Below, piece after piece: positions 1 to 64,000 of a DNA stretch of 64,000 nt. Each line of letters opens with the position of its first letter. Positions within the stretch are counted from its first letter, which is position 1. Made by a program: the position numbers and the translations under genes. The notes under the pieces were generated by a model. That model ran no database searches, was not told the origin of the DNA, and worked only from the letters and a program-made list of their open reading frames with translations. Origin of the DNA: a virus (lineage: Duplodnaviria; Caudoviricetes); the IMG/VR virus record IMGVR_UViG_3300020195_001430, positions 1,290 through 65,289 of that record. One strand, 5' to 3'.

Positions 1-1
1 T

Positions 2-217
2 AAACAGCGTGACGGAGAAAGTCGATACCAAATATTCCTTTCATTCAACAAAGAGAATCTGAAAATCACAGAAACTTCACAAGCGACATACATGGACAAA
101 CTTAACTCTCATAAAGAGAAAGTTGTTGATGATGTCAAAATGGACCATATCATTAAGCCATTTGCTCCAGAAGATGATGATGTTCTGCCAGCGGTGGATG
201 ATGACAAAGATGACTAA
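2..217 (+). CDS. C-terminal end of a replicative helicase (DnaB/T4 gp41-like), 5'-truncated by the window edge
   Basis: Frame 2 reads KQRDGESRYQIFLSF...DDKDD*. KxRxG matches the arginine-finger motif near the C-terminus of DnaB-family helicases, and the gene lies next to UvsY, SSB and RecA. Confidence 0.6.
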   Translation, partial: KQRDGESRYQIFLSFNKENLKITETSQATYMDKLNSHKEKVVDDVKMDHIIKPFAPEDDDVLPAVDDDKDD

Positions 218-278
218 AGCATCGCACTTGTTTTTGCGATGATAAACTGATACAAACAAGGAACAAAGGGTGAATACC

Positions 279-827
279 ATGGCTAGAAAAGAAAAGCTAG
301 AGTTCGCAGGAGCGGTTGTGGAAATCGACCCAGAGAACCTACGATTCAACGAGACAAATCTGTCTCAATACATTCAGACCGAAGCTGGTTATTACGACAA
401 CTTCGGTGCATATCTCTCATTGGCAGAGAAGAACTTACAGAATTTCGAACTGCGTCACGAAAAGACGCTTGCCGAAAGGTTTGTGGAAGCCAAAGAGAAT
501 GGCGGCAGCGATAAATTGGCTGAAGCCAAAGCGAAATGTGATCCTGTCGTTGTTGATCTTAAAGACAAGATGAACGATGCCAAGTACATTGTTAATCGTC
601 TCAAGCAACATTTGCGTGCATGGGACAAGAACCATGACAACGCCCAGAGTCTTGGCCACATGCAGCGAAAGCTCATGGACAAGCTCCACGGAGACATCAT
701 GGGGAGCAGCAGATATCAGGGCGGCAGCAGCGTAAACGACGATCTCATTTCTGAGACTGTGAAGTCTTATGAAGAGGCGGAGAAGGACGGTGGGTTTGCT
801 GATGATTTGAGTTCTGCAATGTTTTAA
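279..827 (+). CDS. UvsY-like recombination mediator
   Basis: Helical protein with the pattern LRFNETNL...YY...AE...KAKCDP...LKQHLRAWD, resembling UvsY; recombination gene neighbourhood. Confidence 0.55.
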   Translation: MARKEKLEFAGAVVEIDPENLRFNETNLSQYIQTEAGYYDNFGAYLSLAEKNLQNFELRHEKTLAERFVEAKENGGSDKLAEAKAKCDPVVVDLKDKMNDAKYIVNRLKQHLRAWDKNHDNAQSLGHMQRKLMDKLHGDIMGSSRYQGGSSVNDDLISETVKSYEEAEKDGGFADDLSSAMF

Positions 828-871
828 CATGCGACCCCTAAATACACTCAGGTTGTATTTTAAGGGGTTGT

Positions 872-1279
872 ATGAAGAATCACTGGATGCAGGTTTACGA
901 GAAGAAAAAGAAAAAAATCTGGACTGCTGAGTTCAGTAAAAATGGCGTCTACTCTTTGAAGCCCCGTCGAGTTCATGTGGTCGATCCCAAGTATTCACTT
1001 GGGTTGTTGGGCCAGAACCACGGGGCTGTTTCTATTGTCTTCAAAGATGCCATGTTTGCCATCAACGACAAAGAATTGATGGATTTCTTGTCGAACGCAC
1101 ATTACCACAACATGTCTGGATATGTGTCTCGACTGAGGATATATCAGGGCTTGTCAGTCGAACTAGAGAACTATGAGTTGACCGGTTTGGTTTATGACAG
1201 CATGGGAAGTGGCGATTCGGTTGATGACATTAAGTTGACATTCTCATTTAAGCATCTTCGTCATTCTCAAGTTGCTTAA
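872..1279 (+). CDS. hypothetical protein
   Basis: 135-aa ORF with RBS (AAGGGG). Confidence 0.7.
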   Translation: MKNHWMQVYEKKKKKIWTAEFSKNGVYSLKPRRVHVVDPKYSLGLLGQNHGAVSIVFKDAMFAINDKELMDFLSNAHYHNMSGYVSRLRIYQGLSVELENYELTGLVYDSMGSGDSVDDIKLTFSFKHLRHSQVA

Positions 1280-1514
1280 ATATCTCATGTTAAGCGTAGA
1301 TACTGTAGTCCGTCAACTGTGCCTTCACTGTTGCTTGAGGCTACCCTCAATGATGTCACAAGCAGAAGATGCAGTGAGTGAAGCTTATGAGGAAGTTTGA
1401 TCATTCTCAGTGAGTGAAAGCTTATGCGAAACTCGACTAAAACCAGAAAAGAGGCCCGGCTTGTTGCGTTGACAGCTTGGTCTCTTTTCATTTACAATTG
1501 AATAGGTCTTAAAA

Positions 1515-2003
1515 ATGATCAAGAAAATAGCCGCAGTATTGATGTCGTTTTTCATTCTTACAGCCGCCCCATTGTTTGGTGGCGAGTCTTGGCATGAAAC
1601 AGAATTTGAAGTAAGAAGCTCTCCAAAAGAGGTTTCTGATTGGTTGAAAGATCACCCAAAAGAAGTAGCTCGTTCAACAAGAAGTGAACTTGTTTCTAAA
1701 GACGGTGATAAAATCAGAGTTCGTCAAGACACTCCAAAGGGGTTGATGGAATTTACTCTGCAAGAGACAGCCAAGGACAATGGTAAGACTTACGATTACA
1801 AATCTAAGTTGATCAAGGTCCATGAGGGTTTGATTGAAGATCAGGTTACTACAGTGAAGTTGTCGCCAAGTCGTTTTGGTGGTACAATTGTAGTCATGAA
1901 AATCTCGGCGAGAGTCCGAGACACAAAGCCGATTGCCATCAAGACTCAAATTGCCAAATCGGCCAGAGGCTTCCAAGAAATGGTGCAAAGAAAGTTCAAC
2001 TAA
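1515..2003 (+). CDS. exported protein, possibly SRPBCC/START-like fold
   Basis: N-terminal signal peptide (MIKKIAAVLMSFFILTAAPLFG). The fold guess comes from the strand pattern only. Confidence 0.5.
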   Translation: MIKKIAAVLMSFFILTAAPLFGGESWHETEFEVRSSPKEVSDWLKDHPKEVARSTRSELVSKDGDKIRVRQDTPKGLMEFTLQETAKDNGKTYDYKSKLIKVHEGLIEDQVTTVKLSPSRFGGTIVVMKISARVRDTKPIAIKTQIAKSARGFQEMVQRKFN

Positions 2004-2449
2004 TGTTCAGGAAATCAATTCAAGTTGAAAGTATGGCTCAGGCACGTCTGTTCAAATGCGACGTGCCGTGGGCCGCAATCAGCATTGTCACAGATGTTGG
2101 AGGCAATCCTGAACTCTCTGATGAGAACAGAATCGGATTATTGAACATGGCATTTGCAGATGCCGATTTTGCTCATTCTGGAATCACAGAAGAAATGCTG
2201 TTTAACAAACAAATGGCAAAACAAATTTTGGATTTCGTATCTGAGATGTGGCCAAAGGTTGAATGCTTTTTGATTCATTGCCATTTTGGAATGTCACGAT
2301 CACCAGCAGTGGCAGCGGCGATTGAACACGTTTATTACGGAAGAGGTGCCGACAATTGGTGGTTTGAAAGAAAGTGCCCCAACATGTTGGTTTACAGAAC
2401 TATTCTAAACACTCACTATGCGGCATCGCCACCAGCAACAACTGGTTGA
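2003..2449 (+). CDS. protein tyrosine/dual-specificity phosphatase-like protein
   Basis: P-loop HCxxGxSRS (IHCHFGMSRS); AISI near the N-terminus and PN near the C-terminus. Confidence 0.85.
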   Translation: MFRKSIQVESMAQARLFKCDVPWAAISIVTDVGGNPELSDENRIGLLNMAFADADFAHSGITEEMLFNKQMAKQILDFVSEMWPKVECFLIHCHFGMSRSPAVAAAIEHVYYGRGADNWWFERKCPNMLVYRTILNTHYAASPPATTG

Positions 2450-3195
2450 GAGAGACGAGCCTTTCTGGCTTCAAGCTCTGCTTTTTGTTTTGCTTGTTGA
2501 GCTTTCAATCTTTCAGCCGCAGCCGCTATGTTGTAATCTTTCTTTGACATGGTGTTCGATCCAGCAGTTGGCTGTATTGAACCTTGTCCAACAGTGTAGT
2601 GTTCTTTGGCTACAGATCCGGCTGGGATGAATGCCATGAGTTTTGGCAATCCAGAGTGGTTGTCTGTTGTTGGCCTAAGTTCTACTCCAGTACCTGATCT
2701 GAAGGCACTGTGGACTGTTCCGCCAGCCTCTTGTATGGCTTGCATGGCGGCATTCTTCAACATCTCTGCTGGTATGTGGTAAATCTCTGTTTCGGACTGA
2801 TTCATCACAAAGTAATGTTTTACAGATGTGCCTTTGAAATCTCGACCTTGATTTCTAGGGTTCTGTAGTTGTTGCATGACAGGAACTCTTGCATCGTAGC
2901 CCAAGACAACTTCATAGGCGATATCATCGCCGCCACGACCAGTCTTTCGTAGTTTGATTTGCACTGGTTCGCTGAGCCTTCCATCCAGATACCCGTCAAT
3001 CTTGTCGATCATATCGAGCTTCTGCATAGAAGATGAATTGCCAGCATCAACTGTAACAATTCGAACTCCATGTTTGAGCAATTCATTCTTAATGAACTTC
3101 TCTCCTTGGTCTTTTCCTTGCTTCAGTCTGTCTTCTTTAGATAGGTGGCTAAAATCTTGGCCAACTATTTCCATAAATTGTTTGAAATTGCCCAT
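2416..3195 (-). CDS. PD-(D/E)xK-like protein with a CTS-like N-terminus; paralog of 46258..46965
   Basis: KIDGYL...VQIKLR motif; starts MGNFKQFME. Confidence 0.5.
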   Translation of the reverse strand: MGNFKQFMEIVGQDFSHLSKEDRLKQGKDQGEKFIKNELLKHGVRIVTVDAGNSSSMQKLDMIDKIDGYLDGRLSEPVQIKLRKTGRGGDDIAYEVVLGYDARVPVMQQLQNPRNQGRDFKGTSVKHYFVMNQSETEIYHIPAEMLKNAAMQAIQEAGGTVHSAFRSGTGVELRPTTDNHSGLPKLMAFIPAGSVAKEHYTVGQGSIQPTAGSNTMSKKDYNIAAAAERLKAQQAKQKAELEARKARLSQPVVAGGDAA

Positions 3196-3260
3196 GAACT
3201 ATCTATAAGATTTTTCACTGAAAATTGCAATAACAAATTCATAGTTGTCACTATCTTATC

Positions 3261-3358
3261 ATAGATGGTAGGGTGCCTGATTGACAAGAATCAGGCATAA
3301 CTGCGGCTAGTTGCGTAAGCGACTTGGGGCATGATGTCCCGAAACACCTCCATCTAAG
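3261..3358 (+). ncRNA. candidate structured non-coding RNA (multi-branch junction)
   Basis: Closing stem TAGATGG..GGTG/CACC..CCATCTA encloses hairpins CCTGATT/AATCAGG, AGTTGC-GTAA-GCGACT and GGGCAT/ATGTCCC; a terminator follows. Confidence 0.45.
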
Positions 3359-3359
3359 C

Positions 3360-3404
3360 GAGAGTGTGTTGGAAGTTTATCCTCCAACACACTCTTTTTA
3401 TTTA
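3360..3404 (+). terminator. intrinsic terminator
   Basis: GAGTGTGTTGGA/TCCAACACACTC hairpin followed by a T-tract. Confidence 0.75.
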
Positions 3405-3405
3405 T

Positions 3406-4023
3406 ATGGACGCAGAACTTATTCGTGATCAACTTAAGCTGGGATTGATGTCGCCACAGAATTTGTTGTCTGGTACAAAGCTCTTGGATGAATCTTCTAG
3501 GAACGCAGGGGATTATCAAGACTTCAACTATTTGCCATTCTACTATCATTTGGGGAAACAACTTACACCAAAGGTTGTTTATCAGATCGGTGCCAAGCTA
3601 GGTCTTGTTGGAGCTTGTTTTCTTAGAACATGCAAGACAGTAGAGCAGTGGTTGGCCATGGATCAAGACAGAGATCTGGCTGCTCGAATCATCACATCAA
3701 ATCTTAAACTTCACACTAAGTATTGTGATGACATCATGCCGGGTCCAATGGGATATATGGGACTTAGCGACGGCATGTTAGAAACGACAACTCCCTACAC
3801 AAGAGAGTTCCCCGGATTCGACGTTGGGTTTCTTACAGAAAACTTTGGGGCCGAAAGATACCTTAAGCACTTGAATTTCTTGTGGAAATATTTGACTCCT
3901 GAAGGATTATTAGTTGCCGACTATATAAACTCACATGATGTCTTTCACGAGTTTTGTAGGGTAAACAACCGTGAACCGGTGATTTTCAACACTCGCTATG
4001 GCGTAGGCATCATTCAAAGGTAA
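3406..4023 (+). CDS. divergent class I SAM-dependent methyltransferase-like protein
   Basis: VYQIGAKLG (motif I-like) and WKYLTPEGLLVADY (LxPGGxxxxD-like). Confidence 0.5.
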   Translation: MDAELIRDQLKLGLMSPQNLLSGTKLLDESSRNAGDYQDFNYLPFYYHLGKQLTPKVVYQIGAKLGLVGACFLRTCKTVEQWLAMDQDRDLAARIITSNLKLHTKYCDDIMPGPMGYMGLSDGMLETTTPYTREFPGFDVGFLTENFGAERYLKHLNFLWKYLTPEGLLVADYINSHDVFHEFCRVNNREPVIFNTRYGVGIIQR

Positions 4024-4035
4024 CAGGAGAAAATT

Positions 4036-4983
4036 ATGGGTTATGAAATCAAATACATGTACCACCCACGCAAAGAGGATGGTGGTTACAATACAGAAAC
4101 AAAAGAAGAGAAGACCGTAAAGGTCGGTAAGCCGTTCGATGAGACTCCTCTGGAGAAGTGTGCGGCGGCGATTATGGTTCAACTGGCTCGACGAGATGTC
4201 TGGGTTGTTGACGTTAAGGTCTACGAGCTTGTCAAAAGCGAGATCAGCTTCAAGGAAGCCGCTGATGGCCGTGGGATTATCTTAAAGAACAAGAAATACA
4301 ATCTGGGAAGCACAGCCGAGGCACTGGCTGAAGATCTCGTCGAAGAAGAACAATTGCCATTGCCAGCAATGATCGGTCCTGCTGGAATGCAACCTCATGA
4401 GATTGCGGCTTTGCAGAGACAACAGCAGCAAGGCACTGATCTGTCCAATCTGTATGATGGAAGAGCGACCGTCCCCGTCAAGAAGACGCCAAGACCACCT
4501 ATCAATCAGAACAAGACGATCTACCATGTTTATTTCGAGCCATTGCAATGGGCGAATGAAGCCAAGAAAAACAAACTCAAGTTTACAGAAGACAGGAAGT
4601 ATTCGGTTCACGCTGTGATTCCAAAGAAGACAGCCACTGGAGAAATCAGATTGGATGCTCAGGAAATCGCCGTGACTGACGATGACGGGAAGGTAATGAT
4701 TCTTGATGAGAAATACTTTACCGTGGCAGGAAGGGGGCTGTTCGGCGACGAACAGTTGGGGTTTTCAGGATCAAACGGTCGAAGAGAATCCAACAGACCC
4801 AAGCTCATGCACGAAAACGAACTCACCATCGGAACTCACCCAGAAGAACGATCACCGCAGCCTTACAAGCAAATTCGTCGCCCTTCTCAAGCGGATATTC
4901 CGGCTGGGATTCCTGTAGACGATGGCTCTATTCCAGAAGAGTTGTACGCTGTGCCTGATTTGAGACCAAACAGAAGATCTTAA
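4036..4983 (+). CDS. hypothetical protein
   Basis: 315-aa ORF with RBS AGGAG. Confidence 0.75.
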   Translation: MGYEIKYMYHPRKEDGGYNTETKEEKTVKVGKPFDETPLEKCAAAIMVQLARRDVWVVDVKVYELVKSEISFKEAADGRGIILKNKKYNLGSTAEALAEDLVEEEQLPLPAMIGPAGMQPHEIAALQRQQQQGTDLSNLYDGRATVPVKKTPRPPINQNKTIYHVYFEPLQWANEAKKNKLKFTEDRKYSVHAVIPKKTATGEIRLDAQEIAVTDDDGKVMILDEKYFTVAGRGLFGDEQLGFSGSNGRRESNRPKLMHENELTIGTHPEERSPQPYKQIRRPSQADIPAGIPVDDGSIPEELYAVPDLRPNRRS

Positions 4984-5002
4984 TCTACAGAAAGGAAAGA
5001 TC

Positions 5003-5497
5003 ATGACATCTAAAGAACAGAGGAAGTTGCAGAAGAGAAAAGCTCGTGAAAAGGAGAACAAGGAACAGCTTCTCGTCAAACGAGAAAAGTTGCGTGCTCC
5101 TGCTCGTGAGGCCAGAGAAGACATGCGACGTGAGAAGAGGATCAAGAAGCTTCAAAAGGATTTGGAGCATTTTGACCAAATCATGCAAGACAGAGAGTTG
5201 GCGGTTGCCAGCGACAGTACATTGTCGCAGCTTGAGAAGAACATCGAGATTCTTAAAGTGCTGGAAGCAGAACACAATCGAGAGATGGCACAGAAAGCTG
5301 CACTCAATCAAGAGCTTGAAGAAAAGGGCTACTTCACTTTGGAAGACAAAATGAAAGCAGCCCAAGAGCTTTTGGTTAAAGAAACCAATGTCGGAGTGGG
5401 CGGATCTGCGGAATGTAAGGTCGGTGGGCCGGTGAAGGAGACTGCTCAAGTTTCTGTAATAAAGGCTCCGCAAAACGAAACTACAGAAAATTCTTAA
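5003..5497 (+). CDS. hypothetical coiled-coil protein with basic N-terminus
   Basis: 164-aa ORF with RBS AAGGA. Confidence 0.7.
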   Translation: MTSKEQRKLQKRKAREKENKEQLLVKREKLRAPAREAREDMRREKRIKKLQKDLEHFDQIMQDRELAVASDSTLSQLEKNIEILKVLEAEHNREMAQKAALNQELEEKGYFTLEDKMKAAQELLVKETNVGVGGSAECKVGGPVKETAQVSVIKAPQNETTENS

Positions 5498-5596
5498 AGA
5501 CCGCTAAAGTCCATTGACCCGTTTGGCGAAAAGAAGTATAAGACAACCATCTGAAACAAAACTGTTACAGATCACTTTTCACTTACGGAGGATACC

Positions 5597-6616
5597 ATGT
5601 CTGATTTCGGAACTCTCGATCTCGAAGAAATGATGGGCGAAGATGCCCGTCTCAATGAAGCTGGCCAAGCCAACTTCTTGGAACAATTCGTTCCAATGCC
5701 GGAAGTTAAACCCGGCCAAACCGGTACGGTTTCTGTACGCATTCTGCCGCCTGTGCGTGGCGGGAAGTTGTATCAGTACAACCGTACTCACAAGATGAAT
5801 GGACGCAGCATTCACTGCCCACGTCCACTCGTCAACGGCAAGTGGGAACGCACCATCGCCTGTCCAATCTGTGACTACTACAGTGGTCTCTGGGCACAGG
5901 CTGACAAGCTGGAGAAAGCCGGTCACGTCAATGAGGCCAACAAGCTCAAGACGGAAGCTCGGTTGATCAAGCCTGTCGAGCGTTACTACTACAACGCCAT
6001 TGTTCGGTCGATGCCGGGAGAAGGTGGGGCTATCCTCACCAATGTCGGACCACGGATTCTCTCCGTTGGCAAGCTGTTGCACAAGCAACTGATTCGTGCC
6101 ATCGTTGGCGAAGAAGGTGATCCTGATTCCAAGCTCGGTAACTTCACCGATCTGAAGGCTGGTTACGACTTCATCATTCGTAAAGAAGTCACCAGCGGCG
6201 ACGGATTCCCCAAGTACGAGCGATCTGGATTCGCTCGCAGCACATCTCCTGCTGGAAACCCAGAAGAAGTCAAGAAGTGGGCAGAAGCACTGCACGACTT
6301 GACCAAGCTTCGCAACCCGAAAGAACTCGAAGTTCTGGAAAAGGAACTGGCCATTCATCGTGGTCTCATTCCTGATGATGTCGAGAAGTTCGACACCAAC
6401 AGCTTCGACGCCAAGTGGGGCAAGAAGGTGGCAGAAGAAGTGCAGGAGTTGATGGAACACAAGCCGGGCGGAGTTTCCGTTCCAGCAGACGTGACACCAA
6501 CTTCGGTCACAACTTCGGTCACAACCTCGGAAGCAAGCGTCTCTGCCAAGAGCGAAGACATCCCCATCGGTGATGAGGATTTCTTGAATGCACTTGAAGA
6601 GATGGAAGGCAAGTAA
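5597..6616 (+). CDS. single-stranded DNA-binding protein (T4 gp32-like)
   Basis: VRILPP, H..C..CPIC Zn site, YYNAIV, GYDF.I.K...F.KYE.S.F and an acidic tail; directly upstream of RecA. Confidence 0.85.
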   Translation: MSDFGTLDLEEMMGEDARLNEAGQANFLEQFVPMPEVKPGQTGTVSVRILPPVRGGKLYQYNRTHKMNGRSIHCPRPLVNGKWERTIACPICDYYSGLWAQADKLEKAGHVNEANKLKTEARLIKPVERYYYNAIVRSMPGEGGAILTNVGPRILSVGKLLHKQLIRAIVGEEGDPDSKLGNFTDLKAGYDFIIRKEVTSGDGFPKYERSGFARSTSPAGNPEEVKKWAEALHDLTKLRNPKELEVLEKELAIHRGLIPDDVEKFDTNSFDAKWGKKVAEEVQELMEHKPGGVSVPADVTPTSVTTSVTTSEASVSAKSEDIPIGDEDFLNALEEMEGK

Positions 6617-6630
6617 TCGCCTTTCGGACA

Positions 6631-6667
6631 GAGGGGCGGACGGCGTAACGTCCGCCCCTCATTTTTT
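6631..6667 (+). terminator. intrinsic terminator
   Basis: GAGGGGCGGACG/CGTCCGCCCCTC hairpin plus T-tract. Confidence 0.85.
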
Positions 6668-6699
6668 ATCAAAGCTTGTTTTTATAGGGGGAACATTCC

Positions 6700-7953
6700 A
6701 TGGCCAAGAAGAAAGCTACCGAGAGCTATGATCTCGACGCAGAATATGCCAGCATCGCAGCAGATACTGGCGGAGATGTCTTAGAAGATCTCGAAGACAT
6801 CAGATTTTTCATCGACACCGGCAACCTAGCCATCAACTATTCTTGCTCCGGCAAGTACATTAAGGGTGGCATTCCGGGAAACAGAATTACAGAAGCATAC
6901 GGCCCAGAAGCTTCTGGAAAATCATTGATTGCATCGAACTGTTTGTACGGTGCTCAATTGCTGGATGGCTGGGCTGTCATTCTTGATTGCGAAAACGCAA
7001 CCAACGCTGAGTTCATGCAGAAGGTCAGTCATCTGAACTTGAAGCGTGTTCTCCGTTACGCTCCCTCATCTCTTGAGCGAGCATTCCGTCAAATTCATGT
7101 GACCACGAAGGCAATTCGTGACCGTGAAGTTGCAATGGGTCGTGAACGAAAGCCGATTGTATTTGTGTTCGACTCTCTCACAGTTCCACCATGTGAACGT
7201 GAATTGAAGGAGAACGATCTTCCAATGGACTTCAGTGTCGCAGATTGGAAGACAATCGTTGGTCGTCACGAACAGCCGGGCGAAAGGGCCAAAGTCATCT
7301 CTGCCGAGATGCGTAAGTTGCAGTCAATGGTGGTTGAACAAGATGTGACTGTTTACATCATCAACCAGACTCGTGACAAGATCGGCGTGATGTATGGTTC
7401 TCCAGAAACGACTCCGGGCGGAAATGCACTGAAGTTCTACGCTTCTCTGCGGATGAGAACATCTGCAAAGAAGAAGATCGAGCACAAGAGTCTGGAGAAG
7501 TTTTCTGGAATCAACATGCAGGTCAAGAACGTCAAGAATCGTTCGTTCCGACCATTCGTTGTCGCCGACGACGTTAAGCTGTACTTTGACAATGGAGTAG
7601 ATCCTCTAAGTGGATTGCTCACATGTTTGATCGAGGGCGAGCGTGTCGCAGGCAAGGGGAACTACGCTGTCGCTGATGCGTATTTGCCAGAAGGTCGGGC
7701 AGAGTACAAGTTCAGGGCAAAGAAGGCTGAGAACAGAATTCCGGTTCAGGTTCTCTTGGATTGCCCAAAACTGATTGACGCCGAGAGTGAAGCCGAAGTA
7801 CAAGAGTACCTCGACAGATGGGGCGGCGGTTTGATGGCCACAGAAAGTGGCGAGTATGGCGAGAAGTCTGTGCAGTTCGATGCAGATGGCAATCCATTTG
7901 AATCGGCTGACTATGACAGCTACGAGGAAGATGGAGAAGAAAGCGAGGACTAA
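6700..7953 (+). CDS. recA: RecA/UvsX recombinase
   Basis: Walker A GPEASGKS, Walker B VFDS, INQTRDKIGVMYGSPETTPGGNALKFYAS. Confidence 0.95.
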   Translation: MAKKKATESYDLDAEYASIAADTGGDVLEDLEDIRFFIDTGNLAINYSCSGKYIKGGIPGNRITEAYGPEASGKSLIASNCLYGAQLLDGWAVILDCENATNAEFMQKVSHLNLKRVLRYAPSSLERAFRQIHVTTKAIRDREVAMGRERKPIVFVFDSLTVPPCERELKENDLPMDFSVADWKTIVGRHEQPGERAKVISAEMRKLQSMVVEQDVTVYIINQTRDKIGVMYGSPETTPGGNALKFYASLRMRTSAKKKIEHKSLEKFSGINMQVKNVKNRSFRPFVVADDVKLYFDNGVDPLSGLLTCLIEGERVAGKGNYAVADAYLPEGRAEYKFRAKKAENRIPVQVLLDCPKLIDAESEAEVQEYLDRWGGGLMATESGEYGEKSVQFDADGNPFESADYDSYEEDGEESED

Positions 7954-8279
7954 AATCCCGCTCTTCGATCATAAGGCAGGTAGTCGGGATCGGCTACCTG
8001 CCTTATTTCGTTTCCATTAGCGAGCCATTGCATGACCTCTTCATCAGAGATCTCCCCCATTACTTCGTCTATTTGAGAGTGGGTAAAGCTTCTGCTTACA
8101 TCACCGTGTCTTAAAATGAACCCGTGTCCATCGACTAGAATTTCATCAGCGTCTGTAACCAATGTGCCTCGTTCGAGGCTTGCAAAGAATTCATCTTCAA
8201 CAGTATACAATCTCTCTGGCGTGTTCCTGTCTGGATCACGAAACCAACGCCAAATTGCATTCATCACTCCACCAAGCAA
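7950..8279 (-). CDS. hypothetical protein
   Basis: ORF fills the gap and overlaps its neighbours at both ends. Confidence 0.55.
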   Translation of the reverse strand: MLGGVMNAIWRWFRDPDRNTPERLYTVEDEFFASLERGTLVTDADEILVDGHGFILRHGDVSRSFTHSQIDEVMGEISDEEVMQWLANGNEIRQVADPDYLPYDRRAGF

Positions 8280-8731
8280 TATTTCCCCTGACCGATCTTT
8301 TTGATTGTCATACCGCCTCTGATCAGTTGTTTCCTGACGGCTGACAGATGATTACACAAACATGCGTCTGTGATATCGCAATTTTTGTACCGATTCTTCA
8401 GATCTTTAAGAGACACTGGCTTGCCGCCACTCAACCTTGCATGGATGAATTCTCTGATCTTCTTCGCATTCTTTAAGATAGAGCTACGAGGACGACTTTT
8501 TGGATAAATCTTTTCAGGGTTCTGGACTTTCATCTCAATATCGTAATCTGGGTTGCAGATGGCACCGGCCAGATTCTTCAATTGAGATATGATTTTGCCT
8601 TCTAACACTTCCACTCGATACACTTCTGCATGGAATGTCTTGACGTATTCCACGATAGATGTCATGTATTTCTCATTGACAAGGAACTTTCTCTTGTCAG
8701 GAGTTTTTATAAGCAAGCAGTAATTATTCAT
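8264..8731 (-). CDS. hypothetical protein, possible C-terminal winged helix
   Basis: RBS GGGAG before ATG 8731; C-terminus VSLKDLK...LCNHLSAVRKQL..GG..IKKIGQGKY. Confidence 0.6.
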   Translation of the reverse strand: MNNYCLLIKTPDKRKFLVNEKYMTSIVEYVKTFHAEVYRVEVLEGKIISQLKNLAGAICNPDYDIEMKVQNPEKIYPKSRPRSSILKNAKKIREFIHARLSGGKPVSLKDLKNRYKNCDITDACLCNHLSAVRKQLIRGGMTIKKIGQGKYCLVE

Positions 8732-8787
8732 GGTTCTCCCTTGACATGGATTGACTGTAAGACACATTCTACATAAAATACGAAGTT

Positions 8788-9813
8788 ATGGACAGACCTA
8801 TTGACTGCCGTTCTTTTAGAAGATTCGGCACAGAAATCGAACTGAATACTCTGAATGGAATTATTAAGAGGCCAGACTCAGAGGCCGGAGAAATTCCAAA
8901 CGGTGCCGACTACGTTGCTTATATTGTAAGAAAAGCATCTAAAGACAAAGTACAGATCTCTTCTTGGGATTATGTTCACAACAATGACAATTGGGTGTTG
9001 AAGCATGACATGAGTTGTGGATTGGAGATCAACACGCCGGTCTTCAAGGGATGGCACGGATTACAAAAATTGGTTCGAGTCATTGAAGCTTTGTCAAAAG
9101 ATCCTAAGATCAAAGCAAATCACTTGTGTTCTTTGCATGTTCATGTTGGCATTGGGGATCTGGATGTTGAGCAACTGGCGGCTGTGATTGCTTATTACAT
9201 CAAATGCGAGCATATCTTTTTTGATTCGGTTCCATCACAAAGAAAAAACAATCGTTATTGTCAGTTGATAGGAATGACTGATTGGTTCGGAACTGATTTC
9301 GATATGGACCCCATGGATATTGTTAGTCGTATCTCACAATCAAAATATGGGTCAATCAACGCATTTCATTTTGTAAGAGGCGGTGGCTTCGTCACTGGTA
9401 ATGATCGCAGACAGACTTTGGAATTCAGGATTGCGGAGAACACGGCATGTGTAGATCCGTACTTTACTAAGAACTGGGTTCGTTTATTATTGCACTTCAT
9501 AGAAGTAACTAAAGATAGAAGACTGCCTCGTCCATATTCTCTTGGCAACCAGATGTCTGGATTGGCGTGGCTGGACTTCCAAGAAGTTTACAAGTTGCTG
9601 AAATTTGATCAAGAACTATCTCCGGGGATGCAACAGGTCCGCCAATGGTTTATGGACCGCATTACAAAAAACGGGAATGCGACTGGGTATTCTGCCATCT
9701 GGTCTGAGGCAGGTAGATCTGTTTGCAGAAATCAATTTTTGGATATCAGCAGAAAACTAGCAAGGATCAATGATTATGAAGATGCTTTGTATGGAGAGAA
9801 GTGGTCTGTCTGA
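8788..9813 (+). CDS. putative amidoligase (COOH-NH2 ligase, Amidoligase_2-like)
   Basis: FGTEIE, KHDMSCGLEINTP, CSLHVHV and TLEFR motifs. Confidence 0.85.
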   Translation: MDRPIDCRSFRRFGTEIELNTLNGIIKRPDSEAGEIPNGADYVAYIVRKASKDKVQISSWDYVHNNDNWVLKHDMSCGLEINTPVFKGWHGLQKLVRVIEALSKDPKIKANHLCSLHVHVGIGDLDVEQLAAVIAYYIKCEHIFFDSVPSQRKNNRYCQLIGMTDWFGTDFDMDPMDIVSRISQSKYGSINAFHFVRGGGFVTGNDRRQTLEFRIAENTACVDPYFTKNWVRLLLHFIEVTKDRRLPRPYSLGNQMSGLAWLDFQEVYKLLKFDQELSPGMQQVRQWFMDRITKNGNATGYSAIWSEAGRSVCRNQFLDISRKLARINDYEDALYGEKWSV

Positions 9814-10273
9814 TGGGTACATACCATCAATGACACCAGAAATTCAAGCCACAATAGACTCCATGAAAGCCATGGCTGACCAATTGCTGCCTCACACATT
9901 CCCAAATGTATCTTTTGAGGAAGAGCAACAAGTTCTTTGTTTGAAGCAAAGAACGATCCAAGTCGATGGCTACGATCTCATCGTGTGTTTTAGTAGAGCA
10001 GATTACAAGAAACATGTTTTAGAAACTCTGCAAGTACAATCTCCTCAAGTTCCATTTCTTCCATTCAACATTGTCTGTAAGACTGGTCAATTATTCATGG
10101 GACAGAAAGATTTGGCCTACATTGATTTTTTCAGAAATAATAGGAAGGTGTACTGCTGGGCTAACAAGTCTTTAGGAGATAGACGTTTGCCTCCGAGTAA
10201 TAAGTCACGCCCGACGAGCTACGAAGGATTTGATTTCCATCTATTGCATCCCGGATCAGTAGATTTATTCTGA
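9770..10273 (+). CDS. hypothetical protein
   Basis: ORF continues the operon; the true start may be 9830. Confidence 0.6.
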   Translation: MIMKMLCMERSGLSDGYIPSMTPEIQATIDSMKAMADQLLPHTFPNVSFEEEQQVLCLKQRTIQVDGYDLIVCFSRADYKKHVLETLQVQSPQVPFLPFNIVCKTGQLFMGQKDLAYIDFFRNNRKVYCWANKSLGDRRLPPSNKSRPTSYEGFDFHLLHPGSVDLF

Positions 10274-10333
10274 TTTGATGTTACTTCTGGATAAATACAG
10301 TCAGCACGTCGTTTTTATCGAGAGGTAAGCCAC

Positions 10334-10645
10334 ATGAAAAACGCTAAAGCACTCAAACTTCAGTACCTCATTATCACTCAGCTATTGGAGCAAGGCAATG
10401 TCTCACTCATGCTGCCAGATGGAGTCACACTCGAAATTGGAATCACACAAGAAGACCAATACGGTGACTTAAAGAAAGTTGATGACTATTGCTACGTTGT
10501 TGCATCATCCAAGGATGGTCGGTCAGCAATGTTAGATTCCTTTAACTTGGGATTGCAGTTCCAAGATGACGACGATACAATCATTTGTGAAGACCGTGTG
10601 CTAGACGATAACGGAACTCTTGTCCGCACGCTTGATGTTGTTTAA
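10334..10645 (+). CDS. hypothetical protein
   Basis: RBS GAGG; ATAAATA motif at 10291. Confidence 0.7.
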   Translation: MKNAKALKLQYLIITQLLEQGNVSLMLPDGVTLEIGITQEDQYGDLKKVDDYCYVVASSKDGRSAMLDSFNLGLQFQDDDDTIICEDRVLDDNGTLVRTLDVV

Positions 10646-10980
10646 GTAGTTTCGACCACAAAGTGAGTACCATGTGATTCTTTAAGCTTGACCTCTCCGG
10701 CCAAGCTCAGGGACATTACATGTGTTCCAATGATGACACCATCATCTTTTGGAATGCTGAACTCTACCCAAATTTCAAATTCCGAGGGGATTTCTGTGAC
10801 TAAAAATTTTGTTACAGATGCTCGAACTTGCACTTTGTGGATTTCCCTTTTCGGCAGAGTAGGGTACTCTGTATCACGGGCGTACTCCAAGCTTATCCGC
10901 ATCATTTGTTGCGGACTTAGGAATTCAGCCCATTTCGACTGGAGCAGTTGCTCCAGTCTTTCTGTAATCAAGACTTTCAT
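10642..10980 (-). CDS. hypothetical protein
   Basis: 112-aa ORF convergent with 10334..10645. Confidence 0.6.
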   Translation of the reverse strand: MKVLITERLEQLLQSKWAEFLSPQQMMRISLEYARDTEYPTLPKREIHKVQVRASVTKFLVTEIPSEFEIWVEFSIPKDDGVIIGTHVMSLSLAGEVKLKESHGTHFVVETT

Positions 10981-10992
10981 GTGAGGTATACC

Positions 10993-11253
10993 ATGAACAG
11001 GAATACGTTAGTAGAGTTCGCTGGCTCAATTTCTGAAGACGATCTACGTTTTCTGAGTTCGAGACTGACAGAACGTCTCCAAGGCGATGTTGCAGAAGCA
11101 TTGGAATTCATGAGCCATTTCAAGGCAGTGGACTCTATGTTTTCTGCCGCCAAGTCCACAGCAGAAGTGTATGACATCTGCGATTCCGTTACTGAGGTCT
11201 TGCAAAAAGAATGCAAGAAACGTGGAATCCAATCACAAGGTGAACGAAAGTAA
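10993..11253 (+). CDS. hypothetical protein
   Basis: RBS GAGG; followed by a hairpin. Confidence 0.65.
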   Translation: MNRNTLVEFAGSISEDDLRFLSSRLTERLQGDVAEALEFMSHFKAVDSMFSAAKSTAEVYDICDSVTEVLQKECKKRGIQSQGERK

Positions 11254-11260
11254 CCACCAA

Positions 11261-11291
11261 GAACAGGCGGGGAAACCCGCCTTGTTCGTTT
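11261..11291 (+). terminator. putative intrinsic terminator
   Basis: AGGCGGG-GAAA-CCCGCCT hairpin with a T-rich tail. Confidence 0.65.
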
Positions 11292-11303
11292 CTAAGGAGA
11301 GAA

Positions 11304-11903
11304 ATGATGGTATCAGGACCAATGCCAGTTGTAGATCATCCAAAGTGGAAGGTTGTCAGTATCGACATTGAGACTCTTGGTCTCGATGAGCAATACTGTG
11401 ATATGATCGAATTCGGAGCCGTGTTAGATGACATGGAAACTCCACTAGATCAATTGCCCAGATTCCAAACATACCTGACCAAAGAAGACAACAGGTATCG
11501 TGGGGAGATCTATGCGATGATGATGAACGCCAAGATCATCGAACGAATTGCTTTGAGAACTGCCGGTTTCAATTACATGCCAGCCGATTGTCTTGACGAA
11601 TCATTCTCTGATTGGTTGAAGTCGTATGGCATCGACAAAGCTGTAATCGTTGGAAAGAATTTCGCAAGTTTCGACATGAAATTCTTACAGAAGGTCAATT
11701 TCGGTAAGACCACAAAGTTCCATCGCCGTATTGTCGATGTCGGCAGTATGTTCTATAATCCTCTCACGGATGCTGTGCCACCAGACCTAAAAGAATGTCT
11801 GAAACGTGCTGGAATCATCAAAGAGATTGCACACGGTGCAATTGAAGATGCTGTGGATGTTTTGCGGTGTGTTCGGAAATTTCATGACGTAGAAGTAGAC
11901 TGA
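11304..11903 (+). CDS. DEDDh 3'-5' exonuclease (DnaQ/oligoribonuclease-like)
   Basis: SIDIETLG, GKNFASFD and HGAIEDA (ExoI, II and III). Confidence 0.9.
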   Translation: MMVSGPMPVVDHPKWKVVSIDIETLGLDEQYCDMIEFGAVLDDMETPLDQLPRFQTYLTKEDNRYRGEIYAMMMNAKIIERIALRTAGFNYMPADCLDESFSDWLKSYGIDKAVIVGKNFASFDMKFLQKVNFGKTTKFHRRIVDVGSMFYNPLTDAVPPDLKECLKRAGIIKEIAHGAIEDAVDVLRCVRKFHDVEVD

Positions 11904-11906
11904 AAG

Positions 11907-12464
11907 ATGGAACTCTCAATAGCCAATCTGCCTGACAGAAACGCAATCCCGGTGTATCTCAAACAAAAAGGATACACCGGGATCGGCATTGAGGTTGGCG
12001 TTGCAACGGGTGTTTACTCAGAAATTCTTTTAGAACACAGCGATTTATCACGTCTGTTCTCTGTTGATCCTTGGACTAGAAGCGAAGCTGATGAGAACTG
12101 GCTGAGCGAGCCATCACTTTATCTTGAATCGGTAAAGCGGCTTACAAAATTTGGATTGAGATCTGTTGTTCTCAGAATGATGTCTGTTGATGCGGCAGAA
12201 CTGTTTTCAGACAACAGTCTTGATTTTGTGTATATTGATGGATGGCATTGGCATGTCGGGATTGACTCAGATATCAGTGTATGGTATCCAAAAGTCAAGT
12301 CAGGTGGAATATTAGCAGGACATGATTACTGTTGGTTTCACCAAGATGTCATCATCGCTGTGGATCGTTTGTGTTCTGAAAAGTCTCTTGCGTTGAACAA
12401 AACAGAATGTGACTTTGTTCATGAAGGACATGTGATAAAGTCGTGGTTGGTGGAAAAACCATAG
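11907..12464 (+). CDS. class I SAM-dependent methyltransferase (Methyltransf_24-like)
   Basis: GIEVGVATG, DFVYIDGWH, WYPKVKSGGILAGHDY. Confidence 0.9.
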   Translation: MELSIANLPDRNAIPVYLKQKGYTGIGIEVGVATGVYSEILLEHSDLSRLFSVDPWTRSEADENWLSEPSLYLESVKRLTKFGLRSVVLRMMSVDAAELFSDNSLDFVYIDGWHWHVGIDSDISVWYPKVKSGGILAGHDYCWFHQDVIIAVDRLCSEKSLALNKTECDFVHEGHVIKSWLVEKP

Positions 12465-12474
12465 GAGAGGTCAA

Positions 12475-14526
12475 ATGCCTGAAGTGATCAGAATTAGCGA
12501 TAGCCCAACATTGATCCCCACAAAGGACTATCCACATGGCTCTTGGGATTTTGATGAATTCAATCCTGTTCAAAGTCGGTTGATGGAAACGTATGCAGGA
12601 GAAAGCAACGTCGCTATTGCTGCCGCCACATCAGCCGGGAAGACAGTGTGTGCCGAGATGTACCTCGCTTATGAGATTCGTAAGCGAGGCGGCAAAGGTA
12701 TCTACGTTGGGCCGCTGAAGGCTCTGGCCAGTGAGAAGGAACAAGACTGGACTGATGACAAACATCACTTCCATGACATCAACACAGCCATTGTTACAGG
12801 CGACTTCAGATTCACCGGGAGCCGTATTTCCGAGTTGGACAAGGCAGACCTGATTGTCATGACTCCAGAAATGTTGGCCAGCCGCTGCCGGAACAACAAG
12901 TCAGACAAGAGCAAGTTCCTAGCAGATGTCGGAACAATTGTGTTTGACGAGAGTCATCTATTGACTGTGCCAAGTCGAGGAGATCATATCGAAGTGGCAT
13001 TGATGAAGATGATGTCGATCAATCCAGAGGTCAGGATTGTACTGCTGTCTGCCACAATGCCGAACGTCGATGAAATCTGTGGCTGGACCACGAAACTCAC
13101 AGGAAGAGACACATACTTCTTGGAGTCTGATTATCGTCCATGTCCGCTGAGCATTCACTACGAATCGTACTACGACGGCGACAAGTCATACGACGATAAA
13201 GAGAATCAGAAGGTTGGTACGGCATGTTCCATCGTCAGCTACTACCCCAACGACAAGTTCTTGATCTTTGTTCACACAAAGCGTACAGGCAAGTTGATGG
13301 TGGAAGAGCTTGACAGACAGGGAGTTCTCGCTGAGTTTCACAATGCTGATCTCGGACTGAAGAAGCGACGTGAACTGGAAGATCGTTTTAAGAACGATCC
13401 GAGCTTCCGTTGTGTTGTGGCTACATCTACTCTGGCGTGGGGGCTGAATCTTCCTGCCAGACGAGTCATCATCACTGGTGTTCATCGTGGCTTGACTCTG
13501 GTTGAGAACTATGACATCTGGCAAGAGGTCGGTCGTGCTGGTCGCCCTAGATACGATCCTCGTGGTGATGCGTACATTCTGGTGCCAGAGAGCACAAAGG
13601 ATGAACATGTCGCCAGACTCAAGAAGAAGTCTCCGATTCGATCAACAATGCTTGAGTTCGTTGGCACGCCGACGAATCCTCACTACAAGACGCTGGCCTT
13701 CCATGTTGTGAGCGAGATTCACCACGGCAGCATCAAGACGAAGGAAGGATTCCATGAGTGGTTCCGCAAGAGTTTGGCCCATCATCAAGATCAAGACTTC
13801 AATGATGATGTGGTTGATCGAACAATCCAAATGTTGGAACAGTGCAGGGCCATCGTCATTGAAGAAGATGAGTACAAATGCACGGCCATTGGCAAGGTGG
13901 CCTCGATGTTCTACTATAGCCCGTTTGATGTTTCTGATCTCAGGCGAAACTTCAAACAAGTGTTCGACCAGAAACTTGAGGACAATGATTACGCTCTGGC
14001 TATGGCGATGGGCAATGTTGATACAAACAAATGGGCCATCGCCAATCGCTATGAGAAAGAGCAGATGGCGACGTTCCAAGGTAAAGTGGAACGCATGTTT
14101 GGTGAGGCCACATTCCTGCCCGGAGCCATCAAGTATGGCTTTGCTTACTACAATATGTTGAAGGGCAAGAAGGTCGAAGTTTTTGCAGCACTCCAAGGAG
14201 CGTTGCTTGTCGATCTGGAACGAACCATGCAGGTCGTCAACGCCATCGACTCGATGAGTTGTAAGTGGGAGAAGCAGGCTTGGTTTAAGACATTCAAGAT
14301 GCGTCTCCAGTATGGAGTAGAAGCCGACTTGGTAGATCTGGTCCGTATTCCAAATGTTGGACATGTCAGAGCCAACAGATTGAAGGACAAGAAAATTAAG
14401 ACAATGGGCGACTTCTTGAACTACAATGCGAGCCAACTTGCTGGGATCATGAAGTGTAGCAACAAGCTGGCAGAAGAGGCTCTGGAAGGAGCTAGAATGA
14501 TTGAGTTGCAAGACTCGATCACATAG
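12475..14526 (+). CDS. Ski2/Hel308-like SF2 DExH helicase
   Basis: FNPVQ Q-motif, ATSAGKT, PLKALA, DESH, LSAT, TSTLAWGLNLPA, QEVGRAGR and a C-terminal HhH (IPNVGHVRA). Confidence 0.9.
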   Translation: MPEVIRISDSPTLIPTKDYPHGSWDFDEFNPVQSRLMETYAGESNVAIAAATSAGKTVCAEMYLAYEIRKRGGKGIYVGPLKALASEKEQDWTDDKHHFHDINTAIVTGDFRFTGSRISELDKADLIVMTPEMLASRCRNNKSDKSKFLADVGTIVFDESHLLTVPSRGDHIEVALMKMMSINPEVRIVLLSATMPNVDEICGWTTKLTGRDTYFLESDYRPCPLSIHYESYYDGDKSYDDKENQKVGTACSIVSYYPNDKFLIFVHTKRTGKLMVEELDRQGVLAEFHNADLGLKKRRELEDRFKNDPSFRCVVATSTLAWGLNLPARRVIITGVHRGLTLVENYDIWQEVGRAGRPRYDPRGDAYILVPESTKDEHVARLKKKSPIRSTMLEFVGTPTNPHYKTLAFHVVSEIHHGSIKTKEGFHEWFRKSLAHHQDQDFNDDVVDRTIQMLEQCRAIVIEEDEYKCTAIGKVASMFYYSPFDVSDLRRNFKQVFDQKLEDNDYALAMAMGNVDTNKWAIANRYEKEQMATFQGKVERMFGEATFLPGAIKYGFAYYNMLKGKKVEVFAALQGALLVDLERTMQVVNAIDSMSCKWEKQAWFKTFKMRLQYGVEADLVDLVRIPNVGHVRANRLKDKKIKTMGDFLNYNASQLAGIMKCSNKLAEEALEGARMIELQDSIT

Positions 14527-14533
14527 GAGGAAA

Positions 14534-15484
14534 ATGCTCAAAACAGTAGAGAAACCAATGGTCATATATCATTGGTGGTGTGACAACCCGCAGATCAAAC
14601 CATATCAAGACATGTCAAGTCCGGTTGTCCCGTCCATAGCTGTCTTGAGATCTCATAACAGAAGCATCCCCATTACTGTGCTGGACATTAGTTGCAAGCC
14701 ACAGGATTGGGGATGCTTTCCTGAGTTGCTGAATTTTACAGTCGTCAGGTGGACTCCTAGACTTGATCTAAGTCTGCACAAATCGAGCAAACTGTGCTCT
14801 CGTGTTTGGGATGTGTTGGAATACGCCAAACAGATTAGCAACACGAACATACTGTTTACAGATGCAGACATCTTCTGGCTAAAAAACCCTCTGCCTTTGG
14901 TGCATCAAGAGCCAGACGGTAAACTTCTGAAATTCTATTGTTCTTCAAACACAGGGGTATGGTACTTCGACAAAACCTCGGAAATCGTGGATGAAGTTTT
15001 TCGTAAGTGGAAGTTCATTATCTCACGAGTTTTGATCAATGATTCTGAGTTTTTCAATGAACTCAGTGCAATAGTGCCCACGGCATTAGAACGATCATTT
15101 CAGGACGAGGTGGCTTTTGGTTATTTGATCTGTCGGTATCCAGAATTGTATAACCCTGTTGTTTCTGAAGAAAATTACATGATCTACAGGCTTATGAATG
15201 ATGGTCCTTTAGACAATGTGAAATGTTTGCACGCATTAGGTGCTGTCCTTGGTTCAACCCGTGGTCTTATTTGTTTGGTACTGAAAGAACTCAAAGAATC
15301 AATCCAAAGTGTATTGAATGATGATCAAATCAGAGATGTGTTTTCTGGAGTCACCAGTAATCATCTTTATGGGATTGATGAAATAAAATCAATTAGCGAT
15401 TATGAGTTGAAGAAATTGTTAGAATTCACCGGATCATTGAGAGCCGATGAATTGATCAATGAATTGAGGATTCAACGTGTTTGA
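14534..15484 (+). CDS. GT-A fold nucleotide-sugar transferase-like protein
   Basis: DxD motif ILFTDADIFW, plus NTGVWYF and FQDE. Confidence 0.7.
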   Translation: MLKTVEKPMVIYHWWCDNPQIKPYQDMSSPVVPSIAVLRSHNRSIPITVLDISCKPQDWGCFPELLNFTVVRWTPRLDLSLHKSSKLCSRVWDVLEYAKQISNTNILFTDADIFWLKNPLPLVHQEPDGKLLKFYCSSNTGVWYFDKTSEIVDEVFRKWKFIISRVLINDSEFFNELSAIVPTALERSFQDEVAFGYLICRYPELYNPVVSEENYMIYRLMNDGPLDNVKCLHALGAVLGSTRGLICLVLKELKESIQSVLNDDQIRDVFSGVTSNHLYGIDEIKSISDYELKKLLEFTGSLRADELINELRIQRV

Positions 15485-15713
15485 AGTCTGGGTCGATGGC
15501 ACTCGTTGGCTCAGCCTGCCAAGCGTGGATGCCTGTAAGCGGATGATGACGACATACGATCCTGACGGGACCGTACCCATGTTGATTCGTGAGACAGAAT
15601 CACAAAGGTTCTTGTCTTACGAAGAAGTGTGGGGCGGTCCCGCTCCAATAATTCAATTTTCGACGAAGATCGAATCCAAAGAAAAGATTGATTGGGCCTT
15701 AGATGGTTTCTAA
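15477..15713 (+). CDS. hypothetical protein
   Basis: RBS GAGGA and GTG start. Confidence 0.55.
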   Translation: MFEVWVDGTRWLSLPSVDACKRMMTTYDPDGTVPMLIRETESQRFLSYEEVWGGPAPIIQFSTKIESKEKIDWALDGF

Positions 15714-16070
15714 GTCCTCTTCAATCTCTTTTTCTTTACCGAAGAATCCCTTGGGGTATTCGATCTTAACGACGGTGTTCTCTGGTTTCTTCCAGAATTG
15801 CCACCATCTGCGTTTACCGACTTTTCTCCCCTTCTCATCCTCCAGCCAGAATTTTACTTCTTGGATATCTCCAGCGAAGTCTTCTGTAGCTTTGGTTGTT
15901 GGGTCGAAGTAACCCGTTTCGTAGAAACACTTATCTTCTGGGTCCATAGGAATCTTGTACCGATTCCCTTCTACAAGAACTACAACAGAACATTCCTTGC
16001 GGTTTCCGTCATAAAGTTTGCAGTTGTTACAGATCCGCTGAATCTCTTTCTTAACCATTGACCTTGACAC
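15699..16070 (-). CDS. hypothetical Cys-containing protein
   Basis: CNNC...C...C pattern; 123 aa. Confidence 0.6.
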   Translation of the reverse strand: MSRSMVKKEIQRICNNCKLYDGNRKECSVVVLVEGNRYKIPMDPEDKCFYETGYFDPTTKATEDFAGDIQEVKFWLEDEKGRKVGKRRWWQFWKKPENTVVKIEYPKGFFGKEKEIEEDLETI

Positions 16071-16157
16071 CTTTCATTAAAAATGGTGAAATGTGTGGCA
16101 CGCACACACTCTAATATACCGTTACCTTGACTTTATTAACACAACAGGCAGCGAAAA

Positions 16158-16580
16158 ATGGACATCACACAACCTCCATCAGAAGCGACGATCAGCAAAG
16201 CTGAGAAGTCCATTCGTGCCTATGTGGACAAGTACAGGGCGAAGACGGGCACAACGGGTCATCCAGACCCCATTGCAGGAGAATCTGTAATCAATGGACT
16301 GGTAAAAAACATGGAAGAGGTTGGGAGACCGCTTTGTCCATGCAATTTCTATCCAGACAAGAAGAAAGAGCTTGCAGAAAATGGGAGACGATGGGTTTGT
16401 GCCTGTGATGAAATGAAGCAATACAAATATTGTCATTGCTTGTTGTTTGTGAGGGCAGACGGTATGCCAATCACAGAGTATCTTCCAGAAGATCACGAAG
16501 GCAGAACAATTTATGGGGTTCAGTTGGACCCCACACCGGATAAAGGCCGGGAAGGAAAACCAAAAAATGATGGAACTTAA
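16158..16580 (+). CDS. ftrC: ferredoxin:thioredoxin reductase catalytic subunit
   Basis: CPC...CAC...CHC cysteine signature (GRPLCPCN, WVCACDE, YCHCLLF). Confidence 0.9.
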   Translation: MDITQPPSEATISKAEKSIRAYVDKYRAKTGTTGHPDPIAGESVINGLVKNMEEVGRPLCPCNFYPDKKKELAENGRRWVCACDEMKQYKYCHCLLFVRADGMPITEYLPEDHEGRTIYGVQLDPTPDKGREGKPKNDGT

Positions 16581-16863
16581 TGAATCGAATTTTACAGCAG
16601 AGACCAGCACAGGCGTTGTAGTCGTTGACTTCCACGCTCCTTGGTGTGGTCCCTGTCGGATGCTTGCTCCAGTCTTGGAACAAGTCACAGGAGCCAAGGT
16701 AGTTAAAGTCAATACCGATGAAAATCAAGCGTTGGCAGTGCAACACAACATCTCCTCAATTCCGAAGTTGTTGTTTATGAAAGATGGTCAGATCGTTGAT
16801 CAATTGACCGGGCTTGTCAGTAAGCAAGCTATCCAAAGCAAGATTGATGCTCTGAACAACTAA
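16567..16863 (+). CDS. trxA: thioredoxin
   Basis: VVDFHAPWCGPCRM with the cis-Pro motif SIP. Confidence 0.95.
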   Translation: MMELNESNFTAETSTGVVVVDFHAPWCGPCRMLAPVLEQVTGAKVVKVNTDENQALAVQHNISSIPKLLFMKDGQIVDQLTGLVSKQAIQSKIDALNN

Positions 16864-16883
16864 CCCAAGGAAGGGGATTTGAC

Positions 16884-17585
16884 ATGTCATTTGTAATTGG
16901 AGTTGCCTCACAGGCACAACATGGCAAAGATACTTTGGCGGACGAGCTTTGTGAAAAGCTCAATGCTAAAGGCGGAGCTAATTGGCAAAGAAGGGCGTTT
17001 GCCGCCAACGTCAAGCGAGTGTTTTGTGAGACGTTTGGAGTTGATTCGGCATTCGTCGAAGAGTGGAAAGTCAAATCCGAGATACCACCCGGATTCGACA
17101 TGCCTGTGCGGCAGTCACTTCAATTCATCGGCGATGGATTCCGTAAGATCATGGGCAGCATCTGGCTGGACTTAGCGTTCAGAGATGAACTGCCAAAGAT
17201 CATTTCAGATGTTCGATATGTCAATGAGTTCACCCGTGTCAAAACCGAGGGCGGATTAAACATTCTGATTGGAAGACCAGACAGACTCAATGATGATCCA
17301 AATGGATCAGAGGCTCAGATTCGACCGTATATCGACTGGTGCTTCAAAGCGTTCTCTCCCACTACAAAGTTCGTGGATCTGAGAGATGTTGATTGGCAGA
17401 ACTTCAGTAAATTCTGTGAGAATGGCAGCAACTTGCCAGTAGGTGCTCTGCCGCCAGAAGGAATGAACCTGTTTGATGTGTTCATCAGAAATGATGGCAC
17501 AATTGACGAACTTTACAACATTGTTGACACGAAGCTGGTCCCATTTGTGGAACACTTCGTGTTTGAATTCAAAGGAGCAGCTTAA
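16884..17585 (+). CDS. deoxynucleoside monophosphate kinase (T4 gp1-like)
   Basis: QHGKDT P-loop, AFA, RQSLQFIG, IISDVRYVNE, SE and IRNDGT. Confidence 0.85.
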   Translation: MSFVIGVASQAQHGKDTLADELCEKLNAKGGANWQRRAFAANVKRVFCETFGVDSAFVEEWKVKSEIPPGFDMPVRQSLQFIGDGFRKIMGSIWLDLAFRDELPKIISDVRYVNEFTRVKTEGGLNILIGRPDRLNDDPNGSEAQIRPYIDWCFKAFSPTTKFVDLRDVDWQNFSKFCENGSNLPVGALPPEGMNLFDVFIRNDGTIDELYNIVDTKLVPFVEHFVFEFKGAA

Positions 17586-18178
17586 TGCCTTATATCAAGC
17601 AAGAAGACAGACAGAAATACAGTTCGTTCATCGAATCAACATTGGGAGTTCTTAATGACCCCAATGACAATCCTTACCTGAAAGGCGAGTTCTTCGGATA
17701 CTTCGTCAATCGGTTGGTCAGGAAGTTTTTGGGCACGCCAGATTACACATCTCCGGCTTTCAACTCCTCGTTCTTCAACGAGAGTAAAAGAAAGTCGCTG
17801 GAGAACGCCGCAGACAGCATCGCTGCCGCTCTAAACAGATCAGACCCAATGTCTGCTGCTGGCGACATGAACTACACTCTCAGTGCAATTTACTGGGGCT
17901 TCCTTGGTGATTGCGAAAAGTTCTCAAGAGCCACTTATGGCACCAGAGCATACATGAATGGCGTGCTCGACAAGATCATGAGTCAGATCGAGACAGTTGC
18001 TGTTTCAGGCAACAACAAGGATGCCACCATGGCGTTCCGTCGTCAGTTGGTCATTCGTGGAGTTCTTGATCACGTCAAGAGTGAAACTTATCGCAGAAAA
18101 ACCGCAATTTACGAACAAGAAAAAATTGATGAGAACGCTGATATATACACAATGGGTGTTTTGACTCAGCAGAGGTAA
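17585..18178 (+). CDS. hypothetical protein
   Basis: Starts MPYIKQEDR; two similar internal segments (GEFFGY, GDMNY). Confidence 0.7.
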   Translation: MPYIKQEDRQKYSSFIESTLGVLNDPNDNPYLKGEFFGYFVNRLVRKFLGTPDYTSPAFNSSFFNESKRKSLENAADSIAAALNRSDPMSAAGDMNYTLSAIYWGFLGDCEKFSRATYGTRAYMNGVLDKIMSQIETVAVSGNNKDATMAFRRQLVIRGVLDHVKSETYRRKTAIYEQEKIDENADIYTMGVLTQQR

Positions 18179-18181
18179 TCA

Positions 18182-18721
18182 ATGCAGTGTAAATTTTGTA
18201 GTGAGGTTTTTCAAGGAAAACCACGTCAGAAGTATTGTTCTGCAAAATGCAGAAGGTCAGATTGGATGAAGAACAATCTGGCGAAGCACAGAGAATACAA
18301 CAAAAAGTGCAGACTTAAAAAGCCTTTAATCTGCAAAAATTGCGGCAATTCAATCCCTGTAGAATTAAGAGCTTCTGGTGTGACGTTGTGTTCTGATGAT
18401 TGTCGGTCAAGCAGAAAAAAGCAGTTAGACAAGTCAATCAGAGACAAACTTCATGAAGAATTCAGAGAGATCAAGTGCCGACATGGGTGTTGCTTGTGTG
18501 GATACAAAAAGTTCGGCGGATCTTTGGATTTTCATCATGTAGACCCAAAGAAAAAAGACAAAAGAATTGATCCAAAAAACTGGAGAGGCCAACTGGATGA
18601 AATATCAAAGTGTATACTTGTCTGCAAGAACTGTCATTACGAATTGCACGATCTGATGAGAAAAGATGTTGATGAATACATTGAGTTGATCAAAGACAAG
18701 ACTGGACATTTCAAGGAGTAA
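18182..18721 (+). CDS. HNH endonuclease with Zn-binding repeats
   Basis: CCLCG...LDFHHVDP...KCILVCKNCHYELH. Confidence 0.85.
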   Translation: MQCKFCSEVFQGKPRQKYCSAKCRRSDWMKNNLAKHREYNKKCRLKKPLICKNCGNSIPVELRASGVTLCSDDCRSSRKKQLDKSIRDKLHEEFREIKCRHGCCLCGYKKFGGSLDFHHVDPKKKDKRIDPKNWRGQLDEISKCILVCKNCHYELHDLMRKDVDEYIELIKDKTGHFKE

Positions 18722-18724
18722 CAG

Positions 18725-18904
18725 ATGGAAATTGAAAGACAACACATCATGGTCAAGAAAGGCAGCAAGATCATCTGTTTGAATGAACGTGGTGAGAACA
18801 TTGTTGCTGAACTACAACGAGATATCTGTTGTTGGCCAGAAGGTATCGACACATTCGAAGTCAAACCACTTGAAGTGATTGACAAAAACGGAGATAAGCC
18901 GTGA
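18725..18904 (+). CDS. small hypothetical protein (59 aa, not in the ORF track)
   Basis: RBS AGGAG; MEIERQHIMVKKG...; its stop overlaps the next GTG start. Confidence 0.6.
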   Translation: MEIERQHIMVKKGSKIICLNERGENIVAELQRDICCWPEGIDTFEVKPLEVIDKNGDKP

Positions 18905-19371
18905 AAGTTCTGTATTCAGACGATGAACCATTCGATGGATTGACAAAAGGCATTTTCTTGGCCGGACCAACGCCAAGAAAACCAGAAGTGCCATCTTGGC
19001 GTCCAGAGGCTGAAGAGATTCTGTTTGAAGCTGGGTTCTCCGGCACTGTTCTGGTGCCAGAGAGACAGAATGGATCGGCGAAATTGAGCTATGACGACCA
19101 AGTTGATTGGGAGCGAGCGGGGTTGTCTTTGGCTAAAGCAATTGTGTTCTGGGTTCCAAGAAACATGGAGAACATGCCAGCTTTGACTACAAATGTTGAA
19201 TTTGGTTATTGGGTGGCTAAATCGCCAGAACGTGTTGTTTATGGCAGACCACCAGATGCTCCGGGCACTCGATACTTGGATTGGTTGATCAAACAAGAAA
19301 ATAAAGATGCAGTTGTTTATGACACATTGCAATCTGTGTTAATGGCTGCTAAAGAGTTATGCAATATGTGA
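18901..19371 (+). CDS. nucleoside 2-deoxyribosyltransferase-like protein
   Basis: IFLAGPT...SWR...QVDWE...IVFWVPR...TTNVEFG. Confidence 0.85.
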   Translation: MKVLYSDDEPFDGLTKGIFLAGPTPRKPEVPSWRPEAEEILFEAGFSGTVLVPERQNGSAKLSYDDQVDWERAGLSLAKAIVFWVPRNMENMPALTTNVEFGYWVAKSPERVVYGRPPDAPGTRYLDWLIKQENKDAVVYDTLQSVLMAAKELCNM

Positions 19372-19550
19372 TCATATCGTGTCTTCTATGGGCATTTTAC
19401 AAGTTGTATCTTGGAATCAATTCTATAAGATCTAACTGGAATGTTCCAGAAACAGGCTTTGTTGTTGGTATCGGATATGCACTGAATTGTTTGCTACATG
19501 TCGTAGTTGTGTTGTTTGCTGCTTTTTTGGTTTGGAGAGGGTTTCGATGA
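19359..19550 (+). CDS. small membrane protein
   Basis: Two hydrophobic segments; overlaps both neighbours. Confidence 0.5.
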   Translation: MQYVIISCLLWAFYKLYLGINSIRSNWNVPETGFVVGIGYALNCLLHVVVVLFAAFLVWRGFR

Positions 19551-20147
19551 AAAGATGGATCACAGCCGACTGGCATTTGGGCGAAGATCGTTTTGCAATC
19601 ATGCAGCGTCCGTTCAAAGAGCAGCGTGAGATGATTGAACATCTTTTTGGCAAAGCACAACGAACTTGTTGCACCAGATGATCTGGTTTATGTGGTCGGC
19701 GATGTGTGCTATCAGAATTACCCAGAGTTTCTGGAAGAGGTTGATCGGTTCAACGGCAAGAAGATTGTGTTACGTGGGAATCATGACCGGGTTTTCACAG
19801 ACGAACAGTTGTTGAAGCACTTTCAAGAAGTTGTTCCAGAAGGACAGGGGTTGGAAGTTGATGTCGGAGATATCAAGTGCAACCTCACGCACTATCCGAC
19901 ACAAGCAGTTCATGGCAAGTTCAACCTTGTTGGCCACATCCACGGTGCTTGGAAGTATCAGTTGAATTCCTTCAATGTTGGCGTGGATGCCAACCATTTT
20001 GTTCCACATAATTTGGATGAAGCGGTTCCTTTTATCTTAAAAGCAATCTCAGAATTCTATGATGATGATGTGTGGGCCGCTTACAACGCCGCCAATCAGC
20101 CTTACTTGGGCTTGCGTGGCAAAAAAGGGGCATACTTCAAGGGATAG
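19547..20147 (+). pseudogene. calcineurin-like metallophosphoesterase split by a +1 frameshift at about 19643-19648
   Basis: ADWHLG is in one frame; VGD, GNHD, THYP and GHIH are in the +1 frame. The junction is CAT CTT TTT GG (T5 run). Confidence 0.8.
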
Positions 20148-20155
20148 GATTCACC

Positions 20156-20545
20156 ATGAGTGGCTTGATTAAACCTCGTGACATGAACTTCGTGCCAAAG
20201 CGTTGGGGCTGGGAGCTTTGGATTTGCAATGGCGAGAAGTATTGTGGCAAGAAGTTGTTTATCAAGCAGGGCTGGTGGTTGAGTTTTCATCACCATGAAA
20301 TCAAGGATGAAGTCCTGTTTGTGGAGTCTGGTCATGTCTGGTTGACATACGGACCCAATGAACAGGACTTTCTTTCTTTAGAAATGCGTCCGGGATTCGC
20401 ATTCCATGTTGAAACTGGACTAAGACATCAAATCCAAGCTATCGAGGACACGATGATATTCGAGTTCTCCACCCAACACTTTGATTCAGACAGCTATCGG
20501 ACAACTTTGGATTTGGTTGTCGATCATGAACCGGATGGGAGATAG
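20156..20545 (+). CDS. cupin (mannose-6-phosphate isomerase/sugar isomerase-like)
   Basis: VPKRWGWE, SFHHHEIKDE, RHQIQA and EFST. Confidence 0.8.
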   Translation: MSGLIKPRDMNFVPKRWGWELWICNGEKYCGKKLFIKQGWWLSFHHHEIKDEVLFVESGHVWLTYGPNEQDFLSLEMRPGFAFHVETGLRHQIQAIEDTMIFEFSTQHFDSDSYRTTLDLVVDHEPDGR

Positions 20546-20674
20546 CCATGGAAGAACTGCTTCGTAAAATCAGTAGACAACTTGAAGAGATCATCATTCT
20601 TTTGGAACAGGCGGCTGAAAGAGAAAAAACATTTGTACCACCTGACTGTGAACATCTATAAAGAAAGACAAGTC

Positions 20675-21601
20675 ATGAAGAATTATCACTTGGATTTGAT
20701 CCGTGCTGTAGAAGCTGGAGCGATCCATGCGGCAGAATGGGTTGGTCGTGGAAACAAAGAAGAAGCGGATCTGGCAGCAACCAACGCCATTAGAGATCGT
20801 CTGAACAAGATCGACTTTCGTGCTGTAATTGCAATTGGAGAAGGTAAAAAAGATGAGTCGCACGGGTTGTATCAAGGAGAAGTTGTAGGAATTGATAGAA
20901 AACTTAGTGATGGATTTGAGTATTCCATTGCCATTGACCCAATTGAGGGCACAACTCCAACTGCCAAAGGTGGTTATGAAGCGATGTCTGTAATTGCATT
21001 GGCCAATGTCGGAGCCATGTATCAAACAGAGACATTTTACATGAACAAGTTGGCTGTTGGGCCACAAGCCGCACATCTCCCGATTGGGCTTGATCAAAGT
21101 GCCATTACAAATATTGCACTGCTTTCTCAGGCTTTGGGCAAGTCTCCTCAACACATTACAGTTTGTGTTCTGGACAGACCTCGCACAAAGCCATTGGTTG
21201 AAGAACTGAGAAAGATCGGCTGTAGGATCAAATTCATCTCAGATTGCGATGTAACGGCCTGTATTGCGACTTGTGTGCCAGACAGCGGAATTGACATGTA
21301 CTGGTCTGTAGGCGGTGCCCCAGAGGCTGTAATCGCTGCTGCTGCCATGAAGTGCATGGGTGGAAGCCTCCAATGCCGTGAGATGGTGGTTAATGGGGAC
21401 TCCTGCACCGCACTTGAAGAGAGAATCTTGAAAATAGAGGATCTTGTTAAGGGCGACTGTATGTTTGCGGCCACTGGAATTACTGACGGACAACTCCTCA
21501 AGGGAGTGAGATTTACGTCGAATGGCCCTGTCACCAGTTCGATTGCCATGCGATCTGAAAGCGGAACAATCCGCAGAATGATTACAGAGCACGGCAATTG
21601 A
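20675..21601 (+). CDS. glpX: class II fructose-1,6-bisphosphatase (GlpX)
   Basis: GRGNKEEAD, IGEG, AIDPIEGT, VLDRPR, GGAPE, FAATGITDG and RSESGTIR. Confidence 0.95.
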   Translation: MKNYHLDLIRAVEAGAIHAAEWVGRGNKEEADLAATNAIRDRLNKIDFRAVIAIGEGKKDESHGLYQGEVVGIDRKLSDGFEYSIAIDPIEGTTPTAKGGYEAMSVIALANVGAMYQTETFYMNKLAVGPQAAHLPIGLDQSAITNIALLSQALGKSPQHITVCVLDRPRTKPLVEELRKIGCRIKFISDCDVTACIATCVPDSGIDMYWSVGGAPEAVIAAAAMKCMGGSLQCREMVVNGDSCTALEERILKIEDLVKGDCMFAATGITDGQLLKGVRFTSNGPVTSSIAMRSESGTIRRMITEHGN

Positions 21602-21608
21602 TTCTTGC

Positions 21609-21965
21609 GTGCCTAAATATGGTATGCAAACCGTTGATAATATTCATGAGTTGGATTACATCTATCCAAAGATTCTCATACTCCAATTGATAGAGAAAAC
21701 TAAGGATTGTGCCGTGATTTGGGACAAAATGTCCCCCACGGCTTACAAGACTAAATTTTCTATTGATGACCGATACTACGATATCAATCTGACATATCTC
21801 AGAAGCACTTACATAATTGATTTCGTAAGGAACGGTAGGTTTGTTATAAATGTGGACGCAGCAAGCGTACCAGAATTGATTGATTTATTCAAAGTCATTG
21901 ATTTATTCTGGTTTCAGAATGCCGACATCCTTCAGTCTGTTCAAAATCAAACAAGCTGTTCTTGA
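21609..21965 (+). CDS. hypothetical protein, member of a three-copy 'IEKTKxC..W' family
   Basis: LIEKTKDCAVIWDK, shared with 21983 and 26054. Confidence 0.65.
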   Translation: MPKYGMQTVDNIHELDYIYPKILILQLIEKTKDCAVIWDKMSPTAYKTKFSIDDRYYDINLTYLRSTYIIDFVRNGRFVINVDAASVPELIDLFKVIDLFWFQNADILQSVQNQTSCS

Positions 21966-21982
21966 AATGTTGGGGGAGATAA

Positions 21983-23212
21983 ATGGCAGACAACCTACTG
22001 GAACTCAATGCACTACAACCACAGCTTTTGTTAGCAGAATTGATTGACAAAACAAAACGATGTGCGTTGACTTGGGATAAGGTGTCGCACACATCATATT
22101 ACACGCATTTTATATGGGGAGACGATTGGCACGATGTCTATGTAACTCGTGTTCGTGGCGGATACAATCTCGACGTGTTGAAGAATGACAGAAACGTGAT
22201 GAGATTTAATTCTTACACAAACGATCAATTGGCTGTATTGTTTTATGTTATTGTTGACGATCTAAAAAATGATGACATTAGACAAATTATTCAAGATATT
22301 AATTCTCTTATTTCTTGCACGGCAAGTCTTGAAATGCAAGAAACACACGATAATGCAACCTTGACATTACATCCGCAATCGCACTTAGCAGACGTTGAAC
22401 TTGGAGAAATTGCGTTGTACATGGCGAATCCGTCTGGTACGGGAAGTTTGGAAATTTTATTTTCATCTGGAACTATCAAAACGATGTTGTCAAATGTTCA
22501 CAATATAGCGGGAGTTCGAGTTGATCAAACTTATGGGAATATTTTTTGGTGTCAGGTTGAACTGCAAGGAGGAAGGCCAAGTGGCACAACTATAAGTTGT
22601 TGTGGCACAAATGGAGATGGTGCCACAGTTGTTGTGAATTTGCCTGATTATGACGGAGTTCGTGGTTTCGATTTGGACAAAATAAACAAGAAGATATATT
22701 TCGTTGTAGACAAACTACATGGCAGCGACAATCTGGTTTATGATGTAAAGAGATGTAATTATGACGGCAGTAATATCGAAAGTGTTGTTGATGGTAATTT
22801 ATACATTTGTTCTCCAACATCTTTAACTATTGATGTAAAAAATCAATATGTGTTTTGGTGTGATAGCCATGGACTTTCAGAAGGATATGTTCACAGATCT
22901 AATTTTGATGGATCTGGATATGTAACATTGCTTTCAACCAATGGATACGTTAGAGAAGTTTGTGTTCATGATAACGTGCTTTACATTGGAGGCTCTGGAT
23001 TGTTGGCTAAAGTCAATGAGCAAGGCGGCAATGAAGTTCTTCTACCGCACACAGGGCTATCCATCATTGACTCTATTGATGTCAGTGAATCAGGCGTGAT
23101 GTATATCTCAGATCTTGGAGTGAAAAAAGTGGTTAGAACAGATCTGAATGGAAACAATCTTAAAGTCCTCGTTAATGATTCTGGTTCAAGATCATCAATT
23201 AGCTGCGTTTAG
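21983..23212 (+). CDS. 'IEKTKxC' domain fused to a YWTD/LDLR-class-B-like beta-propeller
   Basis: Repeats IFWCQ, IYFVV, VFWCD and MYISD, each followed by (R)xNxDG/NG. Confidence 0.7.
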   Translation: MADNLLELNALQPQLLLAELIDKTKRCALTWDKVSHTSYYTHFIWGDDWHDVYVTRVRGGYNLDVLKNDRNVMRFNSYTNDQLAVLFYVIVDDLKNDDIRQIIQDINSLISCTASLEMQETHDNATLTLHPQSHLADVELGEIALYMANPSGTGSLEILFSSGTIKTMLSNVHNIAGVRVDQTYGNIFWCQVELQGGRPSGTTISCCGTNGDGATVVVNLPDYDGVRGFDLDKINKKIYFVVDKLHGSDNLVYDVKRCNYDGSNIESVVDGNLYICSPTSLTIDVKNQYVFWCDSHGLSEGYVHRSNFDGSGYVTLLSTNGYVREVCVHDNVLYIGGSGLLAKVNEQGGNEVLLPHTGLSIIDSIDVSESGVMYISDLGVKKVVRTDLNGNNLKVLVNDSGSRSSISCV

Positions 23213-23240
23213 TTATTGACTGACTTAACTATATTAAGCC

Positions 23241-23525
23241 ATGGAAAAATCAGATATTCTAAAAGCAGCATCAAACGCTTATTACTTGAATGCCAGCATG
23301 ATCAAATTTTTGCTGGTTGAGAATTTGGCACTCAAGACCCTTCTCCATGAGAAGGGCTTGATTACGCCTGATGAATATAAGAAGTATCAAGAACATGCTG
23401 GAGCCATTCTTGCAATGAAAGAAGAAACTCAGATGTTGGCATATTTCCAGAAGATCTTGGAGAATAATTCTAGTTCTCCAGCCATTTCTGAGGATAGCTC
23501 GGCGGAGGCAACTCATAAAAGTTGA
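23241..23525 (+). CDS. hypothetical protein
   Basis: 94-aa ORF directly after the ACTATATTAAG motif. Confidence 0.55.
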   Translation: MEKSDILKAASNAYYLNASMIKFLLVENLALKTLLHEKGLITPDEYKKYQEHAGAILAMKEETQMLAYFQKILENNSSSPAISEDSSAEATHKS

Positions 23526-24084
23526 ACTCATCGCCGCCTTCTGTCATGCCTTCTCCGCCCTTGCCACCTTTTTTGCCCTTGGCTTTTCCTTTGCCTTTTC
23601 CATCGCCACCTTCACCAACTTCTCCTACACCACCATTGCCGCCTCTTCCAGCCATAAATTTGCCGCCCTTGGCGATTTGCTGTTGGATCTTCATGGCTTG
23701 CTCGTGACCTTTTCTGGTATAAGGCGTTTTGTGTAGTCTTGGCTCTCCGTTGATGTTTTTGTGTTTGGTTGAGATATACCAAGAGTGCGATGTCTTTTCT
23801 GGCTCAAGGTCTTTGATCCAAATATAGATCGCCCCCGGAGCATCAGTTTTTTTGTTTGGCTCTTCAACAGTGATCCACTTGATCTCAAATTTGGCCGGGA
23901 TGGTTTCTGTTGTCGGCCATCCTTGGAGATCATCCAGAGATTGCCAGAGTGTGATTGAAAACAACGAGGCAATCACTACTGCGGCAGCTTTTAGAATCCA
24001 CCATCCTTTGGAGCCAATGATGATCCAAAGGGCGAGGGACGCAATGATTATGAATGTCAATGGGATTGCAAATGTTTCTATCAT
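23470..24084 (-). CDS. two-TM membrane protein, third gene of the MotA/ExbB-like cassette
   Basis: Two N-terminal TM helices, GWPT, a Gly/Lys-rich linker and a Pro-rich end; translationally coupled to the upstream gene. Confidence 0.7.
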   Translation of the reverse strand: MIETFAIPLTFIIIASLALWIIIGSKGWWILKAAAVVIASLFSITLWQSLDDLQGWPTTETIPAKFEIKWITVEEPNKKTDAPGAIYIWIKDLEPEKTSHSWYISTKHKNINGEPRLHKTPYTRKGHEQAMKIQQQIAKGGKFMAGRGGNGGVGEVGEGGDGKGKGKAKGKKGGKGGEGMTEGGDEFNFYELPPPSYPQKWLEN

Positions 24085-24791
24085 GGTGTTCCCTCCGGGT
24101 TAGCTGGAGCAGCTTCTGGGTCTGGATTTGTAGGTGGCGTGTACTCTGGGAATGAGATCTGAGGTTGTTGGTATTGAGGAACCTGAACTTGAGACTTCGC
24201 AAGATCCTTTGCCAGATCATTGACACTTGTTACGTCTCCGGCATTATCCAATGTGAATCGGAATCCTGTCTTCTCATCGCCAGTTTTTCCAAGCTCAACT
24301 TCTTTGATCGTAATTGTCTTTAGTGCAGGATTGATCTTCTCAAGTTTTACTGTGACTTTGGTTTTCTCTGCTTTATCTCTCTCGGAATACATGTGGACAT
24401 TGACCACATACTCTCCGGGAATGATGCCCCTGATACTGACAATCTCTCTGTTTTCACGCACAATTACCATCGAGCCATCTGCCATTTTAATGGCATCGTT
24501 GCTTGTCCCAAGATCATCACGATCAAGATGCAACAATCCTTTTTCTCTGGCTCTGAAGAATACTAGGTTGCCAAGCGGGTCTTCGACGTAAGTGTCTACG
24601 TCATTGTTTGAATTCTTATCCCAAGTAATGGAAATGAGGAATTCAGCTTTGGATTCAACCTTGTTGTTCTTTTCTTCGATCTTTTTGCTTATCATCAAGA
24701 ACGACAACATGAATAAGCAAATGAACACGCCCAACAGATTTGTAGCCAAGTCTGTCATGGCAATGCCGGGACCGTATTGTTCTTTACTCAT
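24081..24791 (-). CDS. MotB/ExbD-like single-TM protein with a YfaP/DUF2135-like domain
   Basis: TM segment with an Asp (MTDLATNLLGVF); DVDTYVEDP, LDRDDLG and PGEYVVNVHMY. Confidence 0.65.
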   Translation of the reverse strand: MSKEQYGPGIAMTDLATNLLGVFICLFMLSFLMISKKIEEKNNKVESKAEFLISITWDKNSNNDVDTYVEDPLGNLVFFRAREKGLLHLDRDDLGTSNDAIKMADGSMVIVRENREIVSIRGIIPGEYVVNVHMYSERDKAEKTKVTVKLEKINPALKTITIKEVELGKTGDEKTGFRFTLDNAGDVTSVNDLAKDLAKSQVQVPQYQQPQISFPEYTPPTNPDPEAAPANPEGTP

Positions 24792-25299
24792 CCAAAGCTC
24801 TCCTTCTGGCGTGGCCGAGGTTGATGTATTGGAGCTTCAAGAAGAAGCTGCACACCAATCCGGCGAGTGTGGTGTAAAGAGCGGTAGACATTCCATACAC
24901 CAGATCTGCAATGAGTTTCTGGACTGCTCCCATGTTGGACGGGTCAATTCCTACGAATCCCTTGAGGGCGTAGACGATTCCCACAACAGTTCCAATAAAT
25001 CCCCAGACAGTGAACTGTTCTGCAATGAACCAACCGACCTTTTCCAAGTCTTTTGTTTTTGTAACATTGACTGGAATGCCAAAGATCTCATTGCGGTTGA
25101 GGTGATGACTTAGAACGAATGTTTTTACTCCACACCAGATTGATGTGAACACAAAAACAACAGCGATGCTAAGACTGATATATGACCAGTCTTTTTCGAG
25201 AATTTCTGCAAACAAACCAAACTTGTTGCAGAAGAAAGCTCCTACAGATGTGACCGCTGCAATCAATAGCCATCTGAGGAATGCGATGTGTTTGACCAT
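24784..25299 (-). CDS. MotA/TolQ/ExbB proton-channel family protein
   Basis: GFIGTVVG and GMSTALYTTLAGL signatures. Confidence 0.85.
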   Translation of the reverse strand: MVKHIAFLRWLLIAAVTSVGAFFCNKFGLFAEILEKDWSYISLSIAVVFVFTSIWCGVKTFVLSHHLNRNEIFGIPVNVTKTKDLEKVGWFIAEQFTVWGFIGTVVGIVYALKGFVGIDPSNMGAVQKLIADLVYGMSTALYTTLAGLVCSFFLKLQYINLGHARRRALDE

Positions 25300-25365
25300 A
25301 TTGAGCCTTTCTTTGTTTTAGGCGATCTTAATATAGTCATAGAATTGATAATCTGCAATATGAGA

Positions 25366-26043
25366 TCATTCAGAGATTTGCTGCTGGCGTTTGATTTTGG
25401 TTCTCAATTGGCCGAGTCCAACCTCTGTTTGTACGGCGAATTGCCAACCGTGATTGAGGGCATGATCATTCATAGCACCCCATTTTGCACGGTTTTGCTC
25501 ATAGGCTGTCTGATTGGCTGGTTTGATTTCCCAGATTTCTGTACTGCCATCTACAAAATTTACTCGGATGTCAGGAATGTAATCATGCCAAGCACCTTGG
25601 TAGTAATAAGGAACCTTGAACGGTTCAGCGAAGAAGTTGGCGACATCACAGTCTGATTCTAAAAGTTCGTAGAACTCACATTCCATTCCAGATCTGTAAG
25701 GAATATCGCATCCGCCTTTCTTGGATGAGAAAGTTCCAGTTCTGAATGCAACCTTCTTGGTGGTCTTCTTTTTCTCTCCGCCAGTTTTGAAGTCACGCCA
25801 GATGGCTACACGAGTCTGCAATCCTTTAGGCATGACTCGTTTTGGGTGTTTGGCTTTGTAGTGGGTGACAAGATCACGTACCGGGGCATCACAATCTGGG
25901 CACTTGATGAATTCCCGGCCTTCTTCGTGATTGCCGATGATATGTTCTTTGTAGGCTGGAAAATCTTCGTAGTTTCTCCCACAAACGAAGCACTGCCATT
26001 TTCTGGTATTTGCTTTTCCAGCATCTTCAAACAATTTAGACAT
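25366..26043 (-). CDS. TnsA-like/T4 gp4-type head-completion nuclease with N-terminal C2H2 zinc fingers
   Basis: YRSGME...EP..VPY...YIPD...EIKP; two CxxC..H..H fingers. Confidence 0.8.
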   Translation of the reverse strand: MSKLFEDAGKANTRKWQCFVCGRNYEDFPAYKEHIIGNHEEGREFIKCPDCDAPVRDLVTHYKAKHPKRVMPKGLQTRVAIWRDFKTGGEKKKTTKKVAFRTGTFSSKKGGCDIPYRSGMECEFYELLESDCDVANFFAEPFKVPYYYQGAWHDYIPDIRVNFVDGSTEIWEIKPANQTAYEQNRAKWGAMNDHALNHGWQFAVQTEVGLGQLRTKIKRQQQISE

Positions 26044-26053
26044 GTCCTTCCCT

Positions 26054-26440
26054 TTAGCTTCTGCAAGTTGACAAGTTCTGCACGAACTGAATCGTTTCCT
26101 TGAGCTTGGCGTCTAGTTGCAGAACAATGATTTCGACGATTTCATAAAGTTGTTGAACCAAGCTGTTGCGTCCAGTCACTGGCAATGGGCCGTCCTGAAC
26201 CGAGATGTAGGCCACTGATTCCTTCTTGATGTCGAGGTTCCATTTGGCGGCTGTATTGCCAATTGGGGTCAATGTGATGTAGAAGTCCCATGTAATATTG
26301 GTGTTCTCATCTTCTTGCGTGGCATGGAACTGGTATGTGCCGATGCTGCTCCATGTCAGTCCACAGGACTTTGTTTTTTCAATGATCTCACGGACCAAAG
26401 CTTCGTTATACAGATCTTGTAATTCAAGTAGTGATGGCAT
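26054..26440 (-). CDS. hypothetical protein, 'IEKTKxC..W' family
   Basis: IIEKTKSCGLTWSS; ends QNLSTC, like 21609 (QNQTSC). Confidence 0.65.
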   Translation of the reverse strand: MPSLLELQDLYNEALVREIIEKTKSCGLTWSSIGTYQFHATQEDENTNITWDFYITLTPIGNTAAKWNLDIKKESVAYISVQDGPLPVTGRNSLVQQLYEIVEIIVLQLDAKLKETIQFVQNLSTCRS

Positions 26441-26920
26441 TTATTCCTCGTCGGCTCTCGTGAAATTCGGAGCATCATCTGGGTCATTTTTCAAGAATCG
26501 GGACAAGTCAATTAGGTTGAAAGTGCTTTTCTTTTTAGGGAACGCTTTCTCTCCAAGCTTTTCGACTTCCTTATGAAGCATCTCGGAGACTTTTTCTTTA
26601 TCCAAGATCTTGATTTGCTTCAGGTCTTTATAACTGAAAACATTCTGGGCAGGCTCACCGCCAACAGACTTTTGTAAATTGTGAGCGGTGAAGTTGGCTT
26701 CGTCTCTCCAACCAGATGGCAGTTCATCGTCTGGATGCTTCATTTTGGCAAAGACAACACGGCTATCTTCTCCAGCACCAAAGATATCTGTTCCTTTTTT
26801 GAAGAAGAAAACAAAGGGAGCGATAAGTTCGCTGACTCTGTTGTCAACTTCACTTTCTACAAGATATCCGTCCCAGACATCCATAAGTTCTCTAAATTTT
26901 GAAAAGCCGGGTGATTGCAC
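26441..26920 (-). CDS. hypothetical protein
   Basis: 159-aa ORF; start uncertain. Confidence 0.6.
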   Translation of the reverse strand: MQSPGFSKFRELMDVWDGYLVESEVDNRVSELIAPFVFFFKKGTDIFGAGEDSRVVFAKMKHPDDELPSGWRDEANFTAHNLQKSVGGEPAQNVFSYKDLKQIKILDKEKVSEMLHKEVEKLGEKAFPKKKSTFNLIDLSRFLKNDPDDAPNFTRADEE

Positions 26921-26961
26921 TGTTTGCCTCGAATCTGTTTGTTCTACTCATATATACTCTC

Positions 26962-27540
26962 ATGATGCAACGATTTAGAGAATTTGTAAGATCAACGCCG
27001 TTCGTATTTCGTCTTCGAGAAGAAGATGCGGCTCCCACTGCATCTGCTCCGATGCCGACAGACCCAGACAACACCACAACCAACAAATATTACTTTGACA
27101 AACTCCAAGATGAGCTTGATATTGATGATGATGCCATGAAAGGTGCTCTGGAAGGCCCACAGACTCTCTACAAGGTGCCTGATTATGGTTGGGGGTTCAG
27201 AGTTCAACCACCAGTCCAAGCCACGGTAAAGGACAAAGGAAACGGCACATACGATGTGACATTCCTGTTGGCTCAAGCCAACAAGCGGAAGATGATGTTG
27301 CCTTACAAACAAGGCGAGCGTCCAACTTATTATGAAGGTCCAGTTGAAAACAAGACCGTCATGATGAACAAAGAAGAATTGTCAGATTTGATTGTGCCGC
27401 CTTACGAGGCAGCAGCCGCTGGCGGTGGCATGGGCGGACCTCCACCAATGGGAGATCCAATGGGCGGCGGCATGGGTGGTCCGCCACCGGGTGCTGGCGG
27501 ACCTTTGGGTGGCGGAATGCCTCCAATGGGAGGCATGTAA
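26962..27540 (+). CDS. hypothetical protein with CTS-like N-terminus and Gly/Pro/Met-rich tail
   Basis: MMQRFREFV; GGPPPMG repeats. Confidence 0.65.
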   Translation: MMQRFREFVRSTPFVFRLREEDAAPTASAPMPTDPDNTTTNKYYFDKLQDELDIDDDAMKGALEGPQTLYKVPDYGWGFRVQPPVQATVKDKGNGTYDVTFLLAQANKRKMMLPYKQGERPTYYEGPVENKTVMMNKEELSDLIVPPYEAAAAGGGMGGPPPMGDPMGGGMGGPPPGAGGPLGGGMPPMGGM

Positions 27541-27731
27541 TGAAGTTCAAAGAATGGATGCAGATCCAAGAAGTCGGCACATCAACCAGTTGTGTGGCAG
27601 CATTCAGCAGAATCACTCTGCCGTTGGTGCGTCGTCTCTGGCCAATGGATTGGGGTTCTTGGAAGGATGATCGGAAGAAAAAGAAGAAGCCTCTTGAGCA
27701 GCCTCAAGTGAAAGAAGATATTCGTCTGTAA
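27540..27731 (+). CDS. small protein with CTS-like N-terminus
   Basis: MKFKEWMQIQE; coupled by TAATG. Confidence 0.65.
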   Translation: MKFKEWMQIQEVGTSTSCVAAFSRITLPLVRRLWPMDWGSWKDDRKKKKKPLEQPQVKEDIRL

Positions 27732-27821
27732 ATACCCAGCAATCCATACGCATCATTCTCTCCAGCCTTTTATATTTGGCTTTCTCTCTAGCTTTACAGA
27801 TCCAATAATTTCTGGTTCTCA

Positions 27822-28190
27822 TTAAGACAAACCCTTTCTGCTTTCAGCATCATGTGTGCCAGTATCCAATTCGATATCATCGGCCAGCATTTCGCTGCCT
27901 CCGTATGGATCTGTGCCCATGTGTGACAAAGCTTCGGCCATTTGTCTCTCTTCTTTAACCTTCGGGATGTTGTACTTGAACCGATAGTCATGTCCTGAGC
28001 TATCGCTGTTCCACTTATCTGTCCCTTCTGGTTGGGCAAATGTGAAGTTTGGAGCAGAGATTCTTTTGTCTTTTTTCTTCGATCCACATTCTGGACAGAC
28101 AACGGTTTTGTATTTGCCTGTCTCGTCAAAGCTGGCGAGGGCCTCGTAGTTGGCTTTACAACTTTTGCATTCAAATTCGTAGATTGGCAT
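27822..28190 (-). CDS. FmdB-family zinc-ribbon protein
   Basis: MPIYEFECKSC...CPECGS...ISAP. Confidence 0.85.
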   Translation of the reverse strand: MPIYEFECKSCKANYEALASFDETGKYKTVVCPECGSKKKDKRISAPNFTFAQPEGTDKWNSDSSGHDYRFKYNIPKVKEERQMAEALSHMGTDPYGGSEMLADDIELDTGTHDAESRKGLS

Positions 28191-28211
28191 GATTCCTCCG
28201 CACTAAAGTAG

Positions 28212-28568
28212 TTACTTTATTACGGTTTCTTCTGGCATTTCAGGTGGAGGTGGGTCGGCTGTGATCATCACAAGAGATTCGTAGATGATTGCGATTTCCT
28301 TCATCTTTGAATTGGACCCCTTGAATCTCCAAAACCAATGAGCTTCAGCTATTTTTATGGCTTTGTCTAACAGGCTGTGTTTGAGTCCGTCTTGAGCGAT
28401 CCCGACCTGCATGACATCGACTAAATCTTGGCTTTGGATGAAGGCAATTGTGTCTTCTTCCATGTCATAAAGATCATCGTCATCGTCATCGTCATCGTCG
28501 TCATCGTGACTCCCAAAGAATGGTTTCTCGTTTTCGGAATCTTCGTTATAAAATCTGTCCATAAACAC
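28212..28568 (-). CDS. hypothetical acidic protein
   Basis: Poly-Asp tract. Confidence 0.6.
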   Translation of the reverse strand: MFMDRFYNEDSENEKPFFGSHDDDDDDDDDDDLYDMEEDTIAFIQSQDLVDVMQVGIAQDGLKHSLLDKAIKIAEAHWFWRFKGSNSKMKEIAIIYESLVMITADPPPPEMPEETVIK

Positions 28569-28569
28569 C

Positions 28570-29238
28570 TCAGACGACTACGCTGTAAAGGGTACACATT
28601 CGCTTCCACAAATCGACGATCCTGTTTTCGCAGGATGTCATGTCTGCCGTCATCAGGCCATTAGCATTTGAGAACGGACAGCCTTTCAGGGTATCTATCC
28701 ATTTGCCACAGCCTTTGCTGTATGACACCAATGATCTAACTTCTTGTGCGTCTTTGGCTTCTTCGCACAAGCTTTTTTCCTGCATTTCAATTGGATCTTC
28801 ATCCAATAAAAATGAATTCAACATATCTGGGATATTCGGTTGTTTCAGGAACCATACATCATTGTCGAATATATTGGAATCCGAGTTGAGTTGTTCTAAG
28901 AGTTTTTGATCTAAAACATCGACCGCCATCACAAGAGGTTTGATGACTAGAATTGGGGCCTCGATCATCTTGTGTGCAATTGCCTTTCCGATTGCGTCCA
29001 AGCGAGAAGCGATAGGACTTTCTGTATCAAAAACATTGTGTCTAAGGACGGGCAAGTTGATTCTTTTGGTCCATTGGAAATACTGAAACGGAGTTTGTTC
29101 GTTTCTGGCAACGCTGATGGCTACTTTGGCATTCGGAAGGTTTTTGTAGATTGAGTACCAAGTTCCGAATGCTTGCCAATCCTGACCAGTTTCTGTTGTG
29201 ATTAACACAGATAGGCCGTTTCCTGTTTCTGTAATCAT
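28570..29238 (-). CDS. hypothetical protein
   Basis: 222-aa ORF. Confidence 0.65.
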   Translation of the reverse strand: MITETGNGLSVLITTETGQDWQAFGTWYSIYKNLPNAKVAISVARNEQTPFQYFQWTKRINLPVLRHNVFDTESPIASRLDAIGKAIAHKMIEAPILVIKPLVMAVDVLDQKLLEQLNSDSNIFDNDVWFLKQPNIPDMLNSFLLDEDPIEMQEKSLCEEAKDAQEVRSLVSYSKGCGKWIDTLKGCPFSNANGLMTADMTSCENRIVDLWKRMCTLYSVVV

Positions 29239-29443
29239 GCCATAAAAGAGTCTGTTGACAGGAAATCCATGATTGGATAGACTTTATTGAGACGATTCCA
29301 TTAGTATGGGATGTTGCAATACAAACTCGATGGCACCCCATCGGCGGTTTAGGGCACCGACTGTTGCGATTGCGAAAATTAAGACTTTTGATCACTCAAC
29401 ACGATTTATGATGCTTTTGCAGCGATGAAGCCCATATTTTTAC

Positions 29444-30896
29444 CAGTCTTCGGAGCCGAAAGCCCCTACATCGTAGATGCTTGGTCACAAAGCGAGTGAG
29501 CGAAGCGAACGAGACTGCGACCAAGCCCTTTAGGGTAGGGGATGAAGGCGATGGACTAAAGATGGGCTTAAAAGTTTCTCTCCTTCAAAGCAGAGTGACG
29601 CTGGTCGAAAAGGACAAAAGCACCGTCCGCTCAGACTTTCTTGAAAATTGCCTCAGAAATCTGATGCGGCTACTCTATATAAGTTCGTGGGAGTAAATTA
29701 CACATATCGGTTTCGTCTTCGACCAACCGCTGAACAACAAACACTGCTTGCCAAACACTTTGGTTGCAGCCGATACCTCTACAACTACTTTCTCGCACGA
29801 CGCAAACAAGAATACCTCACCACTGGTAGGAGCAATAACTTCGTCCGTGACTGCAAAGAACTGACCGAGTTGAAGAAGACCGTCACTTGGCTCAAAGAAG
29901 TAAACAGCCAAAGCCTGCAACACGCCATCAAGAACCTCGATGCCGCCTACGGTAACTTCTTTGAAAAGAGAGCAAAGTTCCCGACCTTCAAGAACAAGAA
30001 CGGTAAGCAGAGCTTCCGTGTACCACAGAACGTCAGATTGGTAGACGGCAAGCTCGTCATCCCGAAGTTCTTGGAAGGCATCAAGTGCGTCGTCCATCGT
30101 GAAGTCAAGAAGGAAATCTCGTATTGCACGATCACCAAAAACAAGAGTGGACAGTATCACTGTACACTCTTGGTCGAGAAAGAGATCGAACATCACAAGC
30201 CAGTAGATAAGGAAGTCGGTGTCGATCTCGGCATCAAGACGTTGATCGTAGACAGTGATAATCAGCAGTATGCCAACATCAAGCCGTACCGGACGTTGAA
30301 GGCTAAGTTGAAGCGTGTGCAAAGGAAGTTCAGCAAACGTAAGGAGAAGACGACTGATAAGAAGTCGAAACGGATCGAGAAACTTCGTGTGAAGTTGGCA
30401 AGAGTACACCAGAGGATCAAGGACGTTAGGCAGAACCATCTGCACCAGACGACCAAGAAACTGATTGACGAAAACCAAGTCATTTATCTGGAAACACTCG
30501 CTGTCAAGAACATGATGAAGAACCATTGTCTTGCGGGAGCGATTGCCGACTGTTCGTGGTTTGAATTAACCCGACAGTTGGAATACAAGGCGGCTTGGTA
30601 TGGCAGGAATGTCGTGAAGATTGACAGGTTCTTCCCAAGTAGCAAGACTTGTAGCAGTTGTTTCTTCATCAAGCAGGACATGAAACTGAGTGATCGGGAG
30701 TGGATTTGCCCTGAGTGTGGGGTGAAGCACGACCGGGATCACAATGCAGCGAGGATGATCTTGTTGCAAGGTAGGAAAACTACGGGTGGAACGCCCGAAA
30801 GTAAAGCTCGCAGACTCAGAAGCAAACCGACTGAACTTTCAGTCGGCTGAGGATGAAGCGAGAAGCCCCGCCCCTTTAGGGGCGTGGGTAGTTCAC
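29444..30896 (+). mobile_element. IS200/IS605-family element carrying tnpB only (IS1341-type, non-autonomous)
   Basis: Left end: TTAC (29440-43), AAAG at +16..+19, then a CCCCTAC/GTAGGGG hairpin, matching IS608 geometry. Right end: GAAG, a GCCCC/GGGGC hairpin, and terminal TCAC (30893-96). No tnpA. Confidence 0.85.
29687..30850 (+). CDS. tnpB: RNA-guided endonuclease TnpB
   Basis: HTH (YRFRLRPT..Q...L...FG..RYLYN), RuvC D (GVDLG), E (YLETL) and D (DRDHNAA), and CSSC/CPEC Zn finger. Confidence 0.95.
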   Translation: MGVNYTYRFRLRPTAEQQTLLAKHFGCSRYLYNYFLARRKQEYLTTGRSNNFVRDCKELTELKKTVTWLKEVNSQSLQHAIKNLDAAYGNFFEKRAKFPTFKNKNGKQSFRVPQNVRLVDGKLVIPKFLEGIKCVVHREVKKEISYCTITKNKSGQYHCTLLVEKEIEHHKPVDKEVGVDLGIKTLIVDSDNQQYANIKPYRTLKAKLKRVQRKFSKRKEKTTDKKSKRIEKLRVKLARVHQRIKDVRQNHLHQTTKKLIDENQVIYLETLAVKNMMKNHCLAGAIADCSWFELTRQLEYKAAWYGRNVVKIDRFFPSSKTCSSCFFIKQDMKLSDREWICPECGVKHDRDHNAARMILLQGRKTTGGTPESKARRLRSKPTELSVG

Positions 30897-30912
30897 AGAA
30901 ACCCAACAGGAG
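30770..30912 (+). ncRNA. predicted TnpB omega/reRNA; guide would be the flank AGAAACCCAACAGGAG
   Basis: Inferred from the established TnpB architecture (scaffold overlaps the tnpB 3' end and right end). The 5' boundary is approximate. Confidence 0.55.
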
Positions 30913-30919
30913 AGATTAC

Positions 30920-31822
30920 GTGAACTTGATGAAACCGTATGATGTTGCTCTTCAAGACATTCTTGAAAATGGAGCAGATCGAACCAACAAGCGTACCAAC
31001 ATCAAAACAAAATCCATCTTCGGGATGTGTAACAGATACCGATTGGACACGGACTACTTCCCGATCCTGACTCGCCGCAAGGTTTGGCCGAAGTCAGTTT
31101 TTGCAGAACTCATTTGGTTCCTCTCTGGAAGTACCAACAACGAAGATCTGAAAAAGGTCGGTTGCAATTTTTGGACTCCGTGGGTGGACCATGAATGGGA
31201 GAAGAAGAACGGATTTGCCGAGAACACGTTTGGCCCAGTTTATGGGTTCCAGCTTCGCCACTTCGGCGGCGAATATGGGAATGGATTGTCAAAGCAACCT
31301 CATCGTAACGATGAAGAAGATAAATCAACAAATGACTATGGCAAAGGCGGCTTCGACCAACTCGCTTGGGTTGTGAATCGAATCAAAGAAGACTCTTCTT
31401 GTCGTCGCACGCTCTGGACTCTGTGGAATCCACAGGACGTGGCTAAGATGCGTCTGCCACCATGTCACATGCTCTACCAAGTTCTGGTGGATGATGAACG
31501 GCGATTGACAGGCATCATGTATCAAAGAAGCTGTGATTTCCCTGTGGGTGTGCCAGCGAACATTCAGTTCTACTCAGCACTGACGATGATGATCGCACAA
31601 CAAACTGACTGTACTGCCCATGAGTTCGTTCACATGACGGCTGACAGTCACATCTATGGCGACCAGATCAAAGCAGTTGAGGAATACCTCACGTTGCCAG
31701 AGATCGAATCCCCCAAACTCAAAATCAGAAAGGCAAAGGACATCTTCAGCTACACGCCAGAAGACTTCGAGATCACCGATTTCAAGTCAGGACCAAAGCT
31801 TGAGATTCCTGTTGCAGTTTAA
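30920..31822 (+). CDS. thyA: thymidylate synthase
   Basis: ELIWFLSG, GPVYGFQ, LPPCH, YQRSCD, HIY and C-terminal VAV; RBS AGGAG. Confidence 0.97.
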   Translation: MNLMKPYDVALQDILENGADRTNKRTNIKTKSIFGMCNRYRLDTDYFPILTRRKVWPKSVFAELIWFLSGSTNNEDLKKVGCNFWTPWVDHEWEKKNGFAENTFGPVYGFQLRHFGGEYGNGLSKQPHRNDEEDKSTNDYGKGGFDQLAWVVNRIKEDSSCRRTLWTLWNPQDVAKMRLPPCHMLYQVLVDDERRLTGIMYQRSCDFPVGVPANIQFYSALTMMIAQQTDCTAHEFVHMTADSHIYGDQIKAVEEYLTLPEIESPKLKIRKAKDIFSYTPEDFEITDFKSGPKLEIPVAV

Positions 31823-31894
31823 TACCATGCTCACAATCGCTTTTTACGTCGGTCTATTCGCAGTTGGCTACTTTGCAGGCAGGGCTGATCGTTC

Positions 31895-32428
31895 ATGATT
31901 ACAATCCTAGTCGCTTACGACGAGGCCCGTGTGATGGGTCATGATGGTGGAATTCCTTGGAGGATCACTGAAGACTTCAAGCATTTCAAACGCATGACTC
32001 TGGGCAACCCTTGCATCATGGGCCGCAAGACATGGGATTCGCTTCCTGCAAACTACAAGCCTCTGCCAGACAGACCGAACATTGTTGTCACGAGGAACTC
32101 CGTTTTGCTGGAGAATGAGTGGTATCTCAAGCTGACAGCTTCAAAGAATACGGCTCCAACATTTTTTGAAGACAGTGTTGAAGAGGCCATTGATTTTGCC
32201 ACTGTCGCTTGTCCTAGAAAAGAGATCTTCATTATTGGAGGTGCTCAAATCTACCAATATGTCATGGAGAAGAAATTGGCAGATAGAGTTGTGGCTTCCG
32301 AGATCAAAGGTGTTCATGAGGGAGATACATTCTTCCCAAACCTGCCGCTTGAAGGCATGGAACTTGTGAAGTCCCATAAGATTCTCCAAGAATTCGATGA
32401 TTTTACAATCGTCGAATATGCTCTTTGA
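31895..32428 (+). CDS. folA: dihydrofolate reductase
   Basis: IPW..EDFKHFK, IMGRKTW, LPDRPNIV, IIGGAQIY and GDTFFP. Confidence 0.97.
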   Translation: MITILVAYDEARVMGHDGGIPWRITEDFKHFKRMTLGNPCIMGRKTWDSLPANYKPLPDRPNIVVTRNSVLLENEWYLKLTASKNTAPTFFEDSVEEAIDFATVACPRKEIFIIGGAQIYQYVMEKKLADRVVASEIKGVHEGDTFFPNLPLEGMELVKSHKILQEFDDFTIVEYAL

Positions 32429-32449
32429 AAAGTTTGTGTTCTAAAACTT

Positions 32450-32488
32450 AGAAGCCGCTGGTTAGCTCCAGCGGCTTTTTTCGTTTTT
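32450..32488 (+). terminator. intrinsic terminator
   Basis: AAGCCGCTGG/CCAGCGGCTT hairpin plus T-tract. Confidence 0.85.
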
Positions 32489-32523
32489 ACACTCTCATAA
32501 GTTGCATTCAGAAAGGACTACAA

Positions 32524-33888
32524 ATGCAACTATTGAAAGAGTTCCTTCAAAAGAACAGAGAAAGAAAGCTTAAGATCCATTGTGTTGGCGATGCAATGAT
32601 CGACGAATACTATGACGTAAAAGTCAATCGTATAAGTCCAGAGTTCCCAATGCCAATCATGTGGTCTTCTAACAATTGGCCCATCAGGCGACCGGGCGGT
32701 GCCGCCAATGTTGCTTACCAATTCAGGCACTTCAATGTAGAGCCACTACTTGTCTGTTGGTGTGATGATCTTGGAAGAAGCGTTTTTACAGATCATCAGA
32801 TTCGGTGGAGCCACGCTCTTGCTTCTGAATGTTGCACTCTGCCAGTCAAAAAGAGATTCTTAGATAATGGTGTTCAAGTTGTTAGGCATGATATTGAGAC
32901 GCCTCTATGTGGATTAGATGAACATGTTGTTGATTTTGCCACAACTCAGATAACAACAATTATCCAAAAGACATTCAGACCAGATGTGGCCATATTATCT
33001 GACTACAATAAGGGTTTCTTCTCAAGTGAAGAGTATCGAGTGCTGGATTACTACAGAGATGTAACGACCATTGTAGACCCCAAGAAGGGTCCGCTGTCGA
33101 AATGGAAGGGATGTACGATATTCAAGCTGAACGACAAGGAAGCTCTGGAGTTGTCTGGCAGGACGAATTGGAAAGAGCAAGCCAAGCAACTCCAAAATGA
33201 ATTGGAGTGTGAAGCTGTTGTGATCACGTTTGGCGGCGATAGAGTGTCTGGTGTTTGGAACGGAGACTTCTTCAATTTCAAACCAGAACATTCTGTAGTT
33301 GTCGAAAGTGTTGTTGGAGCAGGAGATTGCTTTGCCGCTTTCTTCTCAATGGCAATTGGCCATGGATTCTGTGTGCCAGAGGCCGCAGAGATCGCTTGGT
33401 ATGCAGGTTCCAACTACGTCAAGAACAGAAGAAACAGACCCATAGTCCCAGCCGAGTTGGACCCAACTGGAGTTGTAGATCCAGCCGATTTAGAGAACCG
33501 TGATTTCAAGTTGGTGTTCACAAATGGATGCTTCGACCTTCTGCATGAAGGGCACATCAAAACTTTGGAGTTCGCCAAGAGCAAAGGCGACAAGCTTGTT
33601 GTGGCGATCAATTCAGATGACAGTGTGAAGAGGCTTAAAGGCGAAAATCGACCTATCAAATCACTCGATCAGCGGATGGCGGTGATGAGTGCTATGAAAG
33701 CGGTCGATTTTGTTGTGTCTTTTGATGAAGACACGCCATTGGAATTGATCAAAAGAATCAAGCCCGATGTTCTTGTCAAAGGACAAGACTATAAGGAAAG
33801 TGAAATTGTTGGAGCAGACTTAGTTTCAGAAGTGTATCGAGCACCAATTATTAAGGGCTTGAGCACCTCTGGATTCCTTAAGACTTAA
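32524..33888 (+). CDS. hldE: bifunctional ADP-heptose synthase HldE/RfaE (kinase plus adenylyltransferase)
   Basis: VGDAMID, RISPE, GGAANVA, SDYNKG, VDPK and GAGD; then FTNGCFDLLHEGH, NSDDSV..LKG..RP and LVKG.DY. Confidence 0.92.
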   Translation: MQLLKEFLQKNRERKLKIHCVGDAMIDEYYDVKVNRISPEFPMPIMWSSNNWPIRRPGGAANVAYQFRHFNVEPLLVCWCDDLGRSVFTDHQIRWSHALASECCTLPVKKRFLDNGVQVVRHDIETPLCGLDEHVVDFATTQITTIIQKTFRPDVAILSDYNKGFFSSEEYRVLDYYRDVTTIVDPKKGPLSKWKGCTIFKLNDKEALELSGRTNWKEQAKQLQNELECEAVVITFGGDRVSGVWNGDFFNFKPEHSVVVESVVGAGDCFAAFFSMAIGHGFCVPEAAEIAWYAGSNYVKNRRNRPIVPAELDPTGVVDPADLENRDFKLVFTNGCFDLLHEGHIKTLEFAKSKGDKLVVAINSDDSVKRLKGENRPIKSLDQRMAVMSAMKAVDFVVSFDEDTPLELIKRIKPDVLVKGQDYKESEIVGADLVSEVYRAPIIKGLSTSGFLKT

Positions 33889-34060
33889 CGCTGCAAGTGC
33901 AGTTCTTGCACTTGCATTCTCCGCAAACATTACCACAGCAGCACTTGCCGCCTTTGCTGCATTCGCAACCTGCTTTACAGCAATTGCAACAGTTGCAGTG
34001 GCATCCAACAAAACAAACACAAAGGGCAACGCCCAACACAAACGAAAGAAGATATTTCAT
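33878..34060 (-). CDS. exported Cys-rich metallothionein-like peptide
   Basis: RBS GAGG, hydrophobic leader, then dense CxC/CC/CCC motifs. Confidence 0.6.
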   Translation of the reverse strand: MKYLLSFVLGVALCVCFVGCHCNCCNCCKAGCECSKGGKCCCGNVCGECKCKNCTCSVKS

Positions 34061-34090
34061 ATTAGACCTCAGTTAGAGTATCATATATCT

Positions 34091-34369
34091 ATGCGTAATA
34101 AACTCATAAATAAAGTTGCCAAGAAGAAAGCCGAAGGCAAATGCTGCTTCTGTGAAGAAGAGGACTATGCTGTTCTTGATTGCCATAGAATAGTGCCCGG
34201 AGAAGAAGACGGCGAGTACACAGATTTCAATACGGTTGTTACTTGTGCTAATTGCCACAGGAAGGTTCATGACGGTCAAATAGTGATCGACAGGAAGTAT
34301 TTCTCAACAACTGGCCGCTGGGTTCTGCATTTCTGGCAAGACGGCGAAGAGAAATGGTTGCAGATTTGA
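34091..34369 (+). CDS. small HNH endonuclease
   Basis: CCFC...LDCHRI...GEY...N....CANCHRKVH. Confidence 0.85.
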   Translation: MRNKLINKVAKKKAEGKCCFCEEEDYAVLDCHRIVPGEEDGEYTDFNTVVTCANCHRKVHDGQIVIDRKYFSTTGRWVLHFWQDGEEKWLQI

Positions 34370-34379
34370 TAAATAAGGT

Positions 34380-34712
34380 ATGAAATTCAAAACATGGTTC
34401 AAAGAAACGGTCATGAATTCTGCGGGGAACGACAACCAGCCCACGCAAACGAATCAGGCTACAGATCAAGCTGCCAAATCTATTATGGGCAGCAAGGGCT
34501 TTGCTCCTGTCCAAAGCCAGCTTACAGCATCAACTGGAAGCCCTAGTGCTCAAAGAAGTCAGTTGATCAATACTGTAACTAAGGATTTCAAGTCGATTGT
34601 GCCTCCACAAATCGCTCCTTTGACATCTCCAGCCCCTGTGGCGTTCAACATTCAGAACTCACTGGGTTTGAAATTGGGCCTTCCAAAGCCACAATTCATG
34701 AAGAGGAAATAA
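34380..34712 (+). CDS. small protein with CTS-like N-terminus
   Basis: MKFKTWFKE; ATAAATA 4 nt upstream. Confidence 0.65.
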   Translation: MKFKTWFKETVMNSAGNDNQPTQTNQATDQAAKSIMGSKGFAPVQSQLTASTGSPSAQRSQLINTVTKDFKSIVPPQIAPLTSPAPVAFNIQNSLGLKLGLPKPQFMKRK

Positions 34713-34948
34713 TGAGATTCAAAGAATTTTTACAGACAGAACTTAGTGGAATGTTCGGAGACATCAAGACTGCAAACGGAGAACTAGGTCTGTTCCAAAA
34801 TCAAATAAAGGCTGCAAAACCTGTAAAAAACAAGGGAACAACAGTTGGAAGAATCATGTCAACTATGGTTAATCCTGTGATGCCAGCAAAGCCCACAAGT
34901 GGCATTGGTTATAAGCAACCACAATCAATTCGATCTGTAATCAAATAA
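34712..34948 (+). CDS. small protein with CTS-like N-terminus
   Basis: MRFKEFLQTE; coupled by TAATG. Confidence 0.65.
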   Translation: MRFKEFLQTELSGMFGDIKTANGELGLFQNQIKAAKPVKNKGTTVGRIMSTMVNPVMPAKPTSGIGYKQPQSIRSVIK

Positions 34949-35047
34949 TTTCTTAGAATACCTCTTGTGTTGATTTTCTTCTTTAGATATACTCGCTGAT
35001 GTTATGGGTGGGTTCGACTCACTCTTCTTCTAAAAAAGGGGTTTTCT

Positions 35048-37135
35048 ATGGAGAACACATCAGTCTTAAAGAAATTCGCAGATCTGTATGATCGTCGTGA
35101 GTTTCTTGCTCTTAACGAAGAGATGTCCTTCGCAGAGTATCTGGAAAAGGTACGGTCGAAACCAAAGCTGGCCAGAAACTCATTTCAATATGTCTACGAC
35201 ATGATCATGGAGAAGGGCACTAGCACCTTCGAACGATACCGCAAGACATATACCCGGTATCACTTCTTCAACGACAACGAGGTTCCTATCTTCGGTCTCG
35301 AAGAAACTCTTCAGGATCTCGTGGATTTCATCCATGGTGCCGCTGGCAACTATGGAACAGAGCGTAGAGTTCTGTTGCTGCACGGTCCTGTAGGATCGTC
35401 CAAATCCACAATCTGCCGTCGTCTCAAGAGAGGTCTTGAAACCTACTCTCGTTCTGAAGCCGGAGCGTGGTACACCTATAAGTGGGTGGGTCTCCCAACC
35501 GAAGCCGATGGTTTGAACCCGGCAGTTTTCACAGAGGCATCAGATGTGTCTCCGATGAACGAGAACCCTTTGAAGCTCATGCCAAAGAATATGCGTGATG
35601 AGTTCCTCAAAGAAGTCAATTCAGCAAATCACGAAATGTCCAGTGAAGAAGATCGTGAAAACATTTACAGGTTGATTTGTGATGGCGACTTGAACCCACG
35701 TTGCAAGTTGTTCATGAAGATGCTCTTGGAAAGATACAAGGGCGATTGGCTTCAGGTTGTCGAGAATCACATCGTTGTGATTCGCCGAGTCCACTCGGAA
35801 ATCGACAGATGCGGCATCGGCACATTCCAGCCGAAGGATGAAAAGAACCAAGACAGCACCGAATTGACAGGTGACATCAACTTCCGTCACATCGGAAACT
35901 ATGGTTCTGACTCCGACCCACGAGCCTTCAACTTCGACGGCGAATTCGAAGTGGCTAACCGTGGCGTATGTGAATTCATCGAAATGTTGAAACTCGCCAA
36001 TGAGTTCCTCTACGATTTGCTCGGCGTTGCACAAGAACACCAGATCAAACCCAAGAAGTTCTCACAGATCGTGGTTGATGAATTCATCATCGCCCACACC
36101 AACAACCCTGAATACGAGAAGCTCAAGAACAACCAGTTCATGGAAGCTCTTCGTGACAGAACAGTCAAGGTTGACGTGCCATACTTGACACGTTGGTCTG
36201 ACGAAATCAAGGTGTTGGAGCAGGATTATGGTCCGGGCAAGATCAAGCAACACATCATGCCGCACACACTGGAAATCGCAGCACTCTTTGCTGTGCTCAC
36301 CAGATTGCAGGATGACCCAGACGGCAAGATGGACTTGCGTGACAAGGCCAAATTGTACGATGGACGCAGCTTGCCGGGATGGACAGAAGATTCTGTCAAG
36401 GAACTCCGAGACAGATTCGTCGATGAAGGTCTGACCAGCGGTGTGTCTGCTCGATACACACAGAGCGGTATCTCCAACTGTTTGGCTCGACACAAGAAGT
36501 ACGTCAACGTCTTCCATGTCATGAGCGAACTCAAGGAAGGTCTTGGAGCATCCTCGCTGATCAGCAAGGTTGAAGACAAGAAGAGATACGAATACTGTGC
36601 CGAGTTGGCCATCAAGGAACTGGACGAAATTCTGAAGAATGAAGTTCAGCGTGCCCTTGTCTCTGACGAGAAGGCAATGGAACGTCTCTGCAACAAGTAC
36701 ATCGACAACGTGATCTCCTATGTGAACAACGAACGTATGATCAATCCAATCACGAACCAGCCGATGGAGCCGGACGAAAGGTTGATGAGAAGCATTGAAG
36801 AGAAGGCTGACATCCCAGAACAGGGTTGTGATGACTTCCGTCGTAGCTTGGCGGCGTTCATGGGAACTCAGAGCCGTCGTGGCAAGGAATTCAAGTGGGA
36901 TTCCAACGAAGAACTCAAGAGGGCTATTGAGGCCAAAGTCTTCGAGGACATCAAGGACACCATCAAGTTGTCCACATTGACCAAAGAAGCTGCTGAGTTG
37001 GACAAGGATCTGCAAGAAAAAATCGACGCTATCAAGACTCGGTTGATCAAGCAGTATGGCTACAACATGCAGTCTGCCACAGACGTTCTGGATTACGTCA
37101 GTTCAATTTTTGCAAGAGGGGATATCTCTAAGTAG
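35048..37135 (+). CDS. prkA: PrkA/YeaG family AAA+ serine protein kinase
   Basis: LLLHGPVGSSKST, FQPKDEKNQDSTELTG, SDPRAFNFDGE...ANRG..EFIE, HTNNPEY and EALRDR. Confidence 0.95.
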   Translation: MENTSVLKKFADLYDRREFLALNEEMSFAEYLEKVRSKPKLARNSFQYVYDMIMEKGTSTFERYRKTYTRYHFFNDNEVPIFGLEETLQDLVDFIHGAAGNYGTERRVLLLHGPVGSSKSTICRRLKRGLETYSRSEAGAWYTYKWVGLPTEADGLNPAVFTEASDVSPMNENPLKLMPKNMRDEFLKEVNSANHEMSSEEDRENIYRLICDGDLNPRCKLFMKMLLERYKGDWLQVVENHIVVIRRVHSEIDRCGIGTFQPKDEKNQDSTELTGDINFRHIGNYGSDSDPRAFNFDGEFEVANRGVCEFIEMLKLANEFLYDLLGVAQEHQIKPKKFSQIVVDEFIIAHTNNPEYEKLKNNQFMEALRDRTVKVDVPYLTRWSDEIKVLEQDYGPGKIKQHIMPHTLEIAALFAVLTRLQDDPDGKMDLRDKAKLYDGRSLPGWTEDSVKELRDRFVDEGLTSGVSARYTQSGISNCLARHKKYVNVFHVMSELKEGLGASSLISKVEDKKRYEYCAELAIKELDEILKNEVQRALVSDEKAMERLCNKYIDNVISYVNNERMINPITNQPMEPDERLMRSIEEKADIPEQGCDDFRRSLAAFMGTQSRRGKEFKWDSNEELKRAIEAKVFEDIKDTIKLSTLTKEAAELDKDLQEKIDAIKTRLIKQYGYNMQSATDVLDYVSSIFARGDISK

Positions 37136-37144
37136 CATAAGCAC

Positions 37145-37184
37145 TTACGTCAATTCTTACAGATTTCTGTAAGAATTGACGTAA
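37145..37184. repeat. perfect 19-bp inverted repeat overlapping a TTGACG..TATAAT promoter-like site
   Basis: TTACGTCAATTCTTACAGA-TT-TCTGTAAGAATTGACGTAA. Confidence 0.85.
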
Positions 37185-37212
37185 AATTTTTCATACATAC
37201 TATAATGGTAGT

Positions 37213-38085
37213 ATGGAGGTGAATATGAAGACTTGCTATCGTTGCAAAAGAGAATTGTTAGAAGATCAGTTTGGGAAGAACAAAAGCAAACCGGGCGGTT
37301 TGGCTGACGAGTGTAAAATCTGTAAAAGCGAGCTTTGTAAAGAATACCAGAGTCGCAATAAAGACGAGATCAAGATTAAGAAACACAAGTATTATCTTGA
37401 GAACAAAGAGCAGATCTCAGAGAAGACCAGTCAATACGCCAAAGATCATCGTGAGTGGCACAATGCAAAAGGAGCAAAAGCCAAGAATAAACTAAAATCA
37501 GAAGTGTTCGCAGTTTATTCTTGCGGTGATCCAAAATGTAAAAGTTGTAACGAGACAGACATTGGCGTTCTTACTATTGATCACATTACTGGAAATGGGT
37601 CCGATCACAGAAGAGAGATTTTTGGGAATAGCAAACGGTGTGGATATCCATTTTATCAGTGGCTCAAGAGAAACAGCTACCCAGAAGGATTTCAGGTTCT
37701 TTGCTACAACTGCCAATATCGTAAACGATTACATGAGATGAGATCTGAAGAACAGACGCATCTCAAAGAAGTTAGAGCGGCATACGCCAGATCAGTCAAA
37801 GTTGAGTGTCTTGAGAGTTATGGTAGTTGCAAATGTGAGTGTGGCGAAGATGATGTTGTTGTATTATCGCTCGATCATGTGAACAATAATGGTGCTGATC
37901 ACAGAAAAGAAACCGGAACAAGAGGATATAATTTTTATATTATGTTGAGGAAGACAGGGTTCCCAAATGATCCGCCATTACAAGTTTTGTGTATGAATTG
38001 CAATATTAGGAAAAGAAATGTCAAATATAAAGAAGGAAAAAACGGACAAACAAATGACGGTTATGGTTCAACCTTCGTTATTTGA
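37213..38085 (+). CDS. HNH endonuclease with tandem duplicated HNH domains
   Basis: LTIDHI...FQVLCYNC and LSLDHV...LQVLCMNCN; N-terminal CxxC..CxxC. Confidence 0.85.
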   Translation: MEVNMKTCYRCKRELLEDQFGKNKSKPGGLADECKICKSELCKEYQSRNKDEIKIKKHKYYLENKEQISEKTSQYAKDHREWHNAKGAKAKNKLKSEVFAVYSCGDPKCKSCNETDIGVLTIDHITGNGSDHRREIFGNSKRCGYPFYQWLKRNSYPEGFQVLCYNCQYRKRLHEMRSEEQTHLKEVRAAYARSVKVECLESYGSCKCECGEDDVVVLSLDHVNNNGADHRKETGTRGYNFYIMLRKTGFPNDPPLQVLCMNCNIRKRNVKYKEGKNGQTNDGYGSTFVI

Positions 38086-38188
38086 GGTATTTGAGAAGAA
38101 GTGTCAGGAAGAACACAGGAATGTATCGGAAGTAGTTCGTGAATTGATATCGAAATATTCACAGGGCTGGAATCAGATCCCTAAATGA
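38018..38188 (+). CDS. ribbon-helix-helix (CopG/Arc-like) DNA-binding protein, 56 aa (not in the ORF track)
   Basis: MSNIKKEKTDKQMTVMVQPSLFEVFEKKCQEEHRNVSEVVRELISKY; RBS AGGA. Confidence 0.65.
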   Translation: MSNIKKEKTDKQMTVMVQPSLFEVFEKKCQEEHRNVSEVVRELISKYSQGWNQIPK

Positions 38189-38211
38189 AGAATTGACGTA
38201 AAATTTTTCAT
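38188..38211 (+). repeat. second copy of a 24-bp direct repeat (first copy 37171..37194)
   Basis: AAGAATTGACGTAAAATTTTTCAT, identical in both copies. Confidence 0.9.
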
Positions 38212-38293
38212 GCAGAGAAGACGATGTTGTCTTGATCATGTGAATGATGATTTAATATCCAAGTATGGTTTCAGTTTCCACAAGGTGTAATAT

Positions 38294-38527
38294 ATGAAAA
38301 ATCAAGTAACAAATAAGACTCGAAGAAATACATTAGTTAAATTTAATTTTGAAGATTTGCCTGTAGAATATCACAGCCAATATCCATTTTGTAAGGAAGA
38401 CATATTTCTGTTTTTGGGAGAAATCAAAAAAATGGATGGTCATTGCGTTGTAGCTACAAAGGATGGAAGAGTTATATGGGGCTACCATACAGATAATTTC
38501 ATTGTTCTTTCAGATGATGAAATTTAA
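38294..38527 (+). CDS. hypothetical protein
   Basis: 77-aa AT-rich ORF with RBS AAGG. Confidence 0.6.
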   Translation: MKNQVTNKTRRNTLVKFNFEDLPVEYHSQYPFCKEDIFLFLGEIKKMDGHCVVATKDGRVIWGYHTDNFIVLSDDEI

Positions 38528-38727
38528 GAAATTAAAGGAATAAAAAATGCCTAACAGCATACATGGAGCATGGCGATTAATTGGCGATTAATTGCAGATA
38601 TTTACAGATTTACAAAGACATGATAAAATCAAAGTAGACTGGTGTAAGTCAAATTTTTACAAACTCATTCAAATTAAATATAATGAGTTTGATTCAGTAG
38701 AAAAAATTATCTCAAAAGAGGTGTATT

Positions 38728-39963
38728 ATCCCCAATAGAATCCAAGAAGACCACAAAAAATTCAGAGACGTAATTTCTGGCCGTACACGCCGGGAACTCA
38801 AGCGTCTGATCAAATCAGGATCAATCATTCGTCAACGCCCCAAGGGCGGCAAGATGACTGTCAGTATCCCGCAGATTGACATCCCGCACTTTCTATTCGG
38901 AGACACAGGCAAAGGTGTTGGCCGAGGTCCGGGAAAAGATGGCGATGTAATTGGTCGTGAGCCGCAGCCGGGCCAAGGCAGCAAGCCGGGGGATCAACCG
39001 GGTGAAGGTATCAACATTTCTGTTGATATGGAAGATGTCCTGCGATTCATGCAGGAAGAGCTTCAACTTCCAAGGATGCGTCCAAAGCCGAATGAGACGT
39101 TTGAAGAAGTCAAAATCAAGTACAACGACATCTCGAAGAACGGCCCAGAGTCACTGCGACATACTCGCCGGACGATGAAAGAAGCCATCAAGAGAATGGC
39201 CACAACAGGAGATCTGTATGATCCCAAGATCATTGCTGGCACTAGAAGTCCCGGCAAGTTGATCACTCCGATTAACTCAGACCGTCGTTACAGACAATAT
39301 CAAGAGATCAAGATTCCAACATCCAATGCTGTTATCTTCTTCGCCAGAGACTGTTCTGGGTCGATGGATGACTACCGTTGCGACATCGTGTCTGATATGG
39401 CATGGTGGATCGACTGTTGGATTAGACGATTCTACAAGAAGGTAGATCGTTGTTACTTCGTGCATGACACCAGAGCTTGGGAAGTCAATGAAGAGGAATT
39501 CTACACTTACAGATTTGGTGGCGGAACACAGTGTTCTTCTGCGTTCAAGGCAATTGCTGAACAGTTGGAGAACAGATATCCTCCACACGCCTACAATGTG
39601 TATGTGTTCTACTTCTCTGACGGCGACAACTGGGGCGGTGATAACGAAGAGATGTTGAAGACAATCAAGGAAGAACTTGGTCCAAACAAAGTGAACATGA
39701 TCGGTATGTCACAGGTTTGTTCTTGGAGATACGAAGACAGCGTTAAGCACTTCTTTGATCAAGCGATCAAGAGCGGCAAGCTGTCTGATTACATGAGAAC
39801 GGCTTATGTTGGGCCAGAGGAATCAAAGGGCGACAGTAACTTCGGATTTGGAAACTGGGGCTATGCTCCAGATATGTCTGAAGAAGACAGAAACAGCCAA
39901 ATCATCGAAGCCATCAAATCCTTGCTTGGCAAGGAAAGTGCCGCCATGTCGGAGGTCGCATGA
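38728..39963 (+). CDS. yeaH: YeaH/YhbH (DUF444) vWA-domain protein with an apparent ATC start
   Basis: Family-like N-terminus (x)PNRIQEDHKKFRDVISG lies upstream of the first ATG (38854); MIDAS DCSGS, GGTQCSSA and FSDGDNW. Confidence 0.88.
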   Translation: MPNRIQEDHKKFRDVISGRTRRELKRLIKSGSIIRQRPKGGKMTVSIPQIDIPHFLFGDTGKGVGRGPGKDGDVIGREPQPGQGSKPGDQPGEGINISVDMEDVLRFMQEELQLPRMRPKPNETFEEVKIKYNDISKNGPESLRHTRRTMKEAIKRMATTGDLYDPKIIAGTRSPGKLITPINSDRRYRQYQEIKIPTSNAVIFFARDCSGSMDDYRCDIVSDMAWWIDCWIRRFYKKVDRCYFVHDTRAWEVNEEEFYTYRFGGGTQCSSAFKAIAEQLENRYPPHAYNVYVFYFSDGDNWGGDNEEMLKTIKEELGPNKVNMIGMSQVCSWRYEDSVKHFFDQAIKSGKLSDYMRTAYVGPEESKGDSNFGFGNWGYAPDMSEEDRNSQIIEAIKSLLGKESAAMSEVA

Positions 39964-40844
39964 GGTGCAAAGAAACAAGATATGGCCCAATGATGTATCC
40001 AGAGAACGACGACCTTACAGGTCGTTCTCTGGATTGTTATGGCGAGGCTCAGCAGCTTGAAATAGAATACCTAGAGAAGATCGTTGGTGAAGGTGATGTC
40101 ATGATGGACATCGGGGCCAACATCGGTGCCATTACAATTCCAATGTCAAAAAGAATTGGCTCAAAGGGATATGTTTTGGCTCTCGAAGCTCACTCGATGT
40201 TGTTCTATACTTTGTGTGGCAATTTGGCACTAAATGGTCTGAGTCACGTTCAGGTTTTTCAGAGGGCCGCTGCCGACAAAACGGGAAGTATGTTCTATTT
40301 CCACCACTTTGATTTCTCCAAGTCACAAAACTTTGGCAATCTCAAGTTGGCAGGTTTGCTCAACTACAAAGACGACAATGGGAATTCTTACGATAATCCT
40401 GTCACAGCGATTGCATTGGATGATCTAGGAATTGCCAGTCCGAAACTCATCAAGATTGATGTCGGAGGAATGGAGCCTGTAGTTCTCAATGGTTTGAGAA
40501 GAACACTCAAAAGAGCAAAGCCAATTCTGTACATTGATTTCAGACAGAACTGGCAATACATCATAGAGTATTTGAATTCTGTGGGATATGAGTGGGCTTT
40601 GCACGAGACTCCCTTGTTTAACCCGAACAATTTTCAATCTGTGTCAGAGAACGTATTGTTGGACGAAAGCGGAATGCCGCTTATGTCTTATGACTTGGTT
40701 TGCTGGCACAAAACAAAACGCCCCGATTTGGATGATCCGTACATTGTGGATTTGGAGAAGAGCGATGATCCAAGACACGTCCAAATTAAAGAGGTAAGAG
40801 ATAATGCAGACAGAGCAGCAGATTTTTCAGTCGAAGATGATTAA
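39960..40844 (+). CDS. FkbM-family methyltransferase
   Basis: MDIGANIG, LDDL....LIKIDV.G.E..VL.G. Confidence 0.88.
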   Translation: MRCKETRYGPMMYPENDDLTGRSLDCYGEAQQLEIEYLEKIVGEGDVMMDIGANIGAITIPMSKRIGSKGYVLALEAHSMLFYTLCGNLALNGLSHVQVFQRAAADKTGSMFYFHHFDFSKSQNFGNLKLAGLLNYKDDNGNSYDNPVTAIALDDLGIASPKLIKIDVGGMEPVVLNGLRRTLKRAKPILYIDFRQNWQYIIEYLNSVGYEWALHETPLFNPNNFQSVSENVLLDESGMPLMSYDLVCWHKTKRPDLDDPYIVDLEKSDDPRHVQIKEVRDNADRAADFSVEDD

Positions 40845-41832
40845 CCAATCGCTGGCTGCGGCCTACAATTGTATTCATACAGGACGACCAAACGAAGCTG
40901 CAAACATGCTTGGGGTCGTCCAACGGATCGAACCAGATAACCCCTTAGTCCCTGAGTTTTTTCGGCTTATCGCAGCGAAGAGCGGATTGTGCGATGAGCC
41001 GGAAATTGCCGAGTTCGGTAACTTTTGGGGCGGCGAAAACCTCAATGGTTGTACCATTGAGGTTTTTTGCGATCAGGGCATGGGTGATACAGTAAATATG
41101 CTGCGATATCTGCACCTCATGAAGAATCGTTGGTCATGTCGCATCGTCCTGAACTGCTACGCTTACTTTGAACAGTTCGAAAGATTACTCAAAGACGTGC
41201 CTTACATCCACGAATTTGTTAAGTATCACAAGACTTGCGATTACTTTACAGACATTTTCTGCTTGCCGACAATTCTTTCTGACATTAAATTGCCGATTCA
41301 ATATCCCGCTCATTTTGCTATGGTTCTTGAAAAGGGTGTGCCTCCGCAACCAATTTTGCCAGCGTATGCAACATTCTCAAGTGCAGACGCATTGAACAAC
41401 ATTCCAGAGAAACCGAGAGTTGGTGTTTCTTGGATGTCAAATCCAGAAAATCAACTGTCAACCAAAAAATCAATCCCATTAGAGATCATCGAGAAATTAC
41501 AGTCCCCAATGTACGATCTGTGGTCTCTTCACCCAGATGAATGCCCGCCATTCATGAACAAGATCAGATTGAGAGATCTGTATGATACAGCGGCTGTTGT
41601 GAGTTGTTTGGATTATGTGGTCTCGGTGGATACGGTGGTATTACATCTGGCCGGAGCAATGCAGGCTCCGACCTATGGCATGATTCCAGATGGCTGTGAC
41701 CCTCGGTGGGGAACAGAAAATGATCTTACTGAGTGGTATCCTTCTGTGACTTTAATAAGACAAGAGGGAGATTGGTTGTGTGCAATCAAAGAAGTCAAAG
41801 AATGCTTGGAATCCATTTTCAGAGCAAGATAG
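40804..41832 (+). CDS. TPR plus GT-B glycosyltransferase (family 9-like)
   Basis: DQGMGD, VGVSW..NP, DTAAVVSCLDYVVSVDTVVLHLAGAM and WYPS. Confidence 0.82.
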   Translation: MQTEQQIFQSKMINQSLAAAYNCIHTGRPNEAANMLGVVQRIEPDNPLVPEFFRLIAAKSGLCDEPEIAEFGNFWGGENLNGCTIEVFCDQGMGDTVNMLRYLHLMKNRWSCRIVLNCYAYFEQFERLLKDVPYIHEFVKYHKTCDYFTDIFCLPTILSDIKLPIQYPAHFAMVLEKGVPPQPILPAYATFSSADALNNIPEKPRVGVSWMSNPENQLSTKKSIPLEIIEKLQSPMYDLWSLHPDECPPFMNKIRLRDLYDTAAVVSCLDYVVSVDTVVLHLAGAMQAPTYGMIPDGCDPRWGTENDLTEWYPSVTLIRQEGDWLCAIKEVKECLESIFRAR

Positions 41833-41887
41833 GTATTGAGTCTTTCTTTTCGATCTTGTAGAATAAGGCATAGAAGGAGCTAGTGAC

Positions 41888-44815
41888 ATGGCAAAAGTTT
41901 CTAAAATGATGAGTGGGTCTCCGATCCTTTGTGGCGATAACACAATTCCGGGATTGAAGATTCACAAAGAAGTTCTCGAACAGATTCCCGCTATTGAAGC
42001 GGCCTGTAAAGGTATGGGTCTGGACTACTACCCAATCATCGTGGAATTCGTCAGATATGACGAAATGGCAGAACTCGCCAGTTATGGCGGATTTCCTGTA
42101 AGATACCCACATTGGAAATGGGGAATGGAATATGAAGAACTCTCCAGAGGTTACGAGTACAATCAATACCGTATCTCTGAAATGGTAATTAATTGTTTGC
42201 ATCCAGAAGCTCCAGTCTTAACATCACAAGGCACCATATCGGCTAAAAATGTTAAGACGGGAGATGAAGTTTTGTTAGATGGCAGAACAAGGAATGTAAT
42301 CGCTGTTGTGCGACAACCAAAAGCGAAGACTAAGAAAATTCGTCTTCGTAAAGGGCAAGAAATGATTTGTTCTCCAAATCATAAATGGAAAGTTTTGACA
42401 AAAAACGGACCTGACTGGGTTGAAACAAAAGATCTTAAATCAGGAGATATTTTGTTGGGCAACGATTCATTCAATATGGTTCGTTGGGACACTAAATTGC
42501 AATGGTCCTTGGATGATGTGTGGGACGACACTCGGCCAGCATCCAGACCTTGGCTTAAAAAAATTGTTCCGCCAGCAGAAATGAATTTGGCTTTGGCAGA
42601 ACTTTTGGGCGTGCTAATTGGAGATGGTTCGGTTGGGGTTCAAGGTGCAGAAAATAATTTAGCTGTAGCTGTAGGAAAAGATAATCGCCAATATGCTGAA
42701 CACGTGGCATCGTTATTTTCTGTTGTTTTTGGATTAGAGGCTGTAATCCAAGAGAAAACGGCTGGGTTGGTTGTTCTTTTGCAGTCTAAAGTTGCTGTTG
42801 ATTTTGTTGATTATCTTGGCATAAACAAAGGTTCTACATATGAGAACAAGAGAATCCCACATTCAATTTGGAAATCTCATCCGATTTTCAGAGCAGCGTT
42901 CCTAAAAGGTTTATTTGATACAGACGGATATGCCACTGATCAACTCGGCATGAGTTGTTTTAATATTAATCTTGCTAATGATGTCCAAATTATGTTTTCT
43001 GAGATGGGCATTCAGACTATATTAGAAACATTGACAAATGGCACAGGAAAATACGGCAATGAACTATTCATCAATGTTGTAGAAATTAGAGGACAAGCCG
43101 CTCTTAGAAAATTCCGGGACAGGATTGGATTCACTATTCCTTACAAAACACAGGGCTTGAATAAACTCACATCACGAATTTATTGTCGTGGCGGAGGGAT
43201 TCATTCTGAATATATTCAAAACTCTCTTTTGGAATGGGGAGAAGAGATGGATATTACATCTTATAACTGTCCGTCTCTTGGTCGCTCGCTGAATCAGATG
43301 AAAAAGAAAAGTGTTGGAAACAACTGTTTGCTCAGCTTTATTGAAAGGGCGGCTAATGTTGAGAAATATAATTCACCAGCGGAACTGTTGATGATATTAG
43401 AAAACCCAATGTTTGAGGTTCAAGATGTGCTAGATGGTGAAGAAACAGAAACAATTGACATTGCTTTAGATCATAACGATCATGATTTTATAGCTTATGG
43501 TCTTGTTACTCATAACACCAACCCATGCTACATCTATTGCATGGACTCAAACACACTTGTTGACAACGTGGACGTTATAGCCCACGCTATTGGTCACAAC
43601 GACTTCTTCAAGAACAATATTTTCTTCGAGCCGACCGATGAAAACATGATGAACAAGTTGGCCAACCACGGCACCAGAATCAGGAAATACATGTCCCGTT
43701 GGGGATATGAAGTGGTAACTGAATTCATTGATCATGTTCTGAGGATTGACACTTTGATTGATCCACAACATGCGTGGAGCAAGAAGACGATCAGAAATGC
43801 TGTTGTTAAAGACGAGAGAAGTTATCTGTTTCCAGAGCGTCTCAAGTCACACCACAACTACATGGATGAATGGGTCAACCCAAAGAGCTTCATCGACAAA
43901 CAGCACGAGGACATTGAGAAGCAAGAAGCCGCTCAATTCTTGGACATCTTCGAGAAGCCTGAGAAAGACATTCTGGGATTCATCAAGGACAATGCTCCTT
44001 TGAAACCATGGCAACAAGACATCATCAGTATGCTGTATGAAGAGTCGATGTACTTCCAGCCGCAACGTCAAACGAAGATGCTCAATGAAGGTTGGGCGTC
44101 GTATGTTGACTATCATCTGATGTGCCGAGAAGGTCTCTGTAATCTGGGGCAGAAGAAGGATGGCGACGGTATTTGGCATTACGCCGATCACAAGTGGCGA
44201 GTTCTGGGCGGCAAGTATTCCATGAACCCATACAAGATGGGATTTGAGATCCTGTTGGATATCGAGGATCGTTGGAATAAGGGTCGATTCGGCAGGGACT
44301 ACGAAGAGTGCCGTGACATCAAGAAAAAGGAAGACTGGGATTTGAAGCTTGGTCTTGGCAAAGAGAAAGTCTTTGAGGTTCGCAAGTTCTACAACGACTA
44401 CACAGCAATTCAAGAGTTCTTCACGCCAGAGTTGTGTGAGAAGAAGCAATTCTTTGAATGGCGTCTCTTCCCTAACGGCGAATACAAGATCATCAACCGG
44501 GACTTCAAGACGATCAAGCAGAAACTGTTGAAGAGATACTTGAATGGTGGCTTGCCAGACATCAGACTTACTGATCCAAATCACTTGGGCAAGGGCTGGT
44601 TCTTCATCAAGCACATGTGGGACGGTCGTCCTCTGGAAGAACGATACGCCAGAGAAACAATCATCTCATTGTTCAAGCTGTGGCAGAATACGATTATTCT
44701 GTCTACACAAACGATGGAAGACAAGGAGTTTGTCTACATCTGTGATGGAACTAATCCTGACAAGGATGTTCACCTTCTGACACGTGAAGAATACGAAAAG
44801 GATTTCATGCGATGA
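41888..44815 (+). CDS. spoVR: SpoVR/YcgB family protein containing an intein
   Basis: GFPVRYPHWKWG, EMVIN|TNPC, AHAIGHNDFFKNN, YFQPQRQTKMLNEGWASY and NPYKMG. Confidence 0.93.
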   Translation: MAKVSKMMSGSPILCGDNTIPGLKIHKEVLEQIPAIEAACKGMGLDYYPIIVEFVRYDEMAELASYGGFPVRYPHWKWGMEYEELSRGYEYNQYRISEMVINCLHPEAPVLTSQGTISAKNVKTGDEVLLDGRTRNVIAVVRQPKAKTKKIRLRKGQEMICSPNHKWKVLTKNGPDWVETKDLKSGDILLGNDSFNMVRWDTKLQWSLDDVWDDTRPASRPWLKKIVPPAEMNLALAELLGVLIGDGSVGVQGAENNLAVAVGKDNRQYAEHVASLFSVVFGLEAVIQEKTAGLVVLLQSKVAVDFVDYLGINKGSTYENKRIPHSIWKSHPIFRAAFLKGLFDTDGYATDQLGMSCFNINLANDVQIMFSEMGIQTILETLTNGTGKYGNELFINVVEIRGQAALRKFRDRIGFTIPYKTQGLNKLTSRIYCRGGGIHSEYIQNSLLEWGEEMDITSYNCPSLGRSLNQMKKKSVGNNCLLSFIERAANVEKYNSPAELLMILENPMFEVQDVLDGEETETIDIALDHNDHDFIAYGLVTHNTNPCYIYCMDSNTLVDNVDVIAHAIGHNDFFKNNIFFEPTDENMMNKLANHGTRIRKYMSRWGYEVVTEFIDHVLRIDTLIDPQHAWSKKTIRNAVVKDERSYLFPERLKSHHNYMDEWVNPKSFIDKQHEDIEKQEAAQFLDIFEKPEKDILGFIKDNAPLKPWQQDIISMLYEESMYFQPQRQTKMLNEGWASYVDYHLMCREGLCNLGQKKDGDGIWHYADHKWRVLGGKYSMNPYKMGFEILLDIEDRWNKGRFGRDYEECRDIKKKEDWDLKLGLGKEKVFEVRKFYNDYTAIQEFFTPELCEKKQFFEWRLFPNGEYKIINRDFKTIKQKLLKRYLNGGLPDIRLTDPNHLGKGWFFIKHMWDGRPLEERYARETIISLFKLWQNTIILSTQTMEDKEFVYICDGTNPDKDVHLLTREEYEKDFMR
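42194..43516 (+). mobile_element. intein (441 aa) with LAGLIDADG homing endonuclease, inside SpoVR
   Basis: Cys1 (CLHPEAPV), block B SPNH, LLGVLIGDG and FLKGLFDTDG, terminal THN with Thr+1. Confidence 0.92.
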
Positions 44816-45315
44816 GAAACAGAAAAGAACGTAGTGAATTAGCCAAAGCGAATGGCAGGGCCAGAAATCTTGAAAGAAGGACAACATCTGAGGCTCAGAT
44901 GTCTAAGTCTCTTCACAAGAGCGGCTGGACTACACATTGTGGGACTTGGTTCAAAGACGACATTAAGGCTGGTTCAATTCACGAGGCATGTAAAATGCAG
45001 AGTGATTTGGCAAAGAATGCAAATGTTGTATTGGCTGAACAGATGACACAACATTTGCAAGAATCAGGTTGGGTGAAATGCGAATCTCACAATGCTTGGA
45101 AGAGAAAAAATTGGAGAGAGGCGATCACGACCTACAAGAACAAACTGATGTTCAGCGAATGGGACGACAGCATTGTGGGCCGTCATAGCATCTGGGTTAG
45201 TATGCCACGGACTCGTGAATTCGACCCAGAAGAATTCTATGTTGCAAAGCTGAAAGATGCTTACAGACAACAACTTAAGATTGATGCAGACGCATTAGAA
45301 GAAGTTGAAGTTTAG
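44812..45315 (+). CDS. hypothetical protein
   Basis: ATGA overlap with spoVR. Confidence 0.65.
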   Translation: MRNRKERSELAKANGRARNLERRTTSEAQMSKSLHKSGWTTHCGTWFKDDIKAGSIHEACKMQSDLAKNANVVLAEQMTQHLQESGWVKCESHNAWKRKNWREAITTYKNKLMFSEWDDSIVGRHSIWVSMPRTREFDPEEFYVAKLKDAYRQQLKIDADALEEVEV

Positions 45316-45319
45316 ATAA

Positions 45320-45353
45320 CAAAAAAGCCAGTCTCACGACTGGCTTTTTTGTT
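45320..45353. terminator. bidirectional intrinsic terminator
   Basis: AAAAAAGCCAGTC-TCAC-GACTGGCTTTTTT between convergent genes. Confidence 0.88.
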
Positions 45354-45741
45354 ATCTTCTTGGAGTCCTGCTATGAATTTCCTGTGTCATTTTTGACACT
45401 GCATCTCGGCCACCATTGGTCCACCATTTGCCAAATTGTTCTTGATCGCCGAAGCCCCATTGTCTTAGTTGACCAAGCATCTTCCAAGATAATGGTTGTT
45501 CTGATCCTTGGAATTCATTTGGTTGATTGTACATGTTGGCATTTGCAGCAATGTTGGGCATAGTCTGCATAGGATCTCCGCCATGTGCGATTGTATTTTG
45601 CACGAATCTTTGGATGTCATCCATGCGAGGATTGCCTCTAAAGTTGCTGGCAGGATCTCTAAGTGTTGGATTTTGCCAAAACGTGCTGGCTTCATTGTTT
45701 ATCTTGTCTTGAAGCCATTCTGTGAAAAGTTTCTGTGCCAT
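45352..45741 (-). CDS. hypothetical protein, CTS-like N-terminus
   Basis: MAQKLFTEWLQ; RBS AGGAG. Confidence 0.65.
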   Translation of the reverse strand: MAQKLFTEWLQDKINNEASTFWQNPTLRDPASNFRGNPRMDDIQRFVQNTIAHGGDPMQTMPNIAANANMYNQPNEFQGSEQPLSWKMLGQLRQWGFGDQEQFGKWWTNGGRDAVSKMTQEIHSRTPRR

Positions 45742-45749
45742 TTCTCTCC

Positions 45750-46199
45750 TTATTCTTGTCCGAATGTACCGGGGCCAGCCATTTGAGAACCGTTAGATGG
45801 AATCATGTTCGGGTGTTGCTTCATTGCTTGAAGATAACGTGGATCTCCGGTAGCCATACCTAAACCAGTTTCTTCTTGTGGCGGAACTTCTTTATCCATC
45901 TTAACTTTGTCCCACTTCCTTTTGAAATCAGACCACATCTTCTTGAACTGGCTAGTTTTGGTCCCAGCTTCTGCCTGTTGTGGCAAAACACTGTCCAAAT
46001 GCTCCAATCCGGCATCAATGGCTGATATTCGATCTGCGTCTTTAGCCAACTTAGGCTCTTGAGCATCGACTTGTGGCTGCATATTCGTGCGTTTGACCTC
46101 ATCGGAGGCAGGTGTTTCACTGCCACGATTGATCATTAGTTCTGGGGACATTCCGCCCAGACTCATTTCTTGGTCTTCGATCCATGTCTTAAAGCTCAT
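45750..46199 (-). CDS. hypothetical protein, CTS-like N-terminus
   Basis: MSFKTWIEDQE; TATAGATA 5 nt upstream. Confidence 0.65.
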   Translation of the reverse strand: MSFKTWIEDQEMSLGGMSPELMINRGSETPASDEVKRTNMQPQVDAQEPKLAKDADRISAIDAGLEHLDSVLPQQAEAGTKTSQFKKMWSDFKRKWDKVKMDKEVPPQEETGLGMATGDPRYLQAMKQHPNMIPSNGSQMAGPGTFGQE

Positions 46200-46257
46200 G
46201 GTATTATCTATAGACTCAACTGACGATTTTGGTTAAAGTCTTCTTTTCTAAGGAGGC

Positions 46258-46965
46258 ATGATGCCAGAACAAACCAACCTACAAGACCAGCATTTCAATG
46301 TCCGACTGAAGGTATCTGATGTTTGGACCAAGATGATGGTCGAGTTTCTTAAAGAAACGGGCCATATCGAAGATTACAGAGAATCAACTCTGGACGAAGA
46401 CAAGAACCTGTTGATCGACTACTGGTTCAAATATCCAGACGAAAAGGAGTTCGTCCCCATCGCTTTCAAATTGCGAATCGACCCTGCCAGAAGGGACATC
46501 CCAGTTGTTTACAGCCAGCCGTTCTATGGCACAAATGGGGAGAAGACAGTTCTTGGCCGTGACTTCCGGTGTTTGCAGGGACAAGTGCGTGAGTATTATG
46601 TTGCTGTAAAGAACGCCGAGAAGGAGTTCTGTGAAATTTACAGAATCTCAAAGGAAACTTTGTCTCCCAAAATCGACGAGATGATTGCATCTTGGAAAAC
46701 AGACGAGAATATCTCCAGCCAGTTCATCGCTTTTGACAAGCTTACAGAAGCTCGAAACGAAATTCTCTTAAAGAACTTGAACTGGGGGAAGGGAGTTCGT
46801 AAGATATGGCAGACGAGCAACGGAGAGATTTGGTGGCAGAAGAATCCCGGCGAGAAGTTCTCCAAAATCAATCTGTATGTTCCTGAGAGCTTTAAGGAAG
46901 AAAGTTTTCAGATTCCGACCGCTGCTTACCAGAGAATGCTTGAGAAATCCAAGCAAGATTCTTAA
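46258..46965 (+). CDS. PD-(D/E)xK-like protein, paralog of 2416..3195
   Basis: IDYW...IAFKLR...DI...GRDF...YYV...EIY pattern shared with 2416..3195. Confidence 0.55.
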   Translation: MMPEQTNLQDQHFNVRLKVSDVWTKMMVEFLKETGHIEDYRESTLDEDKNLLIDYWFKYPDEKEFVPIAFKLRIDPARRDIPVVYSQPFYGTNGEKTVLGRDFRCLQGQVREYYVAVKNAEKEFCEIYRISKETLSPKIDEMIASWKTDENISSQFIAFDKLTEARNEILLKNLNWGKGVRKIWQTSNGEIWWQKNPGEKFSKINLYVPESFKEESFQIPTAAYQRMLEKSKQDS

Positions 46966-47009
46966 AGAAAACAGGGTCTTTTTGCGAACATCAAAGCAGG
47001 AGAAATACG

Positions 47010-48209
47010 ATGTCACAGCAACAATTACTAATTCCTCAAAAGATCAATGTCGGCTTCCAAAATCGGGGCGACACCTACACGGCCAAACTTGGCTATGTGA
47101 TCTATTACGATCACAAGGGCGTGCTTCGCAAGGAAAAATCTTGGCAGGGATGGCGTGATCAGAAGATCGCTCCGCAAGAGTTTCAGAACGTGCCGACAGA
47201 AGGCTTCGTTCTCAACAGGAAGGTCGGTGGCTACAAGAGCGATTGGAATTATCGCAGTGCCAAGATCAGGATCTATGATCCTCGTGACTGGGAGTTCGAG
47301 ATCACGCTCGAAAACCTGTTGTTCATTCTTGCGGTTGGTGATTGTAGCCGTGGCAAAGGTCTGGAAGGTCAGTTTGTTTATGCTTGGGATGGCACAGAAC
47401 TTGTGCTGTTGCCTGTAGCTTCTGTTGATTACAAGAAGTCCACAGAATACACAGAATTGCAAGCCTGCAAAGTGAAGGCCAAGGAACTCATTCCCGGAGC
47501 TTCCTACAAGACCAAGAAGCAAGAGGTCTACGTTTATCTGGGTAAGTTCGTCAAGCACGTTGTCCATAGCAACAACACTTGGGAAAAGGAAAAGACAGGC
47601 CCTCGACAACTCTTCTGGGACGGCAATAACTTTGTCTTCCTGACCAGCATGGCCACGATTGCCACTCTTCATTCCGATGCGATTTCTCCAGATTATGCGG
47701 AGCTTGTTGACAAGTACAACAAGTCTATCTGGGGCAGCAAACCAGTCAAGTTCTTTACCAAAAAGGCAAAGAAGGCGACGAGAAAAGATGGTTATCACTA
47801 TGGGGAGAACTGGGTCAAAGAAGAACCAGATGGTTCTTACTTGTTCTGTTCATCTTCTTTTGAACAGAAATACGACCAATCCGCCAAAAGATATGTTCAT
47901 TCGACAGAACCAACCCAAATTACCATCAACACGAAGTTGTCTATCAAAGACGACATTTTGCATTCTGAATCTTGGGGCAAATCTTGTTACAAAGACAAGA
48001 CTGCTCATGAGCACCAGAAGCGGCAGTATCGTTATTATGGTCCAGAATACCAAAACAGATTTTTCGACAATTGGATCGAACCAACTGGACTTGCATTGTG
48101 GGTCGAACTAGAAAGCGGCTCCAAGTTCCAGATGTCAAATTCAAGCTTGATTGATCACACCAAAACCAAGGAGACATACGAAGATGACGACGAAGACGAA
48201 GACTACTAA
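47010..48209 (+). CDS. conserved large-phage hypothetical protein
   Basis: IPQKINVGFQ...KLGYVIY...NVPTEGFVLN...YDPRDWEFEIT pattern, recalled from large-phage proteins; RBS AGGAG. Confidence 0.7.
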   Translation: MSQQQLLIPQKINVGFQNRGDTYTAKLGYVIYYDHKGVLRKEKSWQGWRDQKIAPQEFQNVPTEGFVLNRKVGGYKSDWNYRSAKIRIYDPRDWEFEITLENLLFILAVGDCSRGKGLEGQFVYAWDGTELVLLPVASVDYKKSTEYTELQACKVKAKELIPGASYKTKKQEVYVYLGKFVKHVVHSNNTWEKEKTGPRQLFWDGNNFVFLTSMATIATLHSDAISPDYAELVDKYNKSIWGSKPVKFFTKKAKKATRKDGYHYGENWVKEEPDGSYLFCSSSFEQKYDQSAKRYVHSTEPTQITINTKLSIKDDILHSESWGKSCYKDKTAHEHQKRQYRYYGPEYQNRFFDNWIEPTGLALWVELESGSKFQMSNSSLIDHTKTKETYEDDDEDEDY

Positions 48210-48642
48210 AGACAGCACGGACGCCAAGACACTTGAATTGATCAATGCTGTCAAGGTGCAGAAGGAAGAGATCTCCAAGGCTGAGCGGCCCACATGGATT
48301 ACAAACTGTTCCTTCTCATACACCGAGCGTCCAAACGACGCCATGAACATTCATGTTGAGGCAAACATTAGGAATCTGGTGTGCATCGCTGCGTTCTTGA
48401 AGGAAAAGGAAAAGTCCTACAAGGAAGCGGCAGAAGCACTCGGAGTGGATGCTCCGGCATTCACATGGGGAGGCCATTCAGTCAATGAATGGCTGGAAGA
48501 TCTGAAACTTAGAATCAACAAGATTCAGATTGCTTCCAAGAAGAAGAAGCTGGAGATTTTGGAATCTCGGCTCAATGCCATCATCAGTCCTGAACTCAGG
48601 GCAAAGATGGAACTCGAAGCAATTGCCAACGAGTTACTGTAA
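48184..48642 (+). CDS. hypothetical protein
   Basis: RBS AGGAG; helical C-terminus. Confidence 0.7.
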   Translation: MTTKTKTTKDSTDAKTLELINAVKVQKEEISKAERPTWITNCSFSYTERPNDAMNIHVEANIRNLVCIAAFLKEKEKSYKEAAEALGVDAPAFTWGGHSVNEWLEDLKLRINKIQIASKKKKLEILESRLNAIISPELRAKMELEAIANELL

Positions 48643-48677
48643 GTTTACACAACAAACCAACCACCAAGGAGATAACG

Positions 48678-48914
48678 ATGAAAACTGAATTTCTATTGTC
48701 AGAAGAGTTCGTAGACTTTTCTGCAAATGTCAAAAGGCTTCACGATCAGAAGAAAGAATTCGAAGCCGAATTCAAAAAGTTCTACACAGAACACAAGGCC
48801 AGAGTGAAGGGCATTGACGACGAGGCTCTCAAACTTCAACAGGAGTTTGACAACTGGGTCGTGGCTCAAACTCAAAGCAAAGCCACGCCGAACCAAGGAA
48901 AGGACAAGTCCTAA
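48678..48914 (+). CDS. hypothetical coiled-coil protein
   Basis: RBS AGGAG. Confidence 0.65.
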   Translation: MKTEFLLSEEFVDFSANVKRLHDQKKEFEAEFKKFYTEHKARVKGIDDEALKLQQEFDNWVVAQTQSKATPNQGKDKS

Positions 48915-49493
48915 ATGGACCTGCGATATTTCAACGACATGACAAACCAAAATGTCCGTCAGCCAATTGATCTGTCACCAATGTCAGATCAAGAGTTGTA
49001 TGCTCTGCAACAGCGAATCTATGCTGAAACCCAGCAAAGACAAGCCGCTGCCAGAGCCAACAACGAGAAGGTGGGCAAGGATTTCCTTGCCAGCAGCGAG
49101 GCTCAGCAACTGAAGGCTGACATTCAGGCTTTGGAAGCTGAGTTCTCTTTGCTTCCAAAGAAGATCGACCTCAATCAAAAGATCACTCTGAAGTTGTCGG
49201 CTGAGATGAGCATGTACGAATCTGTAACTGAGATCATCGAAAATGGAGATGATCCTTGTGGATTCACACTGGAATTGGAAGATGCGTCTTCTGTTCCAGA
49301 AGACTTGAAGAGCAGCATTGAGAGCATGATCGACGATCTGAATTCTGACTACAATCCAGCAGGCGAATTCTTGCAGAATTCGTTTGATGGGCGACAGTGG
49401 TCCGATTTCTTACAGAAACTAAAAGGGCTTGATGACCGGCTCAAAGGTCTGTATGATGCCGGTCTGGACCTTGACGATCTCATGGAGGAGTAA
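48915..49493 (+). CDS. hypothetical protein
   Basis: 192-aa acidic ORF. Confidence 0.65.
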   Translation: MDLRYFNDMTNQNVRQPIDLSPMSDQELYALQQRIYAETQQRQAAARANNEKVGKDFLASSEAQQLKADIQALEAEFSLLPKKIDLNQKITLKLSAEMSMYESVTEIIENGDDPCGFTLELEDASSVPEDLKSSIESMIDDLNSDYNPAGEFLQNSFDGRQWSDFLQKLKGLDDRLKGLYDAGLDLDDLMEE

Positions 49494-49529
49494 AGCATGA
49501 TTATGATTTCTGATTTTTAGATTCTGGAA

Positions 49530-49556
49530 GCCTCCTGTATAGATAATACAGGAGGT
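49530..49556 (+). promoter_or_regulatory. RBS-sequestering hairpin with a late-promoter-like TATAGATA at its loop
   Basis: CCTCCTGTAT-AGATA-ATACAGGAGG (10-bp perfect stem) just before ATG 49560. Confidence 0.75.
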
Positions 49557-49559
49557 TTT

Positions 49560-50339
49560 ATGTCATCAGGAATTAAGCTTACACAAGAAGAAGTTTCAGA
49601 TTATTTTAAGCAACAAGGTTGTGAACTTCTCGATTCATACAAGAACGCACGTACTAAGATAAAGTATCGCTGCGTGTGTAACAATATATCAGAAATAGTT
49701 TTTTACAGTTTTAAGGCAGGTAATCGTTGTCGCAATTGTGGCAACAATAAAAATTCTGACAGGCAAACTTTTTTACAAAAAGAAGCAGAAGAAAAATTTA
49801 ATAAAATTGGTTGTAAGCTGATTGGAAGTTACACAAAATCCAGAATACCAGTTGAATTTCAATGTCATTGTGGATTGATTTCTACAGGAATTCCAAATAA
49901 TATTTGGAGACGTGGTCGCTGTGGAGAATGTGGCATTAAAGCTAGATCAAAAGAGAATCATTATATGTGGTATGATGATCGTGAAGAATATAAGCAGATT
50001 TGTAGCTTCAAGGATCGTTGTCATAAGCTCATAACCATGGTTCTTAATGTAACTGGAAGAGTAAAAAACAAAAAGTCGGCAGAACTTTTGGGGTACGATT
50101 ACAAACAACTTCAAGAGCATATCAAATCACATCCGAATTGGTCTAAAATTAAAGGAAAGTGGCATGTTGATCACATATTTCCTATCAAGGCATTTATTGA
50201 TCATGGAATTTCTGATTTAAAGATAATTAATGGTTTGGATAATTTAAGACCACTTGACTCTAATGAAAATTTGTGCAAGAATGCGAAGTATGATAAGGAT
50301 GAATTTTACACTTGGCTTAAAAAGAAAGGGATTTTATGA
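49560..50339 (+). CDS. free-standing HNH homing endonuclease
   Basis: Two GC.L...Y...CxC...CxxC repeats; WHVDHIFP...INGLDNLRPL...NLCK; AT-rich; overlaps the dnaE-N start. Confidence 0.85.
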   Translation: MSSGIKLTQEEVSDYFKQQGCELLDSYKNARTKIKYRCVCNNISEIVFYSFKAGNRCRNCGNNKNSDRQTFLQKEAEEKFNKIGCKLIGSYTKSRIPVEFQCHCGLISTGIPNNIWRRGRCGECGIKARSKENHYMWYDDREEYKQICSFKDRCHKLITMVLNVTGRVKNKKSAELLGYDYKQLQEHIKSHPNWSKIKGKWHVDHIFPIKAFIDHGISDLKIINGLDNLRPLDSNENLCKNAKYDKDEFYTWLKKKGIL

Positions 50340-52008
50340 TGCACCATCCAATTACAGGTTTTGAACATTTGCATCGTCATAGTGATTTTAGCCTCAACAA
50401 TTAGGGGGCCTTGTCAGAGAAATCTGATAAGCAAACCGGGTGAACTCAGGGAAACCCTAACGTAAAGACGAGGGCAATCCTGAGCCAAGCCTGCGATACA
50501 TCGCAGGAAGGTGCAGAGACTACTGGAGGGATAAAGTTCCCTTAATTACCAGATTCAGTGCCCGGCATCCATTTTGGATGATGATATAGTCCACGCCACA
50601 GGAAACTGTGGAACCGTCGTGCTTAGACGGATTCGCCATGGTCTCCGAATACGCCGAGCGTATGCGGGAAATCAATCAAAAGTTTCTGTGCATTACAGAC
50701 CACGGGGTGATGGGTGCTGTGCCACAGCAAGTATCCGAAAGCGAGAAACACAATCTGTTTCCGCTATTCGGATGCGAGCTTTACATCAACCACATGCAGC
50801 CAGAAGTCAACAGCCGGGAAGAGTCGGCTGAATACAGAAAGTCTTTGGGAGATGGATCGACTGAAGATCGTACTTCCATAGACAAGAAGCCAAGTCTGCT
50901 GCAAAAGAAGTTCGACAAGTCGTCGCACTTGTTGGCCATTGCCTACAACAACGTGGGCTATTCCAATCTTGTGCGTTTGACATCATGGGCATGGATTCAC
51001 GGTTACTACCGTCGCCCACGCATCAATCACGAAGTCCTTCAGAAGTACAAAGAAGGCATCATCTTTACGACCGGCTGTGGCAACAGCGAGATCGCCAATG
51101 CTTTTATGGGCGACAAGGATGAGTCAGGCAAGCCGATCTTCAATGAAGAAGCCGGATTCCAAATGTTGGAACGGTATATCCAGATGATCGGCACCAAGCA
51201 CCTCAAGCTTGAATTGATGATGCTGGACTGGGTGATGCAGAAGTTCTACAACCAGTTCTTGATCAAGGCCCACGACAAGTATCGTCTTGATCTTACGCTC
51301 TCACAGGATTGCCATTACTGTAAGAAAGAGCACAGCCATAACCAGCAGTTGATGCTCATGCAGCAGAACAAACGCACGCTTGGTGAAATCCAAGCGATGA
51401 TCGACGCTGGCGATGCCGATGACATTTTCGAGCTTCAGGACACGAATCTGTGGCTCAAGTCGGAAGATGAACTGAATGTCAAATGGGAATCTGATTTCAG
51501 CGACATCATTCCATACGAACTTTTTAAGCAGTCCAAAGAGAACACAGTCAAAATCTGTGAGTATGCGAAGGGCGTGGAGATTGATCGTCAGATTAAGCTC
51601 CCGAAGATGCCTGACGCTGAAGAACAACTCATGGATCACATCAAACGAGGATTCCTTTCTCGTCACTGCCCCAAGACGCCAGAATACTCCAAGCGGATCA
51701 AAGAGGAATATGAATTGATCTGCGAGAAGGGCTTTGCCAGCTACTTCCTGATTCAGAAGATGATGACGGATGAGGCTCGTGTCAAAGGCCCAGAACTTCT
51801 CGGATTTGGAGATGGATCAGAAGCTGTTGGTCCCGGTCGAGGATCGGCCTGTGGATCATTGGTGGCCTACTGCTTGAGGCTCCACGATGTGGAACCCATT
51901 GTTCATGACTTGAGATTCTCCAGATTCTTGAGTCCTGCTCGTGGTGGTCGCCAGATGCGGATTCGGTATGGAATGGAACCGATCCCGCACGAGATTGTAC
52001 AGATGTAA
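50336..52008 (+). CDS. dnaE: DNA polymerase III alpha, N-terminal gene (PHP plus start of palm); exons 50336-50394 and 50622-52008
   Basis: Spliced product reads HLHRHSDFSLLDG; also ITDHG, GCELY, DCHY and GPGRGSACGSLVAYCL...FSRFL. Confidence 0.9.
50395..50621 (+). mobile_element. group I self-splicing intron (227 nt, no ORF)
   Basis: P1 GCCU|C pairs with GGGGC (U.G at the splice site); core elements CTCAGGGAAA, AATCCTGAGCCAAG, GCAGAGACTA and GATATAGTCC; terminal G; removal restores the frame and the SLLDG motif. Confidence 0.93.
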
Positions 52009-52021
52009 CAAGGATGTTGTG

Positions 52022-52528
52022 ATGAAATGGACACCGAGTAAAAAACTGCAATTGATGGATGCAATTCAACATCGAAAGAAAGATGTTAAGGCTGGCATTA
52101 GTTGCGTTTACTTTGCATTGAGCAAGACGGTTGGGGCCAAGATGTACATCTCTGCAAAAATCAGAGATGAAACATACAGGAAGCAAGCTCATGCCGCTCA
52201 ATACCATCTTGCTCCACAGGTTGGAGATTGCTTTTCCTTCGAGTGTTTCTGGATTGGCCATAATCCTTGCTCCTTGCCTGAAGTGAGGCACAAGGTCATT
52301 TATGGTTATCTGACGCAGAATGCTGTTATTGAGTATCCCAAGAAGGATCGCAAGACAACCTTCAATGAAGAAATGTGGGATCTTGAGATGGAACTTAGAG
52401 ACATCGGGATCGTCAACGAAGATTTGGGTCCATGCAATGTTGGGTTTATTGGCAAACGCATGGTTTGCATTGATTTTGATTATGTTTCATGCCACTGGAA
52501 AGTTGGCAGAAAGAGAAAGGTTACTTGA
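52022..52528 (+). CDS. minimal protein-kinase-like fold protein
   Basis: GAKMY, NEDLGPCNVG (DLxxxN) and CIDFD (DFG-like). Confidence 0.55.
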   Translation: MKWTPSKKLQLMDAIQHRKKDVKAGISCVYFALSKTVGAKMYISAKIRDETYRKQAHAAQYHLAPQVGDCFSFECFWIGHNPCSLPEVRHKVIYGYLTQNAVIEYPKKDRKTTFNEEMWDLEMELRDIGIVNEDLGPCNVGFIGKRMVCIDFDYVSCHWKVGRKRKVT

Positions 52529-53016
52529 TGCAACGAGAACCCAAAGATTGGCTGCTGGTCGCATACAACGCTGCCACAAAAAGCCCTGATCTGTCAACAC
52601 AGAACGGGGCTATTATTGTGGCACGAGACAATGTTGTTCTGCAAGCCTGCAATGAATTGCCTCGCAACGTGAAGATGAAGGGAGAACGCATGGAGCGTCC
52701 TCTCAAGTATTCTTACACAGAACACGCCGAACGCAACGTCATTTACGAAGCAGCCCGGCTAGGAGTGTCCACACAGGGATGTACGATGTATGTGCCATGG
52801 TTTGCCTGTGCAGACTGTGCTCGTGGGATCATTCAGAGCGGCATTACAAAAGTTGTAGGGCACAAACAGATGATGGACGGGACTCCAGACCACTGGAAAG
52901 AATCCATCAAAGCAGCGTTTGAGATGCTGGAAGAAGCGGGGGTTCAGACAGAATTGCTGGATGTAGTTCTGAATGGACCCAAGGTTCGCTTTAACGGCAA
53001 GTGGTGGCAACCATAA
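52528..53016 (+). CDS. dCMP deaminase-like protein
   Basis: SPD.STQNGA, HAERN and ACADCAR. Confidence 0.9.
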   Translation: MQREPKDWLLVAYNAATKSPDLSTQNGAIIVARDNVVLQACNELPRNVKMKGERMERPLKYSYTEHAERNVIYEAARLGVSTQGCTMYVPWFACADCARGIIQSGITKVVGHKQMMDGTPDHWKESIKAAFEMLEEAGVQTELLDVVLNGPKVRFNGKWWQP

Positions 53017-53026
53017 GGAGACAAGC

Positions 53027-53383
53027 ATGACGCTTGAAGAATACTGTGATTTTGTAGTCAGCAAGGCTTCCGCACGTTCTACAAAGGATTTTGAATCCGC
53101 CATTGGAACAAGCGGCCTTGGAATCGCTGGTGAGGCAGGAGAACTCGCTGATCTGACGAAGAAGGTTTTGTTCCATGGGATGGAATTCAACGAGGATGTT
53201 CGCAACAAGTTCATTAAGGAACTTGGCGACGTGATGTGGTATGCAGCATTTCTGGCACGAGTTGTCCTTCAGGTTAAGTTGGAGGATGTTATTGATGCCA
53301 ACGTCGAGAAGCTCAATGCTCGATACAAAGCTGGCTTCACCACACAAGAGTTCATGGCCAAAGAAGAGTGCAAAAAGGAGTAA
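53027..53383 (+). CDS. MazG-like NTP pyrophosphohydrolase
   Basis: GIAGEAGE...KELGDVMWY...NVEKLNARY. Confidence 0.9.
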   Translation: MTLEEYCDFVVSKASARSTKDFESAIGTSGLGIAGEAGELADLTKKVLFHGMEFNEDVRNKFIKELGDVMWYAAFLARVVLQVKLEDVIDANVEKLNARYKAGFTTQEFMAKEECKKE

Positions 53384-53385
53384 TC

Positions 53386-53805
53386 ATGTTCAGTTTGATC
53401 TTGGCGGCATTGTATGTCGCTTGTCGAGTGCTGTTTTCAAATGCCGAACCACTGTCAGCTTTTGAAAGCACGTTGGGGTTTCTGTGGATATGGCACATGA
53501 CATTTGCTGTAATGAAGGTGATTATCTGGCTTGCAGTCCCTATTCTCGGTGCTGTATTTGGGGCAGCAGGCGATGGCAATGAGAAGGTGGCTGGAATCGC
53601 CGCAGTTTTGGTGTCTCCAGTGCTGCTGATACTGATGCTAATTTCATCAGTTTTGTTTTTGGGCGGCGTGTACGCTTTGGATTCAGGAATCCAAAATGGA
53701 GAGATTGTCAATCAGAACCATGTGATTGTTGGGGTGATCCTATACTTCTTGGCAGTGCTGACTCAGCTTAGAAGAACAGCCTCGTCGTCAAGTAGCAAAG
53801 ATTAA
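53386..53805 (+). CDS. four-TM membrane protein
   Basis: Four hydrophobic segments; RBS AGGAG. Confidence 0.7.
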   Translation: MFSLILAALYVACRVLFSNAEPLSAFESTLGFLWIWHMTFAVMKVIIWLAVPILGAVFGAAGDGNEKVAGIAAVLVSPVLLILMLISSVLFLGGVYALDSGIQNGEIVNQNHVIVGVILYFLAVLTQLRRTASSSSSKD

Positions 53806-54023
53806 GAGTTTAGCCATTCTTTGAACTTCAAGAATCTGGAGGTGCCAGTAATTGGCACCTTCGGATTCTTGATCATTTTGTCTATGGCGTTTCTCCCAGA
53901 AGTAGACTGGATTCCATCATGCCAAGCCTTGCTGCGTGTCTCACGAGTGTATTTTGAGAATACACCACGAATGGAGTCAATGAGGTCTTGGACGGCTGGT
54001 CTGGAATCTGTCTTGGATGCCAT
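53802..54023 (-). CDS. hypothetical protein with C-terminal FKEWL motif
   Basis: Coupled by TAATG to 54023..54250. Confidence 0.6.
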   Translation of the reverse strand: MASKTDSRPAVQDLIDSIRGVFSKYTRETRSKAWHDGIQSTSGRNAIDKMIKNPKVPITGTSRFLKFKEWLNS

Positions 54024-54250
54024 TAGTATCCTCTGGATATTCTGTTGCGGTTTTCGGCTCGTTCAGCATCGCCTTCAGCCCTGATTTGATTCCATTTCTT
54101 GGCGATAGCATTACTGCGGTAATTGCCACCATAAGATTTGGCGGCACTGCCGCCATTCGGTAATTTCTTTGGACCCATTTCTGGGTCTTTTTTGCCGAAC
54201 AGATCAGCGAAGAAACCTTCATCTGTTTTTACGAATTCTTTGAATCTCAT
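54023..54250 (-). CDS. small protein with CTS-like N-terminus
   Basis: MRFKEFVKTDE. Confidence 0.6.
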   Translation of the reverse strand: MRFKEFVKTDEGFFADLFGKKDPEMGPKKLPNGGSAAKSYGGNYRSNAIAKKWNQIRAEGDAERAENRNRISRGY

Positions 54251-55005
54251 CTTTTCCCCATCAACGCTAACTGAAAGTTCTTCATGGCAGATGCACCCGG
54301 TGGTGGCATCTGAGGTGGTGCTTGCGGTGCAGCCTGACCTCCCATTAGTGGATCAGCGGCATTGGGGTCTGTGTTGCCGTCCGAGGCATCTCCCATGTCC
54401 ATGTCCATGTCCATGTCCATATCTCCATCATCAATTCCCTCTTCTGAGCCTGCGAAGTCGTTTTCGGATGGTTCTTCATCATCCTGCTCTTCTTCTCCTT
54501 CGAGGCTAGAGGAAAAAGGGGGAGCCACCTCTTCATTCATGGCTCTGACTAGCTTGCTGCACACAACAGGACCGTATTGTTCGTGTGCCATGACTTCCGC
54601 CATGTGGATGTATGTCTCTTTGAATTGCAGCATTTCTGCTACAACCATTCCGAGCAAACCATTTCTGCGGAGTTGCCCAACCAGTTGTTCTGTGAGTGAA
54701 GGATCTTTCTTAATAGCATCTACCAAGACACCACAAAGTTCAGCTTGCTCTGCTGTTGGAATTTTAGCTGGAGCAACACTTTGCTTGTTGTCAACTTTTG
54801 GTTCGTACTTCAGCTTGCTATCGCCTTCATCCCCAAAGCCTTTGTCTTTAGACATCTTGAGCTTTTTGCCATCACTGACGCCATAAGGCTTGCCGCCTTT
54901 AGGGGCATTGGGCGATGTCATTGGATCTACAAAATCTCCTGTGACGCTGACCTTTGGCTTATCGACAGCCCCTTTAGAGTTAAGATATTCTTGAAATAGT
55001 CCCAT
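54247..55005 (-). CDS. hypothetical protein with acidic low-complexity tail
   Basis: RBS AGGAG; starts MGLFQEYLN; (DM)n repeat. Confidence 0.7.
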   Translation of the reverse strand: MGLFQEYLNSKGAVDKPKVSVTGDFVDPMTSPNAPKGGKPYGVSDGKKLKMSKDKGFGDEGDSKLKYEPKVDNKQSVAPAKIPTAEQAELCGVLVDAIKKDPSLTEQLVGQLRRNGLLGMVVAEMLQFKETYIHMAEVMAHEQYGPVVCSKLVRAMNEEVAPPFSSSLEGEEEQDDEEPSENDFAGSEEGIDDGDMDMDMDMDMGDASDGNTDPNAADPLMGGQAAPQAPPQMPPPGASAMKNFQLALMGKR

Positions 55006-55012
55006 GTTTCTC

Positions 55013-55186
55013 CTATTCACTTGGCATTACCATCGCCAAAACAATGTAAATCACGACTGGAAAACCAACGCCCATGATTGCGGCAACTGCAAAACACAGT
55101 CTTACAATTGTTGGATCAATATGGAATTCATTGGCTAAGCCAGAGCAAACGCCAAAGATCATTTTGTTGTGTATGTCTTTTTTCAT
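55013..55186 (-). CDS. pspC: PspC-domain (phage shock protein C) membrane protein, 57 aa (not in the ORF track)
   Basis: MKKDIHNKMIFGVCSGLANEFHIDPTIVRLCFAVAAIMGVGFPVVIYIVLAMVMPSE; RBS GAGG. Confidence 0.85.
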   Translation of the reverse strand: MKKDIHNKMIFGVCSGLANEFHIDPTIVRLCFAVAAIMGVGFPVVIYIVLAMVMPSE

Positions 55187-55273
55187 GTTTTTCCTCGCTT
55201 GAGTTATTTAGATCACAACTTGTGTTTTTACAGAAGTTATGGTATCTATGAGTATTACAGAAAGAAGGTTCAC

Positions 55274-56221
55274 ATGTTAGTTGAAATGGCAATAGGGGAT
55301 GCCTACGGTGCTTGTTTTGAATGCACAAGCAACGATTTTGTGGCGAGAAACAACGATCTTAACTATGAGATCCACCCAAGAGTTCTAAGAAGATATCCTG
55401 CGGACAAGCAACCAACTCTTGTTCCAGCAGGGTGTTATACAGATGACACACAGATGTCAATTGGCATTGTCGAGATGATGCTCGATAAAACCTTTGATTG
55501 GCATGACAAAGAAGCGATGGCTGATGTTTTCTTGAAGTGTTTTAAGCAAGATGAGCGGCGTGGGTATACTCCATATCTCTTCTTGACGTTGATGAACAGC
55601 AAATCGGGGAAAGAGCTTCTTTCAAAACTCAACGGCGACAGTGATAAATCAGGAGCTTTCATGCGTGCCGCACCAATTGGCCTCTACTCTGATCTGGATG
55701 AAGTGAAAGAGAAGGCGGTATTGCAGGCTATTGTCACACATGATTCATGGGTTGGCAGGAATTCAGCGATTGGAGCCGCCATGATGGCTCATTACTTCTA
55801 CCATGATCTTGGGCCGAAGAATGGCATGATCCAATGGCTCAAGGACAATCACTTCAAACACACGTTGTTCGCCGAGAAGCCATTTTTAGTTCCATCTGAC
55901 ACAAATCCAGAAGGGGTCGAGGTAAAGCCTTGGAAGCAAGACAAACGTGTCAGAGTTCATGGTTGGGATTGCTTTGAGGCAGCGGTTTACGTTATAAACG
56001 AGTGTGAAACGATGTCTGAGGTGTTGCATTTGTGCGTGGCTCTTGGCGGAGACTCAGATACGGTTGCCGCTGTGGCGGCAGCAGTTGCAAGTTGTTCCAA
56101 AGAAATCGACCAAGACATTCCAAGTCAACTGATTGAAGGATTTGAGGACGGACCTTTCGGCCACAAATTTTTGGCCGAGTTGGACATTCAACTGAAGGAG
56201 GCTTTCCCATGCGGTGGCTAA
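55274..56221 (+). CDS. ADP-ribosylglycohydrolase (DraG/ARH family)
   Basis: AIGDAYG, YTDDTQM, GAFMR, VTH and GGDSDT. Confidence 0.92.
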   Translation: MLVEMAIGDAYGACFECTSNDFVARNNDLNYEIHPRVLRRYPADKQPTLVPAGCYTDDTQMSIGIVEMMLDKTFDWHDKEAMADVFLKCFKQDERRGYTPYLFLTLMNSKSGKELLSKLNGDSDKSGAFMRAAPIGLYSDLDEVKEKAVLQAIVTHDSWVGRNSAIGAAMMAHYFYHDLGPKNGMIQWLKDNHFKHTLFAEKPFLVPSDTNPEGVEVKPWKQDKRVRVHGWDCFEAAVYVINECETMSEVLHLCVALGGDSDTVAAVAAAVASCSKEIDQDIPSQLIEGFEDGPFGHKFLAELDIQLKEAFPCGG

Positions 56222-56847
56222 TCGTCATTTTGGGCCTGTTGATGCCCGCCAGTGTTAATGCCATGGAAAATGGCACGCTGCTATTCGTTGAAAACGGACA
56301 AAATCTTGTGGAATGTTACACTCATTCCACATACTCCCACGTCGCCATTGTGATCGACGATCATGTGTATGAGGCTGAGCCTCCACGGATTCGGAAGCAA
56401 CCACTGCTGGAGTGGTTTACAAATGTTGGAAAGTACAATGAAGGGACTGCCAGTCCCGCATTGGTCGTTGTGATGTCGCCAGACAAACCGTATTCCAAAG
56501 AGGAAGTCGGCCAGATGCGAGAGTATCTGGAAAAACAAGTTGGGCGACGTTATTCTATCCGTGGGTATCTAAGAAAGGTGCCGGGCGACGGAATCCATTG
56601 TGCCGAGATGTGTGCTGAAGCACTAGAAGCATCAGGTCGATGTGATCTTTCAGACCCAAACTACACGTACTCTCCCGGAGATCTCCACGACACAGCCCCG
56701 GACTATCACCAGCTTGGCAAGAAGTTGTACGTCAGGATCAAAGACGAATATCGTCGGCCTGTGACTTCACGCTGGAAAGACTGGTGGAAGCACAAGGGTT
56801 CAATGTGTGGGTGGAGTTGTATGGAAACAATGACATTCTGCTGGTGA
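56209..56847 (+). CDS. exported permuted papain-like NlpC/P60 amidase (YiiX/YebB-like)
   Basis: Signal peptide; YSHVAI..VYEA (His first), later HCAE (Cys) and SPGDL. Confidence 0.8.
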   Translation: MRWLIVILGLLMPASVNAMENGTLLFVENGQNLVECYTHSTYSHVAIVIDDHVYEAEPPRIRKQPLLEWFTNVGKYNEGTASPALVVVMSPDKPYSKEEVGQMREYLEKQVGRRYSIRGYLRKVPGDGIHCAEMCAEALEASGRCDLSDPNYTYSPGDLHDTAPDYHQLGKKLYVRIKDEYRRPVTSRWKDWWKHKGSMCGWSCMETMTFCW

Positions 56848-56856
56848 AAGAGACAA

Positions 56857-57255
56857 ATGGAACTGCTTATTGTCGGCATGGCGTTTCTCATCGGATTCGG
56901 CTCATATCTGGCTTTTGCGAGGCCAGTTCAACCAGACCAAGTGCATTACGAGCTTCAGGACGCCAATTTATGGCTCAAACCTGAAGAGGAACTGGCTCAA
57001 ACAGCCCCAGCCCCATTCAACCAACCAGTGCCACCATGCGTTCCTTCTTCAAACTCTGACGAAGAGGAGGAAGACGATGACGACATGGACGAAGAAGATG
57101 ACTACGACGATGACGAAGACGACTACGAGGATGAGGAAGAGTACGATTACGATGACGAGGAAGAGGAGGAAGAGGAGGAATGGGACGACGATGACGACGA
57201 GGAAGATGACGAGGAAGATGACGAGGAAGAAGACGAGGACGACGATATTTGGTGA
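56857..57255 (+). CDS. membrane-anchored protein with a long Asp/Glu tail and a 15-aa DnaE-like segment
   Basis: N-terminal TM segment; ELQDANLWLKPEEEL; acidic tract of about 65 aa. Confidence 0.65.
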   Translation: MELLIVGMAFLIGFGSYLAFARPVQPDQVHYELQDANLWLKPEEELAQTAPAPFNQPVPPCVPSSNSDEEEEDDDDMDEEDDYDDDEDDYEDEEEYDYDDEEEEEEEEWDDDDDEEDDEEDDEEEDEDDDIW

Positions 57256-57270
57256 AATCCAAAAAGTCGC

Positions 57271-57303
57271 TTGACAATTCCGTTCGGTGCCTTATTATAT
57301 ACT
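57271..57303 (+). promoter_or_regulatory. sigma70-type promoter for tmRNA
   Basis: TTGACA at 57271 with TATTAT/TATACT downstream. Confidence 0.6.
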
Positions 57304-57336
57304 CTGAAGCAGGTGCTCATGGCTTGCTTCCCAATC

Positions 57337-57709
57337 GGGGTCGATTGGCTTCGACATGGTGACGTGTGTGCAATGTGGCGATCCGAGGCTTGTGTGGTGG
57401 ACTCGTAAAAACCAGACAAAAAACCAACTGGCAACACTGTTGCTCCTCTCCGAATGGCCGCTTAAGCGGTGCCGGGTGTAACAGCCCGGCGAGAATGATC
57501 CGACGACGCCTGATAGTCGGAATCATCAGCATCAGGATTAGTCCAACAGACCGCTGTCGTAGGTCGAAGTGGACGAGAATCAAATCGACTGGTCTTCATG
57601 AAGCCGTGTCTTCTTGGGCGTTGTGAAGATGAGATCAAACCGCAGACTATGATCGTAGAGGCGTGCAGGCAGGCACTTATGGACAGGGGTTCAATTCCCC
57701 TCGACTCCA
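57337..57709 (+). ncRNA. ssrA: tmRNA; predicted tag (A)GNTVAPLRMAA*
   Basis: Acceptor stem GGGGUCG/CGACUCC-A with G3.U, TTCGAC near the 5' end, T-arm GGGG-TTCAATT-CCCC, and tag ORF 57430-57465 ending AA-stop. Confidence 0.93.
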
Positions 57710-57712
57710 CTG

Positions 57713-57749
57713 AAAAAGGCCCGGAAGAGAAATCTTCCGGGCCTTTTCG
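57713..57749. terminator. bidirectional intrinsic terminator
   Basis: AAAAGGCCCGGAAGA-GAAA-TCTTCCGGGCCTTTT. Confidence 0.88.
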
Positions 57750-57750
57750 T

Positions 57751-58137
57751 TTAGGTGGATCTGCGATTCGTTTCGCTTTCCAATCTGAGGCCCGATCCGT
57801 CGATCTTGGCCGATCCAGATATCTCTTCTGTAGAAGTCTTGCCAAAGAACGTCTTCAAGAAGGCTAGGGCACCAGTATTGACTTCATCCCACTGGTAGGC
57901 TGGAGCTTTCATGTACCAGACTCTGTAGGCAGTGATCGAGATCTCTTCTACTCCCTTTACGGCAAACAACCCATTGGCAAACGCATCTTGGGCTGTTGAA
58001 TCAAGAGCTTCATAATTCTCTTTTCCGATCTGGAATCTGTAATAACCAGCGGGATCTTCTCTTAGATGCACATACACGCCATCATCTGATGTGCCGCTCA
58101 TCTTGTTGTATTCTAGTTTGTATTTAAGACTGGCCAT
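57751..58137 (-). CDS. Nfu/NifU N-terminal-domain-like protein
   Basis: LFAVKGVEEI......YMKA...WDEV pattern; RBS GAGG. Confidence 0.55.
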   Translation of the reverse strand: MASLKYKLEYNKMSGTSDDGVYVHLREDPAGYYRFQIGKENYEALDSTAQDAFANGLFAVKGVEEISITAYRVWYMKAPAYQWDEVNTGALAFLKTFFGKTSTEEISGSAKIDGSGLRLESETNRRST

Positions 58138-58197
58138 ATTTACCTCTTGCAACAAATGTGCAAATCTTGTAACTTCTGTAGTTATGCAGGACGATAA

Positions 58198-59265
58198 ATG
58201 AAACTACAACACAAACACAAAGTTGAGATTCTTCCAGAATCAATAAGAGTCTTAACTAATATTGTGAACAAACTCAGGGAGAAAAAGATGTCTTTGTACA
58301 ACGAAATAGGCGAATGTTCATCCATGGACCCAGTTGATGATTGGGACGATGATGCAGAAGAATTGGATGTTAGCCCAAAGTATTGTCAGTGGGGCACATC
58401 TGATGGCAAAATCTTCATGCCATCCAGCAAAACAGTCAGTAAACTGACTCCGGGTGTCTATGAGATCGACATGAGTCCGCAAGTTGGACTTTACTTCGAG
58501 AAGGTTCCTGTAAAAACAGAGGGACTGCTGCGGTTCCCGGACACCAATTCCGACAAAGTAGTCAGTGAGATTCAGAAGTTCTGGGATCGTGAGAACGTCT
58601 TCAGAGAATATGAAATCTCCTACAAGCGTGGAATCATTCTTTATGGCCCTCCCGGTTCTGGCAAAAGCTGTACAGTGCAATTGATTATGCAGGACGTGGT
58701 GCAGCGACAGGGAGTTGTTCTGGAGTTCGATGAACCAAATCTATTCATCAGTGGCATGAGAGTTCTGCGTCAGATTCAACCAGAAACTCCCGTTGTGGTT
58801 ATCATGGAAGACATCGACTCCATTCTTGAGATGTACAACGAGTCGTTGATCTTAAACATCCTCGACGGCGTGAATCAGATGGACAAGGTTGTCTTCTTGG
58901 CAACCACCAATTACCCAGACAAGCTGGGCCATCGCATCATGAATCGCCCAAGTCGATTCGACAAACGATTCCGCATCGGATTCCCTTCAGATGAATCACG
59001 CCGGATGTACTTTGAACATTTGATTGGGCAGGAGAATATCTCCAAACTCAAGATCGACCTTGATAAGTGGGTTTCTGACACAAACGAATTCAGCATCGCT
59101 CACCTTAAGGAATTGTTCGTTGCTGTAATCATTCTCGGCGATGAATACAAAGACGCCTTGAAGACCTTGAAGAAAATGAAGGAAGACATCAAGGACAAGG
59201 ACTACGAAGCCACGATGGGCTTCGGAACATCTAGTAACAACAAAGCAGAGGATTATTACGACTAG
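58198..59265 (+). CDS. AAA+ ATPase (single domain)
   Basis: RGIILYGPPGSGKS, MEDID, LDG, TTNY and RPSRFD; the start may be 58288. Confidence 0.92.
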   Translation: MKLQHKHKVEILPESIRVLTNIVNKLREKKMSLYNEIGECSSMDPVDDWDDDAEELDVSPKYCQWGTSDGKIFMPSSKTVSKLTPGVYEIDMSPQVGLYFEKVPVKTEGLLRFPDTNSDKVVSEIQKFWDRENVFREYEISYKRGIILYGPPGSGKSCTVQLIMQDVVQRQGVVLEFDEPNLFISGMRVLRQIQPETPVVVIMEDIDSILEMYNESLILNILDGVNQMDKVVFLATTNYPDKLGHRIMNRPSRFDKRFRIGFPSDESRRMYFEHLIGQENISKLKIDLDKWVSDTNEFSIAHLKELFVAVIILGDEYKDALKTLKKMKEDIKDKDYEATMGFGTSSNNKAEDYYD

Positions 59266-59318
59266 ACGCCATCGTGATTTTTCTGTAAGCTGGTCCTTTC
59301 AATCAAGGAGGATGAACG

Positions 59319-62300
59319 ATGAAAGAACGGTCCCGGCTTCTCAAGCTCTGTGTGAATGGTTTAGAGTCAAAAGGTCTCACCGGAGATGTTTATAAAGAAC
59401 GTCTCAAGAAAGAGATCAAGGCAATCGACGAGCAGGCAGAACACGAATACCTGCTCAATTTGCACGACAAATTTAAGTCGCAAGGATTGATTTTCCCTAA
59501 AAACGAAAACAATCTCTTTGTGGCCTATCTGCTGGGTCTGACAGATGATTTCGATCTTGCTGCCGAGCCTGTGTTTGTTCAGGGCGAGTTCCCGGACATC
59601 GACATCGACTATCTTAAAGATGTGCGTGATTATCTCAAACGCACATGGGCACCTAAGCAATGGGGCCAAGAGTTTATCTGTGAGATCGGCACATACGGCA
59701 CATCGGGTATCAAGTCGTCCATTCTGGACATGGCTCGTGTTCACAACGTCGAGAAAGACGAAATCCAATCCATCACTGTGAAGATGGAAGACAAGGATGA
59801 TGAAGGCAAGTTGCTGGAGTGGGACAAGGCTTTGGAGATGTATCCAGAGTTTAAGTCTTACTGTGACCGGCACCCACAAGTTTCGGAAGCCGCACATCTT
59901 CTTCTCGACAGAAACCGTACTGGTGGAGTTCACGCCGGGGGTTTGATTATCTCCAGTGTTCCGATTGATGGATTTGTCCCTCTCGAAGTCCGATCAGTCA
60001 ACAAGGCCAATCCCAATGGCGTCATTTGTTCTGCGTGGACAGAAGGTCTAAACGCACAGGATTTGCAGCCAGTTGGATTGATCAAATTCGACTTGCTGGT
60101 CATCAACAACCTGATGCAAATCGCACAGGCTTGTAAGCTCGTCAAAGATCGTCATGGACTCACAAGTATCTGTGCTTTGCCCGGCTTGTGGGACTGGTCC
60201 GACATTTCTTACTTGAATGATCCCAAGGCCCTTGAGATGGCCAACAACGGTGATCTCAAGTGCATCTTCCAGTTTGACGGCGAAGGCATTCGCAAGATGG
60301 TCAAACGTGGCGGCGTCACGGTCTTCGATGACGAAGCGGCCTACTCTGCTCTGTATCGCCCCGGCCCACTGAACATGGGCATGGATGCCAGATACTGTAA
60401 GCGGAAGAGATGGGAGCAAGACAAGAACCATCCAGACGGTGAGCCATACAACATTCATCCGTTGATGAAGCCGATTCTCGGAAAGACCTATGGCGTTCTG
60501 GTTTATCAAGAACAGGTCATGGACATTCTGCGTGTTGTTGGGTTGATTCCCGACATGCACACAGAGAAGGTACGAAAGGCCATCTCCAAGAAGAAGGTCA
60601 AAGACTTCATCAAGTACAAAGAACAGTTCATCGAAAATGGACAGAGAGTTCTGGAAGTCAATCGTGATTTCGTGGAAGACTTGTGGAACCAGATTGAGTC
60701 TTTTGCGGAATACGGTTTTAACAAAAGTGTACTCATGTACACTAAAATTCCATATGTTGGCGGAGTTAAATGTATTAAAGATTTTGTGCCCGGAGATATG
60801 GTTTACTGTGTTGATGAAACCGGAGCAACAGTAGAAACAGAAGTGGTTGCTTTGCATGATCATGGGGAAATAGAAGGATTTGAGGTCACTTTTGATGATG
60901 GATACAAAGTGACGTGTTCAGCCAATCACAAATTTCTTACAGAAAAAGGTCAGGTTTCTTTGAGGAATATTTGCAGAACACGCTCTTATATATTGTCTAC
61001 TCACAATATAAGGAGTTTGTATGCCGACAAAGAAACAGGATGGATGGAAATCTCTTTGCAATCAGGAGTTTCCAAACAGGAAGGAATATCACGATCATCA
61101 GAAGAATTGCATTCAATGCGAAACAGCGAGAGTACAGCAGAAGCTGGAGAAATCGAAGTTTGTTGCTCGATGCGGAGAGAAGATGTTAACCAGAGAAATA
61201 ATGTGGGAACATCACAGGTCTTGCGAAAAATGCCTTCAATTGGCATGGAAGAACGAAGAAACACAACATCTCTCAAGATGCGGGATCGAGTTCCGAACAT
61301 ACAGAGAACGGGAGGAACATCTAAGGACTTGCGATGTTTGCAGTCAATTGAAACAGAAGAATATTCAAGAACGAATGGAGAAACTCAACAAGGACAATTT
61401 GGCTCCAGAAAAGAAGAAAATATTTTCAGACACGGCACGAAAAACATCTGCTCGACCAGAGTTGCTAGCTCAACGAGCGGCAAATCTCAAAAAATGGAGA
61501 GAGGAGAATCCAGAGAAGTTTGCAAAATGCACAGAGGCGGCTTGGAAGAGTCCAAAGAGATCTCGAATGGAAGCATGGTTGAGAAATCAATTAGGATGGA
61601 GCTTCGAAAGGATTCTTTGTGGGGAAATACAAAAACAAGTGGACTTCGTGAAGGACAAGATTTGGATCGAGGTGGACGGTTATTATCATTTCTTCGAGCA
61701 CAAGAGCAATTCGGAGAATCAGTACAGACTCCCGAAGGTTCAGGCACGAGATCAGATGCTCAACGAGGAGTGTGTCAAGAGAATGGATGTGATGCTTCTG
61801 AGGTTGAGCATGGAGTGTTTTCATTCTTCAACGGGTGCGATGAAGATAGAGATTTGGGATTGGGTGCAGGTCATGCTCCGATCACCGATACCGGGAATTT
61901 GGTGCCTCGGAAAATTGTACGAGTCGTGCCCGTGGGCAAATGCCACATGTTCGATCTTGAAGTTGCCAACCCAACACACAACTTCTTGCTCCCAAATGGC
62001 GTTGTGACAAGTAACAGTCACGCTTATGCGTACACATACATTTCCGCACGACTGCTATGGTTGAAAGCACACTATCCGCTGGAGTTCTACACAGCGATCC
62101 TGATGTGTGAAGACGATCACGAGAAGTTCAAGCAAGTGAGAATTGACGCCAAGGCCCATGGAATAGAAATTTGCGGCGTGCAAATCAATCGTTCCAAGGA
62201 GAACTTCAACATCGAAGATGGGAAGATCTACTTTGGCTTCGGAAACATCAAAGGGATTGGTGTTGAGGTCGCCAAACGAATCGTTGAATGTCAGCCCTAC

Positions 62301-63383
62301 AAGAGCTTGGCTGATTTCCTCAATCGTTTTGGGACAGACGCTTCTGTACTCAAGGCATTGGTGGCTCTTGGCGTATTTGAAGAACCATACGACCGTGTTA
62401 CGCTCCGCAGTTTCTCCGAGTTCTACAAGGACAAAGCTGTCAAGCGACGGCAACGGGCACAGCGGTACGAAGCCTCGTTGGACAAGAAGAAGGATGAACT
62501 GGCAAATCACATCTTGACCTATCTGGCCGAGAATGACTCGGACTATCCTGATCCACAGGATCATCTGCAAGATCCGTTGTTCAAACAGATGTGTCAGTTC
62601 ACGCCAGAGGCAGATGCTCTTTGGAAGGAACATTTCGAGAAAAATTTGGTGAGCGTGCCGTTCAAGTATCGTGGGGAAGAACGCACCAAGCAGGTCTCTG
62701 CATACAAGATTCTTAGTGATCTGGCGGCAAAATACCAGACTACAGTGGCTACCTTCCAAGAGAAGGAAACCGACGATGACGACAATCCGACAGCCATCGA
62801 CAAGTTCGACAAAACAAAAGTTGTACTGGACGAAGAGGAAGAGTGCATTCTCAAGAGTGAACGCTGGTTGGGCGAGGAAAGGTCTTTCCCAGAGGCAGAA
62901 AAGCTTTACTACGGGTTCGAGTGGGTTCACCAGCTTGAAACGTGTGAGAAGTATCAAGGCATTACCTTCGACAAGTTTTTGGAAGAGTGCGAAGGTGGCG
63001 AGAACATGTGGGCCGTAGAGGTTCGTGTGGAACAGGTTCGCAAACGAACCAGCAAGAGCAATGTCGAGTTCTACTCCGTTGATATCGAAGATGCCAACGG
63101 CAAGATGATGGTGTGTAACATCTGGAAGGATGACATGACTCGTTGGAAGGACGAGATCAAGAAGGGCAAGTTGTTGAGAATGAGGGTTCGACCGCCGAGC
63201 GGTGGATTCAACACCTTGACTCTGGAATCGGTGCCAAGGCACGAAAAACTCAAGAAGTGGCCAGACAAGGCCAGCGATCCCAGAATCTTTGAACTCACGC
63301 CTCCAGAGCCGAAGAAGCCTGTTGAGCCAATCTTTGATGATTTTGGTTTAACTGATGAACCGGGCTGGGAAGAATTATCATAA
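59319..63383 (+). CDS. dnaE: DNA polymerase III alpha, C-terminal gene (palm, fingers, HhH, OB) with an intein
   Basis: FPDIDIDY, GVHAGG, IKFDLL, IFQF, LYRPGP, VYQEQ, YGFNK|SHAYAY, KAHYP.EF and IKGIG. Confidence 0.93.
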   Translation: MKERSRLLKLCVNGLESKGLTGDVYKERLKKEIKAIDEQAEHEYLLNLHDKFKSQGLIFPKNENNLFVAYLLGLTDDFDLAAEPVFVQGEFPDIDIDYLKDVRDYLKRTWAPKQWGQEFICEIGTYGTSGIKSSILDMARVHNVEKDEIQSITVKMEDKDDEGKLLEWDKALEMYPEFKSYCDRHPQVSEAAHLLLDRNRTGGVHAGGLIISSVPIDGFVPLEVRSVNKANPNGVICSAWTEGLNAQDLQPVGLIKFDLLVINNLMQIAQACKLVKDRHGLTSICALPGLWDWSDISYLNDPKALEMANNGDLKCIFQFDGEGIRKMVKRGGVTVFDDEAAYSALYRPGPLNMGMDARYCKRKRWEQDKNHPDGEPYNIHPLMKPILGKTYGVLVYQEQVMDILRVVGLIPDMHTEKVRKAISKKKVKDFIKYKEQFIENGQRVLEVNRDFVEDLWNQIESFAEYGFNKSVLMYTKIPYVGGVKCIKDFVPGDMVYCVDETGATVETEVVALHDHGEIEGFEVTFDDGYKVTCSANHKFLTEKGQVSLRNICRTRSYILSTHNIRSLYADKETGWMEISLQSGVSKQEGISRSSEELHSMRNSESTAEAGEIEVCCSMRREDVNQRNNVGTSQVLRKMPSIGMEERRNTTSLKMRDRVPNIQRTGGTSKDLRCLQSIETEEYSRTNGETQQGQFGSRKEENIFRHGTKNICSTRVASSTSGKSQKMERGESREVCKMHRGGLEESKEISNGSMVEKSIRMELRKDSLWGNTKTSGLREGQDLDRGGRLLSFLRAQEQFGESVQTPEGSGTRSDAQRGVCQENGCDASEVEHGVFSFFNGCDEDRDLGLGAGHAPITDTGNLVPRKIVRVVPVGKCHMFDLEVANPTHNFLLPNGVVTSNSHAYAYTYISARLLWLKAHYPLEFYTAILMCEDDHEKFKQVRIDAKAHGIEICGVQINRSKENFNIEDGKIYFGFGNIKGIGVEVAKRIVECQPYKSLADFLNRFGTDASVLKALVALGVFEEPYDRVTLRSFSEFYKDKAVKRRQRAQRYEASLDKKKDELANHILTYLAENDSDYPDPQDHLQDPLFKQMCQFTPEADALWKEHFEKNLVSVPFKYRGEERTKQVSAYKILSDLAAKYQTTVATFQEKETDDDDNPTAIDKFDKTKVVLDEEEECILKSERWLGEERSFPEAEKLYYGFEWVHQLETCEKYQGITFDKFLEECEGGENMWAVEVRVEQVRKRTSKSNVEFYSVDIEDANGKMMVCNIWKDDMTRWKDEIKKGKLLRMRVRPPSGGFNTLTLESVPRHEKLKKWPDKASDPRIFELTPPEPKKPVEPIFDDFGLTDEPGWEELS
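60726..62015 (+). mobile_element. intein (430 aa) in dnaE-C, Ser1 to terminal Ser-Asn, Ser+1
   Basis: Interrupts FNK|SH; block A SVLMYTKI...IKDF..GD.V, block B CSANHKFLT, blocks F/G MFDLEV...HNFLLPNGVVTSN. Confidence 0.88.
61021..62007 (+). CDS. Vsr/DUF559-like endonuclease nested in the +1 frame inside the dnaE intein
   Basis: Own RBS (AAGGAG, 5 nt before ATG); Cys/His repeats, a basic helical linker, then VDF....IWIEVDGYYHF...ARD....LLRL. Confidence 0.8.
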   Translation: MPTKKQDGWKSLCNQEFPNRKEYHDHQKNCIQCETARVQQKLEKSKFVARCGEKMLTREIMWEHHRSCEKCLQLAWKNEETQHLSRCGIEFRTYREREEHLRTCDVCSQLKQKNIQERMEKLNKDNLAPEKKKIFSDTARKTSARPELLAQRAANLKKWREENPEKFAKCTEAAWKSPKRSRMEAWLRNQLGWSFERILCGEIQKQVDFVKDKIWIEVDGYYHFFEHKSNSENQYRLPKVQARDQMLNEECVKRMDVMLLRLSMECFHSSTGAMKIEIWDWVQVMLRSPIPGIWCLGKLYESCPWANATCSILKLPTQHTTSCSQMAL

Positions 63384-63388
63384 TTTAG

Positions 63389-63421
63389 AAGAAGCCGCTC
63401 TTATAGAGCGGCTTCTTTTTT
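63389..63421 (+). terminator. intrinsic terminator
   Basis: AAGAAGCCGCTCT-TAT-AGAGCGGCTTCTT plus T-tract. Confidence 0.85.
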
Positions 63422-63433
63422 GTGGAGAGACAC

Positions 63434-64000
63434 ATGAAATACAGTACAATTTTTTTCGATTTCGGTGATACGCTGAATCATCCCCATCCAACAGAGCATT
63501 GGGCGATCTATCATTGGGTTCCAGATTTAATCAAGAAGCTTTACTCTTCTTCATACAGATTGGGAATCATTTCAAACACCAGTCGTTATCAGGATGGCTG
63601 GTGGGTCCGCAATAAGCTGGCCGAACATGGACTTCTGCAATATTTTGAGATGGTTATCTCAAGTGCCGCATACGGCGTACACAAACCAGACATGCCGATC
63701 TTTGAGAAAGCATTGAGGTTCATGGAAGTCGATCCATACAAATGTGTCATGGTCGGCGACAACATGAAGTGTGATGGCGGATCTCAGTATTTTGGCATGA
63801 AGTATCTGTACGTCAAACCTCAATCAAATTGGTCTGAATCTTTGTTGACTCTGTTGAATGATGAGTTCCCAAAGACGAGGAAACTAAACAATTTGGCCGA
63901 ATGTAACATTCACGGCAACACTTTAGTTTCAAGGGCACGTCACTTTAGCGAAGTGGTCGAAGCTGGAGATTTGATTGTGGCCAAGGGTTGGGGACGGTAG
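63434..64000 (+). CDS. HAD-superfamily hydrolase
   Basis: FFDFGDTL, IISN, KPD..IF and MVGD...CD. Confidence 0.9.
   Translation: MKYSTIFFDFGDTLNHPHPTEHWAIYHWVPDLIKKLYSSSYRLGIISNTSRYQDGWWVRNKLAEHGLLQYFEMVISSAAYGVHKPDMPIFEKALRFMEVDPYKCVMVGDNMKCDGGSQYFGMKYLYVKPQSNWSESLLTLLNDEFPKTRKLNNLAECNIHGNTLVSRARHFSEVVEAGDLIVAKGWGR

Follow-up and report, generated by a model that had tools for sequence, protein, structure and literature searches.

The question raised by this locus is whether a homing endonuclease is encoded as a separate gene, in a reading frame of its own, inside a contiguous intein of a dnaE gene, and how the host frame can remain open across it. We hold with considerable confidence that the window (the whole 64,000-nt stretch of DNA analyzed) carries, in dnaE of a large environmental phage, a composite mobile element consisting of a cis-splicing mini-intein with filler and a separately framed homing endonuclease. 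The first-pass annotation had proposed just such an endonuclease gene inside a contiguous DnaE mini-intein, and this core inference was supported by the HINT fold of one product, the Vsr-like fold of the other, and the selection acting on each frame. The host gene and its intein are arranged as follows.

59319..63383, + strand: dnaE-like DNA polymerase III alpha gene, an ORF of 1354 aa including the intein; phage type, without PHP domain
60726..62015, + strand: intein in frame 0, 430 aa, Ser1 ... Ser429-Asn430, then Ser+1
60726..61010, + strand: intein N lobe (HINT blocks A and B), with invariant H46, G47, C64, H68, and K69 and Foldseek matches to solved inteins
61878..62015, + strand: intein C lobe (blocks F and G, DLEV...HNF...NGVVTSN), with invariant D410, E412, V413, H418, N419, S429, and N430

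The dnaE product matched the Pfam models DNA_pol3_alpha, DNA_pol3_finger, and HHH_6, and its closest phage relatives are annotated as DnaE-like. Frame 0 contained zero stops from 59319 to 63380; both the coordinates and the fold agreed with the earlier description of a dnaE frame that stays open through a 430-aa intein with splicing blocks at both ends. The lobes were modeled with pLDDT values of 91–95 (residues 1–90 in the N lobe, and also the C lobe), and the frame-0 intein had a HINT fold, for which the best Foldseek match was the Npu DnaE intein (4kl5_A, E 3.9e−7, rmsd 2.0 over 102 columns). There were 41 PDB matches at E ≤1e−3, and among the matches listed, 36/36 were inteins or intein-like (BIL) HINT domains; the fold resembled those of the natural split inteins Npu DnaE and gp41-1. 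The Pfam model Intein_splicing gave 24 bits for this intein, under the gathering cut-off of 35.8 bits, which was passed by the relatives L004 (40.4), L006 (36.9), L007 (59.5), and L019 (39.4). The residues of a class 1 intein were present, namely Ser1, the block B His68 (TxxH-type, invariant), Asn430 (invariant), and Ser+1, with position 1 occupied by Ser in 7 and by Thr in 6 of 13 relatives. A penultimate His, which is usual in block G but not universal, was absent, and the Ser429 found there instead was invariant in 13/13 related inteins, in line with the initial observation of an intein with Ser1 and without the penultimate His. The C end of the intein reads ...TSN, and joining of the exteins would yield FNK|SH. 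This host motif is conserved; the intein interrupts it, and empty alleles have it intact: the intein-less relative L026 reads AFNQ|SHAVAY, and FNx|SH was contiguous in 47 of 60 DnaE relatives. Occupancy of the site among these 60 was sporadic (this element in 8, other intein-like sequence in 5, empty in 47), and one empty relative shared 72% C-extein identity with the window. When viral contigs were searched with the C-extein, a single query found no relatives, whereas an alignment query did.

Within the intein, a second gene is read on the same strand, one base over.

61021..62007, + strand: homing endonuclease gene in the +1 frame, 328 aa, ATG start; its stop lies 8 nt before the last base of the intein
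61057..61341, + strand: three zinc-finger-like C..H..C..C repeats, the presumed DNA-binding part (endonuclease residues 13–33, 51–71, and 87–107)
61516..61959, + strand: Vsr-like (EDxHD-type) nuclease domain, residues about 166–313, assigned by VIA-align, with invariant D208, E217, D219, H223, and D244

The +1 ORF had 38 relatives, and cluster representatives numbered 158, 67, and 29 at E values of 1e−3, 1e−10, and 1e−30, respectively. The five residues D208, E217, D219, H223, and D244 were invariant in 28/28 sequences. The ORF gave a confident structural model (pLDDT 88.6), which VIA-align matched to the Vsr entries 1cw0_A (Z 10.3, 130 aligned, rmsd 4.0) and 1vsr (Z 9.6, 117 aligned, rmsd 3.6) and to I-Bth0305I (3r3p_A, Z 8.5, 89 aligned of 97, rmsd 2.7), the next unrelated rows having a Z of 7.3 or less. 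With the whole nuclease model, Foldseek returned no row at E ≤1e−3 (Vsr at E 1.6e−2 and 3r3p at E 0.31); the Vsr fold was settled by the second look with VIA-align. The EDxHD, or Vsr-like, trait is a composite catalytic motif of acidic residues and a His general base (H213 and D222 in I-Bth0305I). At the sequence level, PHROGs gave a single weak row (phrog_6323, E 0.037), and PDB searches with the family profile and with the nuclease domain alone gave chance-level rows only (zinc fingers at E 0.25–0.68, MecA at E 0.79); no match to Vsr or I-Bth0305I was found in the Pfam and PDB sequence searches. The Vsr/DUF559-type nuclease originally suggested stands as far as the Vsr fold is concerned, whereas the ORF of the window had no Pfam match, and DUF559 was only weakly matched by 4/28 relatives (best E 7.8e−4). 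Three relatives bear the JGI label very-short-patch-repair endonuclease. The Cys/His repeats, also noticed at first sight, were located by a regular expression as three copies of C-x(n)-H-x3-C-x2-C and were modeled as β-hairpin plus helix units with pLDDT >90; Foldseek matched them weakly to arrays of C2H2 fingers (best E 1e−2), in addition to the PDB sequence rows mentioned above. A tblastn search of GenBank phage records with the nuclease gave no match at E 1e−3, and the subfamily was found only in metagenomic contigs and two MAG contigs.

The middle of the intein is mere stop-free filler because the same DNA, one base over, encodes this separate endonuclease gene.

61038..61868, + strand: frame-0 filler (intein residues 105–381), disordered, S/E/G/R-rich, kept only stop-free
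61888..61959, + strand: true double coding, in which nuclease residues 290–313 (last strands and helix) share bases with intein residues 388–412 (first C-lobe strands)

Approximately 277 residues of the filler were predicted to be disordered (intein residues 105–363 and 366–381 had a pLDDT under 50), and their composition (S 12.6%, E 11.9%, G 11.2%, R 10.1%) fits an S/G/E/R-rich off-frame translation, as which this part had first been read. The stop-free overlap of 987 nt in both frames was likewise confirmed; of the remaining frames across 60726..62015, the third on the + strand contains 24 stops, and those on the − strand contain 19, 11, and 15. Across 20,000 shuffles of synonymous codons in the +1 ORF, the dnaE frame acquired an average of 17.7 stops, and the lowest count was 7; the actual sequence has 0. 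The open dnaE frame across the nuclease gene is selected. The dual-open layout was found, always in +1, in 19 of 25 related loci, which include the near-duplicates L001=L018, L004~L005, L009=L022, L016=L017, L012=L013, and L014=L025. Neither the window nor any of the 19 dual-open rows had a single NNT before AA, AG, or GA, where NNC occurred 14–31 times; elsewhere in the same nuclease genes, T was at 24–71 and C at 16–38, and the six broken rows had T at 23–63. A frame-0 stop requires a nuclease codon ending in T before one of these dinucleotides, and since NNT and NNC are always synonymous, C at that position costs the nuclease nothing. An essential gene can tolerate a 1-kb selfish gene across it because NNT-to-NNC choices, free for the nuclease, clear the host-frame stops.

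The two frames also differed in the changes that they accepted. Among six close loci, substitutions at codon positions 1/2/3 of the +1 ORF were 0.373/0.289/0.566, and amino acid identity was 0.549 in the +1 frame vs 0.309 in frame 0, a pattern of purifying selection in the former and mere stop-avoidance in the latter, as had been predicted for each frame. In an independent contig, 4/5 substitutions in the nuclease-only part were silent in the nuclease gene and changed the frame-0 amino acid, and 5/7 in the intein N lobe were synonymous in frame 0. The +1 ORF is a real, constrained gene. In the double-coded stretch, both structure models were confident, the Vsr alignments extended to model residue 312–313, substitutions by +1 codon position were 0.195/0.299/0.346, and identity was about equal in the two frames (0.565 and 0.584); here, the same stretch of approximately 70 nt specifies folded portions of both proteins.

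The start of the endonuclease gene is compact.

61010..61015, + strand: Shine-Dalgarno-like AAGGAG, 5 nt upstream of ATG 61021
60982..61016, + strand: RNA hairpin, the 3′ arm of which contains AAGGAG; an outer stem (60973..61024) extends into the ATG

A TAA in the +1 frame at 61009..61011 lies 12 nt before the ATG, so that the stop, AAGGAG, and ATG come in immediate succession; the ribosome-binding site (RBS) ascribed to the ORF by the first-pass annotation was thus located. Most related loci have a GGAG-type site ahead of the nuclease ATG, and several have a stop 1–3 codons ahead of the first nuclease ATG. The promoter-like motif ACTCACAATATA was not upheld, as a sigma-70 scan of 60500..62300 gave 0 sites and the ACTCACAATATA stretch proved to be the loop and 3′ arm of the RBS-hiding hairpin. 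This hairpin (−17.6 kcal/mol, z −3.66; 1 of 200 shuffles equally good) was present in 6/6 close loci, that is, in the window and 5/5 close relatives (z −2.19 to −4.10), and was not significant in seven more distant loci. RNAalifold predicted no pairs from six sequences, of which one range (L108) was misplaced and in which the hairpin arms shift register between loci; the support for the hairpin consists of per-sequence energies, and no covariation is claimed. Rfam searches of 60400..62400 gave only a sub-threshold lncRNA row, and no intron model matched. Among the sequencing runs listed as containing this stretch, none is recorded as RNA. Nuclease expression might be uncoupled from that of the polymerase, as was suggested at first, but an RBS-hiding hairpin could equally couple the two.

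Translation of frame 0 would give a single polypeptide in which the N-extein is followed by two HINT lobes joined by the filler of approximately 277 residues and then by the C-extein. The intein would excise itself and the filler in cis, restoring the conserved FNK|SH of the polymerase, by an acyl shift at Ser1, transfer to Ser+1, and cyclization of Asn430; we assume that cis-splicing proceeds despite the disordered insert of 277 residues, Ser1, and the lack of a penultimate His. The filler is just the −1 reading of the free-standing endonuclease gene, which is probably translated independently from AAGGAG and ATG 61021 into a product in which a helical linker connects three zinc-finger-like repeats to a Vsr-like (EDxHD-type) nuclease. 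This nuclease presumably cuts element-free dnaE alleles, whose repair would copy the intein and the nuclease gene jointly. The use of NNC instead of NNT before AA, AG, or GA keeps frame 0 open, and the hairpin probably limits or times nuclease translation.

The nearest known systems are the fractured genes described by Dassa et al. in 2009 (PMC2677866), in which split inteins are accompanied by free-standing Vsr-like endonuclease genes. As described there, DnaE is among the hosts (three loci), the loci are mainly phage-borne, and a same-strand Vsr-like gene with a hairpin upstream of its start lies between intein block B and block F, its 3′ end overlapping the intein C part. In the window, too, a free-standing gene for the endonuclease lies on the same strand between the two parts of the intein and is preceded by a hairpin. 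However, in the reported loci the host frame stops and is followed by a 27–51-nt spacer, the C part begins at a start of its own, and the overlap is 6–69 bp, whereas the host frame of the window is unbroken across the whole nuclease gene (987 nt), so that splicing can be in cis. Furthermore, the nucleases of PMC2677866 have NUMOD motifs in some cases, that of the window zinc-finger-like repeats. The window's element is, relative to the systems of that report, their unbroken counterpart. The host-frame stop and separate C-part start, absent in the window, were present in L003 and L012. L003 is a fractured locus of this type with the same intein at the same site, its N part stopping at the nuclease ATG and its C part having its own ATG; L012 is likewise fractured. 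The same intein–endonuclease pair therefore occurs at the same dnaE site both unbroken in two frames and fractured, a state not found in the accessible text on the gene-breaking model of split inteins (PMC2677866).

In a nuclease tree of 18 sequences, the broken state required at least two changes, and L003 fell within a starred clade (96/96) together with 11 dual-coded rows; because the tree was rooted at the midpoint only, it does not give the direction of change between unbroken and fractured forms. We put forward tentatively that the dual-coded, unbroken form is the main maintained state of inteins with Vsr-like endonucleases in phage dnaE, that fractured genes are derived from it, and that dnaE ribosomes melt the hairpin, coupling both syntheses. 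A host-frame stop, and hence a fractured gene, would then need no more than one C-to-T substitution in the third position of a nuclease codon ahead of AA, AG, or GA. If true, this would give cis-splicing inteins a short natural path toward trans-splicing. Since the hairpin lies inside translated dnaE, ribosomes making the polymerase would melt it and tie nuclease synthesis to polymerase synthesis.

Other readings of the same DNA were weighed against the composite element. That two compensating indels in assembly or sequencing mask an ordinary in-frame endonuclease domain is extremely improbable. The database protein P0039 (a protein record only) reads the intein N lobe directly into the nuclease frame, a single frame switch at the 5′ junction in at least one record; however, the contigs of four runs showed no inserted or missing letters, and a 1225-nt contig from another sample spanned 60751..61975 with 12 substitutions and 0 gaps. 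The nuclease was in +1 relative to the intein in 13/13 DnaE loci, a second survey of loci found via the intein N lobe gave the same layout in 23/26, and two MAG contigs carry it as well, the recurring loci spanning 31–76% nuclease identity; nor could about 18 expected frame-0 stops vanish by indel error. The compensating indels that the first-pass annotation had named as a possible refutation were thus not seen in these contigs, and the arrangement recurs in many divergent loci. The fused reading of P0039 would also suit a nuclease fused to the DnaE N part and the intein N lobe by programmed +1 ribosomal frameshifting, but this is very improbable given the +1-frame stop 12 nt ahead of the ATG, with RBS and ATG directly following, and the similarly placed stops 1–3 codons ahead of the first ATG in several relatives.

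It is unlikely, too, that the nuclease ORF is a decaying relic, no longer expressed, with only the intein mattering. Internally deleted remnants do occur among relatives, as ORFs of 89–145 aa in L030, L034/L035, L037/L038, L041, and L042 and of 143 aa in L015, and the RBS is sequestered in the hairpin; the ORF of the window, however, is full length, retains all five invariant acidic and His residues, folds confidently as a model, and belongs to a frame under purifying selection, near-identical strains included. A similarly low probability is given to production of the polymerase by trans-splicing of separately made halves, or to a function of the filler itself, such as conditional splicing control. 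The close relatives L003 and L012 are truly fractured at the same site and the fold is like those of natural split inteins, which would favor trans-splicing, but in the window the N part is not closed by a stop, and separately made halves give no reason for the strong selection against stops. The filler is poorly conserved (0.309 identity) and predicted to be disordered, which argues against its having a function.

The composite element is less novel than was first implied, as out-of-frame intein endonucleases have already been reported, for other nuclease families or on the opposite strand. The non-canonical actinobacteriophage inteins of Gosselin, Arsenault, and Gogarten (bioRxiv 10.1101/2025.01.02.630785) are likewise contiguous, with the endonuclease in another frame and an in-frame middle without recognizable structure, and the authors propose an origin by invasion of the intein by a free-standing endonuclease. 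Their cases comprise antisense LAGLIDADG, antisense VSR-like, and frame-3 endonuclease VII-like genes, in actinophage DNA polymerase, minor capsid, terminase, and thymidylate synthase genes; none of the four architectures in the accessible text of that report consists of a Vsr-like gene in +1 on the sense strand, and its supplementary tables may list more. The window shows the traits of such inteins: a contiguous frame, an endonuclease ORF in another frame at the usual insertion region, and a signature of purifying selection on that ORF. In a cyanobacterial dnaX intein (Phillips, DeSimone, and Gogarten, bioRxiv 10.64898/2026.09.14.751524), for which secondary invasion of a mini-intein is proposed, a same-strand endonuclease ORF also overlaps a contiguous intein, with low dN/dS in the endonuclease frame and a relaxed intein frame, similar to the window; that case differs in its LAGLIDADG endonuclease, +2 frame, and cellular host. 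Neither a stop-avoidance codon analysis nor a link to fractured forms was found in the accessible text of 10.64898/2026.09.14.751524. I-Bth0305I, the prototype of EDxHD homing endonucleases (Taylor et al. 2011, PMC3239194), shares with the nuclease of the window the Vsr-like catalytic fold, a separate DNA-binding part, and a phage-borne location, but lies in a recA group I intron and binds DNA via NUMOD-type motifs, and the window's nuclease has no sequence-level match to it. The ShiLan insertion in phage methylase genes (Arsenault et al. 2025, PMC11855218) similarly carries an out-of-frame endonuclease ORF and adds no host-frame stop; there, an HNH nuclease is read in the third frame, and because the insertion has no intein, its filler stays in the host protein.

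Because gene callers retain one frame only, such nucleases are overlooked, or their inteins are filed as decaying. The intein described here, which is cysteine-free at both splice junctions (Ser1 and Ser+1) and related to split forms, may be of interest for protein-ligation tools, and the modular finger-like repeats of the nuclease may interest builders of DNA-cutting tools.

The source record (65,289 nt; IMG/VR class, provirus) has a CheckV completeness of 13%, and the whole genome would be some 500 kb if this estimate holds. It carries a dnaE-like gene whose product matched the polymerase III alpha core, finger, and HHH_6 domains in Pfam, with the PHP domain absent; among phage DnaE-like polymerases, its closest match was from an uncultured 595-kb phage (43% identity). 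As the first-pass annotation had claimed, the dnaE frame (frame 0) remains open through a 430-aa intein (SVLMYTK...NGVVTSN), which enters after ...EYGFNK, with the host sequence resuming at SHAYAYTYIS. Because FNx-SH is uninterrupted in insert-less relatives, the intein boundaries and terminal residues are well defined. The features are as follows:

59319..63383, + strand: dnaE-like gene, 1354 aa
60726..62015, + strand: intein, with Ser1, Asn430, and Ser+1
61009..61011, + strand: TAA in the +1 frame, upstream of the +1 ORF
61010..61015, + strand: AAGGAG, upstream of the +1 ORF
61021..62007, + strand: +1 ORF (nuclease gene), 328 aa
about 61888 to 61959, + strand: shared folded stretch, coding for both the final nuclease strands and the opening strands of the intein C lobe

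As read from the translations, a 355-aa ORF with a Walker-A-like GPPGSGKS lies upstream of dnaE (window 58198..59265, + strand), and the start of a downstream ORF (63422..64000, + strand) resembles a HAD-type hydrolase.

The AAGGAG ribosome-binding site attributed to the +1 ORF is present as sequence. The ORF had 38 relatives in a collection of 5.8 billion proteins, three of them bearing the JGI name very-short-patch-repair endonuclease, and an exhaustive search yielded 158, 67, and 29 cluster representatives at E-values of 1e-3, 1e-10, and 1e-30, respectively. D208, E217, D219, H223, and D244 were invariant across 28 aligned nuclease members. The AlphaFold2 model based on this alignment (pLDDT 88.6) comprises three beta-hairpin-helix units with C..H..C..C spacing, which correspond to the Cys/His repeats noticed previously, then a helical segment, and finally an alpha/beta domain. 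With VIA-align, the alpha/beta domain matched Vsr from E. coli (1cw0_A, Z 10.3; 1vsr, Z 9.6), followed by the homing endonuclease I-Bth0305I in its catalytic domain (3r3p_A, Z 8.5, rmsd 2.7, 89 of 97 residues); the remaining matches had Z values of 7.3 or below. The Vsr-like identity was not detectable by Pfam or PDB sequence searches, and DUF559 was touched by just 4 of 28 relatives (best E 7.8e-4). The proposed Vsr-type nuclease is thus upheld by structure, not by sequence.

An in-frame nuclease hidden by compensating indels would be an artefact. Logan contigs from four metagenome runs, one of them possibly the run from which the record derives, contained no inserted or missing letters across 60600..62200, and this explanation was rejected. 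A 1225-nt contig from another run crosses the two frame junctions and differs by 12 substitutions, without gaps. Five of these fall in the nuclease-only part, four of them silent in the nuclease and amino-acid-changing in frame 0; of the seven in the intein N lobe, five are silent in frame 0.

The double open frame exceeds chance. When the synonymous codons of the +1 ORF were shuffled 20,000 times, with the 328-aa product and codon usage kept constant, the dnaE frame acquired a mean of 17.7 stops (minimum 7, never 0), compared with the 0 observed, in agreement with the claim that both frames are stop-free. A stop in the dnaE frame requires a +1-ORF codon with a final T followed by AA, AG, or GA; before these dinucleotides, the third position was T in 0 cases and C in 27, compared with 64 T and 26 C before other dinucleotides. 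NNT and NNC always encode the same amino acid in the standard code, and stop avoidance is therefore free of cost to the +1 protein.

In a model of frame 0 built together with 13 related inteins, two lobes, residues 1-95 and 385-430 (inner limits approximate), had pLDDT above 90 and resembled solved inteins, including the Npu DnaE intein (E 3.9e-7) and gp41-1, a split intein from fractured genes. Residues 105-363 and 366-381 fell below 50. Among six close loci, substitution rates at +1-ORF codon positions 1, 2, and 3 were 0.373, 0.289, and 0.566, and amino-acid identity was 0.549 in the +1 frame versus 0.309 in frame 0, indicating purifying selection on the nuclease, with the middle of frame 0 just kept open, as had been predicted; low pLDDT and low identity also agree with its description as filler. 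Within the shared folded stretch, conservation was nearly equal in the two frames (0.565 and 0.584).

We surveyed related loci. Among 25 loci found through the nuclease, the reading frame offset one base upstream from that of the nuclease was open over the entire gene (dual-coded) in 19, with ORFs of 305 to 1932 aa; all 19 had no NNT before AA, AG, or GA, and 2000 shuffles per locus never reached 0 stops. The other six (L003, L012, L013, L014, L024, and L025) had 23-63 such NNT codons and many stops. The host was DnaE in 13 loci, in every one of which the nuclease was +1 to the intein and its stop lay 8-56 nt short of the intein end. Six of these 13 inteins (L008, L009, L010, L011, L015, and L019) begin with Thr rather than Ser or Cys, an unusual N-terminal nucleophile for an intein, as FNK/T(V/I/L/M)xKDT.... 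A further upstream intein, with an in-frame LAGLIDADG or second HINT match, occurs in the dnaE genes of L007, L015, L023, and L010, and thus two architectures are present within one gene.

Of 80 loci found through the intein N lobe, 26 had a nuclease-family match: 23 with an open host frame and a +1 nuclease, and three (L046, L047, and L051) with a broken host frame and a +2 nuclease. Seven of the 23 retained only nuclease remnants of 89-145 aa with internal deletions, as would be expected of homing endonuclease decay. The shortened inteins of L030, L034/L035, L037/L038, L041, L042, and L015 keep the first 20-75 and last approximately 50 residues of the nuclease ORF, still +1 and with the host frame still open, and look like deletion derivatives heading toward mini-inteins. 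Two MAG contigs have the same dual-coded layout as the window, and by our own tally of entries with differing values there are about 26 distinct dual-coded sequences beyond it. In L004/L005, L006, L021, and L033, the intein and +1 nuclease occupy host gene(s) of 757-1447 aa with no Pfam domain except the intein (junctions ...SN/SETVLH, ...SN/SHLVDS, and ...SN/SNNQTM), so the composite element has spread beyond dnaE to one or more further genes.

The fractured locus L003 carries the same intein at the same dnaE site as the window. The stop of its N part overlaps the nuclease ATG (857..860, as ATGA), an arrangement typical of translational coupling, and its C part starts from a separate ATG, 150 nt upstream of where the nuclease gene stops. 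L012 is likewise fractured, in its case around an intein with Cys1. A midpoint-rooted tree of 18 nuclease sequences placed L003 within a well-supported clade (96/96) of otherwise dual-coded loci; the broken state requires at least two changes. One database protein (P0039; ENA, 859 aa) joins the DnaE N part and intein N lobe, through a single frame switch, to the whole nuclease and its stop; judging from its protein sequence, this could reflect natural frameshifting, a sequencing error, or a third form that the element can take.

The 60 nt upstream of the nuclease ATG are predicted to form a hairpin (-17.6 kcal/mol, z -3.66, equalled by 1 of 200 shuffles), with AAGGAG and some of the ATG in its 3' arm. 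The five closest relatives have similar hairpins enclosing their own GGAG (z -2.19 to -4.10); none was found in seven distant loci, and no consensus structure or covariation was demonstrable. Because this hairpin is itself translated as part of dnaE, it would be opened by passing ribosomes, which may couple nuclease synthesis to that of the polymerase. In fractured loci, such hairpins are described as preceding 15 of 16 endonuclease genes, in a report citing phage Aeh1 work on sequestration of the ribosome-binding site by the hairpin (PMC2677866).

Anatomy, selection, folds, and distribution, as shown by this analysis, confirm the initial observation and support its interpretation as a separate endonuclease gene in a mini-intein. 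Most likely, the polymerase would arise by cis-splicing of a mini-intein bearing the disordered filler, the nuclease would be made separately from its own start, and the pair would spread by homing into empty dnaE alleles or nuclease-less inteins; splicing, translation, and cleavage are steps that we infer. A C-extein search gave 60 DnaE relatives, of which eight carried this element, five had other intein-like sequence upstream, and 47 were empty (the last two counts were read from individual entries, which include FNL, FNM, and FNS forms); L111, one of the empty relatives, shares 72% identity with the window in the C-extein.

In 2009, the Vsr-like family was described along with fractured DnaE loci carrying split inteins; as presented there, those loci contain stops and spacers, unlike the unbroken frame of the window (PMC2677866). 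I-Bth0305I was characterised and the EDxHD family named in 2011 (PMC3239194). Out-of-frame endonucleases in inteins are already known: actinophage inteins with antisense LAGLIDADG or VSR-like endonucleases or a frame-3 endonuclease VII-like gene were reported in 2025, in a preprint that describes VSR-like endonucleases as otherwise known only with split inteins (bioRxiv 10.1101/2025.01.02.630785), and a cyanobacterial dnaX intein with a +2-frame LAGLIDADG gene and frame-specific dN/dS in 2026 (bioRxiv 10.64898/2026.09.14.751524). An out-of-frame HNH within a non-intein insertion was also described in 2025 (PMC11855218). In the main texts of a partly covered literature, our searches turned up neither a sense-strand +1 Vsr-like gene in an unbroken intein, nor the NNT/NNC signature, nor a single element that coexists in unbroken and fractured states.

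A second intein in the window (41888..44815, + strand) interrupts a SpoVR-like protein (975 aa) and has an ordinary in-frame LAGLIDADG domain (Pfam: SpoVR, 3.4e-98; LAGLIDADG_3, 2.1e-12; Intein_splicing, 4.3e-7). The canonical and dual-coded architectures thus lie 16 kb apart in one fragment.
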